Positions 1 through 64,000 of a DNA stretch of 64,000 nucleotides are shown in pieces. Below the pieces are notes generated by a model. That model made no database searches, was not told the DNA's origin, and worked only from the letters and a program-made list of their open reading frames with translations. The position numbers and the translations under genes are program-made. Origin of the DNA: a virus; the IMG/VR virus record IMGVR_UViG_3300047321_000170, positions 18,937-82,936 of that record, one strand, 5' to 3'. Within the stretch, counting starts at the first letter, position 1. Each line of letters starts with the position of its first letter.

Positions 1-1224
1 CGCCCATTCAGTCCTGCCCCACCACCGGGCCGCAAGGATGCACTGATACGCACACTGAAGATCCAGCTCGGGCTCTCGTGCAACTACAGCTGCGAGTACT
101 GCTCGCAGCGCTTCGTGCCTCACGCGGAGCCAACCGGCCCTTACTCTGTCGACCACTTCATGTCTCGCCTCACCTGGTCCGTCACGCTGGCCGACGATGC
201 CGAAGTCGAGTTCTGGGGTGGTGAGCCGCTGGTCTACTGGAAGACGCTTGTTCCATTGGTGGACGCGCTTCGCATGCGCTACCCGGCGCTGACGCTGAAG
301 ATGATCACGAACGGCTCGCTGCTCGACGCGAACAAGGTCAGCTGGCTGGTCACGAACGGCTTCCATATCGGCCTGTCGCACGATGGCCCCGGTCAGAAGG
401 TGCGCGGTCCTGATCCGCTCGACGAGCCACAGACGCGCGACGCCATCCTCTCGCTGTATCGACGGCTCGCACCGCTGGGGCGCATGTCGTTCAACACGAT
501 GCTGCACAAGGACAACCGGTCGCGCGCGGCAGCGCAGGACTTCTTCGTCAAGCTGACGGGTGACGCGAACGTGCCCATCGGTGAGGGCATGCTGATCGAC
601 GCCTACGACGAAGGCGGCAAGGGCATGTCCATGCTGGATCTGGACGCGCACATCGACTACCGCAAGCAGACCTTCGACGAGCTGCGCGCTGGCCGCGCCG
701 TCAACTTCACGAGCGTTACCGGGAAGATCCATGACTTCGCGGACTCGCTTCAGACGAGCCGCCCCGGCTCCTCGGTCGGCCAGAAGTGCGGCTCGGATCG
801 CAGCGACGTGGTCACCGTGACACTGAACGGCGATGTGCTGACGTGCCAGAATGTGTCGGCAGTCTCGACGGCCCCCAACGGCAAGCCTCACCGAGCGGGC
901 TCCATCGAGAGCATCGACAGCGTAAAACTCGAGTCCTCGCGCCACTGGTCAACACGCGTGAACTGTTCGAGCTGCCCGGTCGTGCAGCTCTGCAAAGGCT
1001 CCTGCATGTTTCTGGAGGGCGACCTCTGGGACGTGACGTGTGAGAGCGCCTACAGCGACAACGTGGTGTTCCTGGCCACCGCCCTGTTCGAGCTGACTGG
1101 CTGCACCCTGAAGACTATCAAGCCGATGACGGGGCACTTGCCCGAGCACCGTCGCAACGTCTTCGGCCCACTCACCACCAAGCGGACCACCACCCGCCAA
1201 CCGATCTGGATCAAACAGCAATGA
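1..1224 (+). CDS. Radical SAM/SPASM-domain protein (5' truncated by window edge)
   Basis: Frame 1 is open from base 1 and contains CNYSCEYC (CxxxCxxC, ~79-102), WGGEP, TNG, and a C-terminal SPASM-like CSSCPVVQLCKGSC. Confidence 0.9.
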   Translation, partial: RPFSPAPPPGRKDALIRTLKIQLGLSCNYSCEYCSQRFVPHAEPTGPYSVDHFMSRLTWSVTLADDAEVEFWGGEPLVYWKTLVPLVDALRMRYPALTLKMITNGSLLDANKVSWLVTNGFHIGLSHDGPGQKVRGPDPLDEPQTRDAILSLYRRLAPLGRMSFNTMLHKDNRSRAAAQDFFVKLTGDANVPIGEGMLIDAYDEGGKGMSMLDLDAHIDYRKQTFDELRAGRAVNFTSVTGKIHDFADSLQTSRPGSSVGQKCGSDRSDVVTVTLNGDVLTCQNVSAVSTAPNGKPHRAGSIESIDSVKLESSRHWSTRVNCSSCPVVQLCKGSCMFLEGDLWDVTCESAYSDNVVFLATALFELTGCTLKTIKPMTGHLPEHRRNVFGPLTTKRTTTRQPIWIKQQ

Positions 1225-1604
1225 ACGAAGCTACCCAAGCCCTCGACCCCCAACCGTTGATCGACGCACTGACGCGCCAGCGCAACGAACAATGCGACCG
1301 TGTCGCGCAAGCTGAGGCCGCGCTCTTCTCGACGCAGGCCGCGCTCCAGCAGACGCTGGCCAACCAGGCGAAGACGCAGTCGATGCTTGACGACACGCTG
1401 GTTGCGATGAAGCAACAGCAGGATCTGCACGCGACCAGTCTGGATGAACGAGAGCGCATCGAAGCCGGTCTGCGCGATCAGATCAAGAGCTTGGAGTCGC
1501 AGCTCGACTCCTACACGCGCGTACCCACAACCGTAGCCGTCTCTGTGGAGATGCCGCCTGAGGCTCCGGCACCGCTGGCCTATCCGGGGTCAATGCCTAC
1601 CTGA
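1221..1604 (+). CDS. Coiled-coil hypothetical protein
   Basis: ATGA overlap with upstream gene; Q/A/L-rich heptads. Confidence 0.75.
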   Translation: MNEATQALDPQPLIDALTRQRNEQCDRVAQAEAALFSTQAALQQTLANQAKTQSMLDDTLVAMKQQQDLHATSLDERERIEAGLRDQIKSLESQLDSYTRVPTTVAVSVEMPPEAPAPLAYPGSMPT

Positions 1605-1631
1605 CACCACCGTGGTTCAGCGTAGTTCATA

Positions 1632-1655
1632 AGGGAACCTAACAGGTTCCCTTTT
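1632..1655 (+). terminator. Intrinsic terminator
   Basis: AAGGGAACCT-AAC-AGGTTCCCTT hairpin ending in TTTT. Confidence 0.7.
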
Positions 1656-1678
1656 GCTTTGCTGTGCGAAGAAACTCT

Positions 1679-1707
1679 TTGTGTTGGGTTTACGCGGCCA
1701 ATAAAAT
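1679..1707 (+). promoter_or_regulatory. Putative sigma70-like promoter for lysis genes
   Basis: TTGTGT-N17-TAAAAT. Confidence 0.45.
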
Positions 1708-1710
1708 TTC

Positions 1711-1736
1711 GGCACTCACCACCACCACAGAGTGCC
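1711..1736 (+). promoter_or_regulatory. CCACCAC-loop leader hairpin upstream of endolysin
   Basis: GGCACTC-ACCACCACCACA-GAGTGCC, 4 nt before ATG 1741. Confidence 0.75.
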
Positions 1737-1740
1737 CCTC

Positions 1741-2271
1741 ATGTCCGTCACATCCGATCAGCTGCGGAAGATCTGGACGCATGCTCCTTCAGTGCGCTGC
1801 GTGTCGTTCGCGCCGCTGCTGAGCAGCGCAATGCAGCGCTTTGGCATCGACACCCCCGAAGAGATCGTCGAGTTCCTGGCTCAAGTCTCGCACGAGTCTG
1901 GCGAAGGCCAGTGGCTCAAGGAGCTGGCCAGCGGCAAGGCCTACGAAGGCCGTAAGGATCTCGGCAACACGCAACCGGGCTGGGGTGTTCTCTACAAAGG
2001 CCGCGGCTTGATCCAATGCACGGGATACACGAACTACGTGCTTATGGGCCATCTGTTGGGCCTAGACCTGATCAACCATCCGGAGCTGCTGGAAGAGCCC
2101 GCTAACGCGTGCTTGAGCGCCGCAGCATTCTGGTGGAACCACCATCTCGATAACCTCGCGTTGAAGAAGGACTTCGTCGGTGTGACGAAGGTCATCAACG
2201 GCGGAACGAACGGCCTCAAGGAGCGTGAAGAGTATCTGGCGCTCGCCCGCGCCGCTCTGGGAGTGAACTGA
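1741..2271 (+). CDS. Endolysin, glycoside hydrolase family 19
   Basis: FLAQVSHES, YKGRGLIQCTG, SAAAFW, TKVINGG motifs. Confidence 0.92.
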   Translation: MSVTSDQLRKIWTHAPSVRCVSFAPLLSSAMQRFGIDTPEEIVEFLAQVSHESGEGQWLKELASGKAYEGRKDLGNTQPGWGVLYKGRGLIQCTGYTNYVLMGHLLGLDLINHPELLEEPANACLSAAAFWWNHHLDNLALKKDFVGVTKVINGGTNGLKEREEYLALARAALGVN

Positions 2272-2681
2272 TGCCACGATCCAGCGACTTCATCGCAAGA
2301 CTAGGCTTCACGACCTACACACTGGTCGTGTGTCTCACTTCCATCTTCTCTAACAACTGGGTGGCGGTTGTGAGTCGGTATAGCGGAGGGGCGGTCTTCT
2401 CGACGCTCCTCCTGCTGACCGGCACGTTGCTGGTGATCGACCTGGTCATCAACGACCTCATGCCCGAGCGGTTCGTTTTCCAATGGGGTTTGAAGTGGCG
2501 TCACTGGGTCTACCCCTGCGTGTCATTTGCCTTCACGTCGCTCCTTTTTATCGCTGAACAAACCTATAAGAGCGTCCCTCTCGACGCCCTCGCGGTCTAC
2601 GGCTCGATGGCCCTTATCGGCGTCGTGCTGAGTTTCCGCAATCTCTTTTCTGAACGGGGTCGAGTGTGCAAAGAACACTAA
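2271..2681 (+). CDS. Membrane protein, holin/antiholin candidate
   Basis: About 4 hydrophobic helices; located in lysis cassette. Confidence 0.65.
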   Translation: MPRSSDFIARLGFTTYTLVVCLTSIFSNNWVAVVSRYSGGAVFSTLLLLTGTLLVIDLVINDLMPERFVFQWGLKWRHWVYPCVSFAFTSLLFIAEQTYKSVPLDALAVYGSMALIGVVLSFRNLFSERGRVCKEH

Positions 2682-3067
2682 GAATCTGGGCGCTCTTGCT
2701 GGCGCTCACCTGGTCCGCAGCGGCCTATGCAGCAACCCATGCACAAGTCGCATTCGGTTCTGACCTGGCCCGCATCCCGATGCTGGCCTATGTCATCACG
2801 ATCGTGCTGAGCGGCATCGGTGGCGCCGCTTCCACGCTTCAGAAGCTGTCGCGCGCCGCAGACCTGTCGCGCTGGCAGCTGGAGGTCGTGAAAGACACCG
2901 TGTCGGCAATCGTCGCGGGCCTGCTCGTGTTCTTCCTGTGCGAGTCGTTCGAGTGGGATTCAGCGCGCGAGGCCTTCGCGATCACGATCGCCGGCTACGG
3001 AAACTCGAAGCTGATCGACCTGATGTTCCGCAACTTCGTGAAGCAACTGCCGGAGCCGAAGCAATGA
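2666..3067 (+). CDS. Putative holin
   Basis: Multiple TM helices; between endolysin and spanins. Confidence 0.7.
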   Translation: MQRTLRIWALLLALTWSAAAYAATHAQVAFGSDLARIPMLAYVITIVLSGIGGAASTLQKLSRAADLSRWQLEVVKDTVSAIVAGLLVFFLCESFEWDSAREAFAITIAGYGNSKLIDLMFRNFVKQLPEPKQ

Positions 3068-3600
3068 GCCTCCAATTCACAGCCATTTGTGCCGCCGTCG
3101 CCGCGTTGGTTGCGGCAGGCGGCAGCTGGTACGTGACCCGCGATGTCTACAAAGCCGACATCGCAGTCATGCAACGCGACGCGGCGACTGCGGCGGAACA
3201 CGCGCAGCAGCATCTCGACAGCGCGCTGGCTTTCGCGCAGACGCAGTCTCAACTCGATCTCAACGCGATCGACCAGAACTACAGGACGAAGATCAATGAA
3301 AAGGATTCTCAGCATCAGCTCGATGTCGCTGCTGTGCGCAACGGCACTCTCCGCTTGCGTGACAGCGCCGCAACCTGCCGCGCCGCAGATGAACAAGTTC
3401 CAACTGGCACCAGTGTCAGCGGAGCTGATGGAGCCGGTGGTGCCGAACTATCGCCTGCGGCTACTGAGTTTCTTCTCGGAGAAGCCGACCGAGCAGACGG
3501 CCAAGCCCTTCGCGTTACAGCCCTCCAGCAAGTAGTCGCTGATGACCGCAAGGTCATCGACGAGCTGGTGCGCAGCTTGATGGGGGTAGCTGCAAAGTGA
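3064..3600 (+). CDS. i-spanin (Rz-like)
   Basis: N-terminal TM, coiled coil, C-terminal EADRAD..ALQ; nested lipoprotein gene. Confidence 0.85.
   Translation: MSLQFTAICAAVAALVAAGGSWYVTRDVYKADIAVMQRDAATAAEHAQQHLDSALAFAQTQSQLDLNAIDQNYRTKINEKDSQHQLDVAAVRNGTLRLRDSAATCRAADEQVPTGTSVSGADGAGGAELSPAATEFLLGEADRADGQALRVTALQQVVADDRKVIDELVRSLMGVAAK
3296..3535 (+). CDS. o-spanin (Rz1-like lipoprotein), nested in +1 frame
   Basis: MKRILSISSMSLLCATALSAC lipobox and Pro-rich mature region inside Rz. Confidence 0.85.
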   Translation: MKRILSISSMSLLCATALSACVTAPQPAAPQMNKFQLAPVSAELMEPVVPNYRLRLLSFFSEKPTEQTAKPFALQPSSK

Positions 3601-4301
3601 CCATCGCTGCTCCGCTCTCAGTCGCGCCTGTCAATCCGGAAGGCCAGCCGATCGTGCTGGTCATCGCGCCGGTCTACAACAATCTCGGAACAAACATGCC
3701 TGTGAAGCTCCTGCATGGAAGTGGTGCGCCGTCTAATGACATCGGTACGGACGGCGACTCCTACATGAACGACGACAACGGATACTTCTACGGGCCGAAA
3801 GCAAACGGCCTGTGGCCGTCTGGCTACTCGCTGAAGGGGAACACCGGGGATCGTGGGCTCGATGGCGCACCGGGCGATCCGGGGCCTGCTGGCCCCAAGG
3901 GCGCTGACGGCGCAGCTGGTCCGCAGGGTCCGAAAGGCGACAGCTTCTATGACGTGTTCACGTACCCGATTCCGGACGTGGCGCCGGGGGCGCATGCCGA
4001 GCTGGACATGACAGGCTCGGTCCCCTCCTTCGGCAAGACCACCGTCATGTTCCAGTCGGTGCGCGTGGTCGTGCAGACGGCCGATCCGTACCGCATCGAG
4101 ATCTGCGAGCGTGACGCGCAGAACGCCGACACGGTGATCTACGCAAGCGCGCCGCAGCTCGACGCTTCGTACCGTGACAGTCGGCCGTTCACTGCGGACA
4201 AGCTCGATCCTGCGAACAAGCTGATCTTCAAGTTCTATAACCAGGCGTCGAGCACGACGATCTCTGGCGCGCAGTTGCGCACTGTCTCGACGGGAGTGTA
4301 A
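3597..4301 (+). CDS. Fibre-associated protein with short collagen-like segment
   Basis: GSGAPSNDIGTDGDSY..YGPK motif plus about 12 Gly-X-Y triplets. Confidence 0.7.
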   Translation: MTIAAPLSVAPVNPEGQPIVLVIAPVYNNLGTNMPVKLLHGSGAPSNDIGTDGDSYMNDDNGYFYGPKANGLWPSGYSLKGNTGDRGLDGAPGDPGPAGPKGADGAAGPQGPKGDSFYDVFTYPIPDVAPGAHAELDMTGSVPSFGKTTVMFQSVRVVVQTADPYRIEICERDAQNADTVIYASAPQLDASYRDSRPFTADKLDPANKLIFKFYNQASSTTISGAQLRTVSTGV

Positions 4302-7235
4302 ATGCGACCACCGTGGGACTCAGTCAACGACTTCCTTCAGATCTACCCCGGTACGCTGAATCAGGGGCTGGACCCGGCGAACCTGCGCGACCAGTTCTTC
4401 CCGGCCAGCGCGTTCGTGCTGAACGAATCTTTCACGCTGCCTGGCGGAACTGGCAAGACTACCGGGGCGTGGTCGTCGGATTCTGGCGACCAGACGATGC
4501 CGGCCGCGCAGATGGAACCTCGCGTCTACTGCACGAAGGGCAAGGCAACGCTCAACTTCAACGGCACATCGCTGGTCCTGCGTATTCAGCTTGACTCGGA
4601 CTGGGGCACTGCCGCGATCTACATCGACGGCAAAGCTCCCAGCACGATGGGTCTGGCTACCGCGCTCGACACGATCAACTGCAACCTCGACACGTCCAGC
4701 TACCCCGGCATGCAGCCGGGAGTGCGTCAGTACATCGACGTGCTGGTGGCAGATGGACTGACACCAGGCCTGCACACGGTCGACCTGTATGCGACGAACG
4801 GCGGGACTACCAAGTACCTGGTGGTCTCGGGTGCGAAGGTACGCTCGTACAACAAGCAGCCGTTCGTGCTCAGCGGCTGGAAAGCAGCTAACCTGAATAC
4901 CGGCAAGCTGACGCTCGCGAACCGTGGTGCGGACGCCGTGCTGAACGTGACGTTGCAGGTTCCGGCGACGTTCAAGCAGGCAAGCGACGGCACCGCCTTC
5001 GCCTCACCGATCGCGGTCGGGAACCTGACGCCTGACTCACAGTTCGACCTCAACTATTCGATCGACGGCTCGGGCCAGCCCGACAACGTCTCGATCCCGC
5101 TGTACCTGTCGGGGCTCTACCGAGATCCAGCTGGCGCCGTCCAAGTGAACACGCCGTTCACCTATGGCATGACCAGCTCCGCGGTCACCTTCGGCCCGCT
5201 CAACGGCTGGTCGTTCGACGCGGATACACCCGATGGTTCCACGCGCGCGATCTCGAATGGCACGGCCAAGACGCTCAGCTTCTTCACGAGCGCAACCTCG
5301 GTGGACTTCACACTCCAGCGCGACAACGGCTGGGGCACAGCATCCGTACTGGTCAACGGCGTCTCGTACGGCACGCTCACGTCCAACGATGCAGTAGGTG
5401 GAGGCTTCCTCGCGGTTCAGACGATCTCTGGTCTGCCGGCTGGTAAGAAGCAGGTTGTCATCTCGACGCTCGGGACAGCAGCTCACCCACTCGTCATCAC
5501 CAAGATCGCTGGTCAGAACAGCGACTGGTACTCGCAGGTTAATGAAACCATCTTCGTCAACTACGCCTTCAGCAACGTACCTCCGTTCGCTGTTGATGCG
5601 GCATGGGCGAAGGACGATGTCGGCGTGACGTGGGTCAATCCCGACACCAGCAAGGTGGATCTCAGCATCCCGCGAGACAGCCGCAATGCAACCGGCGTGC
5701 GCGCGTATGCCCGGTTCCCCACCTTCGCGGTCTACTACCAGAGTGGCAAGCAGGACATCCTCTCCAGCTATGACCTCGTGATCGTGGACCCCAACGGGGT
5801 CTCACGACAGGACGTGCAGGCTCTTCAAGCCAAAGGGATCAAGGTTCTAGGATACGTCTCGTTCGGCGAAGAAGACGGCATCGTGCAGGACATCTACGAT
5901 CCGAACTCGCCGATCGGCCCGTGGAGGGATGACGGCCTGGGCACTGGCGGCTACGCCTCCTACTACAACAAGGGCGGCAACCTGTACGGCGAGCCCACCG
6001 AATGCAATCGCGACCTTCAGCGCACACAAGGCCTGAAGCAGTGCGAGCTGGGCCGCGCCGAATACTTCACGGGTCGCGGTCGATGCAGCCAGGCCTGCAC
6101 GTTCGACAGCCGCGCTGGCTACGTGACGTACAGCGCGGGTGGCAAATGCGGCGGTGGCTTCACGAGCAGCAATAACTGGATTCGTGACGAGTCGGCAGCA
6201 TGCACGAACGGTGACTGCCCCAAGTACACGCCGGTCAACAAGAAGTGCCCGAAGTGGATCGAACCAGATGTGGGTTGGGGGCAGGACTTTTCGCAGACGG
6301 AAGACTTCCCTGACCAGAACGGCATCTGGGGCTCGACGTACATCAACCCGCTCGCGCCAAGGTGGAAGGAGAAACTTCAAACCTTGTACCTTCCGACTGT
6401 GCTCGATGCTGGCGTGAAGTACATCGAAGAGGTCAAGACACTCGTGGCCTATGGCTCGACACAAATGAGCTTCCGTGCCGCCCACTGGCCGATCGACGAT
6501 GCCGAAGAGTTGGTCCTCACCAACGCTGACCGCAGCATCACGTACACGCCGAATCTGCACTTCGGATACGACAAGGCGACCGGCGCGTTCACGATGGACA
6601 ACAACGTTGGCGTGGAAGACTTCGGCTGGCCTCCGCTCGTCGCGGGACAACAGCTGTTGCTCACGTACACGCGCAAAGGCCTGCAATGCGATGGCGTGTT
6701 CATGGACACGGTCGATACGGTTGACATCTACCCGTCCGACGCATTCCAGCAGGCGATGGCTGACATGATCAACAGCCTGTTCGACGAGCGTAAGGCCACC
6801 ACGCCCAAGCTCTTCTGCTCGAACCGTGGCTTCACGATCCTGCCGAAGATCGTCCAGTCGTGTGAGTACGTCATGTTCGAGAGCTGGCTCACGGACTATG
6901 ACTTCGAGAAAGGCGTCTATGGCCCGATCACAGATCCTGAGTCCATCGCGTTCAACAACGGTGTGAAGGCGATGCTCCGTCAGCTGCGGCGTGAGCACAC
7001 CTTCGATGTTCTGTCGTTGAACTACTGCACGAACGGCCCTGCTGGCAACACGCTGCGTCAGTACCTGTATGACACCGACTCGGCGGAAGGCTACATGAGC
7101 TGGTCTTCCGTGATTGAACTCGACGACCCACTCCCGCAGCAGCAGATGCAAACGACTGTCGCCGCCGCGATCCGTTCGAACGTGTGGGCACTGCTGCGCA
7201 GCGGCGGTCTCACTGACGGCCAACCTAATAGCTAA
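4302..7235 (+). CDS. Large polysaccharide depolymerase-like protein (two beta-sandwich domains plus GH114/GH166-like TIM barrel)
   Basis: YDLVIVDP, KVLGYVSFGE, DGVFMDTVD, NRGF, VMFES motifs; repeated WGTA.(I/V).(I/V)(D/N)G beta domains. Confidence 0.7.
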   Translation: MRPPWDSVNDFLQIYPGTLNQGLDPANLRDQFFPASAFVLNESFTLPGGTGKTTGAWSSDSGDQTMPAAQMEPRVYCTKGKATLNFNGTSLVLRIQLDSDWGTAAIYIDGKAPSTMGLATALDTINCNLDTSSYPGMQPGVRQYIDVLVADGLTPGLHTVDLYATNGGTTKYLVVSGAKVRSYNKQPFVLSGWKAANLNTGKLTLANRGADAVLNVTLQVPATFKQASDGTAFASPIAVGNLTPDSQFDLNYSIDGSGQPDNVSIPLYLSGLYRDPAGAVQVNTPFTYGMTSSAVTFGPLNGWSFDADTPDGSTRAISNGTAKTLSFFTSATSVDFTLQRDNGWGTASVLVNGVSYGTLTSNDAVGGGFLAVQTISGLPAGKKQVVISTLGTAAHPLVITKIAGQNSDWYSQVNETIFVNYAFSNVPPFAVDAAWAKDDVGVTWVNPDTSKVDLSIPRDSRNATGVRAYARFPTFAVYYQSGKQDILSSYDLVIVDPNGVSRQDVQALQAKGIKVLGYVSFGEEDGIVQDIYDPNSPIGPWRDDGLGTGGYASYYNKGGNLYGEPTECNRDLQRTQGLKQCELGRAEYFTGRGRCSQACTFDSRAGYVTYSAGGKCGGGFTSSNNWIRDESAACTNGDCPKYTPVNKKCPKWIEPDVGWGQDFSQTEDFPDQNGIWGSTYINPLAPRWKEKLQTLYLPTVLDAGVKYIEEVKTLVAYGSTQMSFRAAHWPIDDAEELVLTNADRSITYTPNLHFGYDKATGAFTMDNNVGVEDFGWPPLVAGQQLLLTYTRKGLQCDGVFMDTVDTVDIYPSDAFQQAMADMINSLFDERKATTPKLFCSNRGFTILPKIVQSCEYVMFESWLTDYDFEKGVYGPITDPESIAFNNGVKAMLRQLRREHTFDVLSLNYCTNGPAGNTLRQYLYDTDSAEGYMSWSSVIELDDPLPQQQMQTTVAAAIRSNVWALLRSGGLTDGQPNS

Positions 7236-7245
7236 CGAGGCACCT

Positions 7246-8337
7246 ATGACAGTTCTCTTCACCGATGGCATGGACAGCTACGCAACTGCTGCCGATGTCG
7301 TGCTTAAGTGGGCCGCTTGCTCGATGGCCTTCGACTCTACTGCTGGCCGCTTCGGCGGTGGCTCGCTGCACGCCGCGGGTGTGACGCCCCAGTCGCTCGC
7401 GACGCCGCTCTTCCCGAGCAACGTCAAGTACGAGACGGTCTTCAACTTCGGCTTCAATTTCAAGTCGGTCGCCACCGACAGCTACGACTCGATCACCGCA
7501 GGCAAGCCGCTCGTCGCACTGCCTAACAACTTGGGCTCGGGCGCCCAGCTCGCAGGCATCCTGTATGTGAATCCGGCCAACGGTGGCGGCAACATCGTCA
7601 TGGGCCTGCTGGGCTCGACGAACCTGGGTCTGCAAGCAGCCGGCCGCGCGAACCTGCTTGATGGACGGCAGCACTGGGTCGAAGTGCAGCTGAAGATCTC
7701 GTCGAACGCAGCGAACGGCATCTGCACGGTCTACGTTGACGGCGTTCAGGACCTGGTCTACACGGGCGCGACGGCGGTGGGCGCGCTCACGTCGCTCAAC
7801 GGCAACGTCAACCTGTGGAACGGCGCACCGAACAACGCGAACGCCCACATCTGGTTCGACGACTTCATGCTCTGGGACACGACCGGCAACGCTGCATTGG
7901 ATCTCACAACCTTCCCGGTTGGTCCGCAGCGCATCGTAACGCTGGACCCGAACGCTGACGGTGACAACATCGACTTCACGCCGAGCGCGGTGGGCACACA
8001 CTTCGGTCTTGTCTCCGGTTCCTACAACTCGGCGAGCTACGTGAGCGACGCGAGCGGTAACACAGGCCATCTTGAACTCTTCAAGTTCCCTGCTCTCCCC
8101 TTCGTGCCGAACGCAATCACCACCCTGGTCCTGAACCTGTTCGGCCAGAACCCTGGCTCGACTGCGCTGAACATTCTGCCGAAGGTGAAGCTCTCGGGCA
8201 CCGTGGCCACGGGCGCGTCAATCAGGCTCTCGAACGGCGTGAACAAGCTCTCGCAGACATCGTTCCCGCGTGACCCGGCAGGCAACGTCTGGGTTCCGGC
8301 GAACGTCAACATCGTCCAAGCCGGCGTGGGTGACTAA
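7246..8337 (+). CDS. Virion protein with lectin/LamG-like beta fold
   Basis: G/N/T-rich; HWVEVQ..VYVDG..WFDDF pattern; SD GAGG. Confidence 0.6.
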   Translation: MTVLFTDGMDSYATAADVVLKWAACSMAFDSTAGRFGGGSLHAAGVTPQSLATPLFPSNVKYETVFNFGFNFKSVATDSYDSITAGKPLVALPNNLGSGAQLAGILYVNPANGGGNIVMGLLGSTNLGLQAAGRANLLDGRQHWVEVQLKISSNAANGICTVYVDGVQDLVYTGATAVGALTSLNGNVNLWNGAPNNANAHIWFDDFMLWDTTGNAALDLTTFPVGPQRIVTLDPNADGDNIDFTPSAVGTHFGLVSGSYNSASYVSDASGNTGHLELFKFPALPFVPNAITTLVLNLFGQNPGSTALNILPKVKLSGTVATGASIRLSNGVNKLSQTSFPRDPAGNVWVPANVNIVQAGVGD

Positions 8338-8891
8338 TGGCCACCGCACTCAAGCGCGTCAGCAAGGTTCAGCAGGAGGTCGTAGCCAGCCAGGCTTCGA
8401 AGCCTGCTGCACGTCAGGTAACCAAGATCTCCGCTGAGCTGGTGCAGACGCTCGGCATCACTGAGGCAGCGGGGCGTGTCAGCAAGGCCCAGGTCGAAGC
8501 CGTGGTCGCGCCGTCCACGCGACCAGCTGCTCGTGCGCTCACGAAGGCGAACCTCGACGTGGTGGCCGCAGCACTGACGGACGCGCCCACGCGGCAAGTG
8601 CGGCGTGCCTACATCGAAGTGCTGTGTTCGCAACAGGAGAAGCTGGTTGTTGGTCTGCCGGATCTGGGCGAGGTCAACCCTTTCCTCGTGAACATGCCGG
8701 TCGTGGCTGTCGTTCGCACAGTGGCCAAAGTCAACGGCCAGGAAGTAGAGACGCCGCTGAATGACTGCAAGCGCGTCTGGTATCGGATGACGGTCACGAA
8801 GAGCAACGGGCAGCAGCTACTGCCTTTTGTCGACGACGAGCCACGGCTGAAGCCTAACCCCACAGGACACGACGAGCCTCAAACGTACTAA
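8337..8891 (+). CDS. Hypothetical protein with five ~20-aa repeats
   Basis: RVSKVQQEVV / QVTKISAELV / RVSKAQVEAV / ALTKANLDVV / QVRRAYIEVL. Confidence 0.7.
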   Translation: MATALKRVSKVQQEVVASQASKPAARQVTKISAELVQTLGITEAAGRVSKAQVEAVVAPSTRPAARALTKANLDVVAAALTDAPTRQVRRAYIEVLCSQQEKLVVGLPDLGEVNPFLVNMPVVAVVRTVAKVNGQEVETPLNDCKRVWYRMTVTKSNGQQLLPFVDDEPRLKPNPTGHDEPQTY

Positions 8892-8898
8892 GCACCAC

Positions 8899-8918
8899 CG
8901 CCCGTCCACCACCGGGCG
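8899..8918 (+). promoter_or_regulatory. CCACCAC-loop leader hairpin
   Basis: CGCCCG-TCCACCAC-CGGGCG. Confidence 0.7.
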
Positions 8919-8936
8919 CCTACAAGGAAATGGATC

Positions 8937-9254
8937 ATGCCAGCTGGCCGCTACAACCTTTTGATCGAGCAAGGCGCAACCTTCCGCCTTCCGTTCATCT
9001 ATCGCGACGTGGGCGGTAATCCCGTCCAGTTCGACAACATGCAGGGCGTGATGACGCTGTTCGATCCGAATGGCACAGTAGTCCTGAAGAAAACATCACC
9101 AGATGGTGTGCGCCTCGCAGTCGCAGGCTCGATCGACATCGAGCTGACGGCGGTCGAGACCGCAGCCCTCTCGGTCGGTGGGACGTATCGCTTCGAGCTG
9201 GTCAACGGCACGGATGTCGATCGGGTGCTCAAGGGAACGTGGAGCCTCGAATGA
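8937..9254 (+). CDS. Small Ig-like fibre adaptor protein (BppU N-terminal-like)
   Basis: YNLLIEQGATF..GSIDIELT..T.AL..YRFEL..RVLKG pattern. Confidence 0.6.
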   Translation: MPAGRYNLLIEQGATFRLPFIYRDVGGNPVQFDNMQGVMTLFDPNGTVVLKKTSPDGVRLAVAGSIDIELTAVETAALSVGGTYRFELVNGTDVDRVLKGTWSLE

Positions 9255-10738
9255 GCGATACCAATCTGGTTGTTGAAGTGCATCCGACGCTGCACAACAC
9301 CGTCGAAGTGCGCGCGGCCTCTAAGGCGGTGGACGTGCTCCCGCAGACGGGCAATCAAGTCGATACACATCCGCTCTCGCCGCTCGTCGAAGTGCGCGCG
9401 CCTGGCCTTCAGGGGCCGAAGGGAGATCCGGGTGATGTCGGCCCGACTGGTCCTGCTGGTGCGCAGGGCGAGCAAGGTCCGGAAGGTCCGCAGGGCGTGC
9501 CGGGTCCGAAGGGCGACGTGGGCGATCACGGGCCGCAGGGCATTCAGGGCGAGAAAGGTGACCCCGGCGCGCAGGGTCCACAGGGCCTTCCCGGTGTAAA
9601 GGGTGACACCGGGCCGCAGGGTTTGCAGGGGCCGAAGGGTGATCAGGGCGACCCTGGCCCGCAGGGGCCGCAAGGCCTGAAGGGCGACAAGGGCGATCAG
9701 GGCGACCAGGGGCCGCAGGGGATTCCGGGTGTGAAGGGTGACACCGGAGCGGCCGGCGCGGCTGGCGCGCAAGGGCCGGTCGGCCCTGCCGGTGCCGATG
9801 GTCTGCAAGGCCCAGCTGGTCCGAAAGGCGACAAGGGTGACCCTGGCGCGCAGGGGCCGCAGGGCGAGGTTGGCCCGATGGGACCGGCAGGCAGCGGTGA
9901 GGGAAGCATCGGCCCGGAGGGGCCGCAGGGTGTGGCCGGCCCGCAGGGGCCGAAGGGCGACACAGGCGACGTGGGACCGGCAGGCGCGCAGGGGCCGCAG
10001 GGTGAACAAGGGCCAGCCGGTGCGGACGGAGCGCAGGGGCCGCAGGGCATCCAGGGCGAGCCGGGTCCGAAGGGCGACACAGGCGCGCAGGGGCCGCAGG
10101 GTATCCAAGGCGAGAAAGGCGACACAGGGGCGCAAGGTCCGCAGGGGCTTCAGGGTCTGAAGGGTGACCAAGGTGACCCCGGTGCGCAAGGGCCGCAAGG
10201 GCTAAAGGGCGACACCGGGGCGCAAGGGCCGCAGGGCTTGAAGGGCGACACCGGGGCGGCAGGCGCGCAGGGCATTCAGGGGCCGCAGGGCACGCAAGGT
10301 GTGCAGGGCGTGAAAGGCGACACGGGCGTGCAGGGACCGCAAGGTGTTGCTGGTCCCACCGGCGCCACCGGCCCGCAAGGGCCGAAGGGTGACCCAGGCG
10401 CTACTGGCCCAGGAGCTATTCCGCTCCCCGGCACGATCGCCACCGCGTCCAAGACACTGGCTCTCACCGATGCGCCCTCCCCGGCCTATCAGGGTGGCGT
10501 GCCGATGAACGTGGCGACGGCGAACACCGTGACCGTCCCGCCGAACGCGAGCGTGGCCTTCCCGGTCGGCACCATGATCATGGTCGGCCAGCTAGGCGCG
10601 GGGCAGACCAGCATCGTGGCCGGATCTGGCGTGACGCTGCGCACCAGCTCGTCGCTGACGCTGCGCGCGCAGTACTCGTGTGCCACGCTCTGGAAGGTGG
10701 ACACCGATACGTGGATGGTGATGGGAGATCTGACGTGA
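9251..10738 (+). CDS. Collagen-like fibre protein
   Basis: More than 100 Gly-X-Y triplets; C-terminal [21 protein letters not shown] domain. Confidence 0.88.
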
Positions 10739-11460
10739 TCCCGGCTGCGTTCCGATACCGCCCGACGATTCCCTCGGGCGGGAGCATTCAGGTCGTCTCG
10801 ACATCGAGCGCGGTCGCTGACGTGGCCGTGGCCAACTCGGGCAACGCGTTCGCCACGCTGCCAGCGCCATCGGGCATCGTCGCGGGGAACCTGCTGTTTG
10901 CGTACGCGGTGTACGACGATTTGAACGCCGTGTCATCCCTCGCGCCTGCCGGTTGGACGGTGCAGCGCGCGTACAACTACTCGACCCACAACAACACCGG
11001 CTTCATAGCCACCTTGTGGAAGATCGCGACCGCCAACGAGCCCGCGAGCTATTCGTTTGGCAGCGCGAGCATCAACACGATCAGCGTGGGGTGCGTTCAG
11101 CTGTCAGGCGTTTCGCAGAGCAACCCGTTCGGCGGGATAGGCCCCACGAATACCAAGATCAACTCGGCCACGACGACCTTCGCGACGCTCACGCGGGCGG
11201 TAGCAGGGCTTGAATTGCTGGTAGCGGGCACGGGCTCCAACTACTCCAGCACTGTCGCGAACGCGTGGACGCCACCCTCTGGATATACCCAGCTGCCCGC
11301 CGTGACGGGCAACTACAACAAGAACAACACGTCCGAGTCGCAGGCGATCTTCGCGGCGTACAACCTCAACGCCCCGGTTGGTGCGACGGGGGCCTTGACC
11401 GGGACTCTCAATAAGGCTTACTACAACGGCACCTTCAATATCTCCTTCAACCCTGCCTGA
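10735..11460 (+). CDS. Fibre tip/receptor-binding-like beta protein
   Basis: GTGA overlap; PSGI.AG.LL, PAGWT, WKIATANEPASY, PPSGYT motifs. Confidence 0.6.
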   Translation: MIPAAFRYRPTIPSGGSIQVVSTSSAVADVAVANSGNAFATLPAPSGIVAGNLLFAYAVYDDLNAVSSLAPAGWTVQRAYNYSTHNNTGFIATLWKIATANEPASYSFGSASINTISVGCVQLSGVSQSNPFGGIGPTNTKINSATTTFATLTRAVAGLELLVAGTGSNYSSTVANAWTPPSGYTQLPAVTGNYNKNNTSESQAIFAAYNLNAPVGATGALTGTLNKAYYNGTFNISFNPA

Positions 11461-11504
11461 TCGCTGTCACTACGCTACGCAATGAGACGCTAAGGAACGC
11501 CCTG

Positions 11505-11519
11505 GACTATACGATAGTC
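11505..11519. promoter_or_regulatory. Palindromic operator, family A
   Basis: GACTATACGATAGTC upstream of xis. Confidence 0.55.
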
Positions 11520-11583
11520 GGGGCGGAAGACTTGCAATTGAGGGAGAGCGCACATACGATGCGCCCTCTGGCCAACCCTCAAC

Positions 11584-11787
11584 ATGGAGCAAACGATGAC
11601 ACCCACCACTGTCACCACGCCCACCCCGAAGCTGTACCGAATTCAAGCCGTCATGCAGCAGCTCAGCGTCTCGCGCGCGACCGTCTATCGTCTCGTGAAC
11701 AACGGCAAGCTGAAGCTGGTCAAGATCGGCGAACGCTCCAGCGGCATCACCGCGGAGAGCGTTGACGCTCTGGTAGCCGGCGCCTAA
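11584..11787 (+). CDS. xis: AlpA-family excisionase
   Basis: LYRIQAVMQQLSVSRATVYRLV HTH; near att site and integrase. Confidence 0.85.
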   Translation: MEQTMTPTTVTTPTPKLYRIQAVMQQLSVSRATVYRLVNNGKLKLVKIGERSSGITAESVDALVAGA

Positions 11788-12101
11788 CCGGACTCCTCTC
11801 TCGGGGGCAGTTTCTCCGCTGCCCCAAGCGGGGCCACTCTCTGTGGCCCCGATCCCAAGAATCCCCGCCTCGACATCTCCTGCATCATCAGCACACGCAG
11901 CTTTTCCAGTGCGACCAGCTGGCCACCCACGTCAACTTCCCAGCAACGCTGCACGACAACCCGATAGCTTTCGACCTCGTCGAACAGCTCGCGCATTCGC
12001 ACGACCTCCAGCACGAGCGCGCGGATCTCGTCTTGAGGGTACGTCCGATACAGGCGTCGCAAGTCCGTCATCGTCGGCGTTCCGAAATCTGGCAATCGCA
12101 T
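11784..12101 (-). CDS. LexA-regulated hypothetical protein
   Basis: 105-aa ORF with SD AAGGA; SOS box immediately upstream. Confidence 0.75.
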   Translation of the reverse strand: MRLPDFGTPTMTDLRRLYRTYPQDEIRALVLEVVRMRELFDEVESYRVVVQRCWEVDVGGQLVALEKLRVLMMQEMSRRGFLGSGPQRVAPLGAAEKLPPREESG

Positions 12102-12116
12102 GGCACTTCCTTAATA

Positions 12117-12132
12117 CTGTACGGATATACAG
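12117..12132. promoter_or_regulatory. LexA (SOS) box
   Basis: TA-CTGT-ACGGATAT-ACAG-TA. Confidence 0.85.
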
Positions 12133-12176
12133 TATCACGAACGCGCGCGGATGCCAGTACACTCGGGCGATTTTGC

Positions 12177-12480
12177 AGCTACCCACCCTTCTGCCCTACC
12201 ACCCCAAAAGTGGGTAGCTAGTCGGGTAGCTAGAGCCTAATTTTACTGGTCTGTTCACCGCAAACCCTTATGCAGCAAGGCTGCGAGAAATTCATGAAGA
12301 TTGCCACCTGCAATCTCCATTGATGTGTTTTAACGTACCGGAGTGTTTCAGGCAATCCCCGGAAAGCCCTGCCCAGCAAGGGTTCGTGTTCCGTAGTGTT
12401 TCATAATGTTTCGCGATACCACGCGAAATATGGGTAGCTAGGTGGGTAGCTAGAGCACGTATAATCGCGCCTAGCTACCC
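12177..12480. repeat. Integrase arm-type repeats of attP
   Basis: GGGTAGCTAG at 12212, 12224, 12432 and 12444; inverted at 12471 and partly at 12177. Confidence 0.8.
12294..12320. other. attP core
   Basis: ATGAAGATTG-CCACCTG-CAATCTCCAT: 9/10 inverted repeat around a 7-bp overlap, between the arm repeats. Confidence 0.75.
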
Positions 12481-12496
12481 ACCACAGAGACCTACG

Positions 12497-13780
12497 ATGG
12501 CGCGTAAAACACATCTTCTGGACGACATCCAGATCCGGCACTGGATCGCCAAGGGCGAGCCGGTCGCCAAGTCAGATGGTGAAGGCCTGACCTTTACCCT
12601 CTCCTCAGCCGGCACCGCGAGCTGGATCTTGCGCTACCGCCGAGGCGGCGGTCGCCGTAAGGAAATCACGATCGGCAACTATCCGGACATGACGCTCGCC
12701 GCGGCCCGAAAGGCTGCTCGTGCCCACCGCGTCGCGGTCGACAATGGGATAGACCCCGCAGCTGAGAAGAAGGTCGAGAAGGCGCGCTCCGTGCTCGCGT
12801 GGACCGTCAACGAGCTGTGCGACGACTACGAGGAGAAGCACCTGGTGGCGCCCCTCTCGAAGTCCACGATCTATTACCGGAAGTGGGACATCAAGAACAT
12901 CATCCGGCCTAAGCTGGGTTCGCTCGAAGTTCGCAAGATCCTGCCTGCTGACATCGTCTACATTCTGGAGAACAGCGGGCGCACCTGGACGGTGAATAAG
13001 CGAATCCTTACATCTATGAAGCAGCTCTTTGGCCATGCGCTAGGGAAGCGGATCATCGACGTGAACCCCGCCTTCGGTATCGAGATGAAGGCACTGTTCG
13101 GCAAACGCCCGCCCGTTCGCAAACGCCTGATGCTCACCGAGGGCGAGCTTCGCAAACTGCTGCCTGGCATTGACAAGAAGATCGGCCGCGAGAACGGCCT
13201 CATGCTGCGCGTGCTGCTGGCTACCTGCGTGCGAACGAACGAGCTGGTCATGGCCCGCAAGCAGTTCATCGATCTGAAGCGCGGCTCCTGGTTCGTACAC
13301 GACGAGTCGGTCAAGACTCGTCAAGGCTTCACCGTCCCGCTGGTTCCTGTCGTCATTGGCTGGATGAAAGAGCTGTACGCCCTGTCCGGAGACTCCGACT
13401 GGCTGTTGCCAGCTCGCAGCAACAAACGCCGCAACCGGCTTGGTGAAACTCATATCGGCAATACCACGCTGTGGGCCGCGATCACGCGAGCGTTCCAATC
13501 TGAGAAGCTGGAGATGCGTCGCTTCACGCCGCACGATACGCGCAGCACCGCCAAAAGCCATATGCGGAATCTGGGCATCTCGAACGAAGTCAGTGAGCTT
13601 GCGCTTAACCACAAGCTCAAAGGTATGGAAGGGATCTATGACGTGCGAGAAGAGATCCCCGAGCGACGCGAGGCGATGGAGATATGGGCGCAGTTCATTG
13701 CAGACTGCTGCGACGGTAAGGAACCGGAAACGGGCCGACCAACGAACGTGGTCGCATTGAGAAGGAAGGCTGCGGCTTGA
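12497..13780 (+). CDS. int: Tyrosine integrase (P4-like, arm-binding N-terminal domain)
   Basis: DGEGL..W..RY..IGNYP..LA.AR N-terminus; catalytic R, HDTR, LNH, Y. Confidence 0.95.
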   Translation: MARKTHLLDDIQIRHWIAKGEPVAKSDGEGLTFTLSSAGTASWILRYRRGGGRRKEITIGNYPDMTLAAARKAARAHRVAVDNGIDPAAEKKVEKARSVLAWTVNELCDDYEEKHLVAPLSKSTIYYRKWDIKNIIRPKLGSLEVRKILPADIVYILENSGRTWTVNKRILTSMKQLFGHALGKRIIDVNPAFGIEMKALFGKRPPVRKRLMLTEGELRKLLPGIDKKIGRENGLMLRVLLATCVRTNELVMARKQFIDLKRGSWFVHDESVKTRQGFTVPLVPVVIGWMKELYALSGDSDWLLPARSNKRRNRLGETHIGNTTLWAAITRAFQSEKLEMRRFTPHDTRSTAKSHMRNLGISNEVSELALNHKLKGMEGIYDVREEIPERREAMEIWAQFIADCCDGKEPETGRPTNVVALRRKAAA

Positions 13781-13781
13781 A

Positions 13782-13808
13782 TAAAAACGCCGGCTATGAG
13801 CCGGCGTG
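13782..13808. terminator. Terminator between convergent genes
   Basis: AAAA-ACGCCGGCT-ATG-AGCCGGCGT. Confidence 0.6.
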
Positions 13809-13810
13809 TC

Positions 13811-14044
13811 TTACTGTGCTGTCTGTTCAATCGGCCAAGGCATTTCCATACCTTCGCGAATGATTACCGCCATCTCGGTAGCTAGAACCAGCCGGATCTC
13901 TGGCGGCAAGTTCAACAGCGGATCTTTGATGTCCCTCCGGTCACACAGATCGTGCAGCACGCCTAGTGCAACGGCGTCCGCTCGATCAACTGGCTTGTGG
14001 CCGCTAAACGGGTACTGAATGCCTCTCGCGATGTCACGGTTCAT
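13811..14044 (-). CDS. Hypothetical protein
   Basis: ORF with GGAGG SD. Confidence 0.7.
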   Translation of the reverse strand: MNRDIARGIQYPFSGHKPVDRADAVALGVLHDLCDRRDIKDPLLNLPPEIRLVLATEMAVIIREGMEMPWPIEQTAQ

Positions 14045-14079
14045 GATTGATCCTCCAAGGTCTTAGCTGTCACTATAGC

Positions 14080-14424
14080 TCACGCTGTCAGCTCCATCAC
14101 GTCAACCAGCGCGCTCTCGAATTCGAACGGCTCGTAGTCGACCAGCTTGATGCCCCACGATCCATCGAGCGGTGGCCAGCCCTCTACCTCCCCGCTGTTG
14201 AACGCTGCCTCCGGGTCCATGCGTTCCACGGACAGCGCCATGAACTCGACGCAGAGCATCGTGAGTACGGCCAGCAGCGCGCTGCCATGCTCGAAGACGC
14301 GGTCTTCCGCTCCGCTCCAGAAGTTGTTCAGCTCGTGGGCCTTCTCGTCGGTCAAGATCGAATGATCGACCTCGACGGTCATGTCGTAGCCATCGGCGTA
14401 CGTCAGCTGGTATTGCTTCTTCAT
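14080..14424 (-). CDS. Hypothetical protein (DUF2528-like)
   Basis: VEVDH..E.NNFW...EGWPPLDGS.GI.L motif. Confidence 0.6.
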   Translation of the reverse strand: MKKQYQLTYADGYDMTVEVDHSILTDEKAHELNNFWSGAEDRVFEHGSALLAVLTMLCVEFMALSVERMDPEAAFNSGEVEGWPPLDGSWGIKLVDYEPFEFESALVDVMELTA

Positions 14425-14651
14425 AGGATCTCCTGCTCGCTCGGCTCGAAGGAGTGATCTTCTTCGAAGCGATACTTCAGCTTACGTTTCCACGCGAACT
14501 CTTCAGCGCGGTCCTTGTTTGAGAACAACCACAGGCCCGCGTGCGGCCCAGTCGGGATGCTGCATCCAACCGCTTCCGGAAACAGCTTTTCGTCGAAGGA
14601 GAAGGCCGGTGTTTTAGGACACACTTCGAACACAATCTCGTTATCGCTCAT
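14421..14651 (-). CDS. Hypothetical protein
   Basis: Coupled ORF. Confidence 0.65.
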   Translation of the reverse strand: MSDNEIVFEVCPKTPAFSFDEKLFPEAVGCSIPTGPHAGLWLFSNKDRAEEFAWKRKLKYRFEEDHSFEPSEQEIL

Positions 14652-14863
14652 GTCGGCTCCTTCGGAACAGTGGTCATGAAACCGTCGAACAGGTCGCGCA
14701 TCTTGTCCTGTACGTGCTCACTGGTGATCACGCTGGACTTCGCGACGATGCGAAGCTGGCGAGGCTGGTTGTTTTTGTCAAAACACTTCGCGCCGAACTC
14801 CCACGAGTGGTTGAGCAAGGCGCGGAAGCGGGCAGCGTCTGCCGCTTCAGATCTGCTGGTCAT
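14648..14863 (-). CDS. Hypothetical protein
   Basis: Coupled ORF; DAARFR motif. Confidence 0.65.
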   Translation of the reverse strand: MTSRSEAADAARFRALLNHSWEFGAKCFDKNNQPRQLRIVAKSSVITSEHVQDKMRDLFDGFMTTVPKEPT

Positions 14864-15177
14864 GGCGTCTCCTTTTCGACGAGACCCAGCGACTGCGAAT
14901 ACTCCAGGAAGTGCTGGACCTTCGCCAGCTTCTTGCTGATGGCCACATGGTCAGGCTGGCCGATGTCGAAGAAGAACTCTCCGTTCGAGACATCACCCAG
15001 GCGCTGCACCATAGCGAGCACGTCATTCAGCTCAGCATAAATCCGTTGTGCGTTCGTCTCAGTGCGCTCCGGGTGACGCTCGCTCAAGCCGAAGTGCGCG
15101 GCCTTCAACGCTATCTGCGCAACTTCTGCTGCTTCCTCGGCGAGCTTCACGAGGTAGTACTGCTGTAGCGTCATCAT
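14860..15177 (-). CDS. MazG-like nucleotide pyrophosphohydrolase
   Basis: LAEEAAEV..K..FG..ELNDV. Confidence 0.7.
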   Translation of the reverse strand: MMTLQQYYLVKLAEEAAEVAQIALKAAHFGLSERHPERTETNAQRIYAELNDVLAMVQRLGDVSNGEFFFDIGQPDHVAISKKLAKVQHFLEYSQSLGLVEKETP

Positions 15178-15413
15178 GGCTTCGCTCCTTGCTTCTTCGC
15201 GTTGTACGCTGCGATCACTTCCTTCTCCTTCTCCTTGTCACGCTTCGGCATCGCGGCCCACGCGAGGTAGTTCTCGCCCAGCTCGCCCGACCACGTACCT
15301 GTGACCAGCACGCAACCGATGGTGAGCAGCATCATCTTTGCGCCGGCATGCTGCGGCTTCTCGTAGATCCACTTAACGTCCGGAGCCGAGACGTAGTCTT
15401 TACCGAGGGTCAT
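15174..15413 (-). CDS. Hypothetical protein
   Basis: Coupled ORF. Confidence 0.65.
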   Translation of the reverse strand: MTLGKDYVSAPDVKWIYEKPQHAGAKMMLLTIGCVLVTGTWSGELGENYLAWAAMPKRDKEKEKEVIAAYNAKKQGAKP

Positions 15414-15583
15414 AGCTTTTGAAATCCTTTAAATTCTGGGATAAGGAGAACCAGCGCTGCCGCCACATCTGCTCGGTCCACTTTTCCGGACCACTTCAGA
15501 AGGCCGTCTGATAGCTTGACCTCAATGGTCACTTCACACGGTCTCGGGTGCGGGCAGGGTGGCGCAATCGTTCCACCTGACAT
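15410..15583 (-). CDS. Small hypothetical protein (57 aa, not in ORF track)
   Basis: MSGGTIAPPCPHPRPC..; fills the gap with coupled ends. Confidence 0.45.
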   Translation of the reverse strand: MSGGTIAPPCPHPRPCEVTIEVKLSDGLLKWSGKVDRADVAAALVLLIPEFKGFQKL

Positions 15584-15790
15584 TCAATCCTCCTGCGGAA
15601 ACGCTGTGCGGCGCGCGTCGTAGCTCACTTCGAGCATCCCTCCGCACACGTTGTCAGTGAACATCTCGCCCTTGAAGTCACCAGCTTGCAGCTCCAGCAG
15701 CCGGTTGCAGTGCGGGCACTTCACGAAGATGTCGTTGCTGTTGCTCTCGCGGTGATACTTCTTCACCCCCAGGATCTCATTGAGGGCCAT
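15584..15790 (-). CDS. Zn-ribbon-like protein
   Basis: CPHC...VCGG. Confidence 0.6.
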   Translation of the reverse strand: MALNEILGVKKYHRESNSNDIFVKCPHCNRLLELQAGDFKGEMFTDNVCGGMLEVSYDARRTAFPQED

Positions 15791-16098
15791 CAGTGCGTCT
15801 CCGTCACGATGGTTTCCGTCTCTTGCCGGTGGCAGTTCTTGCCGCAGCTCACGGTGTACTGACGGTCGGTCGAGACCATGCTGTTCGGGCACTTGGTGAA
15901 GTAGTGATTCGTGTCGCCTACCTTGAACGCGTAGACATCACAACCGTCCTTCTTACGGATGATGTGTGGCTCTCGCTCAGCTGCTTCGCGTGCAGCCTTT
16001 TCCGCCTCGCCCTTCTTGTACCAGTCGGACTCCGAGCAGCTGTACATGCCAAAGACGGCGAGCGCTCCGAGGCTGATAACAATGATGAAGTCTTTCAT
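15790..16098 (-). CDS. Membrane-anchored hypothetical protein
   Basis: N-terminal TM; DGC.VY.F..YFT.C. Confidence 0.65.
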   Translation of the reverse strand: MKDFIIVISLGALAVFGMYSCSESDWYKKGEAEKAAREAAEREPHIIRKKDGCDVYAFKVGDTNHYFTKCPNSMVSTDRQYTVSCGKNCHRQETETIVTETH

Positions 16099-16161
16099 CG
16101 GACACCTAATAAAATTTGGATAACTTTTAGTTGGGTAGATCCCGCCGAAGCGGGATCAACT

Positions 16162-16353
16162 TCAGTCCAGCAATGTATGGCAACGCCCACACTGGTCCCG
16201 AAGCTTCATGCCAGGGAACTTATGGCTCGGACCCGTCTTCCGCGTCTCACGCTTGTGATAGCCGAACAGGCACGTTACGCGCTGCCAGAACGGCATCCCC
16301 TCCGGGAACCAAGGCATTGACTCGTTGCGGCGTGTGATGTCATCTCCGTTCAT
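16162..16353 (-). CDS. Hypothetical protein
   Basis: CLFGYH..CGRC motif. Confidence 0.6.
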   Translation of the reverse strand: MNGDDITRRNESMPWFPEGMPFWQRVTCLFGYHKRETRKTGPSHKFPGMKLRDQCGRCHTLLD

Positions 16354-16949
16354 TGGTCACCCAGCGCGTTGACCTTGTCGAACAGATCGTCGGCCTGCAA
16401 CTCCAGACCGTGAATGTCGCCCTCGACATTGGTGATCACGAAGTCGAACGGCCAGTCGTCGAGCCCGCCTTCGCTGCTGTGGTCCTGCACGGCACGCGGC
16501 ACGCCAGGGCGGTTCACGCGCACGAAGGTCGTCTGCACGTCAGACGCTATGAGGCGGTCGCCTTCTCCGTGCCGATAGCGCCAGTCATCGATCACATAGA
16601 TGCTATGAGGCTCGCTGCGTTCGTCGGCATGAATGCCCGTGACCACGAGGTTCGCCCAGAACAGCGGCGAAATCCTGCGGCCCATGTCGCCCAGCTCGCG
16701 CATCAACCCGCGTGGTGACATACCGAACAGCTCGCGGATAGGTAGGTTCTTCAGGGTCGCGTGGTCGACGATCTTTCGCGCTTCCATCAAGTCGTCCCCA
16801 GCGCTGGCCAACAGAACGGCGGTCATCTCCTTGATCGGAGCAGCAAAGCGCGTGCGCTTTACGCCGTATGTCGAAAGCAGGTAGTTGGCCACGGTGGACT
16901 TGCCGTGACCCATGTCGCCAGATAGCGCAATGATTCGAGGTTTCATCAT
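16350..16949 (-). CDS. Deoxynucleoside monophosphate kinase
   Basis: GDMGHGKST, FAAPIK, DDWRY, HSSE. Confidence 0.88.
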   Translation of the reverse strand: MMKPRIIALSGDMGHGKSTVANYLLSTYGVKRTRFAAPIKEMTAVLLASAGDDLMEARKIVDHATLKNLPIRELFGMSPRGLMRELGDMGRRISPLFWANLVVTGIHADERSEPHSIYVIDDWRYRHGEGDRLIASDVQTTFVRVNRPGVPRAVQDHSSEGGLDDWPFDFVITNVEGDIHGLELQADDLFDKVNALGDQ

Positions 16950-17917
16950 GCCTCCCGACGCGGGTAGATCTCGTCGGCATCCATCGCCGCCTGGACCTGC
17001 GCACGCAGCCCGCTTTTCTGCGATTGCGTCAACGGTTGACTGAAGAACTTCACCATCTCGTCGTGAGTCAACGTGCGTCGCAGCCGACCTCCTGTGTACG
17101 GCGGCAGCACGGCCTCGACTTCCTGACGGTGTTGCTTCCAGCCACGCAGGTTGCCGAAGCGCTCGTTCGCGCCGACAGTCGGCGTTGCCTGGTGCTCTGT
17201 CGGCGAGGCGTGGATTGGCTGGGCGCCGACGAGGCGGTCATAGCGCTCACGCTCCTTTTCGACGGACGGGTTGCCATCGAACGGCGTGTAGCTGATCCGT
17301 GCACAGCGAGCGACCGACAGCTTTTTCTGGTCGTCGAGCGGGAGCGAGCGGCGCTCTTCGGTGAGAACATACGGGAGATGCCATTCGCCCCCGCGCAGCA
17401 CGCGCGGAACGCTCAGCTCGATAGCAACCATGATCTCGATGGCCAGGTCGCGCATCGTGGGATCGGCGTCGGGGTGGCAGCGCAGCAGATCGAAGTTGTC
17501 CCAGTCCGTGCCGCTGAGCAGCGCGTCAACATACTGGTGCGCTTCGGTGACGCGGTTGGCAATCTGCTTGTGCGCGCCGAGCTTCATCATGCTCCAGCTG
17601 ATCGCTGCGGAGAGCTTCGCGTGCGTGCGCCAGAGTGCCTTCACGCCGAACAGACGCAGACCCGTCAGCGCCGCGCCCGCTTGCATGCCAGCCTGGTTGC
17701 TACCCCATTCGCTCGGACAGGCCGGGTCGCTCCAGATCTGCTTGAGCATGGTCTTCACAGGCTTCGCACGCGAGGAACCGGCGTTCTTCGACAGTGCGCG
17801 ATGCGTGTTGACTTCTGCTAGGACGATGCGCGGATAGCGCACCTGAACGGTCGTGAATCGAACACCCGCAAGAGAGATCGAATCTTCGATGACCTTGGCC
17901 AGAATAGTAGGTTTCAT
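16946..17917 (-). CDS. thyX: Flavin-dependent thymidylate synthase
   Basis: EVNTHR.LS.NA.SSR, HKQIANR, ARCARISY, HASPTEH. Confidence 0.9.
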   Translation of the reverse strand: MKPTILAKVIEDSISLAGVRFTTVQVRYPRIVLAEVNTHRALSKNAGSSRAKPVKTMLKQIWSDPACPSEWGSNQAGMQAGAALTGLRLFGVKALWRTHAKLSAAISWSMMKLGAHKQIANRVTEAHQYVDALLSGTDWDNFDLLRCHPDADPTMRDLAIEIMVAIELSVPRVLRGGEWHLPYVLTEERRSLPLDDQKKLSVARCARISYTPFDGNPSVEKERERYDRLVGAQPIHASPTEHQATPTVGANERFGNLRGWKQHRQEVEAVLPPYTGGRLRRTLTHDEMVKFFSQPLTQSQKSGLRAQVQAAMDADEIYPRREA

Positions 17918-17925
17918 CTTCGGTT

Positions 17926-17949
17926 CAGGGCCGGTGGTGGACGGCCCTG
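17926..17949 (-). promoter_or_regulatory. CCACCAC-loop leader hairpin upstream of thyX
   Basis: Minus strand CAGGGCCG-TCCACCAC-CGGCCCTG. Confidence 0.75.
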
Positions 17950-17961
17950 CCTGTTGTCGTT

Positions 17962-18537
17962 TTAGGAGTTGCGTGCGTCGAGACCGCCCTTGTCTGCTCG
18001 TGCTTCAGCAGCGGCGTTCGAGTAGGCATCGGGGAATCGTTCGCGCAGCTTGGCGATGTTCTCTTCCATCACGTCTTCGATGGCGAAGCCCAGTGCGTCG
18101 CATGCGTGCGCTACCGCACAAACGACATTCAGGACACCACGCATAATGGAATCCTTCGACGACGCATCGCTCAAGTTCGGAAGCCCGAAGGCAATAAACC
18201 CGGTCTCGATGGCCAAGCGGAAAGAAACCAGCTTCAACTTCTCCGTGAGCGAATAGCTGTCGAAGTCGTCGAACAGATACTGATACTCGGGAATGTCGAA
18301 CTCCAGAGCGTCACAAGCGATAGCGGCATACCAGAGGGTGTCGCCCAGCTCTTCACGCATGTGCGCGACGAACTCGGGGCTTAGCTTCTTGCCGTAGATC
18401 GCAACCCGTTTCACTGTGGTGGTGAATTCGCCGCTCTCGGTGGCCAGACCGAGGATGGCGTGCTCAAGGCGCAGAAAGGCCGTGGCCAACGGCTTTTCTG
18501 TGCGAAGAGCGAGAGGTACGTATTCTTGAAAGTTCAT
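17962..18537 (-). CDS. MazG-like pyrophosphohydrolase (tandem helical domains)
   Basis: GLATESGE..EELGDTLWY..NIAKL.ERFP. Confidence 0.85.
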   Translation of the reverse strand: MNFQEYVPLALRTEKPLATAFLRLEHAILGLATESGEFTTTVKRVAIYGKKLSPEFVAHMREELGDTLWYAAIACDALEFDIPEYQYLFDDFDSYSLTEKLKLVSFRLAIETGFIAFGLPNLSDASSKDSIMRGVLNVVCAVAHACDALGFAIEDVMEENIAKLRERFPDAYSNAAAEARADKGGLDARNS

Positions 18538-18565
18538 GATGTGGTGGTAGTGGTGGTGGTGAAAT

Positions 18566-18913
18566 TCAATAGGTCTCGGGCGGCGCTGTGAACCACAGCC
18601 GGCGCGCGACGACTTCCTCGACGGGAAAGGCATACTGGATTAGGTAGCCTTCATCCATCTTCTGCATAAGCGTCAACTCCCCCTTGTCATGCTTGATCTT
18701 GCAGATTGCCAATCGTCCAAGATCCGCGTCGGGCCACCGGCGCTCGCCGCGGTTGCGGCGGGCGATGATGTGGGGGTAGTGCTTCGGCTCGCCCCACCCT
18801 GCGAGGGGTAGCTCGCGCATCACTTGGGCAACCCGCTCAACGGTGGTGTCGAGGAGCGTAGCGATGTCGGGCGGGGTGTAGTTCTGATCCAGTAGAGTCT
18901 TTATGTTTTCCAT
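18566..18913 (-). CDS. Hypothetical protein, possible N-terminal HTH
   Basis: YTPPDIATLLDTTVERV. Confidence 0.65.
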   Translation of the reverse strand: MENIKTLLDQNYTPPDIATLLDTTVERVAQVMRELPLAGWGEPKHYPHIIARRNRGERRWPDADLGRLAICKIKHDKGELTLMQKMDEGYLIQYAFPVEEVVARRLWFTAPPETY

Positions 18914-18924
18914 AGGCGGTCAGT

Positions 18925-20958
18925 TCATGCAGCTTCCTTCAGGGGTAGCGTGAAAACGTGATCTGCGATCGGCCGCTTGTGCGTCACAACGATCACCTGT
19001 TTGATGGTCTCCTTCAAACGCTGAAGGCACTCAGCGGTGTAACGGGCGCGCTTCTCGTCCATCGACTCGTCGAACTCGTCGGCCATGAACACAGAGAACA
19101 CACCGTTGGTCAGAACCTGACCGAGACCGATCCGCAAAGCGAGATTGGCCACGGCCTTGCCCGAACCCGACAACGTCTGAACCTGCTGGCCATCGACCGT
19201 GATGTTGAACTCGTCGTCAACGACGATTGAGCTGCGAGCACCACCCGTCATCTGGTTGATCAGCATGGACGCGACCTTGTTCAGCGATGGCACCAGGTAC
19301 GACTTGATGACCACCTTCGCCTCGGCGATCGCAGCCTTGGCGTTTGTCCAATCCGTGGACTGCTCCAGCAGCCCGTCCATCTTCAGCTTGTCCTCCACGT
19401 AGGAGCGCACAGAAGCCTCGTAGGCGCCCTGGGCCTGCTCATAAGCACGCGAGGCCACCAGGCGCTCTTCCAGAGCCACCAGACGCCCTTCTACGGGCTC
19501 CAGCTCCCGGATGCGTGCCTCGCGCTCCTTGAGCTGGGCGAAGAACTGCTCGTACGCGGCTACCTGCGCGCCGTGGGCCAGGAGCGCGCCATCGAACTTC
19601 TGGCGTTCAGCGATGCGCCCCGATTGGTCCGGATTCGCTTTCAGCAGATCGTCCAGCTGCACGATGTTCTTCGCGTTGGCCTCGAACGCCTCGACCTTCT
19701 CAGCGATCTGCTTGACCTTCTCGTCCATCTTGGCCGCGATCTGCTCTTTCTCAGCCGCAACGTCACGCTCCAGCTGCGGAATCGAGTCTTCGAGCTGCTT
19801 CTTCAGATCGACGTTGAACTGGAGAGCGCGCTGCGCGTTCAGGTAGCCAGCCGAATACTGCGACGGCTGGATCTCGATCGCGTCCGCATAGGCGTCCAGC
19901 TCCTCGCTCGCGACCGGCCAGGTGTGCGAGCACTTCGGGCACGAGTGGTGACCCTGTGCCAGCAGCTTCTGCTTCGCCGCCCAACGGGCGTGCTTCTCGT
20001 TGCGGCTGAACTGTTCGTCGATCGCGGCGGTCGTCATCTCCGGCAGCTTCAGCTCGGCCAGCTTCGCGCGGACCTGTGCCAGCTGCTTGGCCGAATACGA
20101 CTCACCATCGAGCTGGGCGGCGAGCTTCAGCAACTCACCCTCGACAGTCGTTTTCTCGCGCATGATCTGCGAGGCATTGCTGTCCGCCAGCTTGCGGGCG
20201 TCGAGCAGCTGCCCGCGGATGTCCTGAAGACTTTGAAGCGTCGCGACCGTCTCGTTGACCTCGCACACGGGCGCCACCGGCTCGGCTGGCTTGTTGGCAA
20301 CCATGCCGCGCAGCTGGTTCAACTCCGTCGCGATCAACACAGCTTCCTGACGCTTCAGCGCCAGCGTCGAGCTGCTTTCGTAGTTCTCCGGGACTTCCGG
20401 CTGGACTGGCTCACGCAAGACGCCCGCGATGCCCTCGGCCTGGCGCGCAAACTTCAGCGCCTGCTCGCCCGCTTCCTTGATCAGATCGTCCAGCACGGCG
20501 AGGCCGACAGTCTGGTCGACGATCTTCTTGCGCTCACCAGGCTTCGCGTCCGACAGAGCTTCGACGGCCCCTTGCATCACTGCGTTGGCCATCGTGAACA
20601 CGCTGTAGTCGTAGCCGAAGATCTCTTTCATCTTCAGGTTGACCGGCTTCGTACCGACCGCAACATCGTGCTCAGCGTTGTCGTTCAGCGGCGCACGAAT
20701 CAGTTTTGCGTTCTTGATCGTGCGGTTGACGCGGTAGCGCTGATCCTTGACGACGAAAGTCAGCGTGACATCGAGCTTCTTATAATCGTCGGCGACACCG
20801 CGCAGCGCGACGCTGCCCCACAGCGCGAACAGAATCATTTCAAGCGTGACCGACTTGCCAGATTCATTCTCACCAGTGATCGCTGTCTGGCCAGCCTGGA
20901 AGTTGAAGACCGAATGCGGATGACGGAAGCCGTTCTTGATGATCAATTGTTCAAGCAT
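18925..20958 (-). CDS. SbcC/Rad50-like ATPase
   Basis: GENESGKS Walker A, coiled coil with CPKC hook, LSGSG, DE Walker B. Confidence 0.9.
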   Translation of the reverse strand: MLEQLIIKNGFRHPHSVFNFQAGQTAITGENESGKSVTLEMILFALWGSVALRGVADDYKKLDVTLTFVVKDQRYRVNRTIKNAKLIRAPLNDNAEHDVAVGTKPVNLKMKEIFGYDYSVFTMANAVMQGAVEALSDAKPGERKKIVDQTVGLAVLDDLIKEAGEQALKFARQAEGIAGVLREPVQPEVPENYESSSTLALKRQEAVLIATELNQLRGMVANKPAEPVAPVCEVNETVATLQSLQDIRGQLLDARKLADSNASQIMREKTTVEGELLKLAAQLDGESYSAKQLAQVRAKLAELKLPEMTTAAIDEQFSRNEKHARWAAKQKLLAQGHHSCPKCSHTWPVASEELDAYADAIEIQPSQYSAGYLNAQRALQFNVDLKKQLEDSIPQLERDVAAEKEQIAAKMDEKVKQIAEKVEAFEANAKNIVQLDDLLKANPDQSGRIAERQKFDGALLAHGAQVAAYEQFFAQLKEREARIRELEPVEGRLVALEERLVASRAYEQAQGAYEASVRSYVEDKLKMDGLLEQSTDWTNAKAAIAEAKVVIKSYLVPSLNKVASMLINQMTGGARSSIVVDDEFNITVDGQQVQTLSGSGKAVANLALRIGLGQVLTNGVFSVFMADEFDESMDEKRARYTAECLQRLKETIKQVIVVTHKRPIADHVFTLPLKEAA

Positions 20959-20968
20959 GTCGTTCTCC

Positions 20969-21988
20969 TTAGACCGTTTCGTTGCGCTTTTCGAGGTACT
21001 TCGTCAGGAGCACGCTGGACGTTTCGGCGGTGACACCATGCTTCGTGAAGCAGCGCGACAGGATGTCCTGCATGTCGAACGATTCCGTTTGCACGGTGAT
21101 GTCCACGAAGTCCTCGCCGTTGTCGGCGATCGGCTGCGTCGTGGTAGCCCACGCATCGAACTCGAAGTCGATCTGCTCACCGGGCTTCAGCCGAACGCGC
21201 ACCGCCTTGTCGTGGAACTGGGTCGGGTCAGCCGCAACCGCCGCGCGCAGCTCTTCGAGCGACAACGTGACGTACGTGTTGTTGTCCGGATCTTCACCGT
21301 GACTGTACGGTTGCATCGAGCCGGGGAACACCACGCGAATGCCGTTGATCATGTCGTCGAACGGGCGGTGATCGTGGCCGCTGACCACCAGCTTGGTGAA
21401 GGGCTTCAGCTCGAATAGCGGCACGGCGTTGTGCGGATTCTCGTCGAACGTCACACGATCCCAATGGCCGACGACGAGATCAAACTCCATGAAGCCGTCT
21501 TTGCTGAGGCCAAGGTCGCGCGCCATCTCCTTCGAGTTGCGGAACGGATGCCACGGCACCACGCCGAGGCGGAACAGACCCGCCTGGATGATCTCGGTAT
21601 CGTCGAGCGAGATGACGATGTTCTGCACGCCGAGGAGCAGCTGATGGAGAAGATCGTAGGAGCTGGCTTTATCTGCGTCGCGCGAGGCGTCATGGTTTCC
21701 ACGCACCAGCACGAAGATCGTGTCCGGACGGGCCACAGCGGCTTTGCGATAAGCCATCGCCACTTCAAGGACGATCTCTGGCGGCACCACGTAGGTGTCG
21801 AAGATGTCGCCGAGGCAGATGTTGACATTCACTTCCGCGTACAGCTCTTCGTTGAACTGCGCAGCGATCGCGGCTTCACGTTCGCCGCGACGGTTCAGCG
21901 GGACACCAGTGAGAAAGTTGCGGCCCCGATGCACGTCGCCGATAAAGCCGACCTTCTGGCCAGCGATTTCCATAATCTTCATGTTCAC
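20969..21988 (-). CDS. SbcD/Mre11-like nuclease
   Basis: GDVH, GDIFD, GNHD, GH.H. Confidence 0.9.
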   Translation of the reverse strand: MNMKIMEIAGQKVGFIGDVHRGRNFLTGVPLNRRGEREAAIAAQFNEELYAEVNVNICLGDIFDTYVVPPEIVLEVAMAYRKAAVARPDTIFVLVRGNHDASRDADKASSYDLLHQLLLGVQNIVISLDDTEIIQAGLFRLGVVPWHPFRNSKEMARDLGLSKDGFMEFDLVVGHWDRVTFDENPHNAVPLFELKPFTKLVVSGHDHRPFDDMINGIRVVFPGSMQPYSHGEDPDNNTYVTLSLEELRAAVAADPTQFHDKAVRVRLKPGEQIDFEFDAWATTTQPIADNGEDFVDITVQTESFDMQDILSRCFTKHGVTAETSSVLLTKYLEKRNETV

Positions 21989-22075
21989 GACCTTGTGAAA
22001 ATCTTGCTGAGGATGAAGATCACCGCGGCGGTGACTACCGCCGCGATGATTACTTCGATCGACTTGCGAATTCGA

Positions 22076-22720
22076 TCAGGCAACGGCATCGACGACATCT
22101 CCGGCTGCTTGCAGCGAAGGATGTTTCGTCGAGTGCTCGCGCACAGCAAACAGCACCTTGATCTGGTGGAACACGTCGAACAGGGCGCTATGGGCGGGGC
22201 CAACGAACGGGATCAGGCGCTCGAACTCGGGAGGGGTCTGCGGCCAGTAGCGGCCACGAATCCACGAGTTCATGTCGTTCGTCTGGCGGAAGTGGAACGG
22301 GTTCTGCACTTCGAACTGCTTGCAGTAACTTTCAATGAACGGATATTCGAAGTGCGACGGCTTCGCCCAGAGGCGCAGCGTGTCGTTGTACGGGTCAGTG
22401 CCGACGCGAGCCCACGTCACGAAGTCCTGCATGACCTTCGCGGGGTTCTCGCTGCGCTGCATGATGCTGGTCAGGATCTCGCGCTTGTCTTTGAGCCACC
22501 AGCTGCGCGTCTCTTCATCGAAGTAGCGCTTGGGCGGCATGATCAGGCAGCGGTCGAAGGTGTCAGGATGGATCTCGCCTGAAGCGAGGTCGAAGCGAAC
22601 GGCGGCGATCTGGATGATGGCGTTCTCGTCGGAGCGAGTACCAGTCGTTTCCAGGTCAACCATGAAATCAAGGCATTTTACGGTCATGTTGGGTGGCCAG
22701 AAGTTGTGAGAAAAGCACAT
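22076..22720 (-). CDS. DEDDh 3'-5' exonuclease
   Basis: VDLET, IQIAAV, HSALFD. Confidence 0.85.
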   Translation of the reverse strand: MCFSHNFWPPNMTVKCLDFMVDLETTGTRSDENAIIQIAAVRFDLASGEIHPDTFDRCLIMPPKRYFDEETRSWWLKDKREILTSIMQRSENPAKVMQDFVTWARVGTDPYNDTLRLWAKPSHFEYPFIESYCKQFEVQNPFHFRQTNDMNSWIRGRYWPQTPPEFERLIPFVGPAHSALFDVFHQIKVLFAVREHSTKHPSLQAAGDVVDAVA

Positions 22721-23132
22721 GGTTCGAGATTCGGTGGTGGTCGATCTCGGCCCACTTCATCGACTTTGTGGTGTTATCGATGATGTGCGACGCGTGGACT
22801 GCATACCAGATTCCATACGACTCTCGCCGGATGAAGAAGTAATAGTCCCCGCCTGCTGCTACTGCCTTGCGTGCTGCGCGCCACTGGTTCTTGGCGATCA
22901 TGCTGAAGGGGAAAGACGGCTCCTTCACCGTGCTCTTCACTTCAGCGTAGAACATGCGGCCTTCCCATGTGACTGTGAAGTCAGAAGGCTGTGCGTCCTT
23001 GATTGCTCGTTGAAGCCCAGTGGCACCGCGCACATGCGCCGTGTCGGTAAGTCGCTCGACTGCTGCGCGCTTACCGAAAGGCGCAAAGAAGGAGATGAAC
23101 TCCTCCTCTGCATCCTTCCAGACTTGCTTCAT
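22668..23132 (-). CDS. Holliday junction resolvase (RecU-like PD-(D/E)XK)
   Basis: PSDF..AEVKS..Q. Confidence 0.75.
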   Translation of the reverse strand: MKQVWKDAEEEFISFFAPFGKRAAVERLTDTAHVRGATGLQRAIKDAQPSDFTVTWEGRMFYAEVKSTVKEPSFPFSMIAKNQWRAARKAVAAGGDYYFFIRRESYGIWYAVHASHIIDNTTKSMKWAEIDHHRISNHVLFSQLLATQHDRKMP

Positions 23133-23199
23133 TTTTTCTTTGACTACGTGGTGGTGGTGTGCATCGATTATATCTAGCTAGTACCTCTAAGGTTCAAGG

Positions 23200-23214
23200 A
23201 ACTAGCTGATAGTT
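23200..23214. promoter_or_regulatory. Palindromic operator, family A (variant)
   Basis: AACTAGCTGATAGTT. Confidence 0.5.
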
Positions 23215-23215
23215 A

Positions 23216-24538
23216 TCACACTACTTTGTCTGTGCGAAAGCGCACGAACACCGGGTTGCGAAGCGACCCTTCGGAGGTCTTCTCCATGTACTCGCATTCG
23301 AGTATCCAGCCCAGCATCTCCTCACGCCGCTCCCAGAACTCGTGGCGTTGTGCGCGCGTATAGCCACCGCCCACGTTGACTCGGAACGAACTACCATCTT
23401 CCAATTTTCCCTCGATGGTGAAACCACCGAGTACGTGCTCGAACTGGCTCTTTTTCTTGCCGTTGTAAAAGCCGACAATGCGCCCTTCTGCCGTGTCCAG
23501 AGGCTTGCCCTTCAACCAATGCGGGCTGCGGCCCCACACATACGGCGCGCGCTTCGCCTTCAGCATGAAGCCCTCGAATCCCTGCGCGAGCGCCAGGTCG
23601 AAGAACGCCTTTACTTCGTCCCGGTTGTTCACGGTCTGCTTGTAGCTCGGCAGGAGCTTGCCGGTCCACTGGAGCCCTTCCTCCGTCTCGACCGCGCAGA
23701 CCTTCTCCAGCGCCGCGTCGAGCAGCTCGCTGCGCTCTTCCTGCGGGCGCACGCAAGTCTGCTGGTCCCACTCCACCTTCGTGAGCCAATCGTAGGCATA
23801 GAAGCGCAGCTGCGAGCGGTCAGCGCCATCCTTCTTGGACTTCGACGTGGCCGTCCAGCTTGGGTGCTTCTCGCCTGGAGCGACCACATGGATCATCAGC
23901 TCGCCGTCTAGCACCATCGGCTGATCGCCGACCAGCGCCTGGCGCAGTGCCTGCATGTCGGCGTCGAACAGCGTGCCCATCCAGTACGTCTGGTCAAGAC
24001 CATCGCGCGAATACCCGACGACCGGCTGGCCGGGGTAGACGAAGACCGCTGTGCGTTGGCCGTCCATCTTGAACTCGATCTGGGCGGGGAACTCTGGGTC
24101 ATGCTCGGCATACTTCTCGGCCAGCATCACGTCGAACACGGGGATCAGGCCGGGGAAGACCTTGTTGATCTCCTTCGCGCCGATGCCCACGCGCAGGTTC
24201 TTGCGCAGCACTGCCGCGAGGTTGTCGGCCGTCTCGACCGAGTATTGCGCCAGCGTGCAGCGAATCACGTCCTTCGCCGCGTTGCCGGTCAGTCGGCGCG
24301 TCGCCAGTGACAGCAGCAGCTGGACGAACTCTTCACCGTTGTCCACGTCCTCGGCGCGGTAGTCATCAGGCAGATCGAAGTCTTTCACCCCGTACGTCAC
24401 GAAAGGCGACAGCGCTGCGACCAGCATCTTCTTGGCAAACTCTTCAGGGTCAGCACCGAGCTTGGTGATAGCTTCGATCTTCTCGTTCTTGCTGCTTGTT
24501 GCCCGGCACTCGGCCATCAGTCGGTTGAAACGTCTCAT
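23216..24538 (-). CDS. ATP-dependent DNA ligase
   Basis: KMDGQR, LDGE, EGFMLK, WLK.K, SLRNP.F. Confidence 0.93.
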   Translation of the reverse strand: MRRFNRLMAECRATSSKNEKIEAITKLGADPEEFAKKMLVAALSPFVTYGVKDFDLPDDYRAEDVDNGEEFVQLLLSLATRRLTGNAAKDVIRCTLAQYSVETADNLAAVLRKNLRVGIGAKEINKVFPGLIPVFDVMLAEKYAEHDPEFPAQIEFKMDGQRTAVFVYPGQPVVGYSRDGLDQTYWMGTLFDADMQALRQALVGDQPMVLDGELMIHVVAPGEKHPSWTATSKSKKDGADRSQLRFYAYDWLTKVEWDQQTCVRPQEERSELLDAALEKVCAVETEEGLQWTGKLLPSYKQTVNNRDEVKAFFDLALAQGFEGFMLKAKRAPYVWGRSPHWLKGKPLDTAEGRIVGFYNGKKKSQFEHVLGGFTIEGKLEDGSSFRVNVGGGYTRAQRHEFWERREEMLGWILECEYMEKTSEGSLRNPVFVRFRTDKVV

Positions 24539-24756
24539 GCTTTCAAGTCCTCTTCTACTGCTGCCTTTGCTTCGGCGACGATACGCACGGCTTCGTCACC
24601 CTCCCCGTTGATCGTCATGAGCCGCGCGATCTCGCGAAGACCCTCTTTCAGCGCTTGCGAATCGTTGACTCTGCTGCCGAACGCCTCACGCGACCTGTAG
24701 CCACTAGCGGTGGCGATGTAGATATCAACTTCGCTGTGTACGATCTTGTTGCTCAT
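24535..24756 (-). CDS. Hypothetical protein
   Basis: Coupled ORF. Confidence 0.65.
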   Translation of the reverse strand: MSNKIVHSEVDIYIATASGYRSREAFGSRVNDSQALKEGLREIARLMTINGEGDEAVRIVAEAKAAVEEDLKA

Positions 24757-27473
24757 GCTGTTGCTTCCTCTTCCTGTTGTGCCTCAGCCGGCATGCCGTC
24801 GAGGATGTAGTCCAGAATCGCCTGGCGCTCTTCACGCGTGGCACGCTTGCCCCAACGGTCTTCCGCGATACACGGCAGACCCTTCTGCATTTCCATCAGC
24901 TCGACCTGGCCGTCAGGGCACTTCTCCTTGTTCCACGGCTGCATGGTCTTGCCGATAGCAAGGGAAGAGTCCAGCTTCAGGTTCTTCATCAAGCCAGCGT
25001 CTTCGATCATCACTTCGTAGAAGTCGTCAAAGAAGTCGATCACTTGCGAGCGCGGCACGCTGTAGATCAGTTCGTCGTGAATCAGCAGATAGAAGCGGGC
25101 GCGGTAGCCACGCTCAGCGATGCGCTGCTTCATGCGGATAATTGCGCGCTTCGCGAGCGCTCCACCGAGACCCTGAACCTTCGCGTTCACGCACTGGTTA
25201 CCAGCGCGGCGATTGATCTTCTTGATCACTGCATCACCGAAGGCTGCGATCGCCGGATCTCCATAAGAAGCGAACTTCTGCTTCATGATGTTGATCCACT
25301 CGTAGGTCGCCTCGAAGCGGTCACGGCGATGGTGATCGGGTAGTTCAACGTAGCCGCGCTCGCGGGCTTCCTCGATCGTGCTGACGCGCCACTCTTCAGC
25401 CACAGAGAACGTCGCGCGGTACTTGTCGACCATCTCCCACATGAACTCGCTCGACCATCCCAGCGCTTCGCCGGTCGTGCCCAGGGCGCCCGAATACCAG
25501 TAGCCGAAGTTCGCCGGCTTGCCGATGTCGGTACGCAGCTGCTTCTTGTTGGGGTTCGACTCGTACTCGTCGTCGGTCAGCCCCATCAGACCCGTCACGG
25601 CTTCCTTGTGCAGATCCTCGTGAGGCCGCTGGCCATAGGCCTTGCGGAACTTCGGATCGTTCGAGTAGTCGCCGATGATCACCAGCTCGACAGCGGACCA
25701 GTCGGCCGACACGAGCACATGCTCTTCGCCTTCAGCATCGTCGTCATCGGCCTCGAAGAAGCCGCGGACATACACCGCCTCGCCGAACTTGCTGAGCTGC
25801 TGGCCATTCGGGTTCTGGCACGAGCTGCGACGTGTCGCCAGCATCGACGACATCTGCGGGTACACACGACCTGTATCGGGATCGACTAGGCACAGGTAAG
25901 GCGTCAGGTACAGCTTCACGCGCTGTGAGATAGAAGCCATCTCCTTGTACGCGCGGAACATGGTCATGCCCGCCTCGTAGCGCTTGATCAGCTCCTGGAG
26001 CGCTGGCAACGTCTTGGCCGACAACTTCAGGTCAGCGCTGACCTCACCAGTCTTCTCGTCGATGCAACCCTTCAGGATCTCGTCGTTGTAGCGTTTGATC
26101 CAGCGACGCTCCAGCTCGACGCGGCAGTCACCATCGCTTTGCGTCTTGCCATCGGCCTGCATATACGAGCCACGCAGCAAGTCATAGATGATCGTCCGCA
26201 TCGGCATGTAGTGGATGAGGTTCACGCCGCTCGACTCTTTCACGCCGCGCTCGATCGCCCAGGCGTTCGATACCGGGCCGCGCGTCTGCATGCACTGCTC
26301 GAAGTCGTCGTCGCTGTCGTCGGACTTCGCCCACTTCTCGATCTGCGTGCGGTACTTCTTGTAGCCTTCGCTTCCCTTCGCAGGATCGAAGTACCACTTG
26401 TCGTACTTGGCCAGCTTCTCGTGTGGCTCCTCGGGGAACGGGAGCAGATCGCGGATCGCAGCCTTCATGGTCCGCAGGCAGCGCGCTTCGTTCTCGCGCT
26501 CCTGATCGCGTCGGGAGAGCACCGCCTTACCGTTCAGCTTGATGCCGTGTTGCCACGCCTTCGAGGCCTCTTCGACGAAAGGCATCTCCTGTTGCATGAA
26601 CGTGTTGAACACGGGCGGGTTCGTCGCCATGATGAAAGCCATCACGCGGTGGAAGAGCTGCAAGCACCAGTAGGCGTCATCGACGCCGTACTCGTAGACC
26701 TCGTCGCCCGTCAGCTGACCCATGTGGGCGCGGCCCCGTAGCGTCTCCTCGAAGGTCGCCATCTTGTAGCCGAACCAGCTGTGGACGGCCCGCTTCAGGT
26801 CGTAGCCGATCTTGATCGACGCGACGTAGCCGTTGTAGCTGTGCGCTGAATCCGACTCCTTCGCGATGACCTTGTAGAGCAGATCTTCCTGGTCCGCGTT
26901 CATGGTCTGGCCAGGCTCGTATCCAGCGAACACGCGCGAGACGGCCGGCAGCAGGCGCTCGATGCCACCGAGTCCCGGTTCGCGGAACCGATCGATGAAG
27001 TAGGTATCCGGCGAGTACGCCGTCACGCACAGCTGCAACGTGCAGATGACGCGTGTGCCGAGATCAAAGCCTGCGGCTTTGGCCATCATCGTCCACTCGA
27101 AGCTCGCGTTGTGGATGACCCAGTACGCGTCGGGCTTCTTCGCGGCCAGCAATGTGAGCGCTTGCGCAAGCGGCACACGGTTCTCGATGTCGGCGTGTGC
27201 GAGGTTGATGTAATACCCATGATGGTTTTCATCCGGGTACAGCGAGAATCCAGTTACGGTCGTGCGGTTCGTGTCGAAGACGAGCTTGGTGTTGCCGCCC
27301 TTCTTGCCTTCGTCGTTGATCTTCATGAGACGGTTCAGACCCTCGTGTCGACGAGAGTCTTCCGTTTCAATGTCGAATCCGATGAACCCCTTGCCCGCAA
27401 CTTCTTCAATGATGCGCGGAGCCAGTTCGGCCCAATTGCGCGCATCAACGAGAACTTTGCGATCGGCTTCCAT
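24753..27473 (-). CDS. Family A DNA polymerase with 3'-5' exonuclease domain
   Basis: FDIET, HNASFE, NPNGQQ, ADWSAVEL, KPANFG..Y, HDEL. Confidence 0.93.
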   Translation of the reverse strand: MEADRKVLVDARNWAELAPRIIEEVAGKGFIGFDIETEDSRRHEGLNRLMKINDEGKKGGNTKLVFDTNRTTVTGFSLYPDENHHGYYINLAHADIENRVPLAQALTLLAAKKPDAYWVIHNASFEWTMMAKAAGFDLGTRVICTLQLCVTAYSPDTYFIDRFREPGLGGIERLLPAVSRVFAGYEPGQTMNADQEDLLYKVIAKESDSAHSYNGYVASIKIGYDLKRAVHSWFGYKMATFEETLRGRAHMGQLTGDEVYEYGVDDAYWCLQLFHRVMAFIMATNPPVFNTFMQQEMPFVEEASKAWQHGIKLNGKAVLSRRDQERENEARCLRTMKAAIRDLLPFPEEPHEKLAKYDKWYFDPAKGSEGYKKYRTQIEKWAKSDDSDDDFEQCMQTRGPVSNAWAIERGVKESSGVNLIHYMPMRTIIYDLLRGSYMQADGKTQSDGDCRVELERRWIKRYNDEILKGCIDEKTGEVSADLKLSAKTLPALQELIKRYEAGMTMFRAYKEMASISQRVKLYLTPYLCLVDPDTGRVYPQMSSMLATRRSSCQNPNGQQLSKFGEAVYVRGFFEADDDDAEGEEHVLVSADWSAVELVIIGDYSNDPKFRKAYGQRPHEDLHKEAVTGLMGLTDDEYESNPNKKQLRTDIGKPANFGYWYSGALGTTGEALGWSSEFMWEMVDKYRATFSVAEEWRVSTIEEARERGYVELPDHHRRDRFEATYEWINIMKQKFASYGDPAIAAFGDAVIKKINRRAGNQCVNAKVQGLGGALAKRAIIRMKQRIAERGYRARFYLLIHDELIYSVPRSQVIDFFDDFYEVMIEDAGLMKNLKLDSSLAIGKTMQPWNKEKCPDGQVELMEMQKGLPCIAEDRWGKRATREERQAILDYILDGMPAEAQQEEEATA

Positions 27474-27475
27474 CG

Positions 27476-27655
27476 TTACTCCTGCGCAGCTTTTTGCGCG
27501 CCGACCAGCGCGATGGCCAGGTTGGCGTGCTCCGGGTGTGCATTGAGCAGATCGTGGAGCTGGTTGGCGAGCCCCCACACCTTCGCCTTGACGATAGGTT
27601 CGAGCTTGCCTATCTCGTCCTCGACGAGCTTCAGTTGATGCTGAGCGATGTTCAT
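27476..27655 (-). CDS. Small hypothetical protein (59 aa, not in ORF track)
   Basis: MNIAQHQLKL..AQE*; leader carries both RNA-target motifs. Confidence 0.6.
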   Translation of the reverse strand: MNIAQHQLKLVEDEIGKLEPIVKAKVWGLANQLHDLLNAHPEHANLAIALVGAQKAAQE

Positions 27656-27680
27656 TGTTTTGATCCGTGGTGGTGGTGAT

Positions 27681-28457
27681 CTACAGCAGGAAATCCTTCA
27701 GAACTTCGTTGAGCACGCGGTCATTGCGCTCTCCGACTACCAGGTTCTTCAGGAGGTCTTCATGGGGCATCTCATAGAAGCCTGTGATCTCCCACATGGC
27801 CTTGAGGACTGCCTCGTTCTCTTTGACCCAAGTGAGAGGCTTCTTACCGAGATTGAAGGAGCCAGCTTCGCTGTCCCAGGACGGGACATAACCCTCGGTG
27901 AAGTATTGGAGCCAGCGCTCGCGGTCGCAGTGTTCCCACGCCTTCTCGCCGAATCCTGGGATGCCTGTGATCTTGTCCGACTTGTCGCCGACGAGCGTCT
28001 TCATGAGGCGCACTTCAGACCACGCGGTGTTGTCGTAGTGGATGTTGTCGCGACCCATGATGTGCGTGTGTACGCCATCACAGGACGCGAGAAAGTCGCC
28101 GTCTGTCGAGTGGATGTTGATGCGGTCTACGAGCGGCCGGTAATGCTTGGCCAGCTGCGTGATCACGTCATCTGCTTCCCAGCCAGCGATCTCCAGCGAC
28201 ATGCAGCGCGTAAAGCGCAGCACCTGCTTGAAGAGGTCCATCGTCTTGTAGAACACATCGGGTGGCGGCACTCGGCCTACCTTATAGCCAGGGTAAATCT
28301 TGCGACGGCGCTCTTTCGAGCCGTGGCCGTCCCAGACCCAGATGATTGTGTCGAACATGGGGAGCATGTTCATTTCATAGAGAACGTCACGGATCGTGCC
28401 GTTCGTCTCGAACTTGACGCGGAACTGGTTGTTCCCGTCGATCAGGTGAAGTGCCAT
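27681..28457 (-). CDS. 5'-3' exonuclease / flap endonuclease
   Basis: IDGNN, YK.GR, EADD, GDKSD.I.GI.GFGEK. Confidence 0.9.
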   Translation of the reverse strand: MALHLIDGNNQFRVKFETNGTIRDVLYEMNMLPMFDTIIWVWDGHGSKERRRKIYPGYKVGRVPPPDVFYKTMDLFKQVLRFTRCMSLEIAGWEADDVITQLAKHYRPLVDRINIHSTDGDFLASCDGVHTHIMGRDNIHYDNTAWSEVRLMKTLVGDKSDKITGIPGFGEKAWEHCDRERWLQYFTEGYVPSWDSEAGSFNLGKKPLTWVKENEAVLKAMWEITGFYEMPHEDLLKNLVVGERNDRVLNEVLKDFLL

Positions 28458-28478
28458 GTGGTCCTCGCGTGGACGTAG

Positions 28479-28512
28479 AAAAAGCCGCGGGCTCTTTCGA
28501 GTCCGCGGCTTC
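28479..28512 (-). terminator. Intrinsic terminator
   Basis: AAGCCGCGG..CCGCGGCTT hairpin with T-run on minus strand. Confidence 0.7.
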
Positions 28513-28528
28513 CGATGACGCTAGGCAG

Positions 28529-29269
28529 TTACGCCGTCGCGCCTTCTTCCTGCTCCACTTCGACGTATTCGCCGAGCGACGCCCAGCACATCACGCCCCA
28601 GGCGTTGCCCGCCTTGTTCGTCATGCGCTTCGACGTGACCTTCACATGCACTTGCGCGCCGATCAGACCTTCCTGCATTACGCGCTGGTAGAAGTCCTGC
28701 CATTCGCGCCAGTTGGTCGTCGAGGTCGCGTAGCCCACGCGTTGACCGGCCTTCGCCAGCACCGTGCCGTCCGGTGCGAGGACATCCTTGATCAGAACCA
28801 TCGGCACGTCAACGGAGCGGTACGGCTTCGCCTTGTTGTCGATGTTCGCAGCCTTGGTGACTGCTTCGTTCCACGAGATGCCCTTGTCCGACTGCACGCC
28901 GTCATACGTCGACCAGTACTGCGCCGGGTTACCGGCCTTGATCGACATCTTCGGCGCGAAGCCGATGCCTTCGGTCATGTCGATGTAGGCTTCGAATTCG
29001 GTGATCAGCTTGTCGCCGGCAGTGCCGATCAACATACCGAATTCTTTCACCTTCGCCCAGACATCGACGTTCATCGCGCCGGTCATGAGCTGGTCCATCG
29101 ACAACTTCTGGCCGGGGGCCGCAACTGCGCCCACTGCGGTCGTACCTACGACTGCGGGAACACCAGCGCCGCCTGCTGCTGCGGCTGCTGCTGCGGAGGG
29201 TGCGGCTGCTGCTGCGATCGCGCCAGCGTTAGCTTGAGCGCGTTCGATTGCTGCTTGGATCGGGTCCAT
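28529..29269 (-). CDS. Putative ssDNA-binding protein
   Basis: Replication-module position; acidic C-terminal tail. Confidence 0.55.
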   Translation of the reverse strand: MDPIQAAIERAQANAGAIAAAAAPSAAAAAAAGGAGVPAVVGTTAVGAVAAPGQKLSMDQLMTGAMNVDVWAKVKEFGMLIGTAGDKLITEFEAYIDMTEGIGFAPKMSIKAGNPAQYWSTYDGVQSDKGISWNEAVTKAANIDNKAKPYRSVDVPMVLIKDVLAPDGTVLAKAGQRVGYATSTTNWREWQDFYQRVMQEGLIGAQVHVKVTSKRMTNKAGNAWGVMCWASLGEYVEVEQEEGATA

Positions 29270-29445
29270 GTAAAAGCTCCAGTTTCATTAGCCAGGTTTC
29301 TGTGTCTTACTGCCCTCGCTGCTAAGGTGGTGGATCTCAGCGGCGAGTTCGAAGATCTTAACTTCGACCTTCTAACTATTCAATCGCATGTATATGCTAC
29401 TTGCGACTGATAGATCCGCTTACGTGCTACTGCGCACATTCATTT

Positions 29446-30888
29446 TCATGAGAAGTCAGCCATAGAGATTTTGCGAGCGTGTGCCTTGCTCTTATCGAAC
29501 ATCTCTTTCTGGTCCTGACGCCGTTGTTCTGACAGCCTGAAGATCTCCTTCGTCGGATCGACCTTGTTTGCCTCAGTAGACTTCTGCTCGATGATCTGCA
29601 TGATCCGCTGGTCAATCGAGTCGCGGTATTCGAGCACGTAGATCAGCAACGCTGTCTCACGCTTTCCACGAATACCTCGGCGATATGCCTGTACGAATGA
29701 GTCATCCATGTAGTTGAGCGAGCAGAAGACCATCACCTTCAGATGGTTCCAGTTAAAGCCAACGCCTGCCGTGTCAGCTGATGCAACCACGCAGTCGAGA
29801 TGCCCAGCGCGGAACGCCTGGTCGATACCAGCTCGGCGTGCAGACGACACCGTGCCGTTGATCAGTCCGACGCGCAGACCCATCGACTTGGCGATTTCAA
29901 CGATGCGCTCCTGCTCGGGGATAAGACACGCGAAGATCGCGATCGGCTCGCCCGACTGCTTGGCATCTGCCAGGTGGATCTTCAAGCGTTCGTCCTTGCC
30001 TGTAGATTCGCCCTTGGCAATACCGAAGGTCTCCGGATGCGACATGATCTGACGGCATCGCATGGCATTGACTGCGGGTGTTGCTCCCTCCAGGAACTCG
30101 TCTTCCAGCTCGACCAGCGCTTCGTCTTCCATCTCCTCGTATGCGACGCGCTGCTTCGGCGACATGTCGCACAGCTCGGTGACAATCACCTTGGCCTCTG
30201 GACCGTGGACTTCAGTGAAGGTATGGCGCACCGCGACGCGGGCCAGCACTGCCGACAACTTCTCGTGGTTGGTCCAACCGATCGTTTCGCCGTTAGCGCC
30301 TTGCAAGCGGTGGTAGCCGAGGAAGCCACCATAGGAGCCATAGAAGCGAGGTTCGATCACTTCGATCGTTGGGTATGCACTGCCGAGATTGCCCTTGATG
30401 ATCGTGCCGGTCATGCCCAGGTAATACTCGATCTGACGCATCGACAAGATCCAGTTCGTCGTGCGGCCGGCATTGTAGCCAGCGTAGCCAAGGTGCAGTT
30501 CGTCAACGACCACGGCGTTCAGCTCGGGCTGATAACTCTTCATCGCCTGCCAGTTATCTGACCACTGCTGGAAGCCCATGATGAAGACTTTGGCTTCACG
30601 GTTCTGCATCTGCCTTTGGCGGCGCTTGCGATCACCATCGACTACCTGGACATCCTTGCTGTTGAAGCGCGTGAACTCCAGGATCTCGTCGCGGTTCTTA
30701 CGCAGTAGCGACATCGGCATGACGAACGCCGTCTTCACGCCGCAGTTGTGCCAGAGGTAGTCCATGTAGACGACCGCACTGCCGGTCTTCTGGCACGCCG
30801 GGTCAGACAAATTGAGGCAGCGCTTGGTCGCGATGTAGAACGCAAGATCGGCGATCTGGTGCTCGCGTAGAGCTTTCTTTTCAGTCAT
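29446..30888 (-). CDS. SF2 (SNF2-like) helicase
   Basis: CQKT, DELH, MTGT, GVGFN, QA..R..R. Confidence 0.88.
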   Translation of the reverse strand: MTEKKALREHQIADLAFYIATKRCLNLSDPACQKTGSAVVYMDYLWHNCGVKTAFVMPMSLLRKNRDEILEFTRFNSKDVQVVDGDRKRRQRQMQNREAKVFIMGFQQWSDNWQAMKSYQPELNAVVVDELHLGYAGYNAGRTTNWILSMRQIEYYLGMTGTIIKGNLGSAYPTIEVIEPRFYGSYGGFLGYHRLQGANGETIGWTNHEKLSAVLARVAVRHTFTEVHGPEAKVIVTELCDMSPKQRVAYEEMEDEALVELEDEFLEGATPAVNAMRCRQIMSHPETFGIAKGESTGKDERLKIHLADAKQSGEPIAIFACLIPEQERIVEIAKSMGLRVGLINGTVSSARRAGIDQAFRAGHLDCVVASADTAGVGFNWNHLKVMVFCSLNYMDDSFVQAYRRGIRGKRETALLIYVLEYRDSIDQRIMQIIEQKSTEANKVDPTKEIFRLSEQRRQDQKEMFDKSKAHARKISMADFS

Positions 30889-31177
30889 TGGTTCTTCTCT
30901 TCTTCAGCTCAGCTTCCATCACTTGAAGACGGCGGCTAATGCGCTGTTTCAGATACCGCTCCAGTTCGGCGTCGAACTCTTGCTCAGCGAACATCTGGGC
31001 GTACTCACCTGTCAGCCCGGTCGGCGGAAGTGGGCGTGGCAGCGCTTCAGTGGGCGTGACCCATCCGTTGCGACGCAGGAATTTGATCGCGTTGTCCAGA
31101 TGCGCGTCGTCCATCTGCACGATAGAGAGTTCGCGCCCATCTCGGGTTCTCCAGACGGTGGGGTCAGGCCTACTCAT
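30881..31177 (-). CDS. Hypothetical protein
   Basis: WRTRDG..M.D.HL.N motif. Confidence 0.65.
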   Translation of the reverse strand: MSRPDPTVWRTRDGRELSIVQMDDAHLDNAIKFLRRNGWVTPTEALPRPLPPTGLTGEYAQMFAEQEFDAELERYLKQRISRRLQVMEAELKKRRTND

Positions 31178-31397
31178 CGTGGGTCTCCTCCATGTCCATT
31201 GCAAAGTTATGCAGCGCTTTCGTCGCCTCTTCAAAGCGACGTTCTGCCTTTCGCAGCTTGCGGTAGGCCTTCACCCACTCCGGGTGCTCGCGTTCGAGAT
31301 CCGGCAGGATCTTCTCGAAGTCAACGAAGCTCTCAGGCTGCTTTTTCTCGGTGTAGTAGCAGAGGCTGAAGAGGTCGCCGGCTTTCAGCTTGCTCAT
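31170..31397 (-). CDS. Hypothetical protein
   Basis: Coupled ORF. Confidence 0.6.
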   Translation of the reverse strand: MSKLKAGDLFSLCYYTEKKQPESFVDFEKILPDLEREHPEWVKAYRKLRKAERRFEEATKALHNFAMDMEETHDE

Positions 31398-31657
31398 GCC
31401 GATCCTCCCGCGTCTGCATGCCGCGCGTCGTGGTAGCTGCACCACGCGTCGGGCGACACCTTGTAGTAGAAGCCGTTGCGATCCTGGATCAGCAGCCGAT
31501 GCTCCATCAGCTTGCCGAGGATCGCTCCAGCGGTGCGGCCATGTGCGTTGGCCATGTCGGCGAGCGACATGCCCGACTCGAAGCGCGCCTTCAGCTGTGC
31601 GCGCTCTTCCGGCGTCCAGGTCGTTCCAGCGTTACTGCGGTTGAAGGTCTCGCTCAT
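31394..31657 (-). CDS. Myb/HTH-like small DNA-binding protein
   Basis: WTPEE..L...G.SLADMA..HGRT.GAI. Confidence 0.65.
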   Translation of the reverse strand: MSETFNRSNAGTTWTPEERAQLKARFESGMSLADMANAHGRTAGAILGKLMEHRLLIQDRNGFYYKVSPDAWCSYHDARHADAGGSA

Positions 31658-31932
31658 TTGTTCTTGCTCCCATCGTTCCAGTCCCACGCTTGCCAGTCGC
31701 CGTTTTCTGGCAGCTCAGCCTTGACCTCGCGACCGGCCCACTTCTCGAAGGCTTCCATGCTCACCTTCGGGTAGCGACGACCGTTGGTGACACTTGGGCT
31801 GTCGTACTGGACCTGCGAACCGAACGAGTCGATCCAGAGAATTTGGCGATCATTCACCAGCGGCCTCAACATTGAGCCGGCAGCGACCGGGCGCTTCGCG
31901 CGCCATACCTGCCCCACCTGGAACTTGCTCAT
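31654..31932 (-). CDS. Hypothetical protein
   Basis: Coupled ORF. Confidence 0.65.
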   Translation of the reverse strand: MSKFQVGQVWRAKRPVAAGSMLRPLVNDRQILWIDSFGSQVQYDSPSVTNGRRYPKVSMEAFEKWAGREVKAELPENGDWQAWDWNDGSKNK

Positions 31933-32648
31933 GCTGCCCTCCCCCGTGCCTGCGGCAGATCCGAAAGCGGATCTTCGCGCCGCGCGTGCCGCTTCAGCAC
32001 CGTCATGCCAAGGGCTTCGAGCGGCAACGAAACGATGTGGCCTTCCTCACCGGCCAGGAGAGCCGTTTGCAGCCGCACAGCGGGCTTGCTGACGATCAGG
32101 TCAGCCGTACCCGTCACGATTACGCGGCGGGCGCTGTAGCGGGCCTGGGAGACGATCTCGTCGAGGATCTTCTGGTGCTTCGGCGTGGCCTGCGTGAGGA
32201 CCAGCGGTTGCACGTTCGTGCGGTCCAGCTCGAAGACCAGGTCCGACATCGAGAAGTGCCATATGCGGCGCACGATCGGCGTGAGCGGGCTGCTCATGCG
32301 CGACAGCGTCAGCAGCGTCAGGTTCAGCTCGTCGTTGGTGTCTTCCACCACGTAGACGCCGGCCTCGTGGTCCTGCTTAGGGATCGGCAGCATGGCCTGG
32401 ACCAACGGGTCGCGCGCAAGCGCCTGAAACTGCTTCCAGTGGATGACATCCGGCACTGGGGCGCCGGTCGGGAACAGGTGGTTGCACATCGCGCGTCTCG
32501 ACGGGACGACCAGGAACGGCGACGGCGCGCGCAGCGACATGAAGTTCTGCACGGAGCGCGCCTGGTGCAGATAGGCGATGCCTTCAGGCGTCCAGTGCAG
32601 GCCATACATCGCCACTTCGATCTTGTTGTTCTGTACTTCTGTATTCAT
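31929..32648 (-). CDS. Hypothetical protein
   Basis: 239-aa coupled ORF. Confidence 0.7.
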   Translation of the reverse strand: MNTEVQNNKIEVAMYGLHWTPEGIAYLHQARSVQNFMSLRAPSPFLVVPSRRAMCNHLFPTGAPVPDVIHWKQFQALARDPLVQAMLPIPKQDHEAGVYVVEDTNDELNLTLLTLSRMSSPLTPIVRRIWHFSMSDLVFELDRTNVQPLVLTQATPKHQKILDEIVSQARYSARRVIVTGTADLIVSKPAVRLQTALLAGEEGHIVSLPLEALGMTVLKRHARREDPLSDLPQARGRAA

Positions 32649-33049
32649 AGCTTGACCAGTTCGTTGAGCGGCTTCTTCGTGTACTGCACGAGATCCATAA
32701 GATCCATGAGCGTCACGTCATAGCGCCCGTGTTCGACAGCGAGCACCTTGTGTGCGGTCCAGCCCAAGCGTTCCGCGCATTCGCGGCGGGTTTGCTTGAG
32801 TTCCAGGACGCGGTGGGTGGCCAGTAGTTCGCCGAGCTTTTCATGCACGCGCGAGAGGGACTTGCGCGGCTGCTTCGGCTGATCGTCGGGGGTCTCTGGC
32901 TTCTTCCGGTTTGCAGCGGTCACGCCTTTGGCGCGCACGATCGCCCTGATCGATGGAACCGATAGGGAGAAGTCGCGCGCGAGCTTCGAGGCGGGAACAC
33001 CGGACGCGTAGAGATCCGCGATCTGTTGATCGCGTTCCTCTTTGCACAT
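32645..33049 (-). CDS. Double-HTH (XRE-like) transcriptional regulator
   Basis: ASKLARDFSLS and RRECAERLG..VLAVEHG; no S24 peptidase domain. Confidence 0.75.
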   Translation of the reverse strand: MCKEERDQQIADLYASGVPASKLARDFSLSVPSIRAIVRAKGVTAANRKKPETPDDQPKQPRKSLSRVHEKLGELLATHRVLELKQTRRECAERLGWTAHKVLAVEHGRYDVTLMDLMDLVQYTKKPLNELVKL

Positions 33050-33056
33050 GGGAAGA

Positions 33057-33284
33057 TCAGACCTTCTGGAAAGGGAAAGTCTGGGGGTTCTTCTTGATCA
33101 GCCGGCTGAAGGTGCTGCCGAACGATTCCGCGGTGGTCAGTTGATCGACCGTGCCTTGATCGACGTTGCTGTACTGATACTCGTCGCCGTTCTTCACGAA
33201 GACGATGTTCAGCTTCTTGTTGTTCGCGTCATAGGCGAACGCCGAGATTTGTGACGAAGTCACAGGTGTGTAGCCAGGTTTCAT
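33057..33284 (-). CDS. KTSC-domain protein
   Basis: SSQI..AYD...L.I.F..G..YQY.NV...AES.GS.F. Confidence 0.85.
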   Translation of the reverse strand: MKPGYTPVTSSQISAFAYDANNKKLNIVFVKNGDEYQYSNVDQGTVDQLTTAESFGSTFSRLIKKNPQTFPFQKV

Positions 33285-33356
33285 GTTTCGATCCAGTAGA
33301 TGAAAGTTATTACAGTAGGACGCTCGGTGGTGGACGTGCGTCTTACCGTATGCTGT

Positions 33357-33629
33357 TTAGATAACTGCCGTGATGTTCTCCTTCTTGACGGGGTGTTCCA
33401 TGTGGACGGAGACGACCGGATGCGTGCGACCGTAGATCGTGAGACAGATCGGATCGCCAGCATTCAGCCGTGCAAGTTCTTCAGGAGTCGGCAACCAGAA
33501 TGAAGAGTAGGCATTCGACTCTTCATCGCGGTGTGCTGGCAGCGTGTGGCACTTGCCGTCTTTCGCCTCGTCCCAGTTAGTGGGTGCGCCGAGCCGCGCG
33601 TTCGTCAGCGTTGTGTCAACGATGTTCAT
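33357..33629 (-). CDS. Hypothetical protein
   Basis: GAP..WD..C..LP..W.PT.EEL..LN.G motif. Confidence 0.7.
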   Translation of the reverse strand: MNIVDTTLTNARLGAPTNWDEAKDGKCHTLPAHRDEESNAYSSFWLPTPEELARLNAGDPICLTIYGRTHPVVSVHMEHPVKKENITAVI

Positions 33630-33847
33630 GCGGTCCTCCCGTGCGCGGCCTTCCAGACGATCCAGTAGCGGTGGACCTCGCTGTTGAGGTAGCCATCGTC
33701 TTTCGGATCACGTTCGAGCGACAGGCCTTCGAGGATTTCCAGCTTCTCGAACACGTCGCGGCGCAGCCAGCCATAGCGGCGCTTCTCGTACTTGCGCCGG
33801 ATCGGCATGGGGAACGGGCTGGCGGGTTGGGGCTGTGCTGTGGTCAT
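33626..33847 (-). CDS. Hypothetical protein
   Basis: Coupled ORF. Confidence 0.6.
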   Translation of the reverse strand: MTTAQPQPASPFPMPIRRKYEKRRYGWLRRDVFEKLEILEGLSLERDPKDDGYLNSEVHRYWIVWKAAHGRTA

Positions 33848-34104
33848 GACGGAACCCTCGTGCGCCGCAGGCGGTCACGCAGACCCTTGAGCTTGTTCTT
33901 CTGCTCTTTGGTCAGCATGTTCGTGTTGAGCAGGTTCTTGACTGCCTTGTTCCACTTCTCGCGGTTGACGGTCTTGGGCTCCGGATCACCCTCTTCGGTG
34001 ATCGCGATCAGCTCCTTGTAGGTGAGCAGCTTCTCGCCGGTCGTCATCATCGCGGTGAACGCGGCGGAAGCCGCGTTAGGCGTGGTGGTCGATTTCGATT
34101 CCAT
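33844..34104 (-). CDS. Basic hypothetical protein
   Basis: Coupled ORF. Confidence 0.6.
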   Translation of the reverse strand: MESKSTTTPNAASAAFTAMMTTGEKLLTYKELIAITEEGDPEPKTVNREKWNKAVKNLLNTNMLTKEQKNKLKGLRDRLRRTRVPS

Positions 34105-34402
34105 TGTGGGTGCTCATGAAGATGCCCACGATCGACGGATCGTCGATTGCTTGTCCGAACCAGTGGCCAGGGTCCAGACGGGCATTGATGATTGTTTTCA
34201 TCTCCTCCCACATCTTCAAGCCTTCATCGTTCCAGAACATGTGGTGGTTGTCCCGGATCGCCTGCTTGAGTCCATGCGGAAGGTACTTTTCTTTCAGCTC
34301 GACGAACGCGTCGATGTCAACTTTTAGCAACACTCCAAGGCCGACATCGACCACGTCACGCATCGCGCCGCTCTCGGCCTGATACACGACGAGTGCGGTC
34401 AT
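34076..34402 (-). CDS. Hypothetical protein
   Basis: Coupled ORF. Confidence 0.6.
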   Translation of the reverse strand: MTALVVYQAESGAMRDVVDVGLGVLLKVDIDAFVELKEKYLPHGLKQAIRDNHHMFWNDEGLKMWEEMKTIINARLDPGHWFGQAIDDPSIVGIFMSTHNGIEIDHHA

Positions 34403-34611
34403 TGCGTCACTACCGCGTTCGGCGGGAACTCGCTCAGCTCGAAGAGATTGAACTTCTCGACTACTTGCAGAGCCTTGAGCGTGTTCATCGTCTTCATCCA
34501 CGCGTCGAGCACGCGTGGGTGATCGAAGTAACGCGTCTGGACTTCTCCCGACGCGTACGTGATAAACATCACGAGCTTGTCACCTGGATAGATGGTCTTT
34601 TCCAACGGCAC
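34399..34611 (-). CDS. Hypothetical protein
   Basis: Coupled ORF. Confidence 0.55.
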   Translation of the reverse strand: MPLEKTIYPGDKLVMFITYASGEVQTRYFDHPRVLDAWMKTMNTLKALQVVEKFNLFELSEFPPNAVVTQ

Positions 34612-35128
34612 GTAAAACCTCCTTGATCATCTCTGGCGGAAAATCCGCCATGTATGGGTGGTTAGCGACATCATCGTAACAACGCGGCTGCGTGACGGCG
34701 AGCAGAGACTCCATCAGCTCCTTGCATTCCTGCCGTTGCTCGGTGCGCGGATCTCCGGTTGGCGTTCCGGCCATGAACATCGCTGCATCCTTATCGCGCA
34801 ATAGCCAGTGATCGGGGTTGCAACACAGGGTGTTGCCGCAACGGTTCACCAGGCGGTACTTCGGCGTCTTCAGGATATGCGGGGTCGACCACTCGTACAC
34901 GATCTTGTGCGGAGCCATGCGCTTGTTCTTTCCCAGCTTCACGAGACCGTAGGGCTTCGTGACGACAGGCTGATAGAACGGCGTACGGTCGCGGGTTCGC
35001 ATCATCTGCAAACGCGGGCCGGCCTTCGTCTTGGCTCCTGTCCAGGGCCAGCAGACGTTAGGCGTTCCGAAGTTGGTGATGCGAGACTTGATGCGATCGA
35101 CGAGCAGCTGAAGCTGTTCCTCGGTCAC
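34580..35128 (-). CDS. HNH (His-Cys box-like) endonuclease, possibly degenerate
   Basis: CWPWTG..YG..H..RCGNTLCCNPDH. Confidence 0.7.
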   Translation of the reverse strand: MTEEQLQLLVDRIKSRITNFGTPNVCWPWTGAKTKAGPRLQMMRTRDRTPFYQPVVTKPYGLVKLGKNKRMAPHKIVYEWSTPHILKTPKYRLVNRCGNTLCCNPDHWLLRDKDAAMFMAGTPTGDPRTEQRQECKELMESLLAVTQPRCYDDVANHPYMADFPPEMIKEVLRAVGKDHLSR

Positions 35129-35223
35129 AGGCCACCTTTGCGGGGCGCAGAAGAAAGGGGTTTCATGTTGACTCCATTGTCAGAATGCTCAAGCGCGGTG
35201 GTGGTCGCGCATCCTACAGATAC

Positions 35224-35256
35224 AAAAAAGCCGCGCCTGGCAGGGCGCGGCTTTTT
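35224..35256. terminator. Bidirectional intrinsic terminator
   Basis: AAAAAAGCCGCGCC..GGCGCGGCTTTTT. Confidence 0.85.
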
Positions 35257-35266
35257 CGGGTACGGC

Positions 35267-35689
35267 TTAGTGCGCCGACTTAGCCAGCGTCGGGATCAGC
35301 TTGAAGTGCTTCGACAGATACGTCAGCACCTGGTCGCCGTGTTCCGCGAGGTTCGACAGCAGCGCTTCTTCGGTGATCGCGGCCGGCAGCGTGCGACCTT
35401 CAGCGACCGTGGTGCCGTCGACAACGACCGGCTCGATCACTTCGGTCTTCGCGCCCTTGAACAACAGGCCGATGGCCTGCTTCAGCGTCGCGGTGCGCTC
35501 GGCGACGAACGCTTCACGGGCCTTCTGTTGAGCCTGGAAGGCGGCTTCTTGTGCCGGGGTCCAGTTGGTCGCGGCCTTCGGTGCGCCGCGCAGTGCGCGA
35601 GGCGTCTTACCGTCATTGCCACCCTTGCTCTTGGCCGGGGCTGCGTTCGTCTTCGTCGTCTTTGCGTTCGTGGTGGTGTTCGTGTCCAT
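35267..35689 (-). CDS. Hypothetical protein with basic N-terminus
   Basis: 140-aa ORF followed by terminator. Confidence 0.7.
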   Translation of the reverse strand: MDTNTTTNAKTTKTNAAPAKSKGGNDGKTPRALRGAPKAATNWTPAQEAAFQAQQKAREAFVAERTATLKQAIGLLFKGAKTEVIEPVVVDGTTVAEGRTLPAAITEEALLSNLAEHGDQVLTYLSKHFKLIPTLAKSAH

Positions 35690-35787
35690 CTTCTAGTTCC
35701 TGGTACAGGTTAAAGAACGTCAGGCCAGTGACGTGGTTTCACCTAGCCCGTGGTGCGGGCCGGGCAGTTTCGATCCGGTATCGGGTA

Positions 35788-36027
35788 TTACAGAGCGCGG
35801 TTGTTCGCCAGCTCGGCGTTGAACACGCGACCGCGAGCAGTATTGCCGCGCAGTTCGTAGGAGACCTTAGCATCCTCGAACTGCTTAGTGATATAGCCGT
35901 GGATTTCAACGCCATCCCATTCAGCAGGCATCACTTCGATTGCCTTTACGACCTTGTCGGTCACCGTCTTCAGGAGGTCTTTAGCGAACTTGCGCTTTTG
36001 GGCCAGGCTCAGCGTCTTCTGTTGCAT
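35788..36027 (-). CDS. Hypothetical protein
   Basis: ORF with AAGGA SD. Confidence 0.65.
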   Translation of the reverse strand: MQQKTLSLAQKRKFAKDLLKTVTDKVVKAIEVMPAEWDGVEIHGYITKQFEDAKVSYELRGNTARGRVFNAELANNRAL

Positions 36028-36249
36028 TTGGTTACAAATCCTTTATAGGTCGTCGATATTACCTTACTAGGTCGCTCTGTGGTGGAAGATTTGACCTTTC
36101 TTTTTGTGCTTAAGACATCCTCTCACACGTTGACCGCCTGCTCAGGATATGTCTTGCGTGAAGGCGTATAACCGCCGACCCGTCTGTACGCTGCACGGCG
36201 TACATCGAAGGTTCGAATTGTAAGATGAAACCTTCAATCTTGGGGCTGC

Positions 36250-36264
36250 AACTATACGATAGTT
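36250..36264. promoter_or_regulatory. Palindromic operator, family A
   Basis: AACTATACGATAGTT. Confidence 0.6.
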
Positions 36265-36305
36265 ACGTTCCTTTCTTCTCGTAAGGTTCGCCACCGCACA
36301 GTCTT

Positions 36306-36488
36306 TCAGATCCCTAATTCTTTTGCCACCAGGGCAACTTCCTCGTCGCTCAATGCGGCGAACTGTTGTATTAGCAGGGTGCTCAAGGCATGCTCATAGC
36401 CGACTGTGCAGGCCTGCACCATCGCGGCAGCAACGAGCGCGGTGCGGATCACTTCAGGTTCACGAAGCATCATGGTCGTATCCTTCAA
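36306..36488 (-). CDS. Small hypothetical protein
   Basis: 60-aa ORF. Confidence 0.5.
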   Translation of the reverse strand: MKDTTMMLREPEVIRTALVAAAMVQACTVGYEHALSTLLIQQFAALSDEEVALVAKELGI

Positions 36489-36529
36489 GAAAGAAGCCGC
36501 CTCGCGGCGGCTTTGATAGATGGGCTACC

Positions 36530-36943
36530 TCACTCGACAGCTGGCTGTAGGTGGATTGAGTCGTCCATTGAGATTCGGTACAGACGCGAGCGCGTCGGGA
36601 TCGTCACAGACACCGTCGAGTCGGCCGCGCCGAGTGCCCGTAGTGAGTTCAGGCCAGCTGTAATGATGTGCTCGCCGGCAGGCAGGTAGACCGTGAGCGC
36701 TTCACGCTGCTCGATCGTCGCCACTTTCGCGCCGTCTACCCAGACAGCCAGCGTTGCCCCTCCCTTTCCAAAGCCGGCATCGCGTACGATCGTCAGGCTC
36801 TGCGCGCCCTCGCGTGGGCTTGTGAGACTCGTCGCCAGGATCTGATCTCTCGGGACGGGCTTCGTTTCGCTCAGTGGCACCAAGCTAGTCGCGCAGCCGG
36901 CAAGTGCGGCGGCAAAGGTGAGCATTATCAGGATGCGGCGCAT
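36530..36943 (-). CDS. Lipoprotein (possible superinfection-exclusion moron)
   Basis: Signal peptide with LAGC lipobox; hairpin terminator at ~36494-36514. Confidence 0.75.
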   Translation of the reverse strand: MRRILIMLTFAAALAGCATSLVPLSETKPVPRDQILATSLTSPREGAQSLTIVRDAGFGKGGATLAVWVDGAKVATIEQREALTVYLPAGEHIITAGLNSLRALGAADSTVSVTIPTRSRLYRISMDDSIHLQPAVE

Positions 36944-37002
36944 TGAATCCCCGTCTTATAGTTGAAAGGATCGAAGTATGCCGCATCATGGTGTCGCTCC
37001 GC

Positions 37003-37782
37003 TCAGTCAAGGAAGAAGTGGCCGTTCTCTTCGGTGAATCCGTTATGCCGCAGATCCCCTTCCCAGTAGTGCTCCCAGTCGATGTAGCCGAACATCGGAT
37101 GCTGGTCGTCGATCAGCCCGGTCTCGACGGCCCAGTCCATCGCGAAGTCCTTTACGCTGTCCCAGTGGCCGCGATATGCGTCGCGGAACTTGTCGACCGA
37201 CGCGTCCTTGAGGTCGCCGCTCTGGCATGTATTGACCCAGATCATAAAGGCTTCCATCTCTTCGTCGCTGTCCAGCTCGCCGAGCACTTCCTCGATCTTC
37301 GCGATCTCGGACAGCGGCGTGTACTCGCCGATCAGCCCGTTCGGGTAGCCTTCGTGATCGTGGATCGCGTACTCCTCTGACGAGGGCAACTTGCCTGCCC
37401 CGTGGCAGCGCTCGCACACCTTGACCTCGATGTTCTCGCCGGCCTGGAACGCCTCCAGCGCGGCAAGGCGTGTCGCGCCCACGTAGTTCATCGCGTCGAG
37501 GTCCTGCTCAGCCACCCAGCGACCATCGGCCAGCATGCGGGCGTTCCAGCCCTTCGTCTCGATGGCGTTGTCCAGCTGCTCTTCGAGTGTGTTGTCCCCC
37601 TCGCAGTCGGGGCACGTCACCAGCACGTTCGGGAAGCGGCTGGTCAATAAGACCTTGTCTCGTACTTCCTCGTACAGCTCGTCGGCGTCCATGCCTTCGG
37701 TGTCGATCCAGGTGCCATGCAGAACGCCGTTGTTGTACGACGCAAGACAGGCCACATAAATGCGGCGGTCGGTTGTAGTCAT
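37003..37782 (-). CDS. ardA: ArdA-family antirestriction protein with inserted Zn-finger segment
   Basis: IYVACLASYNNG.LHG.W, EYAIHD.EG, YRG.W, YIDWE; very acidic. Confidence 0.88.
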   Translation of the reverse strand: MTTTDRRIYVACLASYNNGVLHGTWIDTEGMDADELYEEVRDKVLLTSRFPNVLVTCPDCEGDNTLEEQLDNAIETKGWNARMLADGRWVAEQDLDAMNYVGATRLAALEAFQAGENIEVKVCERCHGAGKLPSSEEYAIHDHEGYPNGLIGEYTPLSEIAKIEEVLGELDSDEEMEAFMIWVNTCQSGDLKDASVDKFRDAYRGHWDSVKDFAMDWAVETGLIDDQHPMFGYIDWEHYWEGDLRHNGFTEENGHFFLD

Positions 37783-37931
37783 GATGTGGTGGTGATGTTA
37801 GGTACAGACGGGCAGACAGAGCGCGGGGCCAGCCGCTTCTCTGTGAGCTATGGAATTGGGGGCTGCGGGTATGAAAACAGCGCGCCTCAGCGCGCTGTTC
37901 TTGCTGCTATTCGGTGCTGCGATTCTCCGGC

Positions 37932-38150
37932 TTACAGGTTTGTAGCCATCGAGTTGTGCAACGTTTCGCGCTCGTCTGCGGCGACTTGCGTGCTGAGGCG
38001 GGTCTTGCGGTTCTTCAGGCCCGCGACCTTTGCAGCCCAGTGCTCTTGAGCGGCTTGCGCTTCGAGCAGTTCGAGTTCGCACTCGCGCAGTTGGTGCTTC
38101 GCTTCCGCTTTCGGGTTTTTGAAATTAAACAGGCTGGCCAGATAACGCAT
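37932..38150 (-). CDS. Hypothetical coiled-coil protein
   Basis: ORF with SD. Confidence 0.65.
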   Translation of the reverse strand: MRYLASLFNFKNPKAEAKHQLRECELELLEAQAAQEHWAAKVAGLKNRKTRLSTQVAADERETLHNSMATNL

Positions 38151-38181
38151 GATTGATCCTTCAATGTGGTGGTGGTGGTGA

Positions 38182-38406
38182 TTACAACGGTGCTTCTACG
38201 GCCTGCTGCTCTGACGTGATCTGGAATCCGCACTCGCGCATCCAGTCGAGGGCGATGTTCGCCCAGTCAGTTGTTCCGAGTTCCCAACCGAACAGCTCTT
38301 CGAGCTTTTCGATCGGCGTCATAGCCAGGATCTGCCTGTCCTGGCTCATGTCGGTCTCGTCAAGGTTGCGTCGTTGACGCAGGATCTGCAAAACGTCGAG
38401 TCGCAT
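38182..38406 (-). CDS. Hypothetical protein
   Basis: ORF with SD. Confidence 0.6.
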   Translation of the reverse strand: MRLDVLQILRQRRNLDETDMSQDRQILAMTPIEKLEELFGWELGTTDWANIALDWMRECGFQITSEQQAVEAPL

Positions 38407-38412
38407 GCCGCC

Positions 38413-38649
38413 TCACTTGAGGTAGTGCTGAATGATGCCCATTGCGACGATGACCGTGAAGCCGAGGCCGTACAGCTTGTTACTCAGACGCGACTCCATC
38501 AGCTCAAGATCCTTCTTCGTGGCTACCTGATCCACGAGCGCTTCATTGAGACTTTCGGCCAAGGCTTCAGCCTGTTCGCGGGTCATCGAACCTTTGTCCT
38601 GCATCTTTCTTGCGAACTTCAGGGTGTCGATCATTGTTGGTTCCCTCAT
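38413..38649 (-). CDS. DUF1640-like membrane protein
   Basis: DTLKFA..G...EQAEA..VATK.DL plus C-terminal TM. Confidence 0.75.
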   Translation of the reverse strand: MREPTMIDTLKFARKMQDKGSMTREQAEALAESLNEALVDQVATKKDLELMESRLSNKLYGLGFTVIVAMGIIQHYLK

Positions 38650-38688
38650 TTCCTTTTCACCATTCTAGAACTTTCCGCAGCTCGGCAG

Positions 38689-39369
38689 CTATTGTTGATA
38701 GACCAGGTTGTCGTCGCCGAGATACAGGTCAACATTGCCCGCGCTCTTCGCCGCCGCAGTGAGCGCGTCGCGCACGTCCTGCGGCAGCTCGTTGCGGTCC
38801 CAGAAGCCGGTGCCGTGGCCGGCGCGTGTCAGCCAGAAGTCGTGACCGGCGCGCTCGGCCGTGTAGCCGTTGACTTGCAGCGCGGCGAGCAGTTGCGGCT
38901 CTGCGAAGTCGCAGAAGTCCTTGCACTCTTCGCGAAACGTGGTACGCGTCTCGTCGGCCGGTTCGTACTCGTCGAGACTGACAGTTGTCTCGCCATCGTC
39001 ATCAACGACGACATCTGTGCTCGACCACAGCGCGGCGGTCTCGTAGCCCTGGACGAAGTCGTCGAACCACAGCTCACGCGGGGTCTCGACGATCTCGACG
39101 TTCGGGTACTCGGCGCGGACAGCCTCCAGAGCCTCCCAGCGGTCCTTGGCACGCAGGAAGAACTCCACGTCACCCTCAACCTCGACAGCCCGCCACAGCG
39201 GCTCTCCTGCGCCCCAGTACGCCCCTCCCGCGTCATAGTCGCCGTCGACGAACGGGATATGGTGGACGACGAGCTTGATCGCGCCTTCGCGATCCCCGTC
39301 AGTGTGCGTGTCGGGGCGACCCATTGGGGCGCCGCGTGCGCTGCCTACTTCGGTGAGTGCTCGGATCAT
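38689..39369 (-). CDS. Acidic early hypothetical protein
   Basis: GAPMGR, YD.GGAYWG, GHDFWLTR.GHG.GFWD motifs. Confidence 0.75.
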   Translation of the reverse strand: MIRALTEVGSARGAPMGRPDTHTDGDREGAIKLVVHHIPFVDGDYDAGGAYWGAGEPLWRAVEVEGDVEFFLRAKDRWEALEAVRAEYPNVEIVETPRELWFDDFVQGYETAALWSSTDVVVDDDGETTVSLDEYEPADETRTTFREECKDFCDFAEPQLLAALQVNGYTAERAGHDFWLTRAGHGTGFWDRNELPQDVRDALTAAAKSAGNVDLYLGDDNLVYQQ

Positions 39370-39860
39370 TGCGGGCCTCCAAGCTCGTCGGGCACGTCCA
39401 CTTCTTCGCGGAAAGTCGAGGCCACGTAGCAGCGCATGGCTGCGATCTTCGCGGTCGGTCCATACGTCACGCTGGCCACGTAGAACTGATACATCGCGTC
39501 ATGCTGCTGATGCTCGGTCGATTCGGACCAGGATTGTTGCCCGCGCTCGGCGCACCACACGGGGATACGGACATCGTTGGTATAGCCCTGCGCGTCCTTG
39601 CCCCAGTCGTCATCGCTGCGAATGATGCTGATGCCTTCGCGCTCGATGATGTCCATCGCCTGCAAGCTGTCGACGGACGGGCAGAAGCGGTGGAAGTGCG
39701 GCGCGGAGCCGGGGTGGTTCTCGCGCTCGATCCACGCTGGCGTCGTCGCTTCGACGCGGCAAATCTTCACGACACGGTCTTCCTTCCACTGCTTGTTGAG
39801 TGCAGCGGCTACAGCCCAGTCAAGCGCCGCGCCGAGCAAGTCTTTAGTTTTGATCTTCAT
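39366..39860 (-). CDS. NinX/DUF2591-like protein
   Basis: L.G.ALDWAVA..PS..IIERE.I..GPT..IAAMRCYV. Confidence 0.75.
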   Translation of the reverse strand: MKIKTKDLLGAALDWAVAAALNKQWKEDRVVKICRVEATTPAWIERENHPGSAPHFHRFCPSVDSLQAMDIIEREGISIIRSDDDWGKDAQGYTNDVRIPVWCAERGQQSWSESTEHQQHDAMYQFYVASVTYGPTAKIAAMRCYVASTFREEVDVPDELGGPQ

Positions 39861-39864
39861 GTTT

Positions 39865-40197
39865 TTAGTCCGAGTAGCGTGCTTCACGAATTCGATTGCC
39901 TTCGACGAGATCGCCCCAGCAGCCGACCGTCATGTTCAGGCCGTGAAAGAGGATCGTCGTTGCGTAGGTGTCGCCGGCATTGCAGTAGTACACGTCGTAG
40001 CCGGTGCTGCGATGCACGCCCAGGAACTCGACGCCATACGTTTCGATCAGCTTGTCGATCTGGTCGCGCGCATCTTTGCGGTTCGTGACTGTCTTCCAGA
40101 CCTTGCGCACCTGCGCGGCGATCTGAGGCGTGACATCCTTGATCTCTTGCAGCCGCTTGCTCGAAGCGGCGCGGCGGTCGTTGATGTGGGCCATCAC
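39865..40197 (-). CDS. Hypothetical protein
   Basis: YCNAGDTY.TT..WGD motif. Confidence 0.7.
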   Translation of the reverse strand: MMAHINDRRAASSKRLQEIKDVTPQIAAQVRKVWKTVTNRKDARDQIDKLIETYGVEFLGVHRSTGYDVYYCNAGDTYATTILFHGLNMTVGCWGDLVEGNRIREARYSD

Positions 40198-40427
40198 TCG
40201 CCTCGCTCGATCTTGATGATCGGATACTTCAGCGTCAGCACATCGTCGTGCTTAGTGATGATCGCGAGGGCCATGCCGACCTTGAGGTCCGGGTAATCAA
40301 GGAGGGTCGTGCCGTTCCACAGATCTGCCTGGAATGGCTGACTGTCCATGACTTTGCCGTCTTCGTCTATCGTCCAGCGGAGAAAGTCCTGGCCGTGGTC
40401 TTCGAACTCAATGCGGGTGGTAGTCAT
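40194..40427 (-). CDS. Hypothetical protein
   Basis: FEDHGQDFL.W..PFQ motif. Confidence 0.65.
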   Translation of the reverse strand: MTTTRIEFEDHGQDFLRWTIDEDGKVMDSQPFQADLWNGTTLLDYPDLKVGMALAIITKHDDVLTLKYPIIKIERGE

Positions 40428-40726
40428 CACTCGTCGTCCTCGTCTTTGACGGGGACCATGCGCTTGCCGGCGAAGTGCTCGTCGAGCGTCGCCTTCACTT
40501 CCTTCGCGGCGTCGCGCCAGGCAAGCGGGTGGATAAGGCCGTTGTTGCCGATCTGCTCGACGGCTTCTTCGTCGGTCAGCTTGGCGACTTTGTCGGCGTG
40601 CTTCGCCAGCGCGTCCATGATGAAGAGCTGGGAGATAGGACCGCACTTCGCGAATTCCATCAACTCGGTGATGGTCTCAGTGTTCGTTGCGTTACGCATT
40701 TGCTTTTGCTTTTGCTTCTTGGCCAT
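40427..40726 (-). CDS. Hypothetical protein
   Basis: Start MAKKQ; leader has a 14-nt match to the predicted sRNA loop. Confidence 0.65.
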   Translation of the reverse strand: MAKKQKQKQMRNATNTETITELMEFAKCGPISQLFIMDALAKHADKVAKLTDEEAVEQIGNNGLIHPLAWRDAAKEVKATLDEHFAGKRMVPVKDEDDE

Positions 40727-40777
40727 GATTACTCTGTGGTGGTGAGTGAGTGATGATGGAATGTTCAAAGTTAACAT

Positions 40778-41005
40778 TCAGAAGAGCTGGATTTCAGCTC
40801 CGTGCAGCTTGTGTTGCAGGCACTGCTGTGTAGCCCACTGCTCGGTTTCTTCGAGCGTGAACCAGTCGCGGCGACGCGTCTCGCGGCAATAGTCGCGGAT
40901 GACTCCATCGTTGTTCTTGATCTTGAACACGACTTGCCAGTTATTGTTCTTCCGCCATTCGGCGGTCAGGTCTTCGTCGGTGAAGCGACGTGTGATTTCA
41001 GGCAT
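40778..41005 (-). CDS. Hypothetical protein
   Basis: AGGAG SD. Confidence 0.6.
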   Translation of the reverse strand: MPEITRRFTDEDLTAEWRKNNNWQVVFKIKNNDGVIRDYCRETRRRDWFTLEETEQWATQQCLQHKLHGAEIQLF

Positions 41006-41013
41006 GTTCGCTC

Positions 41014-41307
41014 CTAGTCGTTCCAGACGAGATAACGCTGGGCGCAATTGCCACAGGTTTCGAGGCTGGGACTGTTCCCCTCCGGGCTGATGACGTGAGG
41101 TAGAGTCCGAGCGCCACACAGCAGGCACGTTGTCGGCTGATCCCCGGCGAGTATGTCGCGCACAGGCTCATTCGATCTGTTGGCGCGGTCGGACAGGTCC
41201 TTGCCAAGGGCACGTTGCCGGTCCATCGAGGTCTTGCTCCACGTATGGTCGGCGGGTAGCTCAGGACGCCGTGTCAGGCTTAGCAGCTTCTTGATCCAGT
41301 TCTTCAC
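41014..41307 (-). CDS. Hypothetical Zn-finger protein
   Basis: CLLC..CGNC. Confidence 0.55.
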   Translation of the reverse strand: MKNWIKKLLSLTRRPELPADHTWSKTSMDRQRALGKDLSDRANRSNEPVRDILAGDQPTTCLLCGARTLPHVISPEGNSPSLETCGNCAQRYLVWND

Positions 41308-41549
41308 TTCTTCCCCTCAAGTTGAACAGTCAGACACTCGTCATACTTCTTGCCGAGATAGTGGAACGCGCGACCGCGCGTCCACTTCGTTCGCACACGC
41401 CACCAACGGCTGTTCCACAGCACGAGGTAGTACGGCTCTTCTTGCTCGTTCACGGGCAAGATGTATTGCACCTGGACGCGTGTTGTGCAGAAGCTGTCGA
41501 ACGAAGTGCCGTCGAGCGTGCGGCACTTCGTATGAACCCAGGCTTTCAT
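41304..41549 (-). CDS. Hypothetical protein
   Basis: Coupled ORF. Confidence 0.5.
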   Translation of the reverse strand: MKAWVHTKCRTLDGTSFDSFCTTRVQVQYILPVNEQEEPYYLVLWNSRWWRVRTKWTRGRAFHYLGKKYDECLTVQLEGKK

Positions 41550-41890
41550 GCGCGCACCCAATAGGTCTCGTCGCTGAAGCTGACTTCCTTGTAGTCCTGC
41601 TTCAGCGCGTCAGCGGCTTTGGTCCAGTCGATGTAGTCATACGGCCAGCCGCTGACATTGCCCATGCCCGAGGCGTAGTCTTCGCACCACTTCTCAAAGT
41701 GGTGGTCAGCGATCAGGGTCCACTCATCGCAGCTCCCGGTTGCGCTGTCGCCTTCGTCGAGCAGATCCGTCAGGTCTTTCAGAAGCTGCGCGTCATTTCC
41801 GTCACACGTCTCCTTGACCTGATCGGCCTGCTCACCAATCGCGGCGATGATGTCGCTGCGAGTGATGATTCGTTGTCCGGTGTCGATCAT
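41546..41890 (-). CDS. Acidic protein, possible antirestriction/DNA mimic
   Basis: WP..YIDW.KAA..L.QDY, resembling the ArdA C-terminal motif. Confidence 0.55.
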   Translation of the reverse strand: MIDTGQRIITRSDIIAAIGEQADQVKETCDGNDAQLLKDLTDLLDEGDSATGSCDEWTLIADHHFEKWCEDYASGMGNVSGWPYDYIDWTKAADALKQDYKEVSFSDETYWVRA

Positions 41891-42378
41891 TTCGATTCCC
41901 CGTTGAGAATGCGTACAGCCTTGTTGTATTCGACGCGCTCCGGTGCCCACTCTTCGTAGGGCTCTTCAAAGCGCGGCTTGAGCTGGTCGAGCGCCCACGT
42001 CAGCACCTGTTCGAGCTGCCAGATCCGATAGCGCAGCTGCTCCTTCTCGCTCTCTTCGCGTTCGAGCGTGTGCCGCACAGACTCGGCCTCTTCCTTCGTC
42101 AGGAACTCGTCGCTGTACACGCCACCGCCGCGATGGCGGCTGACGCGGAAGCGTGGTATCGAACCTTCACGCTGCAACGTCTCGACAACAAACGGGCAAT
42201 GGTTATACGTCGCCGGCTTGAGCTTCGACTGGAACTTGTGCTCGCGGTTGACGCACTCGACGATGTGCTTCGCGTCGGCCTCTTCCATGTCGCTCGCGAC
42301 CAGCATGTCGTTGGCGTCGAAGATCTGGCTGTAGTTGCCTTTTGCTGCCCAGTTCCAAGGCAGCTTCTTCACTTCCAT
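41887..42378 (-). CDS. Hypothetical protein
   Basis: GGAGG SD; PW..DA..IV.CVN motif. Confidence 0.65.
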   Translation of the reverse strand: MEVKKLPWNWAAKGNYSQIFDANDMLVASDMEEADAKHIVECVNREHKFQSKLKPATYNHCPFVVETLQREGSIPRFRVSRHRGGGVYSDEFLTKEEAESVRHTLEREESEKEQLRYRIWQLEQVLTWALDQLKPRFEEPYEEWAPERVEYNKAVRILNGESK

Positions 42379-42746
42379 ATTTCCTCCAATTGGTCTTTGT
42401 AGATCTCAAGGATTGCGGCGTGATTCTTGATGTCGCCTTCCTTGTACACGTAGCGGATCAGCTCCTTGATCATCCGCATGTCATGGATCAAGGAGCTGTA
42501 ATAGTCGGGACCGTTGTCGCTGAAGCGGGCGCCTGTGCAGATGCCCGCGTTTCCATCGAAGTGCAGCCGCAGCACATAGCACTCGACCTCTTCACCTTTG
42601 AAGTACGACAGGCGATCCCACGGGCCGACGATCAGCCGGTCGGCCGCGATGAAGCGCTCCATGACTTCGGTCTTCACCTTGATCATTCGATCCGTGTTGT
42701 GATGCGGCTCGAACTTCCACTCGCGACCGAACTTGTCCGTGTGCAT
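42369..42746 (-). CDS. Hypothetical protein
   Basis: ORF in tight early cluster. Confidence 0.65.
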   Translation of the reverse strand: MHTDKFGREWKFEPHHNTDRMIKVKTEVMERFIAADRLIVGPWDRLSYFKGEEVECYVLRLHFDGNAGICTGARFSDNGPDYYSSLIHDMRMIKELIRYVYKEGDIKNHAAILEIYKDQLEEIWK

Positions 42747-42747
42747 G

Positions 42748-43065
42748 TCACTCCTCCTTCAGGATGAAGCCGCAGTAAGCGGTGTCTTTCACGATGATCG
42801 CCGGGTGGCCGTAGCCTTCCGGCCCGCTCGTCGTCGCTTCGAGCGTGTGATCGGCCCAGCGCTGCCAGCCAGTTAGCTCTTGCGAGGTCTCGTAAGACTC
42901 CTGATCGACGAACTCGATGGTCAACGTGTGCAGCCACTCGAAGTGGAAGATGCCGTTGATTTCGAAGCTCTTGTCTTTCGCCGCGTCGTTGATAGCGTCA
43001 GACTCGGCTTCAGTCAGGCCTTGAGGGTACGGGAACGGGTAGCCGTTCAGAAGGATCAGCCGCAT
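42748..43065 (-). CDS. Hypothetical protein
   Basis: ORF in tight early cluster. Confidence 0.65.
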   Translation of the reverse strand: MRLILLNGYPFPYPQGLTEAESDAINDAAKDKSFEINGIFHFEWLHTLTIEFVDQESYETSQELTGWQRWADHTLEATTSGPEGYGHPAIIVKDTAYCGFILKEE

Positions 43066-43433
43066 GATTCGTTGTTCTCCTCTTCATACTTCAACCACAC
43101 CCACGCTTGCACGAAGCAGCCTTCGTCACCACGCGAGACGAGTGCACCATCGTCGATCTCGATGTTGTCGTCGGAGCCAATCGCATAATTGTCGCGAGCG
43201 GCCTCGATCTCGGCGGGCGTCGCGCGCTCTTCTTCAGGCTTCACGATGTAAGCCATCGTGTCGCACTCAGGGCAGCGGCCGGCCGGCGACGGATCACCAG
43301 GCGTGAGCGAACAGTCGTCGATGTCCTTGAGATCGGAGAACACGCCTTTCCAGTCGCAGTCATCACAATGGCAACGAGCGTCGTCCGCGATGCCGTCGAT
43401 GGACGCGGTGTAGGTGAAAAATCGATCGCTCAT
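43056..43433 (-). CDS. Acidic Zn-binding hypothetical protein
   Basis: CDDC.W..P.G.CPEC. Confidence 0.65.
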   Translation of the reverse strand: MSDRFFTYTASIDGIADDARCHCDDCDWKGVFSDLKDIDDCSLTPGDPSPAGRCPECDTMAYIVKPEEERATPAEIEAARDNYAIGSDDNIEIDDGALVSRGDEGCFVQAWVWLKYEEENNESCG

Positions 43434-43912
43434 AGGTATTTCCTTTTCACTGCTTCAACAACACGATCACAGGTCGCCACGTCGAACCATCCGATGTGGC
43501 ATACATCGACGCTTGCGAGGCCCAGCATCTTGGCGAGCCAGGCATAGGCCTCCTTGCGCGTCATCAAGCGTGTCTGCCACAGCGGGTTGAATGCCGCCTT
43601 CGCTCGCTTGCGTGCCTCGCGTGTCGGCGCATCGGCGAGAGTGCCCAGTGGTATTCCGGTGAACGGGTGCAGCCCTACATACGCGCCGCATCCGCCGCAC
43701 AGAAACGCCCAAGGCCATTCGCCGTAGGGTCGGCCGTAGATCTCCTCGTTGTTGACGATCGAGACACTGCCAGGGCAGTACGGACAGGTCGTGGGCTGCG
43801 GCAACGGGTTCGTGACTCGTGCCGTCGCGCGCCGAGACGGATTCCACGGCGTCTTGCCACCGCTTGCGCGGTCAAACGCTTCTTGCATCGCGTTCATGGT
43901 CAGTGCGTTCAT
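43430..43912 (-). CDS. DUF3268-like zinc-finger protein
   Basis: CPYC..IYG..C..C.AYVG.H..PLGTLAD..CHIG.F. Confidence 0.8.
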   Translation of the reverse strand: MNALTMNAMQEAFDRASGGKTPWNPSRRATARVTNPLPQPTTCPYCPGSVSIVNNEEIYGRPYGEWPWAFLCGGCGAYVGLHPFTGIPLGTLADAPTREARKRAKAAFNPLWQTRLMTRKEAYAWLAKMLGLASVDVCHIGWFDVATCDRVVEAVKRKYL

Positions 43913-44178
43913 CCGTTGAGCCTCGCGTTGTCGTAGGCGAAGCTCTGCGCGTCGTCGATGTCCGTGTTGAACGGACAGATCACTTCGTAGACGCTGACGG
44001 AGTAGCCAGCACGGTGGTCGATGTTGGCCTGCTCGTCACGGTCATCGACAAACGAGAACAGCTTGACGACGAGATCGCCGTTGTTGCGGTTCTTCGACTC
44101 GACCGCGTGGAAGATGACGGTCTCGTCACTGCGCATGTCTATCGCCGAGAGCTTGGCGATGTAGCGGTTGAGGCTCAT
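43909..44178 (-). CDS. Hypothetical protein
   Basis: GAGGAG SD; coupled. Confidence 0.6.
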   Translation of the reverse strand: MSLNRYIAKLSAIDMRSDETVIFHAVESKNRNNGDLVVKLFSFVDDRDEQANIDHRAGYSVSVYEVICPFNTDIDDAQSFAYDNARLNG

Positions 44179-44411
44179 GCCTGCTCCTCGATAAGTGCAG
44201 GACTGCACGTATCGACGTGCTCGTCGGTGTGGAAGATGACTTCAACGCGTTGCATACGCGCGACGAAGAACTCTTTCTGGACGTAGCCGCTGCCGCCCTT
44301 GTTTGCTTCCTGCTTGGCGTGGGCGATCGCGTTCTTCGAAGATGCGAACTCACGCGCTCGATAAGCACCCGTCTTGGTGGTGATGCGGGTGCGATAGATC
44401 GGTTTGCTCAT
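44175..44411 (-). CDS. Hypothetical protein
   Basis: Coupled ORF. Confidence 0.6.
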   Translation of the reverse strand: MSKPIYRTRITTKTGAYRAREFASSKNAIAHAKQEANKGGSGYVQKEFFVARMQRVEVIFHTDEHVDTCSPALIEEQA

Positions 44412-44611
44412 GACGTTTTGTTTTCCAGTTGCTCGATGCGTTTCAGCGCCTGTTCGAGTCTTGATTCAAGTTGACCGACATAGTCGGCGAGCCAGAGCAC
44501 ACCTTCCTGAGTCTGTGCAATGCGCTCGCCTTCAGTGAGGTCACGTATGGTCACAGTGAGGACGCCGCCCGTGAGCGGATCACGGGCGCGACCTCTGCGT
44601 TCGCGGGGCAT
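44408..44611 (-). CDS. Hypothetical protein
   Basis: Coupled ORF. Confidence 0.55.
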   Translation of the reverse strand: MPRERRGRARDPLTGGVLTVTIRDLTEGERIAQTQEGVLWLADYVGQLESRLEQALKRIEQLENKTS

Positions 44612-44613
44612 GC

Positions 44614-45177
44614 TCAGTCATCCGTCATAACGTCGCGCTCGGCCCAGAACTGAGCTTTAGCGGCTTCATGCGCGTCTTCTTCAGCCTCGCGCTTCTCTTC
44701 TTCCTTCGCCTGATACTCGCGCTCGCGATCCGCAGCGTGTTCAGCCATGCTGTCCGCGGCGTAGGCCGCTGACATCTCTTCGTCGTAGACGTGGTAGCTG
44801 ACCTCACTAGCCATACCCTCGCCCATGCTCCAACCTGCAAGCCATCCGCGACCATGTGGCAACGCCAGCACTAGGCCGCGGATCTTCGCGTCCTGATAGT
44901 CATCGCAGTACCAGCCGGTGTGGTGGATTCGCGTAGCAATGTCGTCGCACCACTTCCAGCGCAGCTGGAACGGATTGCCGCCGCTGTCGGACAGGTAGAA
45001 GCCGATACCATCGGTGTTGTTGGGCGTCGGCGATCCGTAGTAGCCGCTCGTGCAGCAGCGCTTTGCTTCTTGCACGCGCTTCGGCAGCGGGCCGCGCGGA
45101 AGCGACCATTGCCACTTCGGGAAGTTGAAACCTGCGAACGTGAACTCGGTCTCGAGTTTTCGTGTCATCGACTTCAT
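44614..45177 (-). CDS. Hypothetical protein
   Basis: HTGWY.D..RG.V..LPHG motif. Confidence 0.7.
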   Translation of the reverse strand: MKSMTRKLETEFTFAGFNFPKWQWSLPRGPLPKRVQEAKRCCTSGYYGSPTPNNTDGIGFYLSDSGGNPFQLRWKWCDDIATRIHHTGWYCDDYQDAKIRGLVLALPHGRGWLAGWSMGEGMASEVSYHVYDEEMSAAYAADSMAEHAADREREYQAKEEEKREAEEDAHEAAKAQFWAERDVMTDD

Positions 45178-45470
45178 CGCGCCACTCCATTCGCCGAGTA
45201 CAAGGCCTCCGACAGATCCCCTCCGTACAGGGTGGGGTTCTTTGTGTTAAAGCCAGGCGGTCGGCGGTCGCTGCGATTGCGCATAGAGAGAAACGCAGCA
45301 TGACCGCGCACTTCGGATGCACTGATCTCGGCGCGCTTTGCCAACGCGTCAGAAAACGTGCCGACGAACTCGTCGTTGTAATAGGTTCGCGAGCCCATCG
45401 CGATAGCGACAGATCCGATCTCCTGCTTTGCCGGGTAGAGGGTGATGCGGAACTGGTAGGTCTTAGCCAT
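45174..45470 (-). CDS. Hypothetical protein
   Basis: Coupled ORF. Confidence 0.55.
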   Translation of the reverse strand: MAKTYQFRITLYPAKQEIGSVAIAMGSRTYYNDEFVGTFSDALAKRAEISASEVRGHAAFLSMRNRSDRRPPGFNTKNPTLYGGDLSEALYSANGVAR

Positions 45471-45828
45471 TCTGGTTCCCCTCTTCTTCCTCGGATAACT
45501 GGACGCCCAACTTCTTCGCCAGATCCAGCGCTTTCTCGCGGATCTCAACCGTGCTCAACGGCGCCGTGTAGTTGTTGAACTCGCCATTGCGGCTGTAGCA
45601 GTCAAGCAGCTCGGCCATGAAGTCAGCGAGTTCGCCGAGCACGTCATCAGCGCACACGGCTTCGATGTCAGCGATTCGCGCGGTCATCTCTACGCGATCC
45701 TCGTCCGTGTAGTGACGCCGCTCTTCATTCTCCATGCGTGACAGGTCGTCGCGCAGCGAGGCCAGCAGTTCCTCCTGCATGTAAGAATGAGCTTCACTGA
45801 CGCTCGCAAAAAATTGAAGTGCAGTCAT
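45463..45828 (-). CDS. Acidic hypothetical protein
   Basis: GGAG SD. Confidence 0.65.
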   Translation of the reverse strand: MTALQFFASVSEAHSYMQEELLASLRDDLSRMENEERRHYTDEDRVEMTARIADIEAVCADDVLGELADFMAELLDCYSRNGEFNNYTAPLSTVEIREKALDLAKKLGVQLSEEEEGNQNG

Positions 45829-45934
45829 GGTTTAACTCCCGGCCCGAGTTCGGCCCAATCCGTGATCAAGTGATAGTTGCATTCGCAGACCCAGCCTTCG
45901 CTGAGGCTGACGCCGCAGCAGCACGGGTTGTACT

Positions 45935-46312
45935 TCAGTCGCTTTTCTGGCAGCTGTCGCACTTCCCGATCTGCGAGTCTTCGAGGGGTTCGTTGCAGTC
46001 GTCGCAGTGCTCGCGCGAGGACTCGTCGGAGCCGTACGCTGATTGAATCTTTTCGTTTGTATGAGCGCATGTAAGCTCCGTGTCTTCCCAATTGATGTCC
46101 ATCGCGATCACGAACCAACCGCTGCTTTTGTCGCGGGTGATGATCGCGTCCCGAATCAAGTCCGCGTTTTCCTGTGCTGCCTTGAACGACAGAGGTTCAC
46201 AGTCGTGGCAAAGGAAGTAATGCGGGTAGCCACCGGGCCATGCGTATGGCCCGATGTCCAGCGCCTTGTTGAAGTCAAAGACGTGGCGGATGTTCATGTC
46301 GACCTTCTCCAA
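45935..46312 (-). CDS. Hypothetical Cys-rich protein
   Basis: YAWPGGYP..NWED..I.SAY motif. Confidence 0.65.
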   Translation of the reverse strand: MEKVDMNIRHVFDFNKALDIGPYAWPGGYPHYFLCHDCEPLSFKAAQENADLIRDAIITRDKSSGWFVIAMDINWEDTELTCAHTNEKIQSAYGSDESSREHCDDCNEPLEDSQIGKCDSCQKSD

Positions 46313-46414
46313 TACGACCAGCCATAGCCGCGCTGCACACGACAGTGCAGCGTGTTAGAGAACCCGCCGCGTTCGTAGAACTCGCGGCGGCTGATTCGCA
46401 GGTAACCGAGCACG

Positions 46415-46723
46415 TCAGTGGCTGGTGTAGATGACCGAACCTTCGAACTGCGCATCGACCGTGACCTTCCCGTTGTAGTCACGGCGAACGTTCCAGATGG
46501 TGGCGCCGGTTTCGATCTCGAATTCGCGCAGCATGGCTTCCATCTTCAGGCCGAGCAGTTGAGCTGCGGTCTTGATCTCACGAGCGTGGTACGGAGCAGG
46601 CGCTTCGTTCTTGACTATCGTGAGCGCCGGTTGGGTGTTGGGTGTATCTGCGCTGTAGGCTTCGACGAGAGCGTCGGCAGCGGATTGTTGTGCGGGGCCA
46701 GCGTTGACGGTGGTGGTCGTCAT
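46415..46723 (-). CDS. Hypothetical protein
   Basis: GAGGA SD. Confidence 0.65.
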   Translation of the reverse strand: MTTTTVNAGPAQQSAADALVEAYSADTPNTQPALTIVKNEAPAPYHAREIKTAAQLLGLKMEAMLREFEIETGATIWNVRRDYNGKVTVDAQFEGSVIYTSH

Positions 46724-46740
46724 GATTTGATCCTCAAAAT

Positions 46741-46755
46741 GTGCAGTGACTGCAC
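46741..46755. promoter_or_regulatory. Palindrome, family B
   Basis: GTGCAG-TGA-CTGCAC. Confidence 0.55.
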
Positions 46756-46781
46756 GTTGTGGTGGTGAAGGTGAAACGTGT

Positions 46782-46973
46782 TTAGTCCGGGGCGTGGCTG
46801 TACTTCTCGAACAGTTCGGGCCAGGTCTGTTCGATCTTTCGACGGTTGGTGGAATCAGCGACGGTGTAAATGTCGCCGAGCTTGGAAGAGAAGCCGCTGC
46901 CGTGGCGCATCATCTTTTGGGCGATGGTCGTCTTCTCTTCCGCTGTCATGTCATCGACAAAGCGCCGGGTCAT
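46782..46973 (-). CDS. Hypothetical protein
   Basis: GSGF...L...AD.TN...I...WPE motif. Confidence 0.65.
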   Translation of the reverse strand: MTRRFVDDMTAEEKTTIAQKMMRHGSGFSSKLGDIYTVADSTNRRKIEQTWPELFEKYSHAPD

Positions 46974-47428
46974 TGCTTGTTCTCCTTGCGCAGCTTTGCT
47001 GCTTTACGTGCGCGCTTCGCTTTAGCTGCTGCGATGCGCTCAAGATCGTGGTGTGTGAGTGGCGGCTCGACATAAGTCGTTGCCTTGACCGAACGGTCGC
47101 GCGGCTTCAGCAGACGGTCGATGACTGACAGATCCGGCAACACAGGCAAAGCCATCTCGTCGAGCAGCACTGTCTTGCCACCTTCAAAGCCCAAGCGCAC
47201 AGCCTCAAGCGAGCTGCGATAGCGCGGACCAGCGCCGACGACGATGGGATCATCACGGCGCACCACATCAACGTCGATGCCTTGGGCCTTGAAGTCTTTG
47301 ACGATGCCTTCGAACAGCTGCTCCTGATCTGCGAAGATTGCGATTCGGGTCTCACGCCGCAAATCTTGCAGTTCACCGACTGGCTCGCCGTCGATGTAGG
47401 CTTGAAAACGAACGTTGTTGTCGCTCAT
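46970..47428 (-). CDS. Hypothetical protein
   Basis: Coupled ORF; basic C-terminus. Confidence 0.65.
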   Translation of the reverse strand: MSDNNVRFQAYIDGEPVGELQDLRRETRIAIFADQEQLFEGIVKDFKAQGIDVDVVRRDDPIVVGAGPRYRSSLEAVRLGFEGGKTVLLDEMALPVLPDLSVIDRLLKPRDRSVKATTYVEPPLTHHDLERIAAAKAKRARKAAKLRKENKQ

Positions 47429-47648
47429 GCTGTTAGTCCTTTCCCATTGAGCGCCTTGACCACACGTTCATCGCCTGAGCGTGTGATGCAATCAAGGTCA
47501 TCCGTGTAACCAAGTCGGCGAAGGCGCTCGAAGTCGTGGCTCGCGGTGCCGCACACAACCGCGCTAACGGGCGAACCTCGATACAGCGCCATGAGGATAA
47601 TCATCTGGTTACAGGTGAGTCGTAAGTCGCTCACGTCGCTCACGTCGC

Positions 47649-47918
47649 TCACGTCGCCACCGCTTCTTCCACGGTGTACGTGTAGCGTGCCGAGCCGAGC
47701 TTGCCGTCCATCGCGATGACGATCCCGCATTGCGCAGCGAGACGATCGATGAAGTCTTCGAAGCTGTAGAAGTTGCGCGTATCCACGTTCTCGATCATGA
47801 GTTCTTCGAGCACAACGTGAATAGCGGGGCCAGCGTAGGAAACTCGCTTCTTCATATCCGCGATCATGTCGCCGAAGAAGTGGAAGTAACCGATCTCTTC
47901 TTTCGTGGTGGTGGACAC
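47649..47918 (-). CDS. Hypothetical protein
   Basis: AAGGA SD, GTG start. Confidence 0.55.
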   Translation of the reverse strand: MSTTTKEEIGYFHFFGDMIADMKKRVSYAGPAIHVVLEELMIENVDTRNFYSFEDFIDRLAAQCGIVIAMDGKLGSARYTYTVEEAVAT

Positions 47919-47935
47919 GAGTTCTTGATCCTTTG

Positions 47936-48247
47936 TTAGTGGTGAGTGATTCGCAGCTTTGGAATGACAGCGTCATTCGCGGCCGGCGCTTCGAACTTCT
48001 TCCAGCGCTCAACCTTGGGGATCGGGCAACGCTTCTGCACGACACGCACGATGCGCGCTGCTACCTCGCGCTCTTCGGGAGTGAGCCTGTCGAACCCTTT
48101 GCCGGTGCGAACGTCGCACATAGCCAGTGGATAGCTGGTTGGGAGCGCGAAAAACGCTTGATACAAGACGATGATCTCGACCTCCATCATCTCTTCCTCA
48201 GTCATTCCAAGCACTTTCAACACGAGCTGCGGGTTGGGGTTTGCCAT
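47936..48247 (-). CDS. Hypothetical protein
   Basis: AGGAGG SD. Confidence 0.65.
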   Translation of the reverse strand: MANPNPQLVLKVLGMTEEEMMEVEIIVLYQAFFALPTSYPLAMCDVRTGKGFDRLTPEEREVAARIVRVVQKRCPIPKVERWKKFEAPAANDAVIPKLRITHH

Positions 48248-48269
48248 GCTCCCTCCTAAGTTCGAAAAC

Positions 48270-48473
48270 CTACGAGCTACGACGAACGACTATCTTGTCG
48301 TCGAACTTGTCGTGGGTGATCAGGGTTTCGCGCACGTATTGAGCCGTGCAGTTGCGGTTGTAATAGACGGTGTCAATCTTCTCGACACCAAGAAACACAT
48401 CCCAGCCGATATGTGCAGTGGCTGCACTTACCTGCTGGCCTCGAACCAGTGAAAGCGATTTGCGAAGCATCAT
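48270..48473 (-). CDS. Hypothetical protein
   Basis: IDTVYY..YVR.TL..HD motif. Confidence 0.6.
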   Translation of the reverse strand: MMLRKSLSLVRGQQVSAATAHIGWDVFLGVEKIDTVYYNRNCTAQYVRETLITHDKFDDKIVVRRSS

Positions 48474-48487
48474 GTTGGACTGGTCTC

Positions 48488-48778
48488 CTATGCGAACAGC
48501 GGTTCGAGCGGCATGTGCATCGACGCGTCGCTGAACTGTTTGAGATGACTCATGAGAACGCGCGGGTTCTGGCGATTGGCCAGCATCACACGCAGCACGT
48601 TGTCGATGGTCTTGAGTGTTGCGTCGTCGGTGACTGCGCCGTGCTCAGCTGCATAGAGCTTGAGCATCAACGTGCGCAGTCGAGCGGGAATCGCGGTGTT
48701 GACTTCATGCGCCGCGCACTCGGCCATCGTGTCGAACACGAGACCGTCGCAGGAGCGGTAGCGTTTGAGTTCACGCAT
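48488..48778 (-). CDS. Hypothetical protein
   Basis: N-terminus LKRY...DG.V....A..HE resembles the neighbouring gene. Confidence 0.6.
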   Translation of the reverse strand: MRELKRYRSCDGLVFDTMAECAAHEVNTAIPARLRTLMLKLYAAEHGAVTDDATLKTIDNVLRVMLANRQNPRVLMSHLKQFSDASMHMPLEPLFA

Positions 48779-49118
48779 TGCCAGCCTCTTGCGGCAGCGC
48801 GTTGAAGCCCTTCTCAACGAGGATGTGGTTAGCCGTCTCGCGGCTGCGAATGCGCTGATCCATCTCGTTGACCGCTTCGGCGTTTTCGAGGAAGTCCGAC
48901 AGGATCTCGATCACGTTCTGCGCGTCTCCCATGATGGCTTCAGCGATGGCGTTCGCCGTGTGATCGCTCAACTCGGCGATGCACTTCTCCTTGATCAGCT
49001 TCCCCAGTTGCTTCGGGATCGCGGTGAAGTATTCGTGGCGAATGGCCAGCTCGTGTTCGTTATGCACCACGCCGTCGCGAGTTTCGTAGCGCTTGAGGGT
49101 CTTCAGATGCTTGTTCAT
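48771..49118 (-). CDS. Hypothetical protein
   Basis: LKRYETRDGVVH..HE. Confidence 0.65.
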   Translation of the reverse strand: MNKHLKTLKRYETRDGVVHNEHELAIRHEYFTAIPKQLGKLIKEKCIAELSDHTANAIAEAIMGDAQNVIEILSDFLENAEAVNEMDQRIRSRETANHILVEKGFNALPQEAGNA

Positions 49119-49251
49119 TAGTCTTGATCCTGAGATTGGAGTTGGTACAGGAACGGCAGCGAGTCAAGCGACGAATCGAGTTCGCGCAAGTGCTCACCGA
49201 CCAGTTCGGCCAGTGTTTCAAAGCTCATGGGTTAGTTCGTGGTGGTGTTAA

Positions 49252-49265
49252 GTGCAGTGCTGCAC
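49252..49265. promoter_or_regulatory. Palindrome, family B
   Basis: GTGCAG-TG-CTGCAC. Confidence 0.55.
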
Positions 49266-49432
49266 GTTTCAGGCGACGACGCCCAGAATGCTTTCCGGAT
49301 GCAGGAAACGACCGCCGCCGATGAAGACGATGCCGCTTCTCTCGCCAATGCGCACGATCACAGCAGTCTTCTCGACGCCATACGACATGTAGCGCACGGT
49401 CTGTCCTACCTTGTACTGGCTCGTCGCTCCGC

Positions 49433-49831
49433 TCATGCTGCGATCTCCTGCGTCAACGCGTGGTGATACACGTCATGCAGGTAGGTCTTGATGTCGTTGC
49501 GGTTGCGGCCCGTGATCTTGATGACCGCGCCCCATTCGAGCGATGGCGTGACGATGACTTTGTGCTCGGTCCAGCCGTCATACATCCCCACGTCATTCAT
49601 GTGGTGGAAGTCGGCTTGAAAGACCAGCTTGTTGGATTTGCACTCGTGCGCCAGCAGCTTTGTGCCTGCGTCGATACCAGAGCCGCTAGGCAGCGGCTTG
49701 AGCATGGCGTCGAGGCGTTCTTCGTGCATGTCGATGCACGAACGCTGCGAGTCGTTAGCTGAAGGGGATTTACAACGCTCGATGGTGGCGAGCTGACGAG
49801 CAATCGCCTGATAAAGCGGTTGAGGTTTCAT
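49433..49831 (-). CDS. Hypothetical protein
   Basis: LPSGSGID.G..FHHMN..G.YDGWTEH..TG.N motif. Confidence 0.75.
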   Translation of the reverse strand: MKPQPLYQAIARQLATIERCKSPSANDSQRSCIDMHEERLDAMLKPLPSGSGIDAGTKLLAHECKSNKLVFQADFHHMNDVGMYDGWTEHKVIVTPSLEWGAVIKITGRNRNDIKTYLHDVYHHALTQEIAA

Positions 49832-49961
49832 TGCATGTTTCCGTGGTGGTGGAAGTTTTGATCCTCCAGGAGCCTCTTGGCGGGGCTCCCGGCACTGCGG
49901 GTGCTACCTTGGTACTACTGACGGCCGGCCAGGGCCACCAACGGGCTGTATTCCAGCCCAA

Positions 49962-50438
49962 TCATCCCAACTGCTTGAGCAGGACCGTGCCAACGAGTCC
50001 TGCTACTGCTCCAATGCCTGCTACGAGACCGATGATCCGGTCCCAACGATCAGCGCTGCGCTGCTGCGGCATCGACAGATTCACGACGACGCTGAAGTCG
50101 CGCGTCGGTGTCGCTATCGCTATCGCTGTCGCGCGTCGCAGTCGCTGCGGCAGATATCGCTCGACCGTGAATTCCGCATGGCGTAGCGATTTGTGCAGCT
50201 CTGCACTTTCCGTCGCTGTCGCTGTCGCTTGTCGCAGTCGCTGCTCCAGGTTGGAGCGGGTTGGCGGTGCGGGGGTAGCGCCATACGCAACGACCATGTT
50301 CTGGATCGTGGTGTACTCGACCACAGCAGCGCGGTTAGCCAGCAGTACGGCGGGAGCTACCCGCAGATCGCTCGCTGCAACCAGGGTTGCGTTGTTCGAG
50401 TGGTGCAAGAATACAGGTTTACGGACGGCAGTTTTCAT
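49962..50438 (-). CDS. Hypothetical membrane-anchored protein
   Basis: C-terminal TM; internal QRLR.ATA repeat. Confidence 0.5.
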   Translation of the reverse strand: MKTAVRKPVFLHHSNNATLVAASDLRVAPAVLLANRAAVVEYTTIQNMVVAYGATPAPPTRSNLEQRLRQATATATESAELHKSLRHAEFTVERYLPQRLRRATAIAIATPTRDFSVVVNLSMPQQRSADRWDRIIGLVAGIGAVAGLVGTVLLKQLG

Positions 50439-50449
50439 TTGTGGTGGTG

Positions 50450-51023
50450 AACTATCAGATAGTTGTGATGATTTCGCTCGCGGGCCAGCGCGGGGCTCAA
50501 AAACGGTGCAGGAATAGACTTTCCAAATCCTTTTTCTATAGTTAAATAAAACTATCTGATAGTTGGAGTCCTCACTCGTGGATCGATTTTTAAAGTCTAT
50601 TCAACCAACCTCTTCTCTTCTTGAATGGGGAATTGGAAGGAAGAAAAAGAAGAGAATAGGAAAAGCTAAGTGCTTGAAACGCAAAGCCAAAAGCTCCACA
50701 AACCACAACTATCTGATAGTTTGCGTTCGGCGCTCGATCCTACCCGTGGTCGGACTGGCCGCTCCGATTGGTATGCAAGTGGGCTCTCTGTGGAAGCGAT
50801 CTGTAATGTGGAGTTATCCACAGCTTTGAGGCCGGCCGGTTACGCCTTGGACCTTTTGCCCACTGGTGGAACAACGCTACCCCTCCACCGCCCATCCCGC
50901 ATTGCGCACATCACTAGCCGCTCAACTATCTGATAGTGCAGTTCTGCACCTTGACATTTGCCAAGGAGCCGTATTCCGCAACACTAACTATCCGATAGTT
51001 GCGCCCACAACTATCTGATAATT
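50450..51023. repeat. Cluster of six family-A palindromes in a largely non-coding, partly AT-rich region
   Basis: AACTATC(A/T/C)GATAGTT-type copies at 50450, 50550, 50707, 50924, 50986 and 51009. Confidence 0.8.
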
Positions 51024-51439
51024 GGCGCGATGTGATCTCGCACGCGAGCGCCCCACGCTTCGGCCAATTGCCCCAGCGCATCCTTCACGCCGCTGCTCCT
51101 CCAACGCTCGGCGCGCTCCCGCTCCTGCTCCTGCTGCTCGGCTACACGAGCCCGCTTACGGGTCAGCTTGCGCTCCACATGCGAGCTATAGACGCGTGTC
51201 TCAGGAGCCGGAGCGGTAGCGGGCGCCCAGGGCTCATAGCGCGCCCACTGCGGTAGCTCGTCCAGTTCCATATCACCGTTCTCGACGCAGGCCCAGAGCA
51301 TCGCGATGGTGGCCAGGCGTTCCGCGCGCTCGCCGTGTTGCTGATCAAAGTCGAGCTGCACCGCATACGCCCGTTGCGCATCAACCCCTGCCGTGATGGC
51401 CTTCGTATAGTTGCTGATGGTTGGATCGAGATAACGCAT
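51011..51439 (-). CDS. Hypothetical early protein
   Basis: AGGAG SD; family-B palindrome at 51458. Confidence 0.6.
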   Translation of the reverse strand: MRYLDPTISNYTKAITAGVDAQRAYAVQLDFDQQHGERAERLATIAMLWACVENGDMELDELPQWARYEPWAPATAPAPETRVYSSHVERKLTRKRARVAEQQEQERERAERWRSSGVKDALGQLAEAWGARVRDHIAPIIR

Positions 51440-51666
51440 GGTCAATCTCCTGAAAAGGTGCAGAACTGCACTTTGTCCGGTATCAAGTCGGCGCGGCCTA
51501 TAGGAGACCTGAATTACGCCACGTCAACCGCTGCGCTCGAACGCTACAGCGGCACAATCAGGCGTTCTCGCTTGACGGTGCGGACGACTCACAATCCGCA
51601 CGAGCAAACGCGCCCCTTATACATACAGCACAGCACGACCGGCCTCTCAGCCAGTCGCGTTTGCCG

Positions 51667-52368
51667 TTACGCTGCGGTCAGTGCGGGGAACGCCGCCAGT
51701 TCCGCCAGTTCCGCCAGCATGGCGCGGGCGTACTCTTTGCGCTGTGCTTCGGACATGTTCGCCAACACTTGACGCGTCAGTGTCACGAAGTCGCCCACTG
51801 TATCGATGCTTGCGCGCACCGATTCAACCGGCGCCCCCGTTTCGTCAAGCGCTTTCTGGGGCGCGGGCGATTCAACCGGGCCAGCATCTTTAGGCGTCTT
51901 TTCTTTCGGCTTTTTCTCGCTAGTCGGTTTGCTGAAACCGAATTCAGCGAAGAGTGCGTCCGTGCTGTGGCATTGCAGGCTAAAGAGCCATGCCTTAACG
52001 ATCGCGGCCGCGTCTTTATCGTCCGCTGCGTTCAACACTTCCACGACTTGCAACCCCTTGGTTGCCGCTTGCTTGCAAATGCCTACGGCTTTTTCGACAT
52101 AACGCTTAGCGGTGCCCATGCATGCATCCGCCAGTGTTGCGCGCGCCACTTCGTCCAGTGCGTCCCATGCTTTTGCGCCCTGACGTTGCGCCGCCAGTTC
52201 AAACGCGACGGGGCGCGTATTGTTCGTGGCAAAACCGCGTTCTGCGAACGAACCTTGACGCAGATAGACCGCGACCAATGCAGAGTAAGCGCCGCCTACA
52301 ACCGACTTTTCCGCCGTGACAATTGCTTTAACGGCAAACTTGATTTGTTCGATAGTCGGAACGTTCAT
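51667..52368 (-). CDS. Ala/Lys-rich first early-gene candidate
   Basis: GGAG SD; downstream of two family-B palindromes. Confidence 0.7.
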   Translation of the reverse strand: MNVPTIEQIKFAVKAIVTAEKSVVGGAYSALVAVYLRQGSFAERGFATNNTRPVAFELAAQRQGAKAWDALDEVARATLADACMGTAKRYVEKAVGICKQAATKGLQVVEVLNAADDKDAAAIVKAWLFSLQCHSTDALFAEFGFSKPTSEKKPKEKTPKDAGPVESPAPQKALDETGAPVESVRASIDTVGDFVTLTRQVLANMSEAQRKEYARAMLAELAELAAFPALTAA

Positions 52369-52420
52369 TGTAGAAACTCCAGTGATAAGCGCTTATGTGT
52401 GCGCTGATTAGCCAGTATGT

Positions 52421-52479
52421 AAAGTGCAGTTCTGCACTTTTCTTTTTCCCCTTGCTAAAAGTGCAGACGCTGCACTTTT
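52421..52479. promoter_or_regulatory. Two extended family-B palindromes
   Basis: AAAGTGCAGTTCTGCACTTT and AAAAGTGCAGACGCTGCACTTTT. Confidence 0.7.
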
Positions 52480-52509
52480 GCGCGGGCTATGGGCGCATGC
52501 ACCCATAGC

Positions 52510-52531
52510 GGGCGTGGTGGTGGACACGCCC
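52510..52531 (-). promoter_or_regulatory. CCACCAC-loop hairpin near the 5' end of the early leftward transcript
   Basis: Minus strand GGGCGTG-TCCACCAC-CACGCCC. Confidence 0.7.
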
Positions 52532-52697
52532 TGCTTCGCTCTCCCTTGCGGGATTAGTAACACTATACCTAGATATTATTAGAGGGGGAAGCGAGAAGAA
52601 TCCGATTACCCGAAAACCAGTCATTTTAAAATTTCCGATTTTCTTATATAGGTATAGTATTATCAAAATTCACCGCCACAGCCCCATCCCCTGCCCT

Positions 52698-53261
52698 ATG
52701 TCCCAAGATAAATTCACCCGAGACCAATTCACCGTCGAGCTTGCGAGAGAGTGGTTTGCCTACGATGCTGAAGCCGGCGTAGTAATCAGGATCAAGAATC
52801 CTAAGAAGGGTCCGCAGACGGCCGGCACGCGAGCCGGAGCGCCTCATAAAGCGAGTGGCATGCGCCAGGTCATCTTTCGTGGCGTGAGCGTCTATGAGCA
52901 GCAGCTCGTCTGGGCGCTATGCAAGGGAGCGTGGCCGACATCCAAGCTCAGGTTCAAAGACGGCGACCCTCTCAACTGTCGAATTGAGAACTTGTGTGGG
53001 GCAACGAATACAGCAGATGATTACAAGGCGTTACAGTCCAAGACTGTCAGGGAATCCTTACCCCTCTCTGGCGTAATTCCTACCTCAAGTGGGAAGTTCA
53101 AGGCTCAAATTTTCCGAGAGCGGATGATCTATCTAGGCACGTTCGATACTCCTGAGAGTGCAAGTGCGGCATACCTGACAGCCAAGTCAGTCCTTCATGA
53201 TCCGCTTAATAGAGGGAAATCGACAGTTGAGCTACTTGAGGGACTACCAAAACTGGGTTAA
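52698..53261 (+). CDS. HNH-AP2 protein with degenerate HNH active site
   Basis: G.WP..(LRF)KDGD.LNCRIENL; AP2-like GV..GKFKAQI..YLGTFDT.E.AS.AY. Confidence 0.8.
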   Translation: MSQDKFTRDQFTVELAREWFAYDAEAGVVIRIKNPKKGPQTAGTRAGAPHKASGMRQVIFRGVSVYEQQLVWALCKGAWPTSKLRFKDGDPLNCRIENLCGATNTADDYKALQSKTVRESLPLSGVIPTSSGKFKAQIFRERMIYLGTFDTPESASAAYLTAKSVLHDPLNRGKSTVELLEGLPKLG

Positions 53262-53318
53262 GGAAACCTTAAAGCCAAGTTTTGAGAGGTTGACTTTAGA
53301 GTTTGGTAGCTCCAACCC

Positions 53319-53347
53319 TTGCAAACGCACCTCAAGATGTTTATAGT
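53319..53347 (+). promoter_or_regulatory. sigma70 promoter for predicted sRNA
   Basis: TTGCAA-N17-TATAGT. Confidence 0.75.
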
Positions 53348-53351
53348 TCCG

Positions 53352-53520
53352 TCTCAAGTGCTGCGTGATCTGTGGTGGTGAGCGCAGCAGCAGAGATGTC
53401 ATGTCTCTGTCACGACTGAGGGGTGGCCAGCTCCAAAGTCAACCGTCCTAGACGGTAGTTTTGATCCATTGTAGAAGCTCAAAAGCCCCACCGACTAGCT
53501 ATCGGCGGGGCTTTTCCTTT
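53352..53520 (+). ncRNA. Predicted structured antisense sRNA with GUGGUGGUG loop
   Basis: Promoter and terminator with no convincing ORF between them; hairpins at 53360-53388, 53391-53409 and 53442-53456; complementary to repeated leader motifs. Confidence 0.7.
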
Positions 53521-53522
53521 TT
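53481..53522 (+). terminator. Intrinsic terminator (possibly bidirectional)
   Basis: AAAAGCCCCACCGA-CTAGCTA-TCGGCGGGGCTTTT followed by CCTTTTT. Confidence 0.85.
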
Positions 53523-53550
53523 CAGCCTGAGAATCTAGGGCTGAACTCCA

Positions 53551-53578
53551 AGACTACTGTGTTTACATACAGCGTCAA
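53551..53578 (-). promoter_or_regulatory. Leftward sigma70 promoter with LexA box as spacer
   Basis: Minus strand TTGACG-CTGTATGTAAACACAG-TAGTCT. Confidence 0.75.
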
Positions 53579-53609
53579 TACTTGTACTCCTTGTTGAACA
53601 CCTGCAGGT

Positions 53610-56129
53610 CTAGGCGGTGACGGGCTGCTCTCCAGAATGGTCCTTCGTCGTACTCGACGTACTCCCCGCTCCCACAAGTGTGAGGTTCTTGTACTCGACA
53701 GACTGGCCTCCCATCGGGGTTTGCTCGATCGTAAGTTTGAATCCGAACTCGGTAGCCAATTCCCTCATCTTTGCTCTGAACTGAGTCGATCCAACAGGCC
53801 GCGCAGATCCCGGCCCGACGCAGAAGGACCAATATGCCTGATAGAGCTTCGTTTCCGGTACGGATGTGGGGGTCGAAGTCTTCGACCCAGCGGACTCCTC
53901 TTGTTGGAGAGCGAGAATCCGCACTTTCCCGCTCTCCATGAGAAAAAAACGTACGCTGTTGTTCAGGTTCGCTACTTCACGCATGATCTGGGAGTGCGAA
54001 GTCGGGATCGTGAACTCGTTCGTGAGCTTCAGTCGTGACATCGCCTGCACTGCCCACGCAACGATGGCCTCACGCTCTTCAACCACGATGGCATCACCGA
54101 GATCCAGCCGACGCTCCGACGCTTTCACCGGACGGTTAAATTGGAGTACGAGCCATCTCCGATTGAACCCTTCCGATGTATCTTCCGTGCGCGGGTAGTG
54201 ATTCGACGCAAACCAATGCGTACAGATAGGGTTGAACCGGAAAATTTGCCCGCCCTTCATCTGTCCGGACATCTCAGCGCCGTCGATGATGTCCTTGAAC
54301 TTCTGGCCATCGACAGTCTTCTTCTCGCTCAGCTCACCAGCCACGTTGATGATCTTTTCGAACATTTGCGTCGGCAAAAACTTGTCGCTCCACTCGTTAG
54401 GAGGCACCGCGGAACGAGCTGTGTCTGGCACAAGCGCCTGTGCGATCTTCAACAGCTGTGATTTCCCTGACTTCGGAGCGCCTTGCAGCAAAATCGCACG
54501 TTGATAACGCGGTCCAAGACCGAAAAGCGTAACTGCCAAGGCTTCTTGGAGAGCCTGAATCTTGGCCTCGCAATCCTCGTCTTCACCCCAACTCTTCCTC
54601 AGAAAATCGAAAAACATCGTCGAATGACCAGCCGCTTCCGGCAAATAGCGGAACGGAAGCGTGTACGTCATGCCGTAACCCTGGTCATGCGGCAGCAATT
54701 TGAGGTCTTCCGTGAGAAAACCGTTCGCGAAGTTGACGCCCTTAACATCAATCGACTTAATTCCCTGTGTCATGAGCATTTTCATGACTTGAGAGACGCC
54801 GCGAATGTCGTTGAACTTCTTGCAGGCCGCGAGATGCCCATAATCAGAGCTGATCCGGGACATGATGTATTGGTCGTCCACCTTCTCCCAATGTGAACCG
54901 GCCCATTTCCACACGAACCCATTATGAGCGCGCACGGCATACAGCTGCTCCAGGTCTTTAATCACCGCGCGAGCGATCTCAGACTGGTCCTGGCCTTTGA
55001 TCTCGCCCATGCGCAGCTCTTTGATACGCGCTTTTAGGCTGGAAACACGAATTCCCATGCCAGCAGTCTGCGCGATGAACTCAAGCAGCCGGTCCTCTTC
55101 CAGCTTATTCAAAGTCGATGTGGTCGCAACCTTTTGCAACGCCTTGTCGACCGATGTTGCTCGACCCGGTGACTCCTTCGGATAGCGCTCAAACTCGTCA
55201 ATCAGGAACTGTTTCAAGTCCTCGAACGACCACTCCTCCTGCTCCTTCGTGATCTCAAGCCCCCACGACTCCTTCTCGGCGTCCGTCATGCCCTCGTCCC
55301 AGCCGGTCGGCAGCACCTTCTGCTTCTCGAACACGTCTCGCTGGAGGAACTTCAGCATGTTGCGGATGTGCTTATCCACATCGATAGGGTCGCCCGCGAC
55401 GTTCTCCACGAAGTCAGCTGCGTACGCCTGAAGCATGCCGATGGCTTCCTTCAATGTGCGATCGCCGCGGATCACCGCGTAAGCGAACAGTCCTGCGCGC
55501 TCAGTCAGGCTCGTGTCGCGCGAGCCCGCCGAAGCATAGTCCACCACGCGCGTCCAACCAGAGTGCGACAGCTCGACGCCGGCCTCGGTGAGCGCGGCGC
55601 GCAGCAGAACCTCGATGTTCTCGTCGAGCGGCTGGAGATTCTTGTGAACGTCAACCAGGTCGCAGTTAGCCTGGTACGGCAGCTGCGTGTCCGGATGGAT
55701 CGACGGCGGCAGCACCGACTGCGTGCGAGCCGACAGCATTTCGCAGATCGTCTGCCCGCTGGTGTTCTTGATCCGGAAGGTCTTCAGGCCCGAGTAGCGA
55801 TACGCGAGCATGACGCCCTTCTTGCCGATGCGGCGCCAAGGAGAAACCGGCAACAGCTGCTCGATCACGTTCATCAACCGCACGTCTTCCGTGTCGATGT
55901 CCATCATCACGATGCCCGACTGCGGGCCGAGCACGATGCCGATGTTCGAGTCGCGGCACTGCTCAATCCAGCTGGCCTGTTGCTCAGGCTCGACCGGATG
56001 ATCGAAGTAACGCGACCAGTCGTTCGGGATAGGCTTCTTTTCGCGCGGGTACAGCGGAATCACTGGCAGGCCGGCCGCGTAGTAGCGCGGCGCGGTCTCA
56101 GCGAAGATGGGGAGGCGTTCGATCTTCAT
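53610..56129 (-). CDS. Bifunctional primase-polymerase / D5-like SF3 helicase
   Basis: PVIPL..KKP, NIGI, DID, PPSIHP; GAPKSGKS Walker A, ASN, RRW. Confidence 0.9.
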   Translation of the reverse strand: MKIERLPIFAETAPRYYAAGLPVIPLYPREKKPIPNDWSRYFDHPVEPEQQASWIEQCRDSNIGIVLGPQSGIVMMDIDTEDVRLMNVIEQLLPVSPWRRIGKKGVMLAYRYSGLKTFRIKNTSGQTICEMLSARTQSVLPPSIHPDTQLPYQANCDLVDVHKNLQPLDENIEVLLRAALTEAGVELSHSGWTRVVDYASAGSRDTSLTERAGLFAYAVIRGDRTLKEAIGMLQAYAADFVENVAGDPIDVDKHIRNMLKFLQRDVFEKQKVLPTGWDEGMTDAEKESWGLEITKEQEEWSFEDLKQFLIDEFERYPKESPGRATSVDKALQKVATTSTLNKLEEDRLLEFIAQTAGMGIRVSSLKARIKELRMGEIKGQDQSEIARAVIKDLEQLYAVRAHNGFVWKWAGSHWEKVDDQYIMSRISSDYGHLAACKKFNDIRGVSQVMKMLMTQGIKSIDVKGVNFANGFLTEDLKLLPHDQGYGMTYTLPFRYLPEAAGHSTMFFDFLRKSWGEDEDCEAKIQALQEALAVTLFGLGPRYQRAILLQGAPKSGKSQLLKIAQALVPDTARSAVPPNEWSDKFLPTQMFEKIINVAGELSEKKTVDGQKFKDIIDGAEMSGQMKGGQIFRFNPICTHWFASNHYPRTEDTSEGFNRRWLVLQFNRPVKASERRLDLGDAIVVEEREAIVAWAVQAMSRLKLTNEFTIPTSHSQIMREVANLNNSVRFFLMESGKVRILALQQEESAGSKTSTPTSVPETKLYQAYWSFCVGPGSARPVGSTQFRAKMRELATEFGFKLTIEQTPMGGQSVEYKNLTLVGAGSTSSTTKDHSGEQPVTA

Positions 56130-56683
56130 ACGGTCTCTTCTGTGGTGGGGTCAGTCGCGCCATCGTCAGCTGCTGCTGAACGGGCCAGGACGCTCCTGAG
56201 TCGATCCATAACGTCCGTACGCTGGTCAGGCGACAGGACTTCTTCCATGATCGTGAGCACGGTGTCCTGGAAGTCTTTGATCTGCTTGACTCCCAGCGCG
56301 CGCTCGCGAGCATTCACAAGACGTTCGAGCAAACTGGTCGCGGTGCGGAAATAGGCCATCCGCTCCGTTTGATCCGACTGCCCGATGGTCTTGCCGTAGG
56401 CTTTCAGCTCCGTGAAGACTGAGTGCAAGTCTCCAGCGAGCGTGCTGTCAATTTCATCCTCCGATACGGGGGCTGAGACAGGCGGTTTCTCGGTTGACTC
56501 TTCTTTTTCCTCCCTTGATCCGTTGCCGAACGCGATAGCACGGTCAATGATGTTCTTGAACTGTGCGTCATAGGGACAATCAGGACTACGGAGGTACAGG
56601 ACATCCTCACTGGCCAGAGTGAGAATCGTCTTGACAGCCCACGTAGCGTGGTCCGTCAGATCGGGATAGTGGTAGTCGCTCAT
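56126..56683 (-). CDS. Hypothetical protein, possible terminase small subunit
   Basis: Helical 185-aa protein adjacent but divergent to terminase large subunit. Confidence 0.5.
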   Translation of the reverse strand: MSDYHYPDLTDHATWAVKTILTLASEDVLYLRSPDCPYDAQFKNIIDRAIAFGNGSREEKEESTEKPPVSAPVSEDEIDSTLAGDLHSVFTELKAYGKTIGQSDQTERMAYFRTATSLLERLVNARERALGVKQIKDFQDTVLTIMEEVLSPDQRTDVMDRLRSVLARSAAADDGATDPTTEETV

Positions 56684-56748
56684 GGGTTCTCTCGTCGGGA
56701 GGGGCAAGAATATGCGCTTCCGCACAGAAGGAAAATGAAAATCAGCGC

Positions 56749-56763
56749 GACTATCAGATAAAA
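56749..56763. promoter_or_regulatory. Family-A operator variant in divergent promoter region
   Basis: GACTATCAGATAAAA. Confidence 0.45.
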
Positions 56764-56848
56764 ACCGAGAACTATCGTCTGCTTACGCACATACATTTTT
56801 TCTTTGTGTTGCGCCGACGCCTAACTGAGAATAGCGCCTGCTAAACAG

Positions 56849-58633
56849 GTGTCCTCAGTGAATAACCAGTACCTCCAGACTCTCCTCGATCGCGCGGCGA
56901 ATCGCTGGTCCAATGACCGGGCGACGATGACCTATGGCGACTGGATGTGTGAGAACACGACCCTGCGCGACCGGAAGTTCAGCTTCGCGCGCTATCCGTT
57001 CCAGAAGGCGATCGCCGACGACATGAGCCCGTCGCTCGATTGCATCAAGCCCTCACAGGTCGGCCTCACCGAGCTTCAGATCCGCAAGACGCTGGCCTTC
57101 ATCGCGCGTCAGCGCGGCGTGAACGTGATCTACACGCTGCCCGACGAGAAGATGATGGAGCGGATCGCCAAGGGCCGTATCCGCCCCCTGGTGGACGAGG
57201 AAAAGGTCTTCAACCTGGAGTCGATCGGCGGTGGCAAGCCAACCCGCACGAACGAAATCATCCAAGTCGGCAAGAGCTTCATGTACGTCACCGCAGCCGG
57301 CGAAGGCGCGGCGACCTCGATCTCGGCCGACATGGTCGTGAACGACGAAGTGGACTTGACCGATCAGTCGATCCTCGCCCTCTTCCAGTCCCGGCTCCAA
57401 GGCTCGGACTACCGTATCGCGCACCGCTTCTCGACGCCGACGCACACCGACTTCGGCATCGACCAGACATTCAAGATCACCGACCAGATGGAGTACATGC
57501 TCAAGTGCTCCCACTGCAACCACCGGCAGATCCCGGACTTCGACAAGAAGTTCGTGCATCTCCCCGGCCTCGGTGACAAGGAATTCGAGGAGATCGACCA
57601 GTCGATGATCGACTCGGGCACGATCGACCTCAGCACCGCCTCAATCCGCTGCGAGCACTGCGGCGGGCTGCTCAACCTGGGCGACCACGCGAACCGTGAG
57701 TGGGTCGCCAAGTATCCGCAGCGCAAGGACCGGCGCGGCTACCGCGTACGCCCGTTCTCGACCGAACGGCTCGATGTCCGCTACATCATCAACCAGCTGT
57801 TCGAATACAAGCGACTGAACTTCATCCGCGGCTGGTACAACACCGTGCTCGGGCGCTCGTACACGGGCGGCGACCAGCGCTTGACCGACGCGGACATCGA
57901 GCGCGCCTTCACCGGCGACATGTTCAAGCGCCCACCGATCCCCGGCCTGCCCGCGTGGATCGGCATCGACATGGGCGCAACCTGCCACATCGTCGTCGGT
58001 CAGGGCTATGACGTGAACTCGATCCAGGTCCGCGAGTTCATCACCGTGCCGGCTGCGCGCCTGGTCGAAGAGCTGCAACGGATCTGCGCCGAATACCGCG
58101 TGGTCGCAGGCTCCTGCGACCGCCACCCGTACACGCCGACCGCCGAAGCCGCGCGCGACGTGACCTATGGCCGCGTTCTGCCTAACGAGTATCGCGGCCA
58201 GAAGGAAATCAACCTGATCAAAGACGCAGCGGGCGAAGTCCTGTACATGCAGTCCAACCGGACCATGTTGCTGGACGAAGTCTCGCGCGTCGTGCGCCTT
58301 GGGCGCATCAAGTTCTCGGGATACGGCACGCAGAAGTCCGTGATCTTCGAGCACCTGAAAGACATGGTTCGCAATGAGGAACCTGAGAAAGAAGCCGAGT
58401 GGAAGAAGCTGAACGGCAACGACCACTACTTCCACGCCCTTGGCTTCATGTTGAGTGCCGTAAAGCTGCATACGACAAACGCCTCGGCTCTGTTCAACAC
58501 CGAAGTACGAAGCGTCATCGCCATCGCGGGCGCCGACATGGGCATGAACAAGACCCCGAGCCTGGTCCAGAACACCACCACCACGAAGAAACAGATCTAT
58601 GGCCAAGCCCCAAGCAACATCATCCTCTTCTAA
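56849..58633 (+). CDS. Terminase large subunit (GpA-like)
   Basis: KPSQVGLTE, DEVD, FSTPT, CSHC/CEHC, GIDMG, NDHYFHA. Confidence 0.92.
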   Translation: MSSVNNQYLQTLLDRAANRWSNDRATMTYGDWMCENTTLRDRKFSFARYPFQKAIADDMSPSLDCIKPSQVGLTELQIRKTLAFIARQRGVNVIYTLPDEKMMERIAKGRIRPLVDEEKVFNLESIGGGKPTRTNEIIQVGKSFMYVTAAGEGAATSISADMVVNDEVDLTDQSILALFQSRLQGSDYRIAHRFSTPTHTDFGIDQTFKITDQMEYMLKCSHCNHRQIPDFDKKFVHLPGLGDKEFEEIDQSMIDSGTIDLSTASIRCEHCGGLLNLGDHANREWVAKYPQRKDRRGYRVRPFSTERLDVRYIINQLFEYKRLNFIRGWYNTVLGRSYTGGDQRLTDADIERAFTGDMFKRPPIPGLPAWIGIDMGATCHIVVGQGYDVNSIQVREFITVPAARLVEELQRICAEYRVVAGSCDRHPYTPTAEAARDVTYGRVLPNEYRGQKEINLIKDAAGEVLYMQSNRTMLLDEVSRVVRLGRIKFSGYGTQKSVIFEHLKDMVRNEEPEKEAEWKKLNGNDHYFHALGFMLSAVKLHTTNASALFNTEVRSVIAIAGADMGMNKTPSLVQNTTTTKKQIYGQAPSNIILF

Positions 58634-60185
58634 GGGCGTCGGAGGGGCGATCGGCTCCATGCTCGCCGTCATCCTGCCGCGCACACGCGCCGCGGGCAAA
58701 GGTTCGTCGATGCCGGGGACGTTCAACCCAGCCTCGCCAGACCAGATCCTCTCGATGCCGGCGTATCGGGACCACCTTACTGACATCTTCTCTACTCGCT
58801 CGTCCAGTGACTCCCGAGCGCTTATCAAGACCCTGTTTCAGCAAGATCCGGACATGTCGGCCGCAGTCAACGCGTACCTGACCGTCTCCAACACGGACAT
58901 GGTAGCGATCGCCTATGACGTGAACGGCATGATCGACCGGCAGGCCCAGCAGATTCTGAATCAGGTCATGGAGTCGTACGACACGCGCTTCGACTACACG
59001 AAGGGCTTCGACTTCCGCCCCTCCTGGAAGGAGCTGGCCGAGAACTTCCGCTACATGCTGCTGGCCAGCGGCTCGCTGCCTGTCGAGATGGTGCTGTCCA
59101 AGACGTTCACGCCTCAAGAGTTCCGGATCATCGACCCGAAGACGCTTAACTGGAAGGAGACGCAACCCGGCGTCAAGAACCCTATCCAGAAGACGAGCGA
59201 CGGCAAGGAGATCGACCTGGCCATCCCGACCTTCTTCGTCAAGTTCTTCCGGCGTGATCCGACGAGCCTTTACACCTACTCGCCCTTCGTCTCGACGATC
59301 AACACCATCGCCGCGCGTCAACAGGTCATCAACGACCTGTACCGGATCATGCAGCTGACGGGCTACCCCCGCATGGAGGTAAAGATCGTCGAGGAAGTGG
59401 TGACGAAGAACGCCCCACTGGAGGTCAAGGCAGACCCCGAGAAGCTGAAGACCTACGTCGCGTCCATTCTCGGCTCGCTTAGCACGCAGATCTCCAACAT
59501 CCGCCCTGATCAAGCGTTCGTCCATACGGATGCTTCTGAGATCAGCATGATCAACGACAAGAACCCAGGCATGGCCCTGGACATCTCGAAGATCATCGAC
59601 ACGCTCAACTCGCAGAACCAAGCTGGCTTGCGGATCATGGGCACGATCATCGGTCGAGGCAATGCCGGTGTGAACACCGCGTCGGTCGAGGCACGAATCT
59701 TCAGCATGATCGCGGAAGAGCTGAACCAACCTATCGCGGATTTGTTCGCCGACATGCTAACGCTGGCCATTCGCCTGCAAGGTTCGCAGTCGCGCGTGCG
59801 TGTGAAGTTCAAGCCCGTCGAGCTGCGCCCGATGACGGAACTGGAGCCGCAGCTCACGATGCGTCAGGCGCGACTGAAGTCCGACCTGTCGCTCGGCATC
59901 ATCACCGACGACGAGTACTGCCTTGAGATGTACGGTCGCCTCAGCGCGGACGGTGCTGTGCAGCTCAGCGGCACGAACTTCATGCCGGGGACCAACGTAC
60001 AGGTGCAAGCGCAACTCGACGCGGCAGCAGCTGCAAACACGGACCAGACTAACTCGAACAGCAAGACAAGCAAGGCCGATCCGAGTTCGAACGCGAAGAA
60101 GGTCAGCCCCAATTCTGACCCGCTCGGAAAGAGTCTTGCACCGAAGGGTGGGAAGGGAGCGAGCGGCAATAACGTGAAGCCCTAA
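58599..60185 (+). CDS. Portal protein
   Basis: 528 aa, directly after terminase. Confidence 0.8.
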   Translation: MAKPQATSSSSKGVGGAIGSMLAVILPRTRAAGKGSSMPGTFNPASPDQILSMPAYRDHLTDIFSTRSSSDSRALIKTLFQQDPDMSAAVNAYLTVSNTDMVAIAYDVNGMIDRQAQQILNQVMESYDTRFDYTKGFDFRPSWKELAENFRYMLLASGSLPVEMVLSKTFTPQEFRIIDPKTLNWKETQPGVKNPIQKTSDGKEIDLAIPTFFVKFFRRDPTSLYTYSPFVSTINTIAARQQVINDLYRIMQLTGYPRMEVKIVEEVVTKNAPLEVKADPEKLKTYVASILGSLSTQISNIRPDQAFVHTDASEISMINDKNPGMALDISKIIDTLNSQNQAGLRIMGTIIGRGNAGVNTASVEARIFSMIAEELNQPIADLFADMLTLAIRLQGSQSRVRVKFKPVELRPMTELEPQLTMRQARLKSDLSLGIITDDEYCLEMYGRLSADGAVQLSGTNFMPGTNVQVQAQLDAAAAANTDQTNSNSKTSKADPSSNAKKVSPNSDPLGKSLAPKGGKGASGNNVKP

Positions 60186-60262
60186 AAACTCTTTGACTCT
60201 TGTTTAGCCCATCGAAATAATACGGGCTACTTTCACCAGGTGGTCCTAAACGCACCAACGTC

Positions 60263-61387
60263 ATGCCGAAGAGCGTTCCAATCACACCGCGGATTCAAAA
60301 CCTGATCGCCCAGAACAACGGCGGTGAGGTCGTTGACTACAGCCAGATCGTAGTCTTCGAGGCGTCGGTGCTGAACACTCGCCCGCTGTCGAAACCCGGC
60401 TCTATCTTTGATAAGGGCCGCGTCACGGACGACACGCTCAAGCAGATGTCAACGTACCTGAACAGCGGTGGTTTCGTGCCGCTTCAGACGTTGCATCCTA
60501 ACGGGGACGAGCTGCCGCTCGGCCGCTTCTTCTACGGTGAAGTGCTGCCCTCCACGCTCGGCGACGGCTCGACGGAACTGGTCTGCCTCTTCTACCTGCC
60601 GCGCACCGACGAGAACGTCACGAAGCTGGATAACGGCATCATCGACGAAGTCAGCGTTGGCTTCGTAGGCCAACAGCTTCTCTGCTCGGAGTGCGGCTGG
60701 GACTATCGCGGTCCCGATGCCACGCTGCTGAACTTCTTCGACCGCGTCTGCGCTAACGACCACACGCTCGGCACCGATGGCACCTATCTGAAGATCAACG
60801 GCCTCGACCGCTGGACCGAAACCTCCCTCGTGTCGAAGGGTGCCGCGCACAACGCAAAGATCATGGGCCGTGCTAAACAGCGGCTCGGCCAGGAGCAGTA
60901 CGAGCGCCTGGCGGCTTCGGGTATCGCTCCCGAGCAAATTTTGTTGACTGCTACCACAACCGATACCCGGAGTAAGAAAAAGATGGATAAGGAAATGATC
61001 GAGATGGTCAACCAGCTCGCAGAGCTGAAGGCCGACGCAAAGCATCACAACATCGCACTGACGGCCAAGGACGGCGAGATCGCCACCCTGAAGGCGTCGG
61101 TCGAAGCCAAGGACGCTGAAATCGCGAAGCTGAAGGAAGGTACGGAGCTGAAAGACGCGACGACCAAGCTGACCGAAGCAGAGGGCAAGGTCACCGAGCT
61201 GACCGCCTCGAAAGAATCCGCAGACGCGAAGATCGCTGAACTCGAAGCGAAACTCAGCACGGCGGAAACACAAGTCGCTGCGTTGCAAGCGGGCGCCGGT
61301 AACGGTGGTCGCGGCAACGGTGCAGGCGGCGAATCCGTGACGTTGTCGGCCTCGAACGCTGCGTTCAAGGCTGCACCGCGTCGTTAA
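60263..61387 (+). CDS. Prohead protease-scaffold
   Basis: H..ELP.G, EVSVG, CSECG..C..H, ETSLV..GA; C-terminal coiled coil. Confidence 0.8.
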   Translation: MPKSVPITPRIQNLIAQNNGGEVVDYSQIVVFEASVLNTRPLSKPGSIFDKGRVTDDTLKQMSTYLNSGGFVPLQTLHPNGDELPLGRFFYGEVLPSTLGDGSTELVCLFYLPRTDENVTKLDNGIIDEVSVGFVGQQLLCSECGWDYRGPDATLLNFFDRVCANDHTLGTDGTYLKINGLDRWTETSLVSKGAAHNAKIMGRAKQRLGQEQYERLAASGIAPEQILLTATTTDTRSKKKMDKEMIEMVNQLAELKADAKHHNIALTAKDGEIATLKASVEAKDAEIAKLKEGTELKDATTKLTEAEGKVTELTASKESADAKIAELEAKLSTAETQVAALQAGAGNGGRGNGAGGESVTLSASNAAFKAAPRR

Positions 61388-61411
61388 TCACTCGCAACCC
61401 GAGAGGAAAGC

Positions 61412-61822
61412 ATGAGCAATGTAATCGGCAACGGAGTTTCGCTTCGTGGCATGTACCACGACGAATTCCAGTACCCGTTCCTGCTCGCTGCCGGGATCAC
61501 CAAAGCCGATGAAGGCAAAGCTGTTACTCCGGATGCGAGTGCGGCGAACACGGTGAAGCTGGCTGGCGACGGCGATCAGATCATCGGTCGCCTGGAAGTG
61601 GTCGAAATCCGCATCCAGGAAGGCATCAACATCGGTACGGTCTCGATCCAGGGTGGTCTCGACTACCCGTTGAAGGCTGCTGAAGCTGCACTCGTCAACG
61701 GCGACCGCGTCGTCGGCGGCGGCAGCGGCACGATCCGCAAAGCAGCCGCGGGCGTGTACTCGGCCTTCATGGCGACGGGCGAAACCAGCCCGAGCGGCAA
61801 CCCGGTAGTGATCAAAGCCTAA
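61412..61822 (+). CDS. Head decoration protein
   Basis: Small Gly/Ala-rich protein between scaffold and capsid. Confidence 0.7.
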   Translation: MSNVIGNGVSLRGMYHDEFQYPFLLAAGITKADEGKAVTPDASAANTVKLAGDGDQIIGRLEVVEIRIQEGINIGTVSIQGGLDYPLKAAEAALVNGDRVVGGGSGTIRKAAAGVYSAFMATGETSPSGNPVVIKA

Positions 61823-61833
61823 CTCTGCTGCTC

Positions 61834-61934
61834 GCCCACCACCGGGCCGCAGGAACTGGCTGAAGTACCCCGCGCGCGACACCGTCCACCACCGGCCGCG
61901 CGCGGCAGACGAACAAAACTCTTTGGATCAAAAC
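61834..61934 (+). promoter_or_regulatory. Capsid leader with two CCACCAC hairpins and TGGATCAAAAC
   Basis: GCCC-ACCACC-GGGC; CCG-TCCACCAC-CGG within CCGCGCGCG/CGCGCGCGG; TGGATCAAAAC at 61924-61934. Confidence 0.7.
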
Positions 61935-63122
61935 ATGGCCGATCTGATCGATATCAAGCGTGAAGCACCCGAAGTAGTGCTTAGCAATCTGCGTCCGGAC
62001 GACGCGAGCGACCAAGGCCGCTCGATCCTCGCCGGTCAAAAGCTGGTTCGCCTCGCGGCGGAAACCGGCCTCAACCTGCGTGACTACCTCACGCTCGCGA
62101 TCGACCCGCGCAAAGCCGAGCAACCGGCTCGCTTCGAAGGCCTCAACGGCTATGAAGCAGCGCTGTCGTACCTGAACCTGCCGGTTAAGCAAGACCTCGA
62201 AAACGGCGTGCTCCTGCAAGCCGCGAGCGAGACGTTCCAGACCTATCCGGGTACGCGCGCAATGTTCCCGGAAGTGATGGACGATGTGCTGCGCTGGCGC
62301 AACCGTCAGGACCAGCTGGAATCGGTCGGCCCGCTGCTCGCGCAATCGCGCACGATCAGCGGCACCGAGATGATCTCGACCTTCGTCGACGACGACAGCG
62401 CAGAGCGCGGTACGCAGTCGGTCGCTGAATTCGGCCGCGTGCCGGTTCGCACGATCCGTACGTCGCAGTCCAGCGTCGGCATCTTCAAGCACGGCTCGGG
62501 CTACCGTACTTCGTACGAGTTCAACCGCCGCGCTTCGCTTGACATCATGACGCCGTTTGCGGCGCGCGTGGGTCGCGAGCTGGAAATCTCAAAGGTGCGC
62601 GCAGCAACGGGCATCCTGATCAACGGCGACGGCATCAACGCCGCAGCCCCGGTGGTTAAGGTCAGCCAGTTCGGCGGCGACGGCACGAAGGCGTTCTCGA
62701 CGAACTACAAGGCTCTGGCCAAGTGGCTCATGTCGCGCGCCAAAGCTGGCTACCCGATCGACACGATCGTCGGCAACTACGACATGTTCGTCGAGCTGCT
62801 GTTCATGTTCCAGCCGGTCGTGGGTCTGGGCACGACCACGGACATTCAGGCGCTCGTCGCACAAGGCACGCCGAAGATCAACACAAGCCTGCCGATTCTG
62901 AACAAGTCGGTGGACTTCGTGCTGTCGTCTTCGATGCCGGAAGGTCAGCTGCTGGGCATGACGAAGGACGAAACGCTCGAAGAGCTGATCGAAGCTGGCT
63001 CGAACATCTCGGAAAACGAGCGTTCGATCCTGAACCAGTCGATCACGTACGTGCGTACCGAAAACACCGGCTACAAGCTCGCGTTCGGCGACACGCGCCA
63101 GATCCTCGACACCACGCAGTAA
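61935..63122 (+). CDS. Major capsid protein
   Basis: About 395 aa after scaffold and decoration genes; V.E...P..K.G...SYE pattern; followed by terminator. Confidence 0.85.
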   Translation: MADLIDIKREAPEVVLSNLRPDDASDQGRSILAGQKLVRLAAETGLNLRDYLTLAIDPRKAEQPARFEGLNGYEAALSYLNLPVKQDLENGVLLQAASETFQTYPGTRAMFPEVMDDVLRWRNRQDQLESVGPLLAQSRTISGTEMISTFVDDDSAERGTQSVAEFGRVPVRTIRTSQSSVGIFKHGSGYRTSYEFNRRASLDIMTPFAARVGRELEISKVRAATGILINGDGINAAAPVVKVSQFGGDGTKAFSTNYKALAKWLMSRAKAGYPIDTIVGNYDMFVELLFMFQPVVGLGTTTDIQALVAQGTPKINTSLPILNKSVDFVLSSSMPEGQLLGMTKDETLEELIEAGSNISENERSILNQSITYVRTENTGYKLAFGDTRQILDTTQ

Positions 63123-63139
63123 GTCGAGTCGGCTGAAAC

Positions 63140-63171
63140 AAAAAGCCCGCCCCTCACGGGCGGGCTTTTTT
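63140..63171 (+). terminator. Intrinsic terminator
   Basis: AAAAAGCCCGCCC-TCAC-GGGCGGGCTTTTTT. Confidence 0.88.
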
Positions 63172-63172
63172 C

Positions 63173-63550
63173 ATGAACCCCGCGGATACCCACATGAAAG
63201 TCATCGCACACACCACTGGCTCTTTCCAGCTGCTCGACAACCTCAGCGGCGACCACATTCCACACCACCGCCCCGCAGTGGTCACGAAGACCTCTTTCCT
63301 CACCCAGCGACTCGCGGTTGAGCAAGTGAAGTTCGTCACCGAAGTGCCGGATGCGGCCACCGATGCCGAGTTCGCAAAGCACTGGGCAGAAAGCGACCAC
63401 GACCTCGAACTCGCTGTGGAGTCATTCCTCGCAACCTTCGAACAACCGGAGGCTGAGTCGGACCAGGAACCGGGCGCCGGTACTGAACCGGGCGCGGACA
63501 ACGCCCCGGCGCGCGCACCGCGTGGCGCGAAGAAGTCTGCTGCTGAGTAA
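63173..63550 (+). CDS. Hypothetical head-associated protein
   Basis: ORF after capsid gene. Confidence 0.65.
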   Translation: MNPADTHMKVIAHTTGSFQLLDNLSGDHIPHHRPAVVTKTSFLTQRLAVEQVKFVTEVPDAATDAEFAKHWAESDHDLELAVESFLATFEQPEAESDQEPGAGTEPGADNAPARAPRGAKKSAAE

Positions 63551-63555
63551 ATGGC

Positions 63556-63717
63556 ATGAAGACGCTGGCAGTCATCGGCGCCGTCCTCGCGGCGTACCAA
63601 ATCGGCTACATCGTCGCGCATATGACGGTGGCGACGGAGTGCCGGCGTCTCGGTGCTTTCTATGTCGGCAAGAGCATCTTTAAGTGTATCGAGATCAAGG
63701 ATAAGAAAGCACCATGA
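63556..63717 (+). CDS. Small membrane protein (53 aa)
   Basis: MKTLAVIGAV..ECRRLG.FYVG..FKC. Confidence 0.55.
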   Translation: MKTLAVIGAVLAAYQIGYIVAHMTVATECRRLGAFYVGKSIFKCIEIKDKKAP

Positions 63718-64000
63718 AATGGTTCCAAGCTGGTGAAGACCTCACCTTCGACATCGAGCTGATCGTCGGCGGCGTCCCCACGCAGCCCGACGCCGGCACC
63801 GTCACGGCCACCGTGCGCGACCAGACGGGCCAGGTCGTCGCCGGCTTGGACCATAAGCCGATCACCGTGCCGGGGACGACCGCGTCGATCTCCGTGCCGG
63901 CCGGCGCCAACGCGATCGCGAGCGAAACCGAATCCCGGTACGTGACGCTCTCCTACATCGCGGGCGGTCAGAGCCGCCAACAGCACGCTGCCTATAGCCT
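63714..64000 (+). CDS. Head-completion/adaptor protein (3' truncated)
   Basis: ATGA overlap; MKWFQAGEDLTFD.. open to the window end. Confidence 0.6.
   Translation, partial: MKWFQAGEDLTFDIELIVGGVPTQPDAGTVTATVRDQTGQVVAGLDHKPITVPGTTASISVPAGANAIASETESRYVTLSYIAGGQSRQQHAAYS

What the first reader, a model, noticed from the sequence alone, without database searches (positions are those of the whole stretch)
53551..53578. SOS-controlled promoter firing antisense into the sRNA: possible RNA-level induction switch
Minus strand reads TTGACG-[CTGTATGTAAACACAG]-TAGTCT, so the 16-bp spacer is exactly a CTGT-N8-ACAG LexA box. No substantial gene lies downstream. The transcript would begin near 53544, form TTCAGCC/GGCTGAA, and overlap the sRNA terminator, or the whole sRNA if it reads through the 4-U minus-side terminator. 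Known: some temperate phages couple induction to host LexA through antirepressors (186 Tum, N15 AntC). Inference: DNA damage produces an RNA antagonist of the sRNA. Alternatively, a read-through RNA carrying CUCACCACCACAGAUCA and GGAUCAAAAC could act as a decoy for a motif-binding factor.
Basis: partly seen in the sequence, partly recalled or inferred. Interest (0 to 1): 0.82.

Follow-up and report, generated by a model that had tools for sequence, protein, structure and literature searches.

The report
LexA-box promoter facing a phage sRNA
A temperate soil-bacterium phage carries a binding site for the host's DNA-damage repressor LexA in a weak promoter that points at a small-RNA gene, but related phages do not show that this promoter matters for waking the phage.

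Summary
The sequence is as described: TTGACG-[CTGTATGTAAACACAG]-TAGTCT on the minus strand at 53578-53551. As a LexA site it is not chance. The 83-kb genome holds two sites matching the 20-nt LexA consensus at 15 or more positions, and none of 300 shuffles gave one. The 16-mer is identical in the only two relatives that share a 46-bp insert, although both flanks diverge. The phage is temperate (P4-type integrase; provirus relatives, one in Burkholderia paludis). That host's own lexA carries two CTGT-N8-ACAG boxes. A LexA box serving as the 16-bp promoter spacer recurs in other phages. Against the proposed switch: the -35 is the last codon plus stop of a conserved -1-frame primase ORF. The -10 is lost in both relatives, and nine other distinct relatives lack the insert. 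The transcript would be about 65 nt, carry no ORF, and overlap only the sRNA terminator. No RNA data exist. A stronger LexA box (12115-12134) sits in front of a 105-aa gene by attP; four of four plasmid homologues examined carry such a box. Verdict: a probable real SOS operator and weak promoter, accessory or orphan. The scan has noted LexA-gated phage promoters facing antisense RNAs on other DNA. Seen in passing: a conserved -1 frameshift signal in the primase gene.

The parts
53557..53572 (.). LexA-type box core, CTGT-N8-ACAG (CTGTATGTAAACACAG on the minus strand)
   Evidence: It is identical in L018 and L019 while the flanks diverge.
53555..53574 (.). 20-bp extended LexA site, 15 of 20 to the consensus; 17 of 20 in L018 and 16 of 20 in L019
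   Evidence: 0 of 300 shuffles gave any site at 15/20 or better. The relatives' 20-mers are read.
53573..53578 (-). -35-like hexamer TTGACG, 5 of 6; it contains the TGA stop (53577-53575) of the -1-frame primase ORF
53551..53556 (-). -10-like hexamer TAGTCT, 3 of 6 (T1, A2, T6)
   Evidence: It is below the threshold of the scan. It is TAGTTC in L018 and CAGTTC in L019.
53527..53572 (.). 46-bp lineage-specific insert carrying the box, present only in the window, L018 and L019
   Evidence: Alignment A1. It has no other copy in the genome.
53521..53545 (-). 5' hairpin of the predicted leftward transcript (GUUCAGCC/GGCUGAAC); found in the window only
   Evidence: It is not conserved in L018 or L019.
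53481..53515 (.). Shared two-way terminator hairpin, with a long U tail on the + side and only 4 U on the - side
   Evidence: The relatives are read.
53319..53347 (+). Conserved promoter of the sRNA, TTGCAA-17-TATAGT
   Evidence: The hexamers are kept in the relatives.
53354..53522 (+). Roughly 170-nt sRNA carrying GUGGUGGUG; conserved in all temperate relatives
   Evidence: Fold -69.2 kcal/mol, z -4.3. Conservation is seen. There is no Rfam family.
53575..53949 (-). -1-frame ORF running from the slippery T_TTT_TTT (53949-53943) to its TGA stop; a candidate programmed frameshift product of the primase gene
53610..56129 (-). Primase-helicase (Prim-Pol, D5_N, DUF5906), 839 aa in the 0 frame
52698..53261 (+). 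HNH endonuclease gene upstream of the sRNA
12115..12134 (.). Second and stronger LexA box, TACTGT-N8-ACAGTA, 17 of 20, directly upstream of a 105-aa ORF
   Evidence: Homologues elsewhere also carry a box.
11784..12101 (-). 105-aa SOS-box-associated ORF next to attP; no Pfam or PHROG family
12497..13780 (+). P4-type tyrosine integrase
   Evidence: Arm-DNA-bind_3 at 6e-23 and Phage_integrase at 1.2e-16.

Best explanation
The 16-mer is a genuine operator for the host SOS repressor LexA. It sits on a 46-bp insert that one sub-lineage of these temperate (Para)burkholderia-type phages acquired between the end of the primase gene and the terminator shared with the sRNA gene. In this phage the box forms the 16-bp spacer of a weak sigma-70-type promoter that points left. 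That much is shown by sequence and comparison. The rest is inferred. In a lysogen, LexA would occupy the box. After DNA damage, LexA cleavage would free the promoter. The promoter would then make an ORF-less RNA of about 60-65 nt that ends at the shared terminator, and so is complementary to the 3' hairpin of the sRNA. A fraction would read through the 4-U terminator and be antisense to the whole sRNA. This is most likely an accessory, lineage-specific SOS input on sRNA level or on convergent transcription, not the core induction switch of the phage family.
For: - Statistics: two sites at 15/20 or better in 83 kb, against 0 of 300 shuffles with one.
- Conservation: all 16 box columns are identical in the window, L018 and L019. 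The 20-column blocks on either side have 13 and 4 identical columns. In the relatives the flanking bases are closer to the LexA consensus (TACTGT...ACAGTA in L018).
- Host: a relative lies in a 290-kb contig of Burkholderia paludis MSh1. That genome's lexA gene has two CTGT-N8-ACAG boxes just before its ATG. The genome holds 15 ACTGT-N8-ACAG matches on each strand, many with A/T-rich spacers; the reversed-pattern control gave 8 on one strand and 1 on the other.
- Lifestyle: the phage has an integrase, and 6 of the 10 relatives' records are classed provirus.
- Design: the pattern TTGA-NN-box-TAGT gave 54 IMG/VR stretches. Of these, 18 have an 8/8 A/T spacer. Seven of those read TTGACA-box-TAGTAT and lie 2-9 nt before a 62-68-aa ORF. 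Six read TTGATA-box-TAGTTT, a -10 that also matches at only 3 of 6.
- A Burkholderia genome has TTGATA-box-TAGTTA 18 nt before a 114-aa ORF beside a CI-like gene.
- The predicted transcript folds into two strong hairpins.
- No Peptidase_S24 or HTH_3 repressor was detected in the phage, so an indirect LexA route to induction is plausible.
Against: - The promoter scores only 8 of 12 and is not called by the scan.
- Its -35 is explained by coding: TAT TGA is the end of the -1 ORF.
- The -10 loses its final T in L018 and is 1 of 6 in L019.
- Only 2 of 13 readable related loci (11 distinct sequences) have the insert, yet all keep the sRNA.
- No gene lies downstream.
- The overlap with the sRNA is only its terminator unless the transcript reads through.
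- The first hairpin is not conserved.
- L018 and L019 are close to each other, so the conservation amounts to roughly one independent comparison.
- There is no expression or binding evidence of any kind.
Confidence: 0.4

Rival explanations
1. Orphan or decaying SOS promoter. The insert is a remnant of an SOS-controlled cassette of the kind that drives small genes in other prophages. Its gene is gone. LexA may still bind, but nothing useful is transcribed.
For: The same box-as-spacer design normally sits 2-100 nt before a small ORF; here there is none. The -10 has decayed in L018 and L019. The site between primase and sRNA is a hot spot for insertions: L012 has an unrelated extra hairpin there, and JWF and 2-1 have HNH genes there. 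Most relatives do without the insert.
Against: The 16-mer is perfectly kept while everything around it drifts, which suggests selection on LexA binding itself. In the window the -10 keeps T1, A2 and T6.
Confidence: 0.3
2. The SOS-induced RNA, short or read-through, neutralises the sRNA or titrates a factor that binds the CUCACCACCAC and GGAUCAAAAC motifs, and this is how DNA damage induces the prophage.
For: The sRNA is conserved, with its promoter and terminator, in all temperate relatives. Its motifs were not found in the roughly 8 kb held of JWF, 2-1 or L020/L021. CACCACCAC occurs at 20 places in the genome, always on the locally transcribed strand. No classical repressor domain was found. 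The minus-side terminator has only 4 U.
Against: Nine other distinct relatives keep the sRNA and the motif system without any box here, so the family's induction cannot depend on it. What the sRNA does is unknown. The closest precedent, lambda OOP, was reported to have at most a minor role in SOS induction (passage in PMC2327240).
Confidence: 0.1
3. Chance palindrome next to a coding-derived TTGA, with no LexA binding in vivo.
For: The bare core count is within chance. The most frequent other occurrence of the exact 16-mer, 45 of the 80 stored loci, lies inside an annotated cI-like CDS of Salmonella phage ST64B and so is not evidently an operator. The location is 3' of an operon.
Against: 0 of 300 shuffles gave a 15/20 site, and the genome has two. 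The box is conserved as an island. The identical 16-mer lies intergenically next to an integrase gene in a Burkholderia genome.
Confidence: 0.1
4. The palindrome serves something other than promoter control. It could be a weak 3'-UTR hairpin of the primase mRNA, a roadblock that limits read-through between the convergent units, or a site for a phage protein.
For: It lies 2 nt after a stop codon and 35 nt before the terminator. It can form a 5-6-bp stem. The minus-side terminators of the relatives have poor U tails, so primase transcripts probably run into the sRNA gene anyway.
Against: The stem is weak and has an 8-nt loop. The half-sites are exactly those of LexA. There are no similar repeats elsewhere in the genome.
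Confidence: 0.1

Closest known systems
Lambda pO / OOP antisense RNA
   Same: It is a short terminated RNA from a temperate phage, transcribed convergently to a neighbouring unit and overlapping that unit's 3' end. A LexA-binding sequence lies in the promoter region (passage in PMC5869508, which cites Lewis et al. 1994). It acts through RNase III on the paired RNA (passage in PMC2327240).
   Different: OOP targets an mRNA (cII); here the partner would be an sRNA, and only its terminator. OOP is conserved in lambdoid phages; this promoter is confined to three genomes. Nothing here has been shown experimentally.
LexA-controlled antirepressor modules (186 Tum, N15 AntC, Gifsy antirepressors; recalled, not checked in a paper)
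   Same: Host LexA, not repressor self-cleavage, senses damage for a temperate phage, with a LexA box overlapping a phage promoter. Small ORFs beside CI-like genes with this type of box occur in Burkholderia-type prophages.
   Different: No protein is encoded downstream of the 53557 box. The 105-aa ORF behind the other box (12115) matches no antirepressor family.
SOS-induced type I toxin / sRNA pairs of E. coli (tisB-istR-1, symE-symR, dinQ-agrB; recalled, with tisAB seen only in the listing)
   Same: A LexA-box promoter faces or overlaps a constitutively made small RNA.
   Different: Those SOS transcripts encode small toxins. Here no conserved ORF exists: the mini-ORFs of 9, 15 and 13 codons differ among the three genomes (read).
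Box-as-spacer SOS promoters of other phages (TTGACA-box-TAGTAT and TTGATA-box-TAGTTT groups found here)
   Same: The geometry is identical: the -35 ends and the -10 begins with the TA flanks of the 20-bp LexA site, and the spacer is 16 bp.
   Different: Those precede small protein genes. They are sequence groups found here, not described systems, and their function is inferred.

Membership tests
LexA (SOS) box of Beta/Gammaproteobacteria | CTGT-N8-ACAG core with an A/T-rich spacer and TA flanks | tested here: met
   The core is perfect, the spacer is 6/8 A/T, and the match to the recalled consensus is 15/20 (17/20 in L018). 0 of 300 shuffles gave such a site.
LexA (SOS) box of Beta/Gammaproteobacteria | The host lineage's LexA uses this motif | tested here: met
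   The B. paludis lexA gene has two such boxes before its ATG. The window phage's own host is unknown; Paraburkholderia is suggested by the homologues.
LexA (SOS) box of Beta/Gammaproteobacteria | LexA binds and represses | not testable with these tools
   This needs a gel shift, ChIP or a reporter.
Sigma-70 promoter | -35 and -10 hexamers at 16-18 bp, with at least 4 of 6 matches in each | tested here: not met
   The -35 is 5/6 and the -10 is 3/6, so it is not called. The same scan also finds no promoter at the well-placed 12115 box, so it has low sensitivity here.
Sigma-70 promoter | Hexamers conserved in relatives | tested here: not met
   L018 has TTGATA/TAGTTC and L019 has CTGACT/CAGTTC.
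Lambda pO/OOP-type SOS-gated antisense RNA | Short terminated transcript overlapping the 3' end of a convergent unit | tested here: inconclusive
   The geometry and fold fit, but no transcript data exist.
SOS-induced type I toxin-antitoxin | Conserved small toxin ORF behind the LexA-box promoter | tested here: not met
   There is no conserved ORF in the three genomes.
LexA-controlled antirepressor module | Protein gene downstream of the box | tested here: not met
   Only the terminator and the antisense of the sRNA lie downstream.

The most novel reading that the evidence does not exclude
In a clade of temperate phages with no recognisable CI or S24 repressor, the conserved sRNA pairs with the CACCACCAC words in front of about 20 phage genes and is the immunity or global regulator. 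In this sub-lineage a LexA-gated convergent promoter is the damage sensor that removes the sRNA. Prophage induction would then run LexA, then RNA, then RNA, with no antirepressor protein.
Probability: 0.08. Interest if true: 0.85.

Novelty: new variant of a known kind. Interest (0 to 1): 0.42.

Why it matters
If the promoter is active, this would be an SOS input acting on a phage regulatory RNA rather than on a repressor protein, in a phage group whose lysogeny control is unknown. That can be tested directly with a lysogen and mitomycin C. If the promoter is only an orphan operator, the finding is ordinary: LexA boxes in prophages are common. The more solid gains are contextual:
- These JWF-like phages are temperate in Burkholderia-type hosts.
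- They carry a genuine SOS-controlled small gene beside attP.
- Their primase gene carries a conserved -1 frameshift signal.

Tried and rejected
**Leads that gave nothing**
- Rfam gave no family at gathering score in the window. Only sub-threshold chance-level hits appeared around the site.
- The exact 16-mer occurs in 92 IMG/VR stretches. Forty-five of the 80 stored loci are one Salmonella ST64B-type locus in which the 16-mer lies inside the annotated cI-like CDS sb38. I therefore dropped this as evidence of operator use.
- I looked for more relatives and found none new. The sRNA-motif pattern gave 11 stretches in IMG/VR, all on contigs already held. Two metagenome scans gave 0. Among 400 Burkholderiaceae genomes, 2 matched: B. 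paludis, already held, and one marginal 31-nt hit (E 6.4e-4) in G126; one further genome was not scored. The plasmid collection gave no match.
- The insert has no copy elsewhere in the genome. It has no meaningful match among phage records; all hits had E of 3 or more.
- I searched 95 Burkholderia genomes for a source of the insert. Only 16-26-nt chance-level hits appeared, apart from two LexA-box matches. The full TTGA-box-TAGT pattern occurs in 1 of the 95.
- Alternative promoters on either strand around the box score only 7-8 of 12 and are not shared by the three genomes.
- A plus-strand promoter that uses TTTACA inside the box has no usable -10 in any of the three (read).

**Expression**
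- No RNA holder was listed for this stretch.
- The runs I laid are DNA contigs only. One 151-nt contig of run X4 covers the box, with a T inserted behind 53572 as in L019; this is too thin to count.

- Structure and complex tools were not used, because the question concerns DNA and RNA.
- Supplementary files of papers were not consulted.

Full report
**What is there**

On the minus strand the window reads TTGACG (53578-53573), CTGTATGTAAACACAG (53572-53557) and TAGTCT (53556-53551). Next come the hairpin GUUCAGCC...GGCUGAAC and a strong hairpin with a 4-U tail. The 69 nt from 53546 to 53478 fold at -36.6 kcal/mol, z -6.1. The site lies between two convergent units.
- On the plus strand are an HNH endonuclease gene (52698-53261) and an sRNA of about 170 nt. 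The sRNA has a promoter, TTGCAA-17-TATAGT (53319-53347), which the scan calls, and a long U tail.
- On the minus strand is the primase-helicase gene (53610-56129; Prim-Pol, D5_N, DUF5906).

**Where it comes from**

- The window is bases 18937-82936 of an 82,936-bp virus record with terminal repeats, from a rhizosphere metagenome.
- Its nearest named relatives are Achromobacter phages JWF and 2-1, at about 73% identity over the primase gene.
- Sixteen IMG/VR loci encode relatives of the primase. Six of the ten related records I examined are classed provirus.
- One relative lies inside a 290-kb contig of Burkholderia paludis MSh1.
- The window phage has a P4-type tyrosine integrase (12497-13780).
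- Six-frame searches found no Peptidase_S24 and no HTH_3 domain in the genome. Ten small early ORFs I scanned had no Pfam family.

**Is the box more than chance?**

- The bare core is not: 3 matches against 1.04 expected, and 6 of 100 shuffles reach 3.
- The 20-mer is. It matches TACTGTATATATATACAGTA, the LexA consensus as I recall it, at 15 of 20 positions, with 6 of 8 A/T in the spacer.
- The whole genome has just two sites at 15/20 or better, and 0 of 300 dinucleotide shuffles had one.
- The third core match, at 39015, has a G+C-rich spacer and scores 8/20.

**Does the host read this box?**

- In B. paludis MSh1 the lexA gene (TIGR00498, 216 bits) is preceded by two CTGT-N8-ACAG boxes just before its ATG.
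- That genome holds 15 ACTGT-N8-ACAG matches on each strand, many with A/T-rich spacers. The reversed-pattern control gave 8 on one strand and 1 on the other.
- A Burkholderia genome (G257) has the identical 16-mer in an intergenic spot beside an integrase gene.
- Another (G451) has TTGATA-box-TAGTTA 18 nt before a 114-aa ORF next to a CI-like gene.

**Conservation**

- Of the 16 related loci, 13 can be read past the primase stop. These are 11 distinct sequences: L007 reads the same as L008, and L009 the same as L010. L013 is cut short. L020 and L021 have unrelated DNA there.
- Only L018 and L019, the closest relatives (91-92% primase identity), have the box.
- The nine-sequence alignment A1 used the window plus 8 of the 13 loci. 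It shows a 46-bp insert (53527-53572) in these three genomes only. L012 has an unrelated hairpin at the same point.
- In a three-way alignment all 16 box columns are identical. The neighbouring 20-column blocks have 13 identical columns (upstream) and 4 (downstream).
- The flanking bases in the relatives fit LexA better than those in the window: TACTGT...ACAGTA in L018.
- L018 and L019 are close to each other, so this amounts to about one independent comparison.

**The promoter**

- By hexamers it is weak: 8 of 12, and not called by the scan.
- The -35 is accounted for by coding. TAT TGA is the last codon plus stop of a conserved -1-frame ORF.
- In L018 the hexamers are TTGATA and TAGTTC. In L019 they are CTGACT and CAGTTC, so the -10 is lost.
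- Two points soften this. First, the same scan finds no promoter at the well-placed 12115 box either.
- Second, the design recurs. The pattern TTGA-NN-CTGT-N8-ACAG-TAGT gave 54 IMG/VR stretches, of which 18 have an all-A/T spacer.
  - Seven of these, in contigs of 59-66% G+C, read TTGACA-box-TAGTAT and lie 2-9 nt before a 62-68-aa ORF.
  - Six read TTGATA-box-TAGTTT. That -10 matches at the same three positions as the window's TAGTCT. This group occurs in Klebsiella temperate phages.
Elsewhere, however, it drives a small gene. Here nothing is encoded: the mini-ORFs of 9, 15 and 13 codons differ among the three genomes.

**The stronger SOS site**

- At 12115-12134, TACTGTACGGATATACAGTA (17/20) lies directly upstream of a Shine-Dalgarno sequence and the ATG of a 105-aa ORF (11784-12101, minus strand) next to attP.
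- The ORF has no Pfam or PHROG family.
- It has homologues in Paraburkholderia and in 98 plasmid records: Pseudomonas 78, Burkholderia 11, Paraburkholderia 6 and Caballeronia 3.
- All four homologues I examined, out of the 98, have a LexA-type box just upstream. Two are perfect and two have one core mismatch.
- Related proviruses G007 and G010 have a similar box at the same prophage end, between an SRAP-like gene and a 131-aa ORF.
- This phage therefore does answer to LexA, but most clearly at this other site.

**What the 53557 site most likely does**

- I take it as a real LexA operator (about 0.7) on a weak promoter that may be active.
- De-repression would give an RNA of about 60-65 nt complementary to the sRNA terminator, with some read-through.
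- The closest precedent is lambda pO/OOP. Passages I read say that a LexA-binding sequence lies within oop-pO (PMC5869508). They also say that OOP promotes RNase III decay of cII mRNA but has at most a minor role after SOS induction (PMC2327240).
- Nine other distinct relatives keep the sRNA without this insert, so it cannot be the family's induction switch.
- The sRNA itself looks important:
  - It is conserved, with promoter and terminator, in all temperate relatives.
  - Its motifs were not found in the roughly 8 kb held of JWF, 2-1 or L020/L021.
  - Its GUGGUGGUG is complementary to CACCACCAC, which occurs at 20 places, all on the locally transcribed strand. This partly confirms notes e1-6113084 and e1-6113076.
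- What the sRNA does is unknown, and so the bold reading stays open at low odds.

**Seen in passing: the primase gene carries the marks of programmed -1 frameshifting**

- A T_TTT_TTT run in X_XXY_YYZ phase (53949-53943) is present in 12 of 16 sequences, including JWF, 2-1 and a 59%-identical relative. The other 4 have G_TTT_TTT.
- The -1 frame is open from just before the run for 127-163 codons in all 16.
- Its last 30 or so residues, with the conserved pattern GPFWR..(x3)..RL..(x5)..N.E..Y, are better kept than the 0-frame tail.
- Five nt after the run, two interleaved stems could form an H-type pseudoknot. In that structure 93.9% of cells are paired, against 35-58% when the partners are slid. 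There is little covariation, because the stretch is nearly invariant.
- Three-way identity is highest exactly over this dual-coded stretch.
- A search for papers holding 'programmed ribosomal frameshifting', 'primase', 'bacteriophage' and 'slippery' listed two papers. Judged from the listing only, they appear unrelated.

**Limits**

- There are no RNA data and no binding data.
- Only three genomes carry the box.
- The host of the window phage is itself not identified.
- The statements on 186 Tum, N15 AntC, the Gifsy antirepressors and the type I toxin pairs are recalled, not checked.

Noticed in passing
window 53575-53949 (minus strand), within the primase gene 53610-56129: There is a conserved -1 frameshift signature. 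A slippery T_TTT_TTT lies at 53949-53943 in the correct phase in 12 of 16 sequences, with G_TTT_TTT in the other 4. The -1 frame is open for 127-163 codons in all 16, including JWF. After a 5-nt spacer there is a possible H-type pseudoknot. The C-terminal tail of the -1 product is conserved. Three-way nucleotide identity peaks over the dual-coded stretch.
   Followed up: partly
window 11784-12134: A strong LexA box (TACTGT-N8-ACAGTA, 17/20) lies directly before a 105-aa ORF beside attP. The ORF family has no Pfam or PHROG name. It occurs on 98 plasmid records of Pseudomonas, Burkholderia, Paraburkholderia and Caballeronia. Four of the four homologues examined have a LexA-type box upstream. It is probably an undescribed SOS-regulated small protein of mobile elements.
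   Followed up: partly
window 53319-53522 and genome-wide: The roughly 170-nt sRNA is conserved, with promoter and terminator, in all temperate relatives. Its motifs were not found in the 8 kb held of Achromobacter phages JWF and 2-1. CACCACCAC, the complement of the sRNA's GUGGUGGUG, occurs at 20 places in the genome, all on the locally transcribed strand.
   Followed up: partly
whole genome G000: This is a temperate phage with integrase and a large replication module (family A DNA polymerase, ligase, SbcCD-like proteins, dNMP kinase, MazG). No Peptidase_S24 or HTH_3 hit appears in six frames, so how lysogeny is maintained is unknown.
   Followed up: partly
L121 (G010) about 1087-2223 and L122 (G007) about 794-1928: In related proviruses a LexA box at the prophage end lies between a 224-aa SRAP-like gene (starting MCTNY after the first start codon) and a 131-132-aa ORF. 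The C-terminal part of that ORF resembles the N-terminal motif of the window's 105-aa ORF.
   Followed up: no
L153, L154, L161, L162, L163, L165, L166: Seven high-G+C viral contigs share the perfect SOS promoter TTGACA-[CTGTTTAAATATACAG]-TAGTAT. A 62-68-aa ORF follows 2-9 nt later, apparently leaderless. No match was found among deposited phage records for one of them.
   Followed up: no
L102, L103, L085, L144, L148: Small 95-115-aa ORFs, sharing the motif C-R-x-G-D followed by V-x-R-S, lie just behind LexA boxes and next to CI-like HTH genes in high-G+C proviruses and Burkholderia genomes. They are probably LexA-controlled antirepressors.
   Followed up: no
L012 6505-6580; L001 (JWF) 1669-3080: The spot between the primase stop and the shared terminator takes different inserts in different relatives. 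L012 has an extra terminator-like hairpin there, and JWF and 2-1 have two HNH endonuclease genes. It looks like an insertion hot spot.
   Followed up: no
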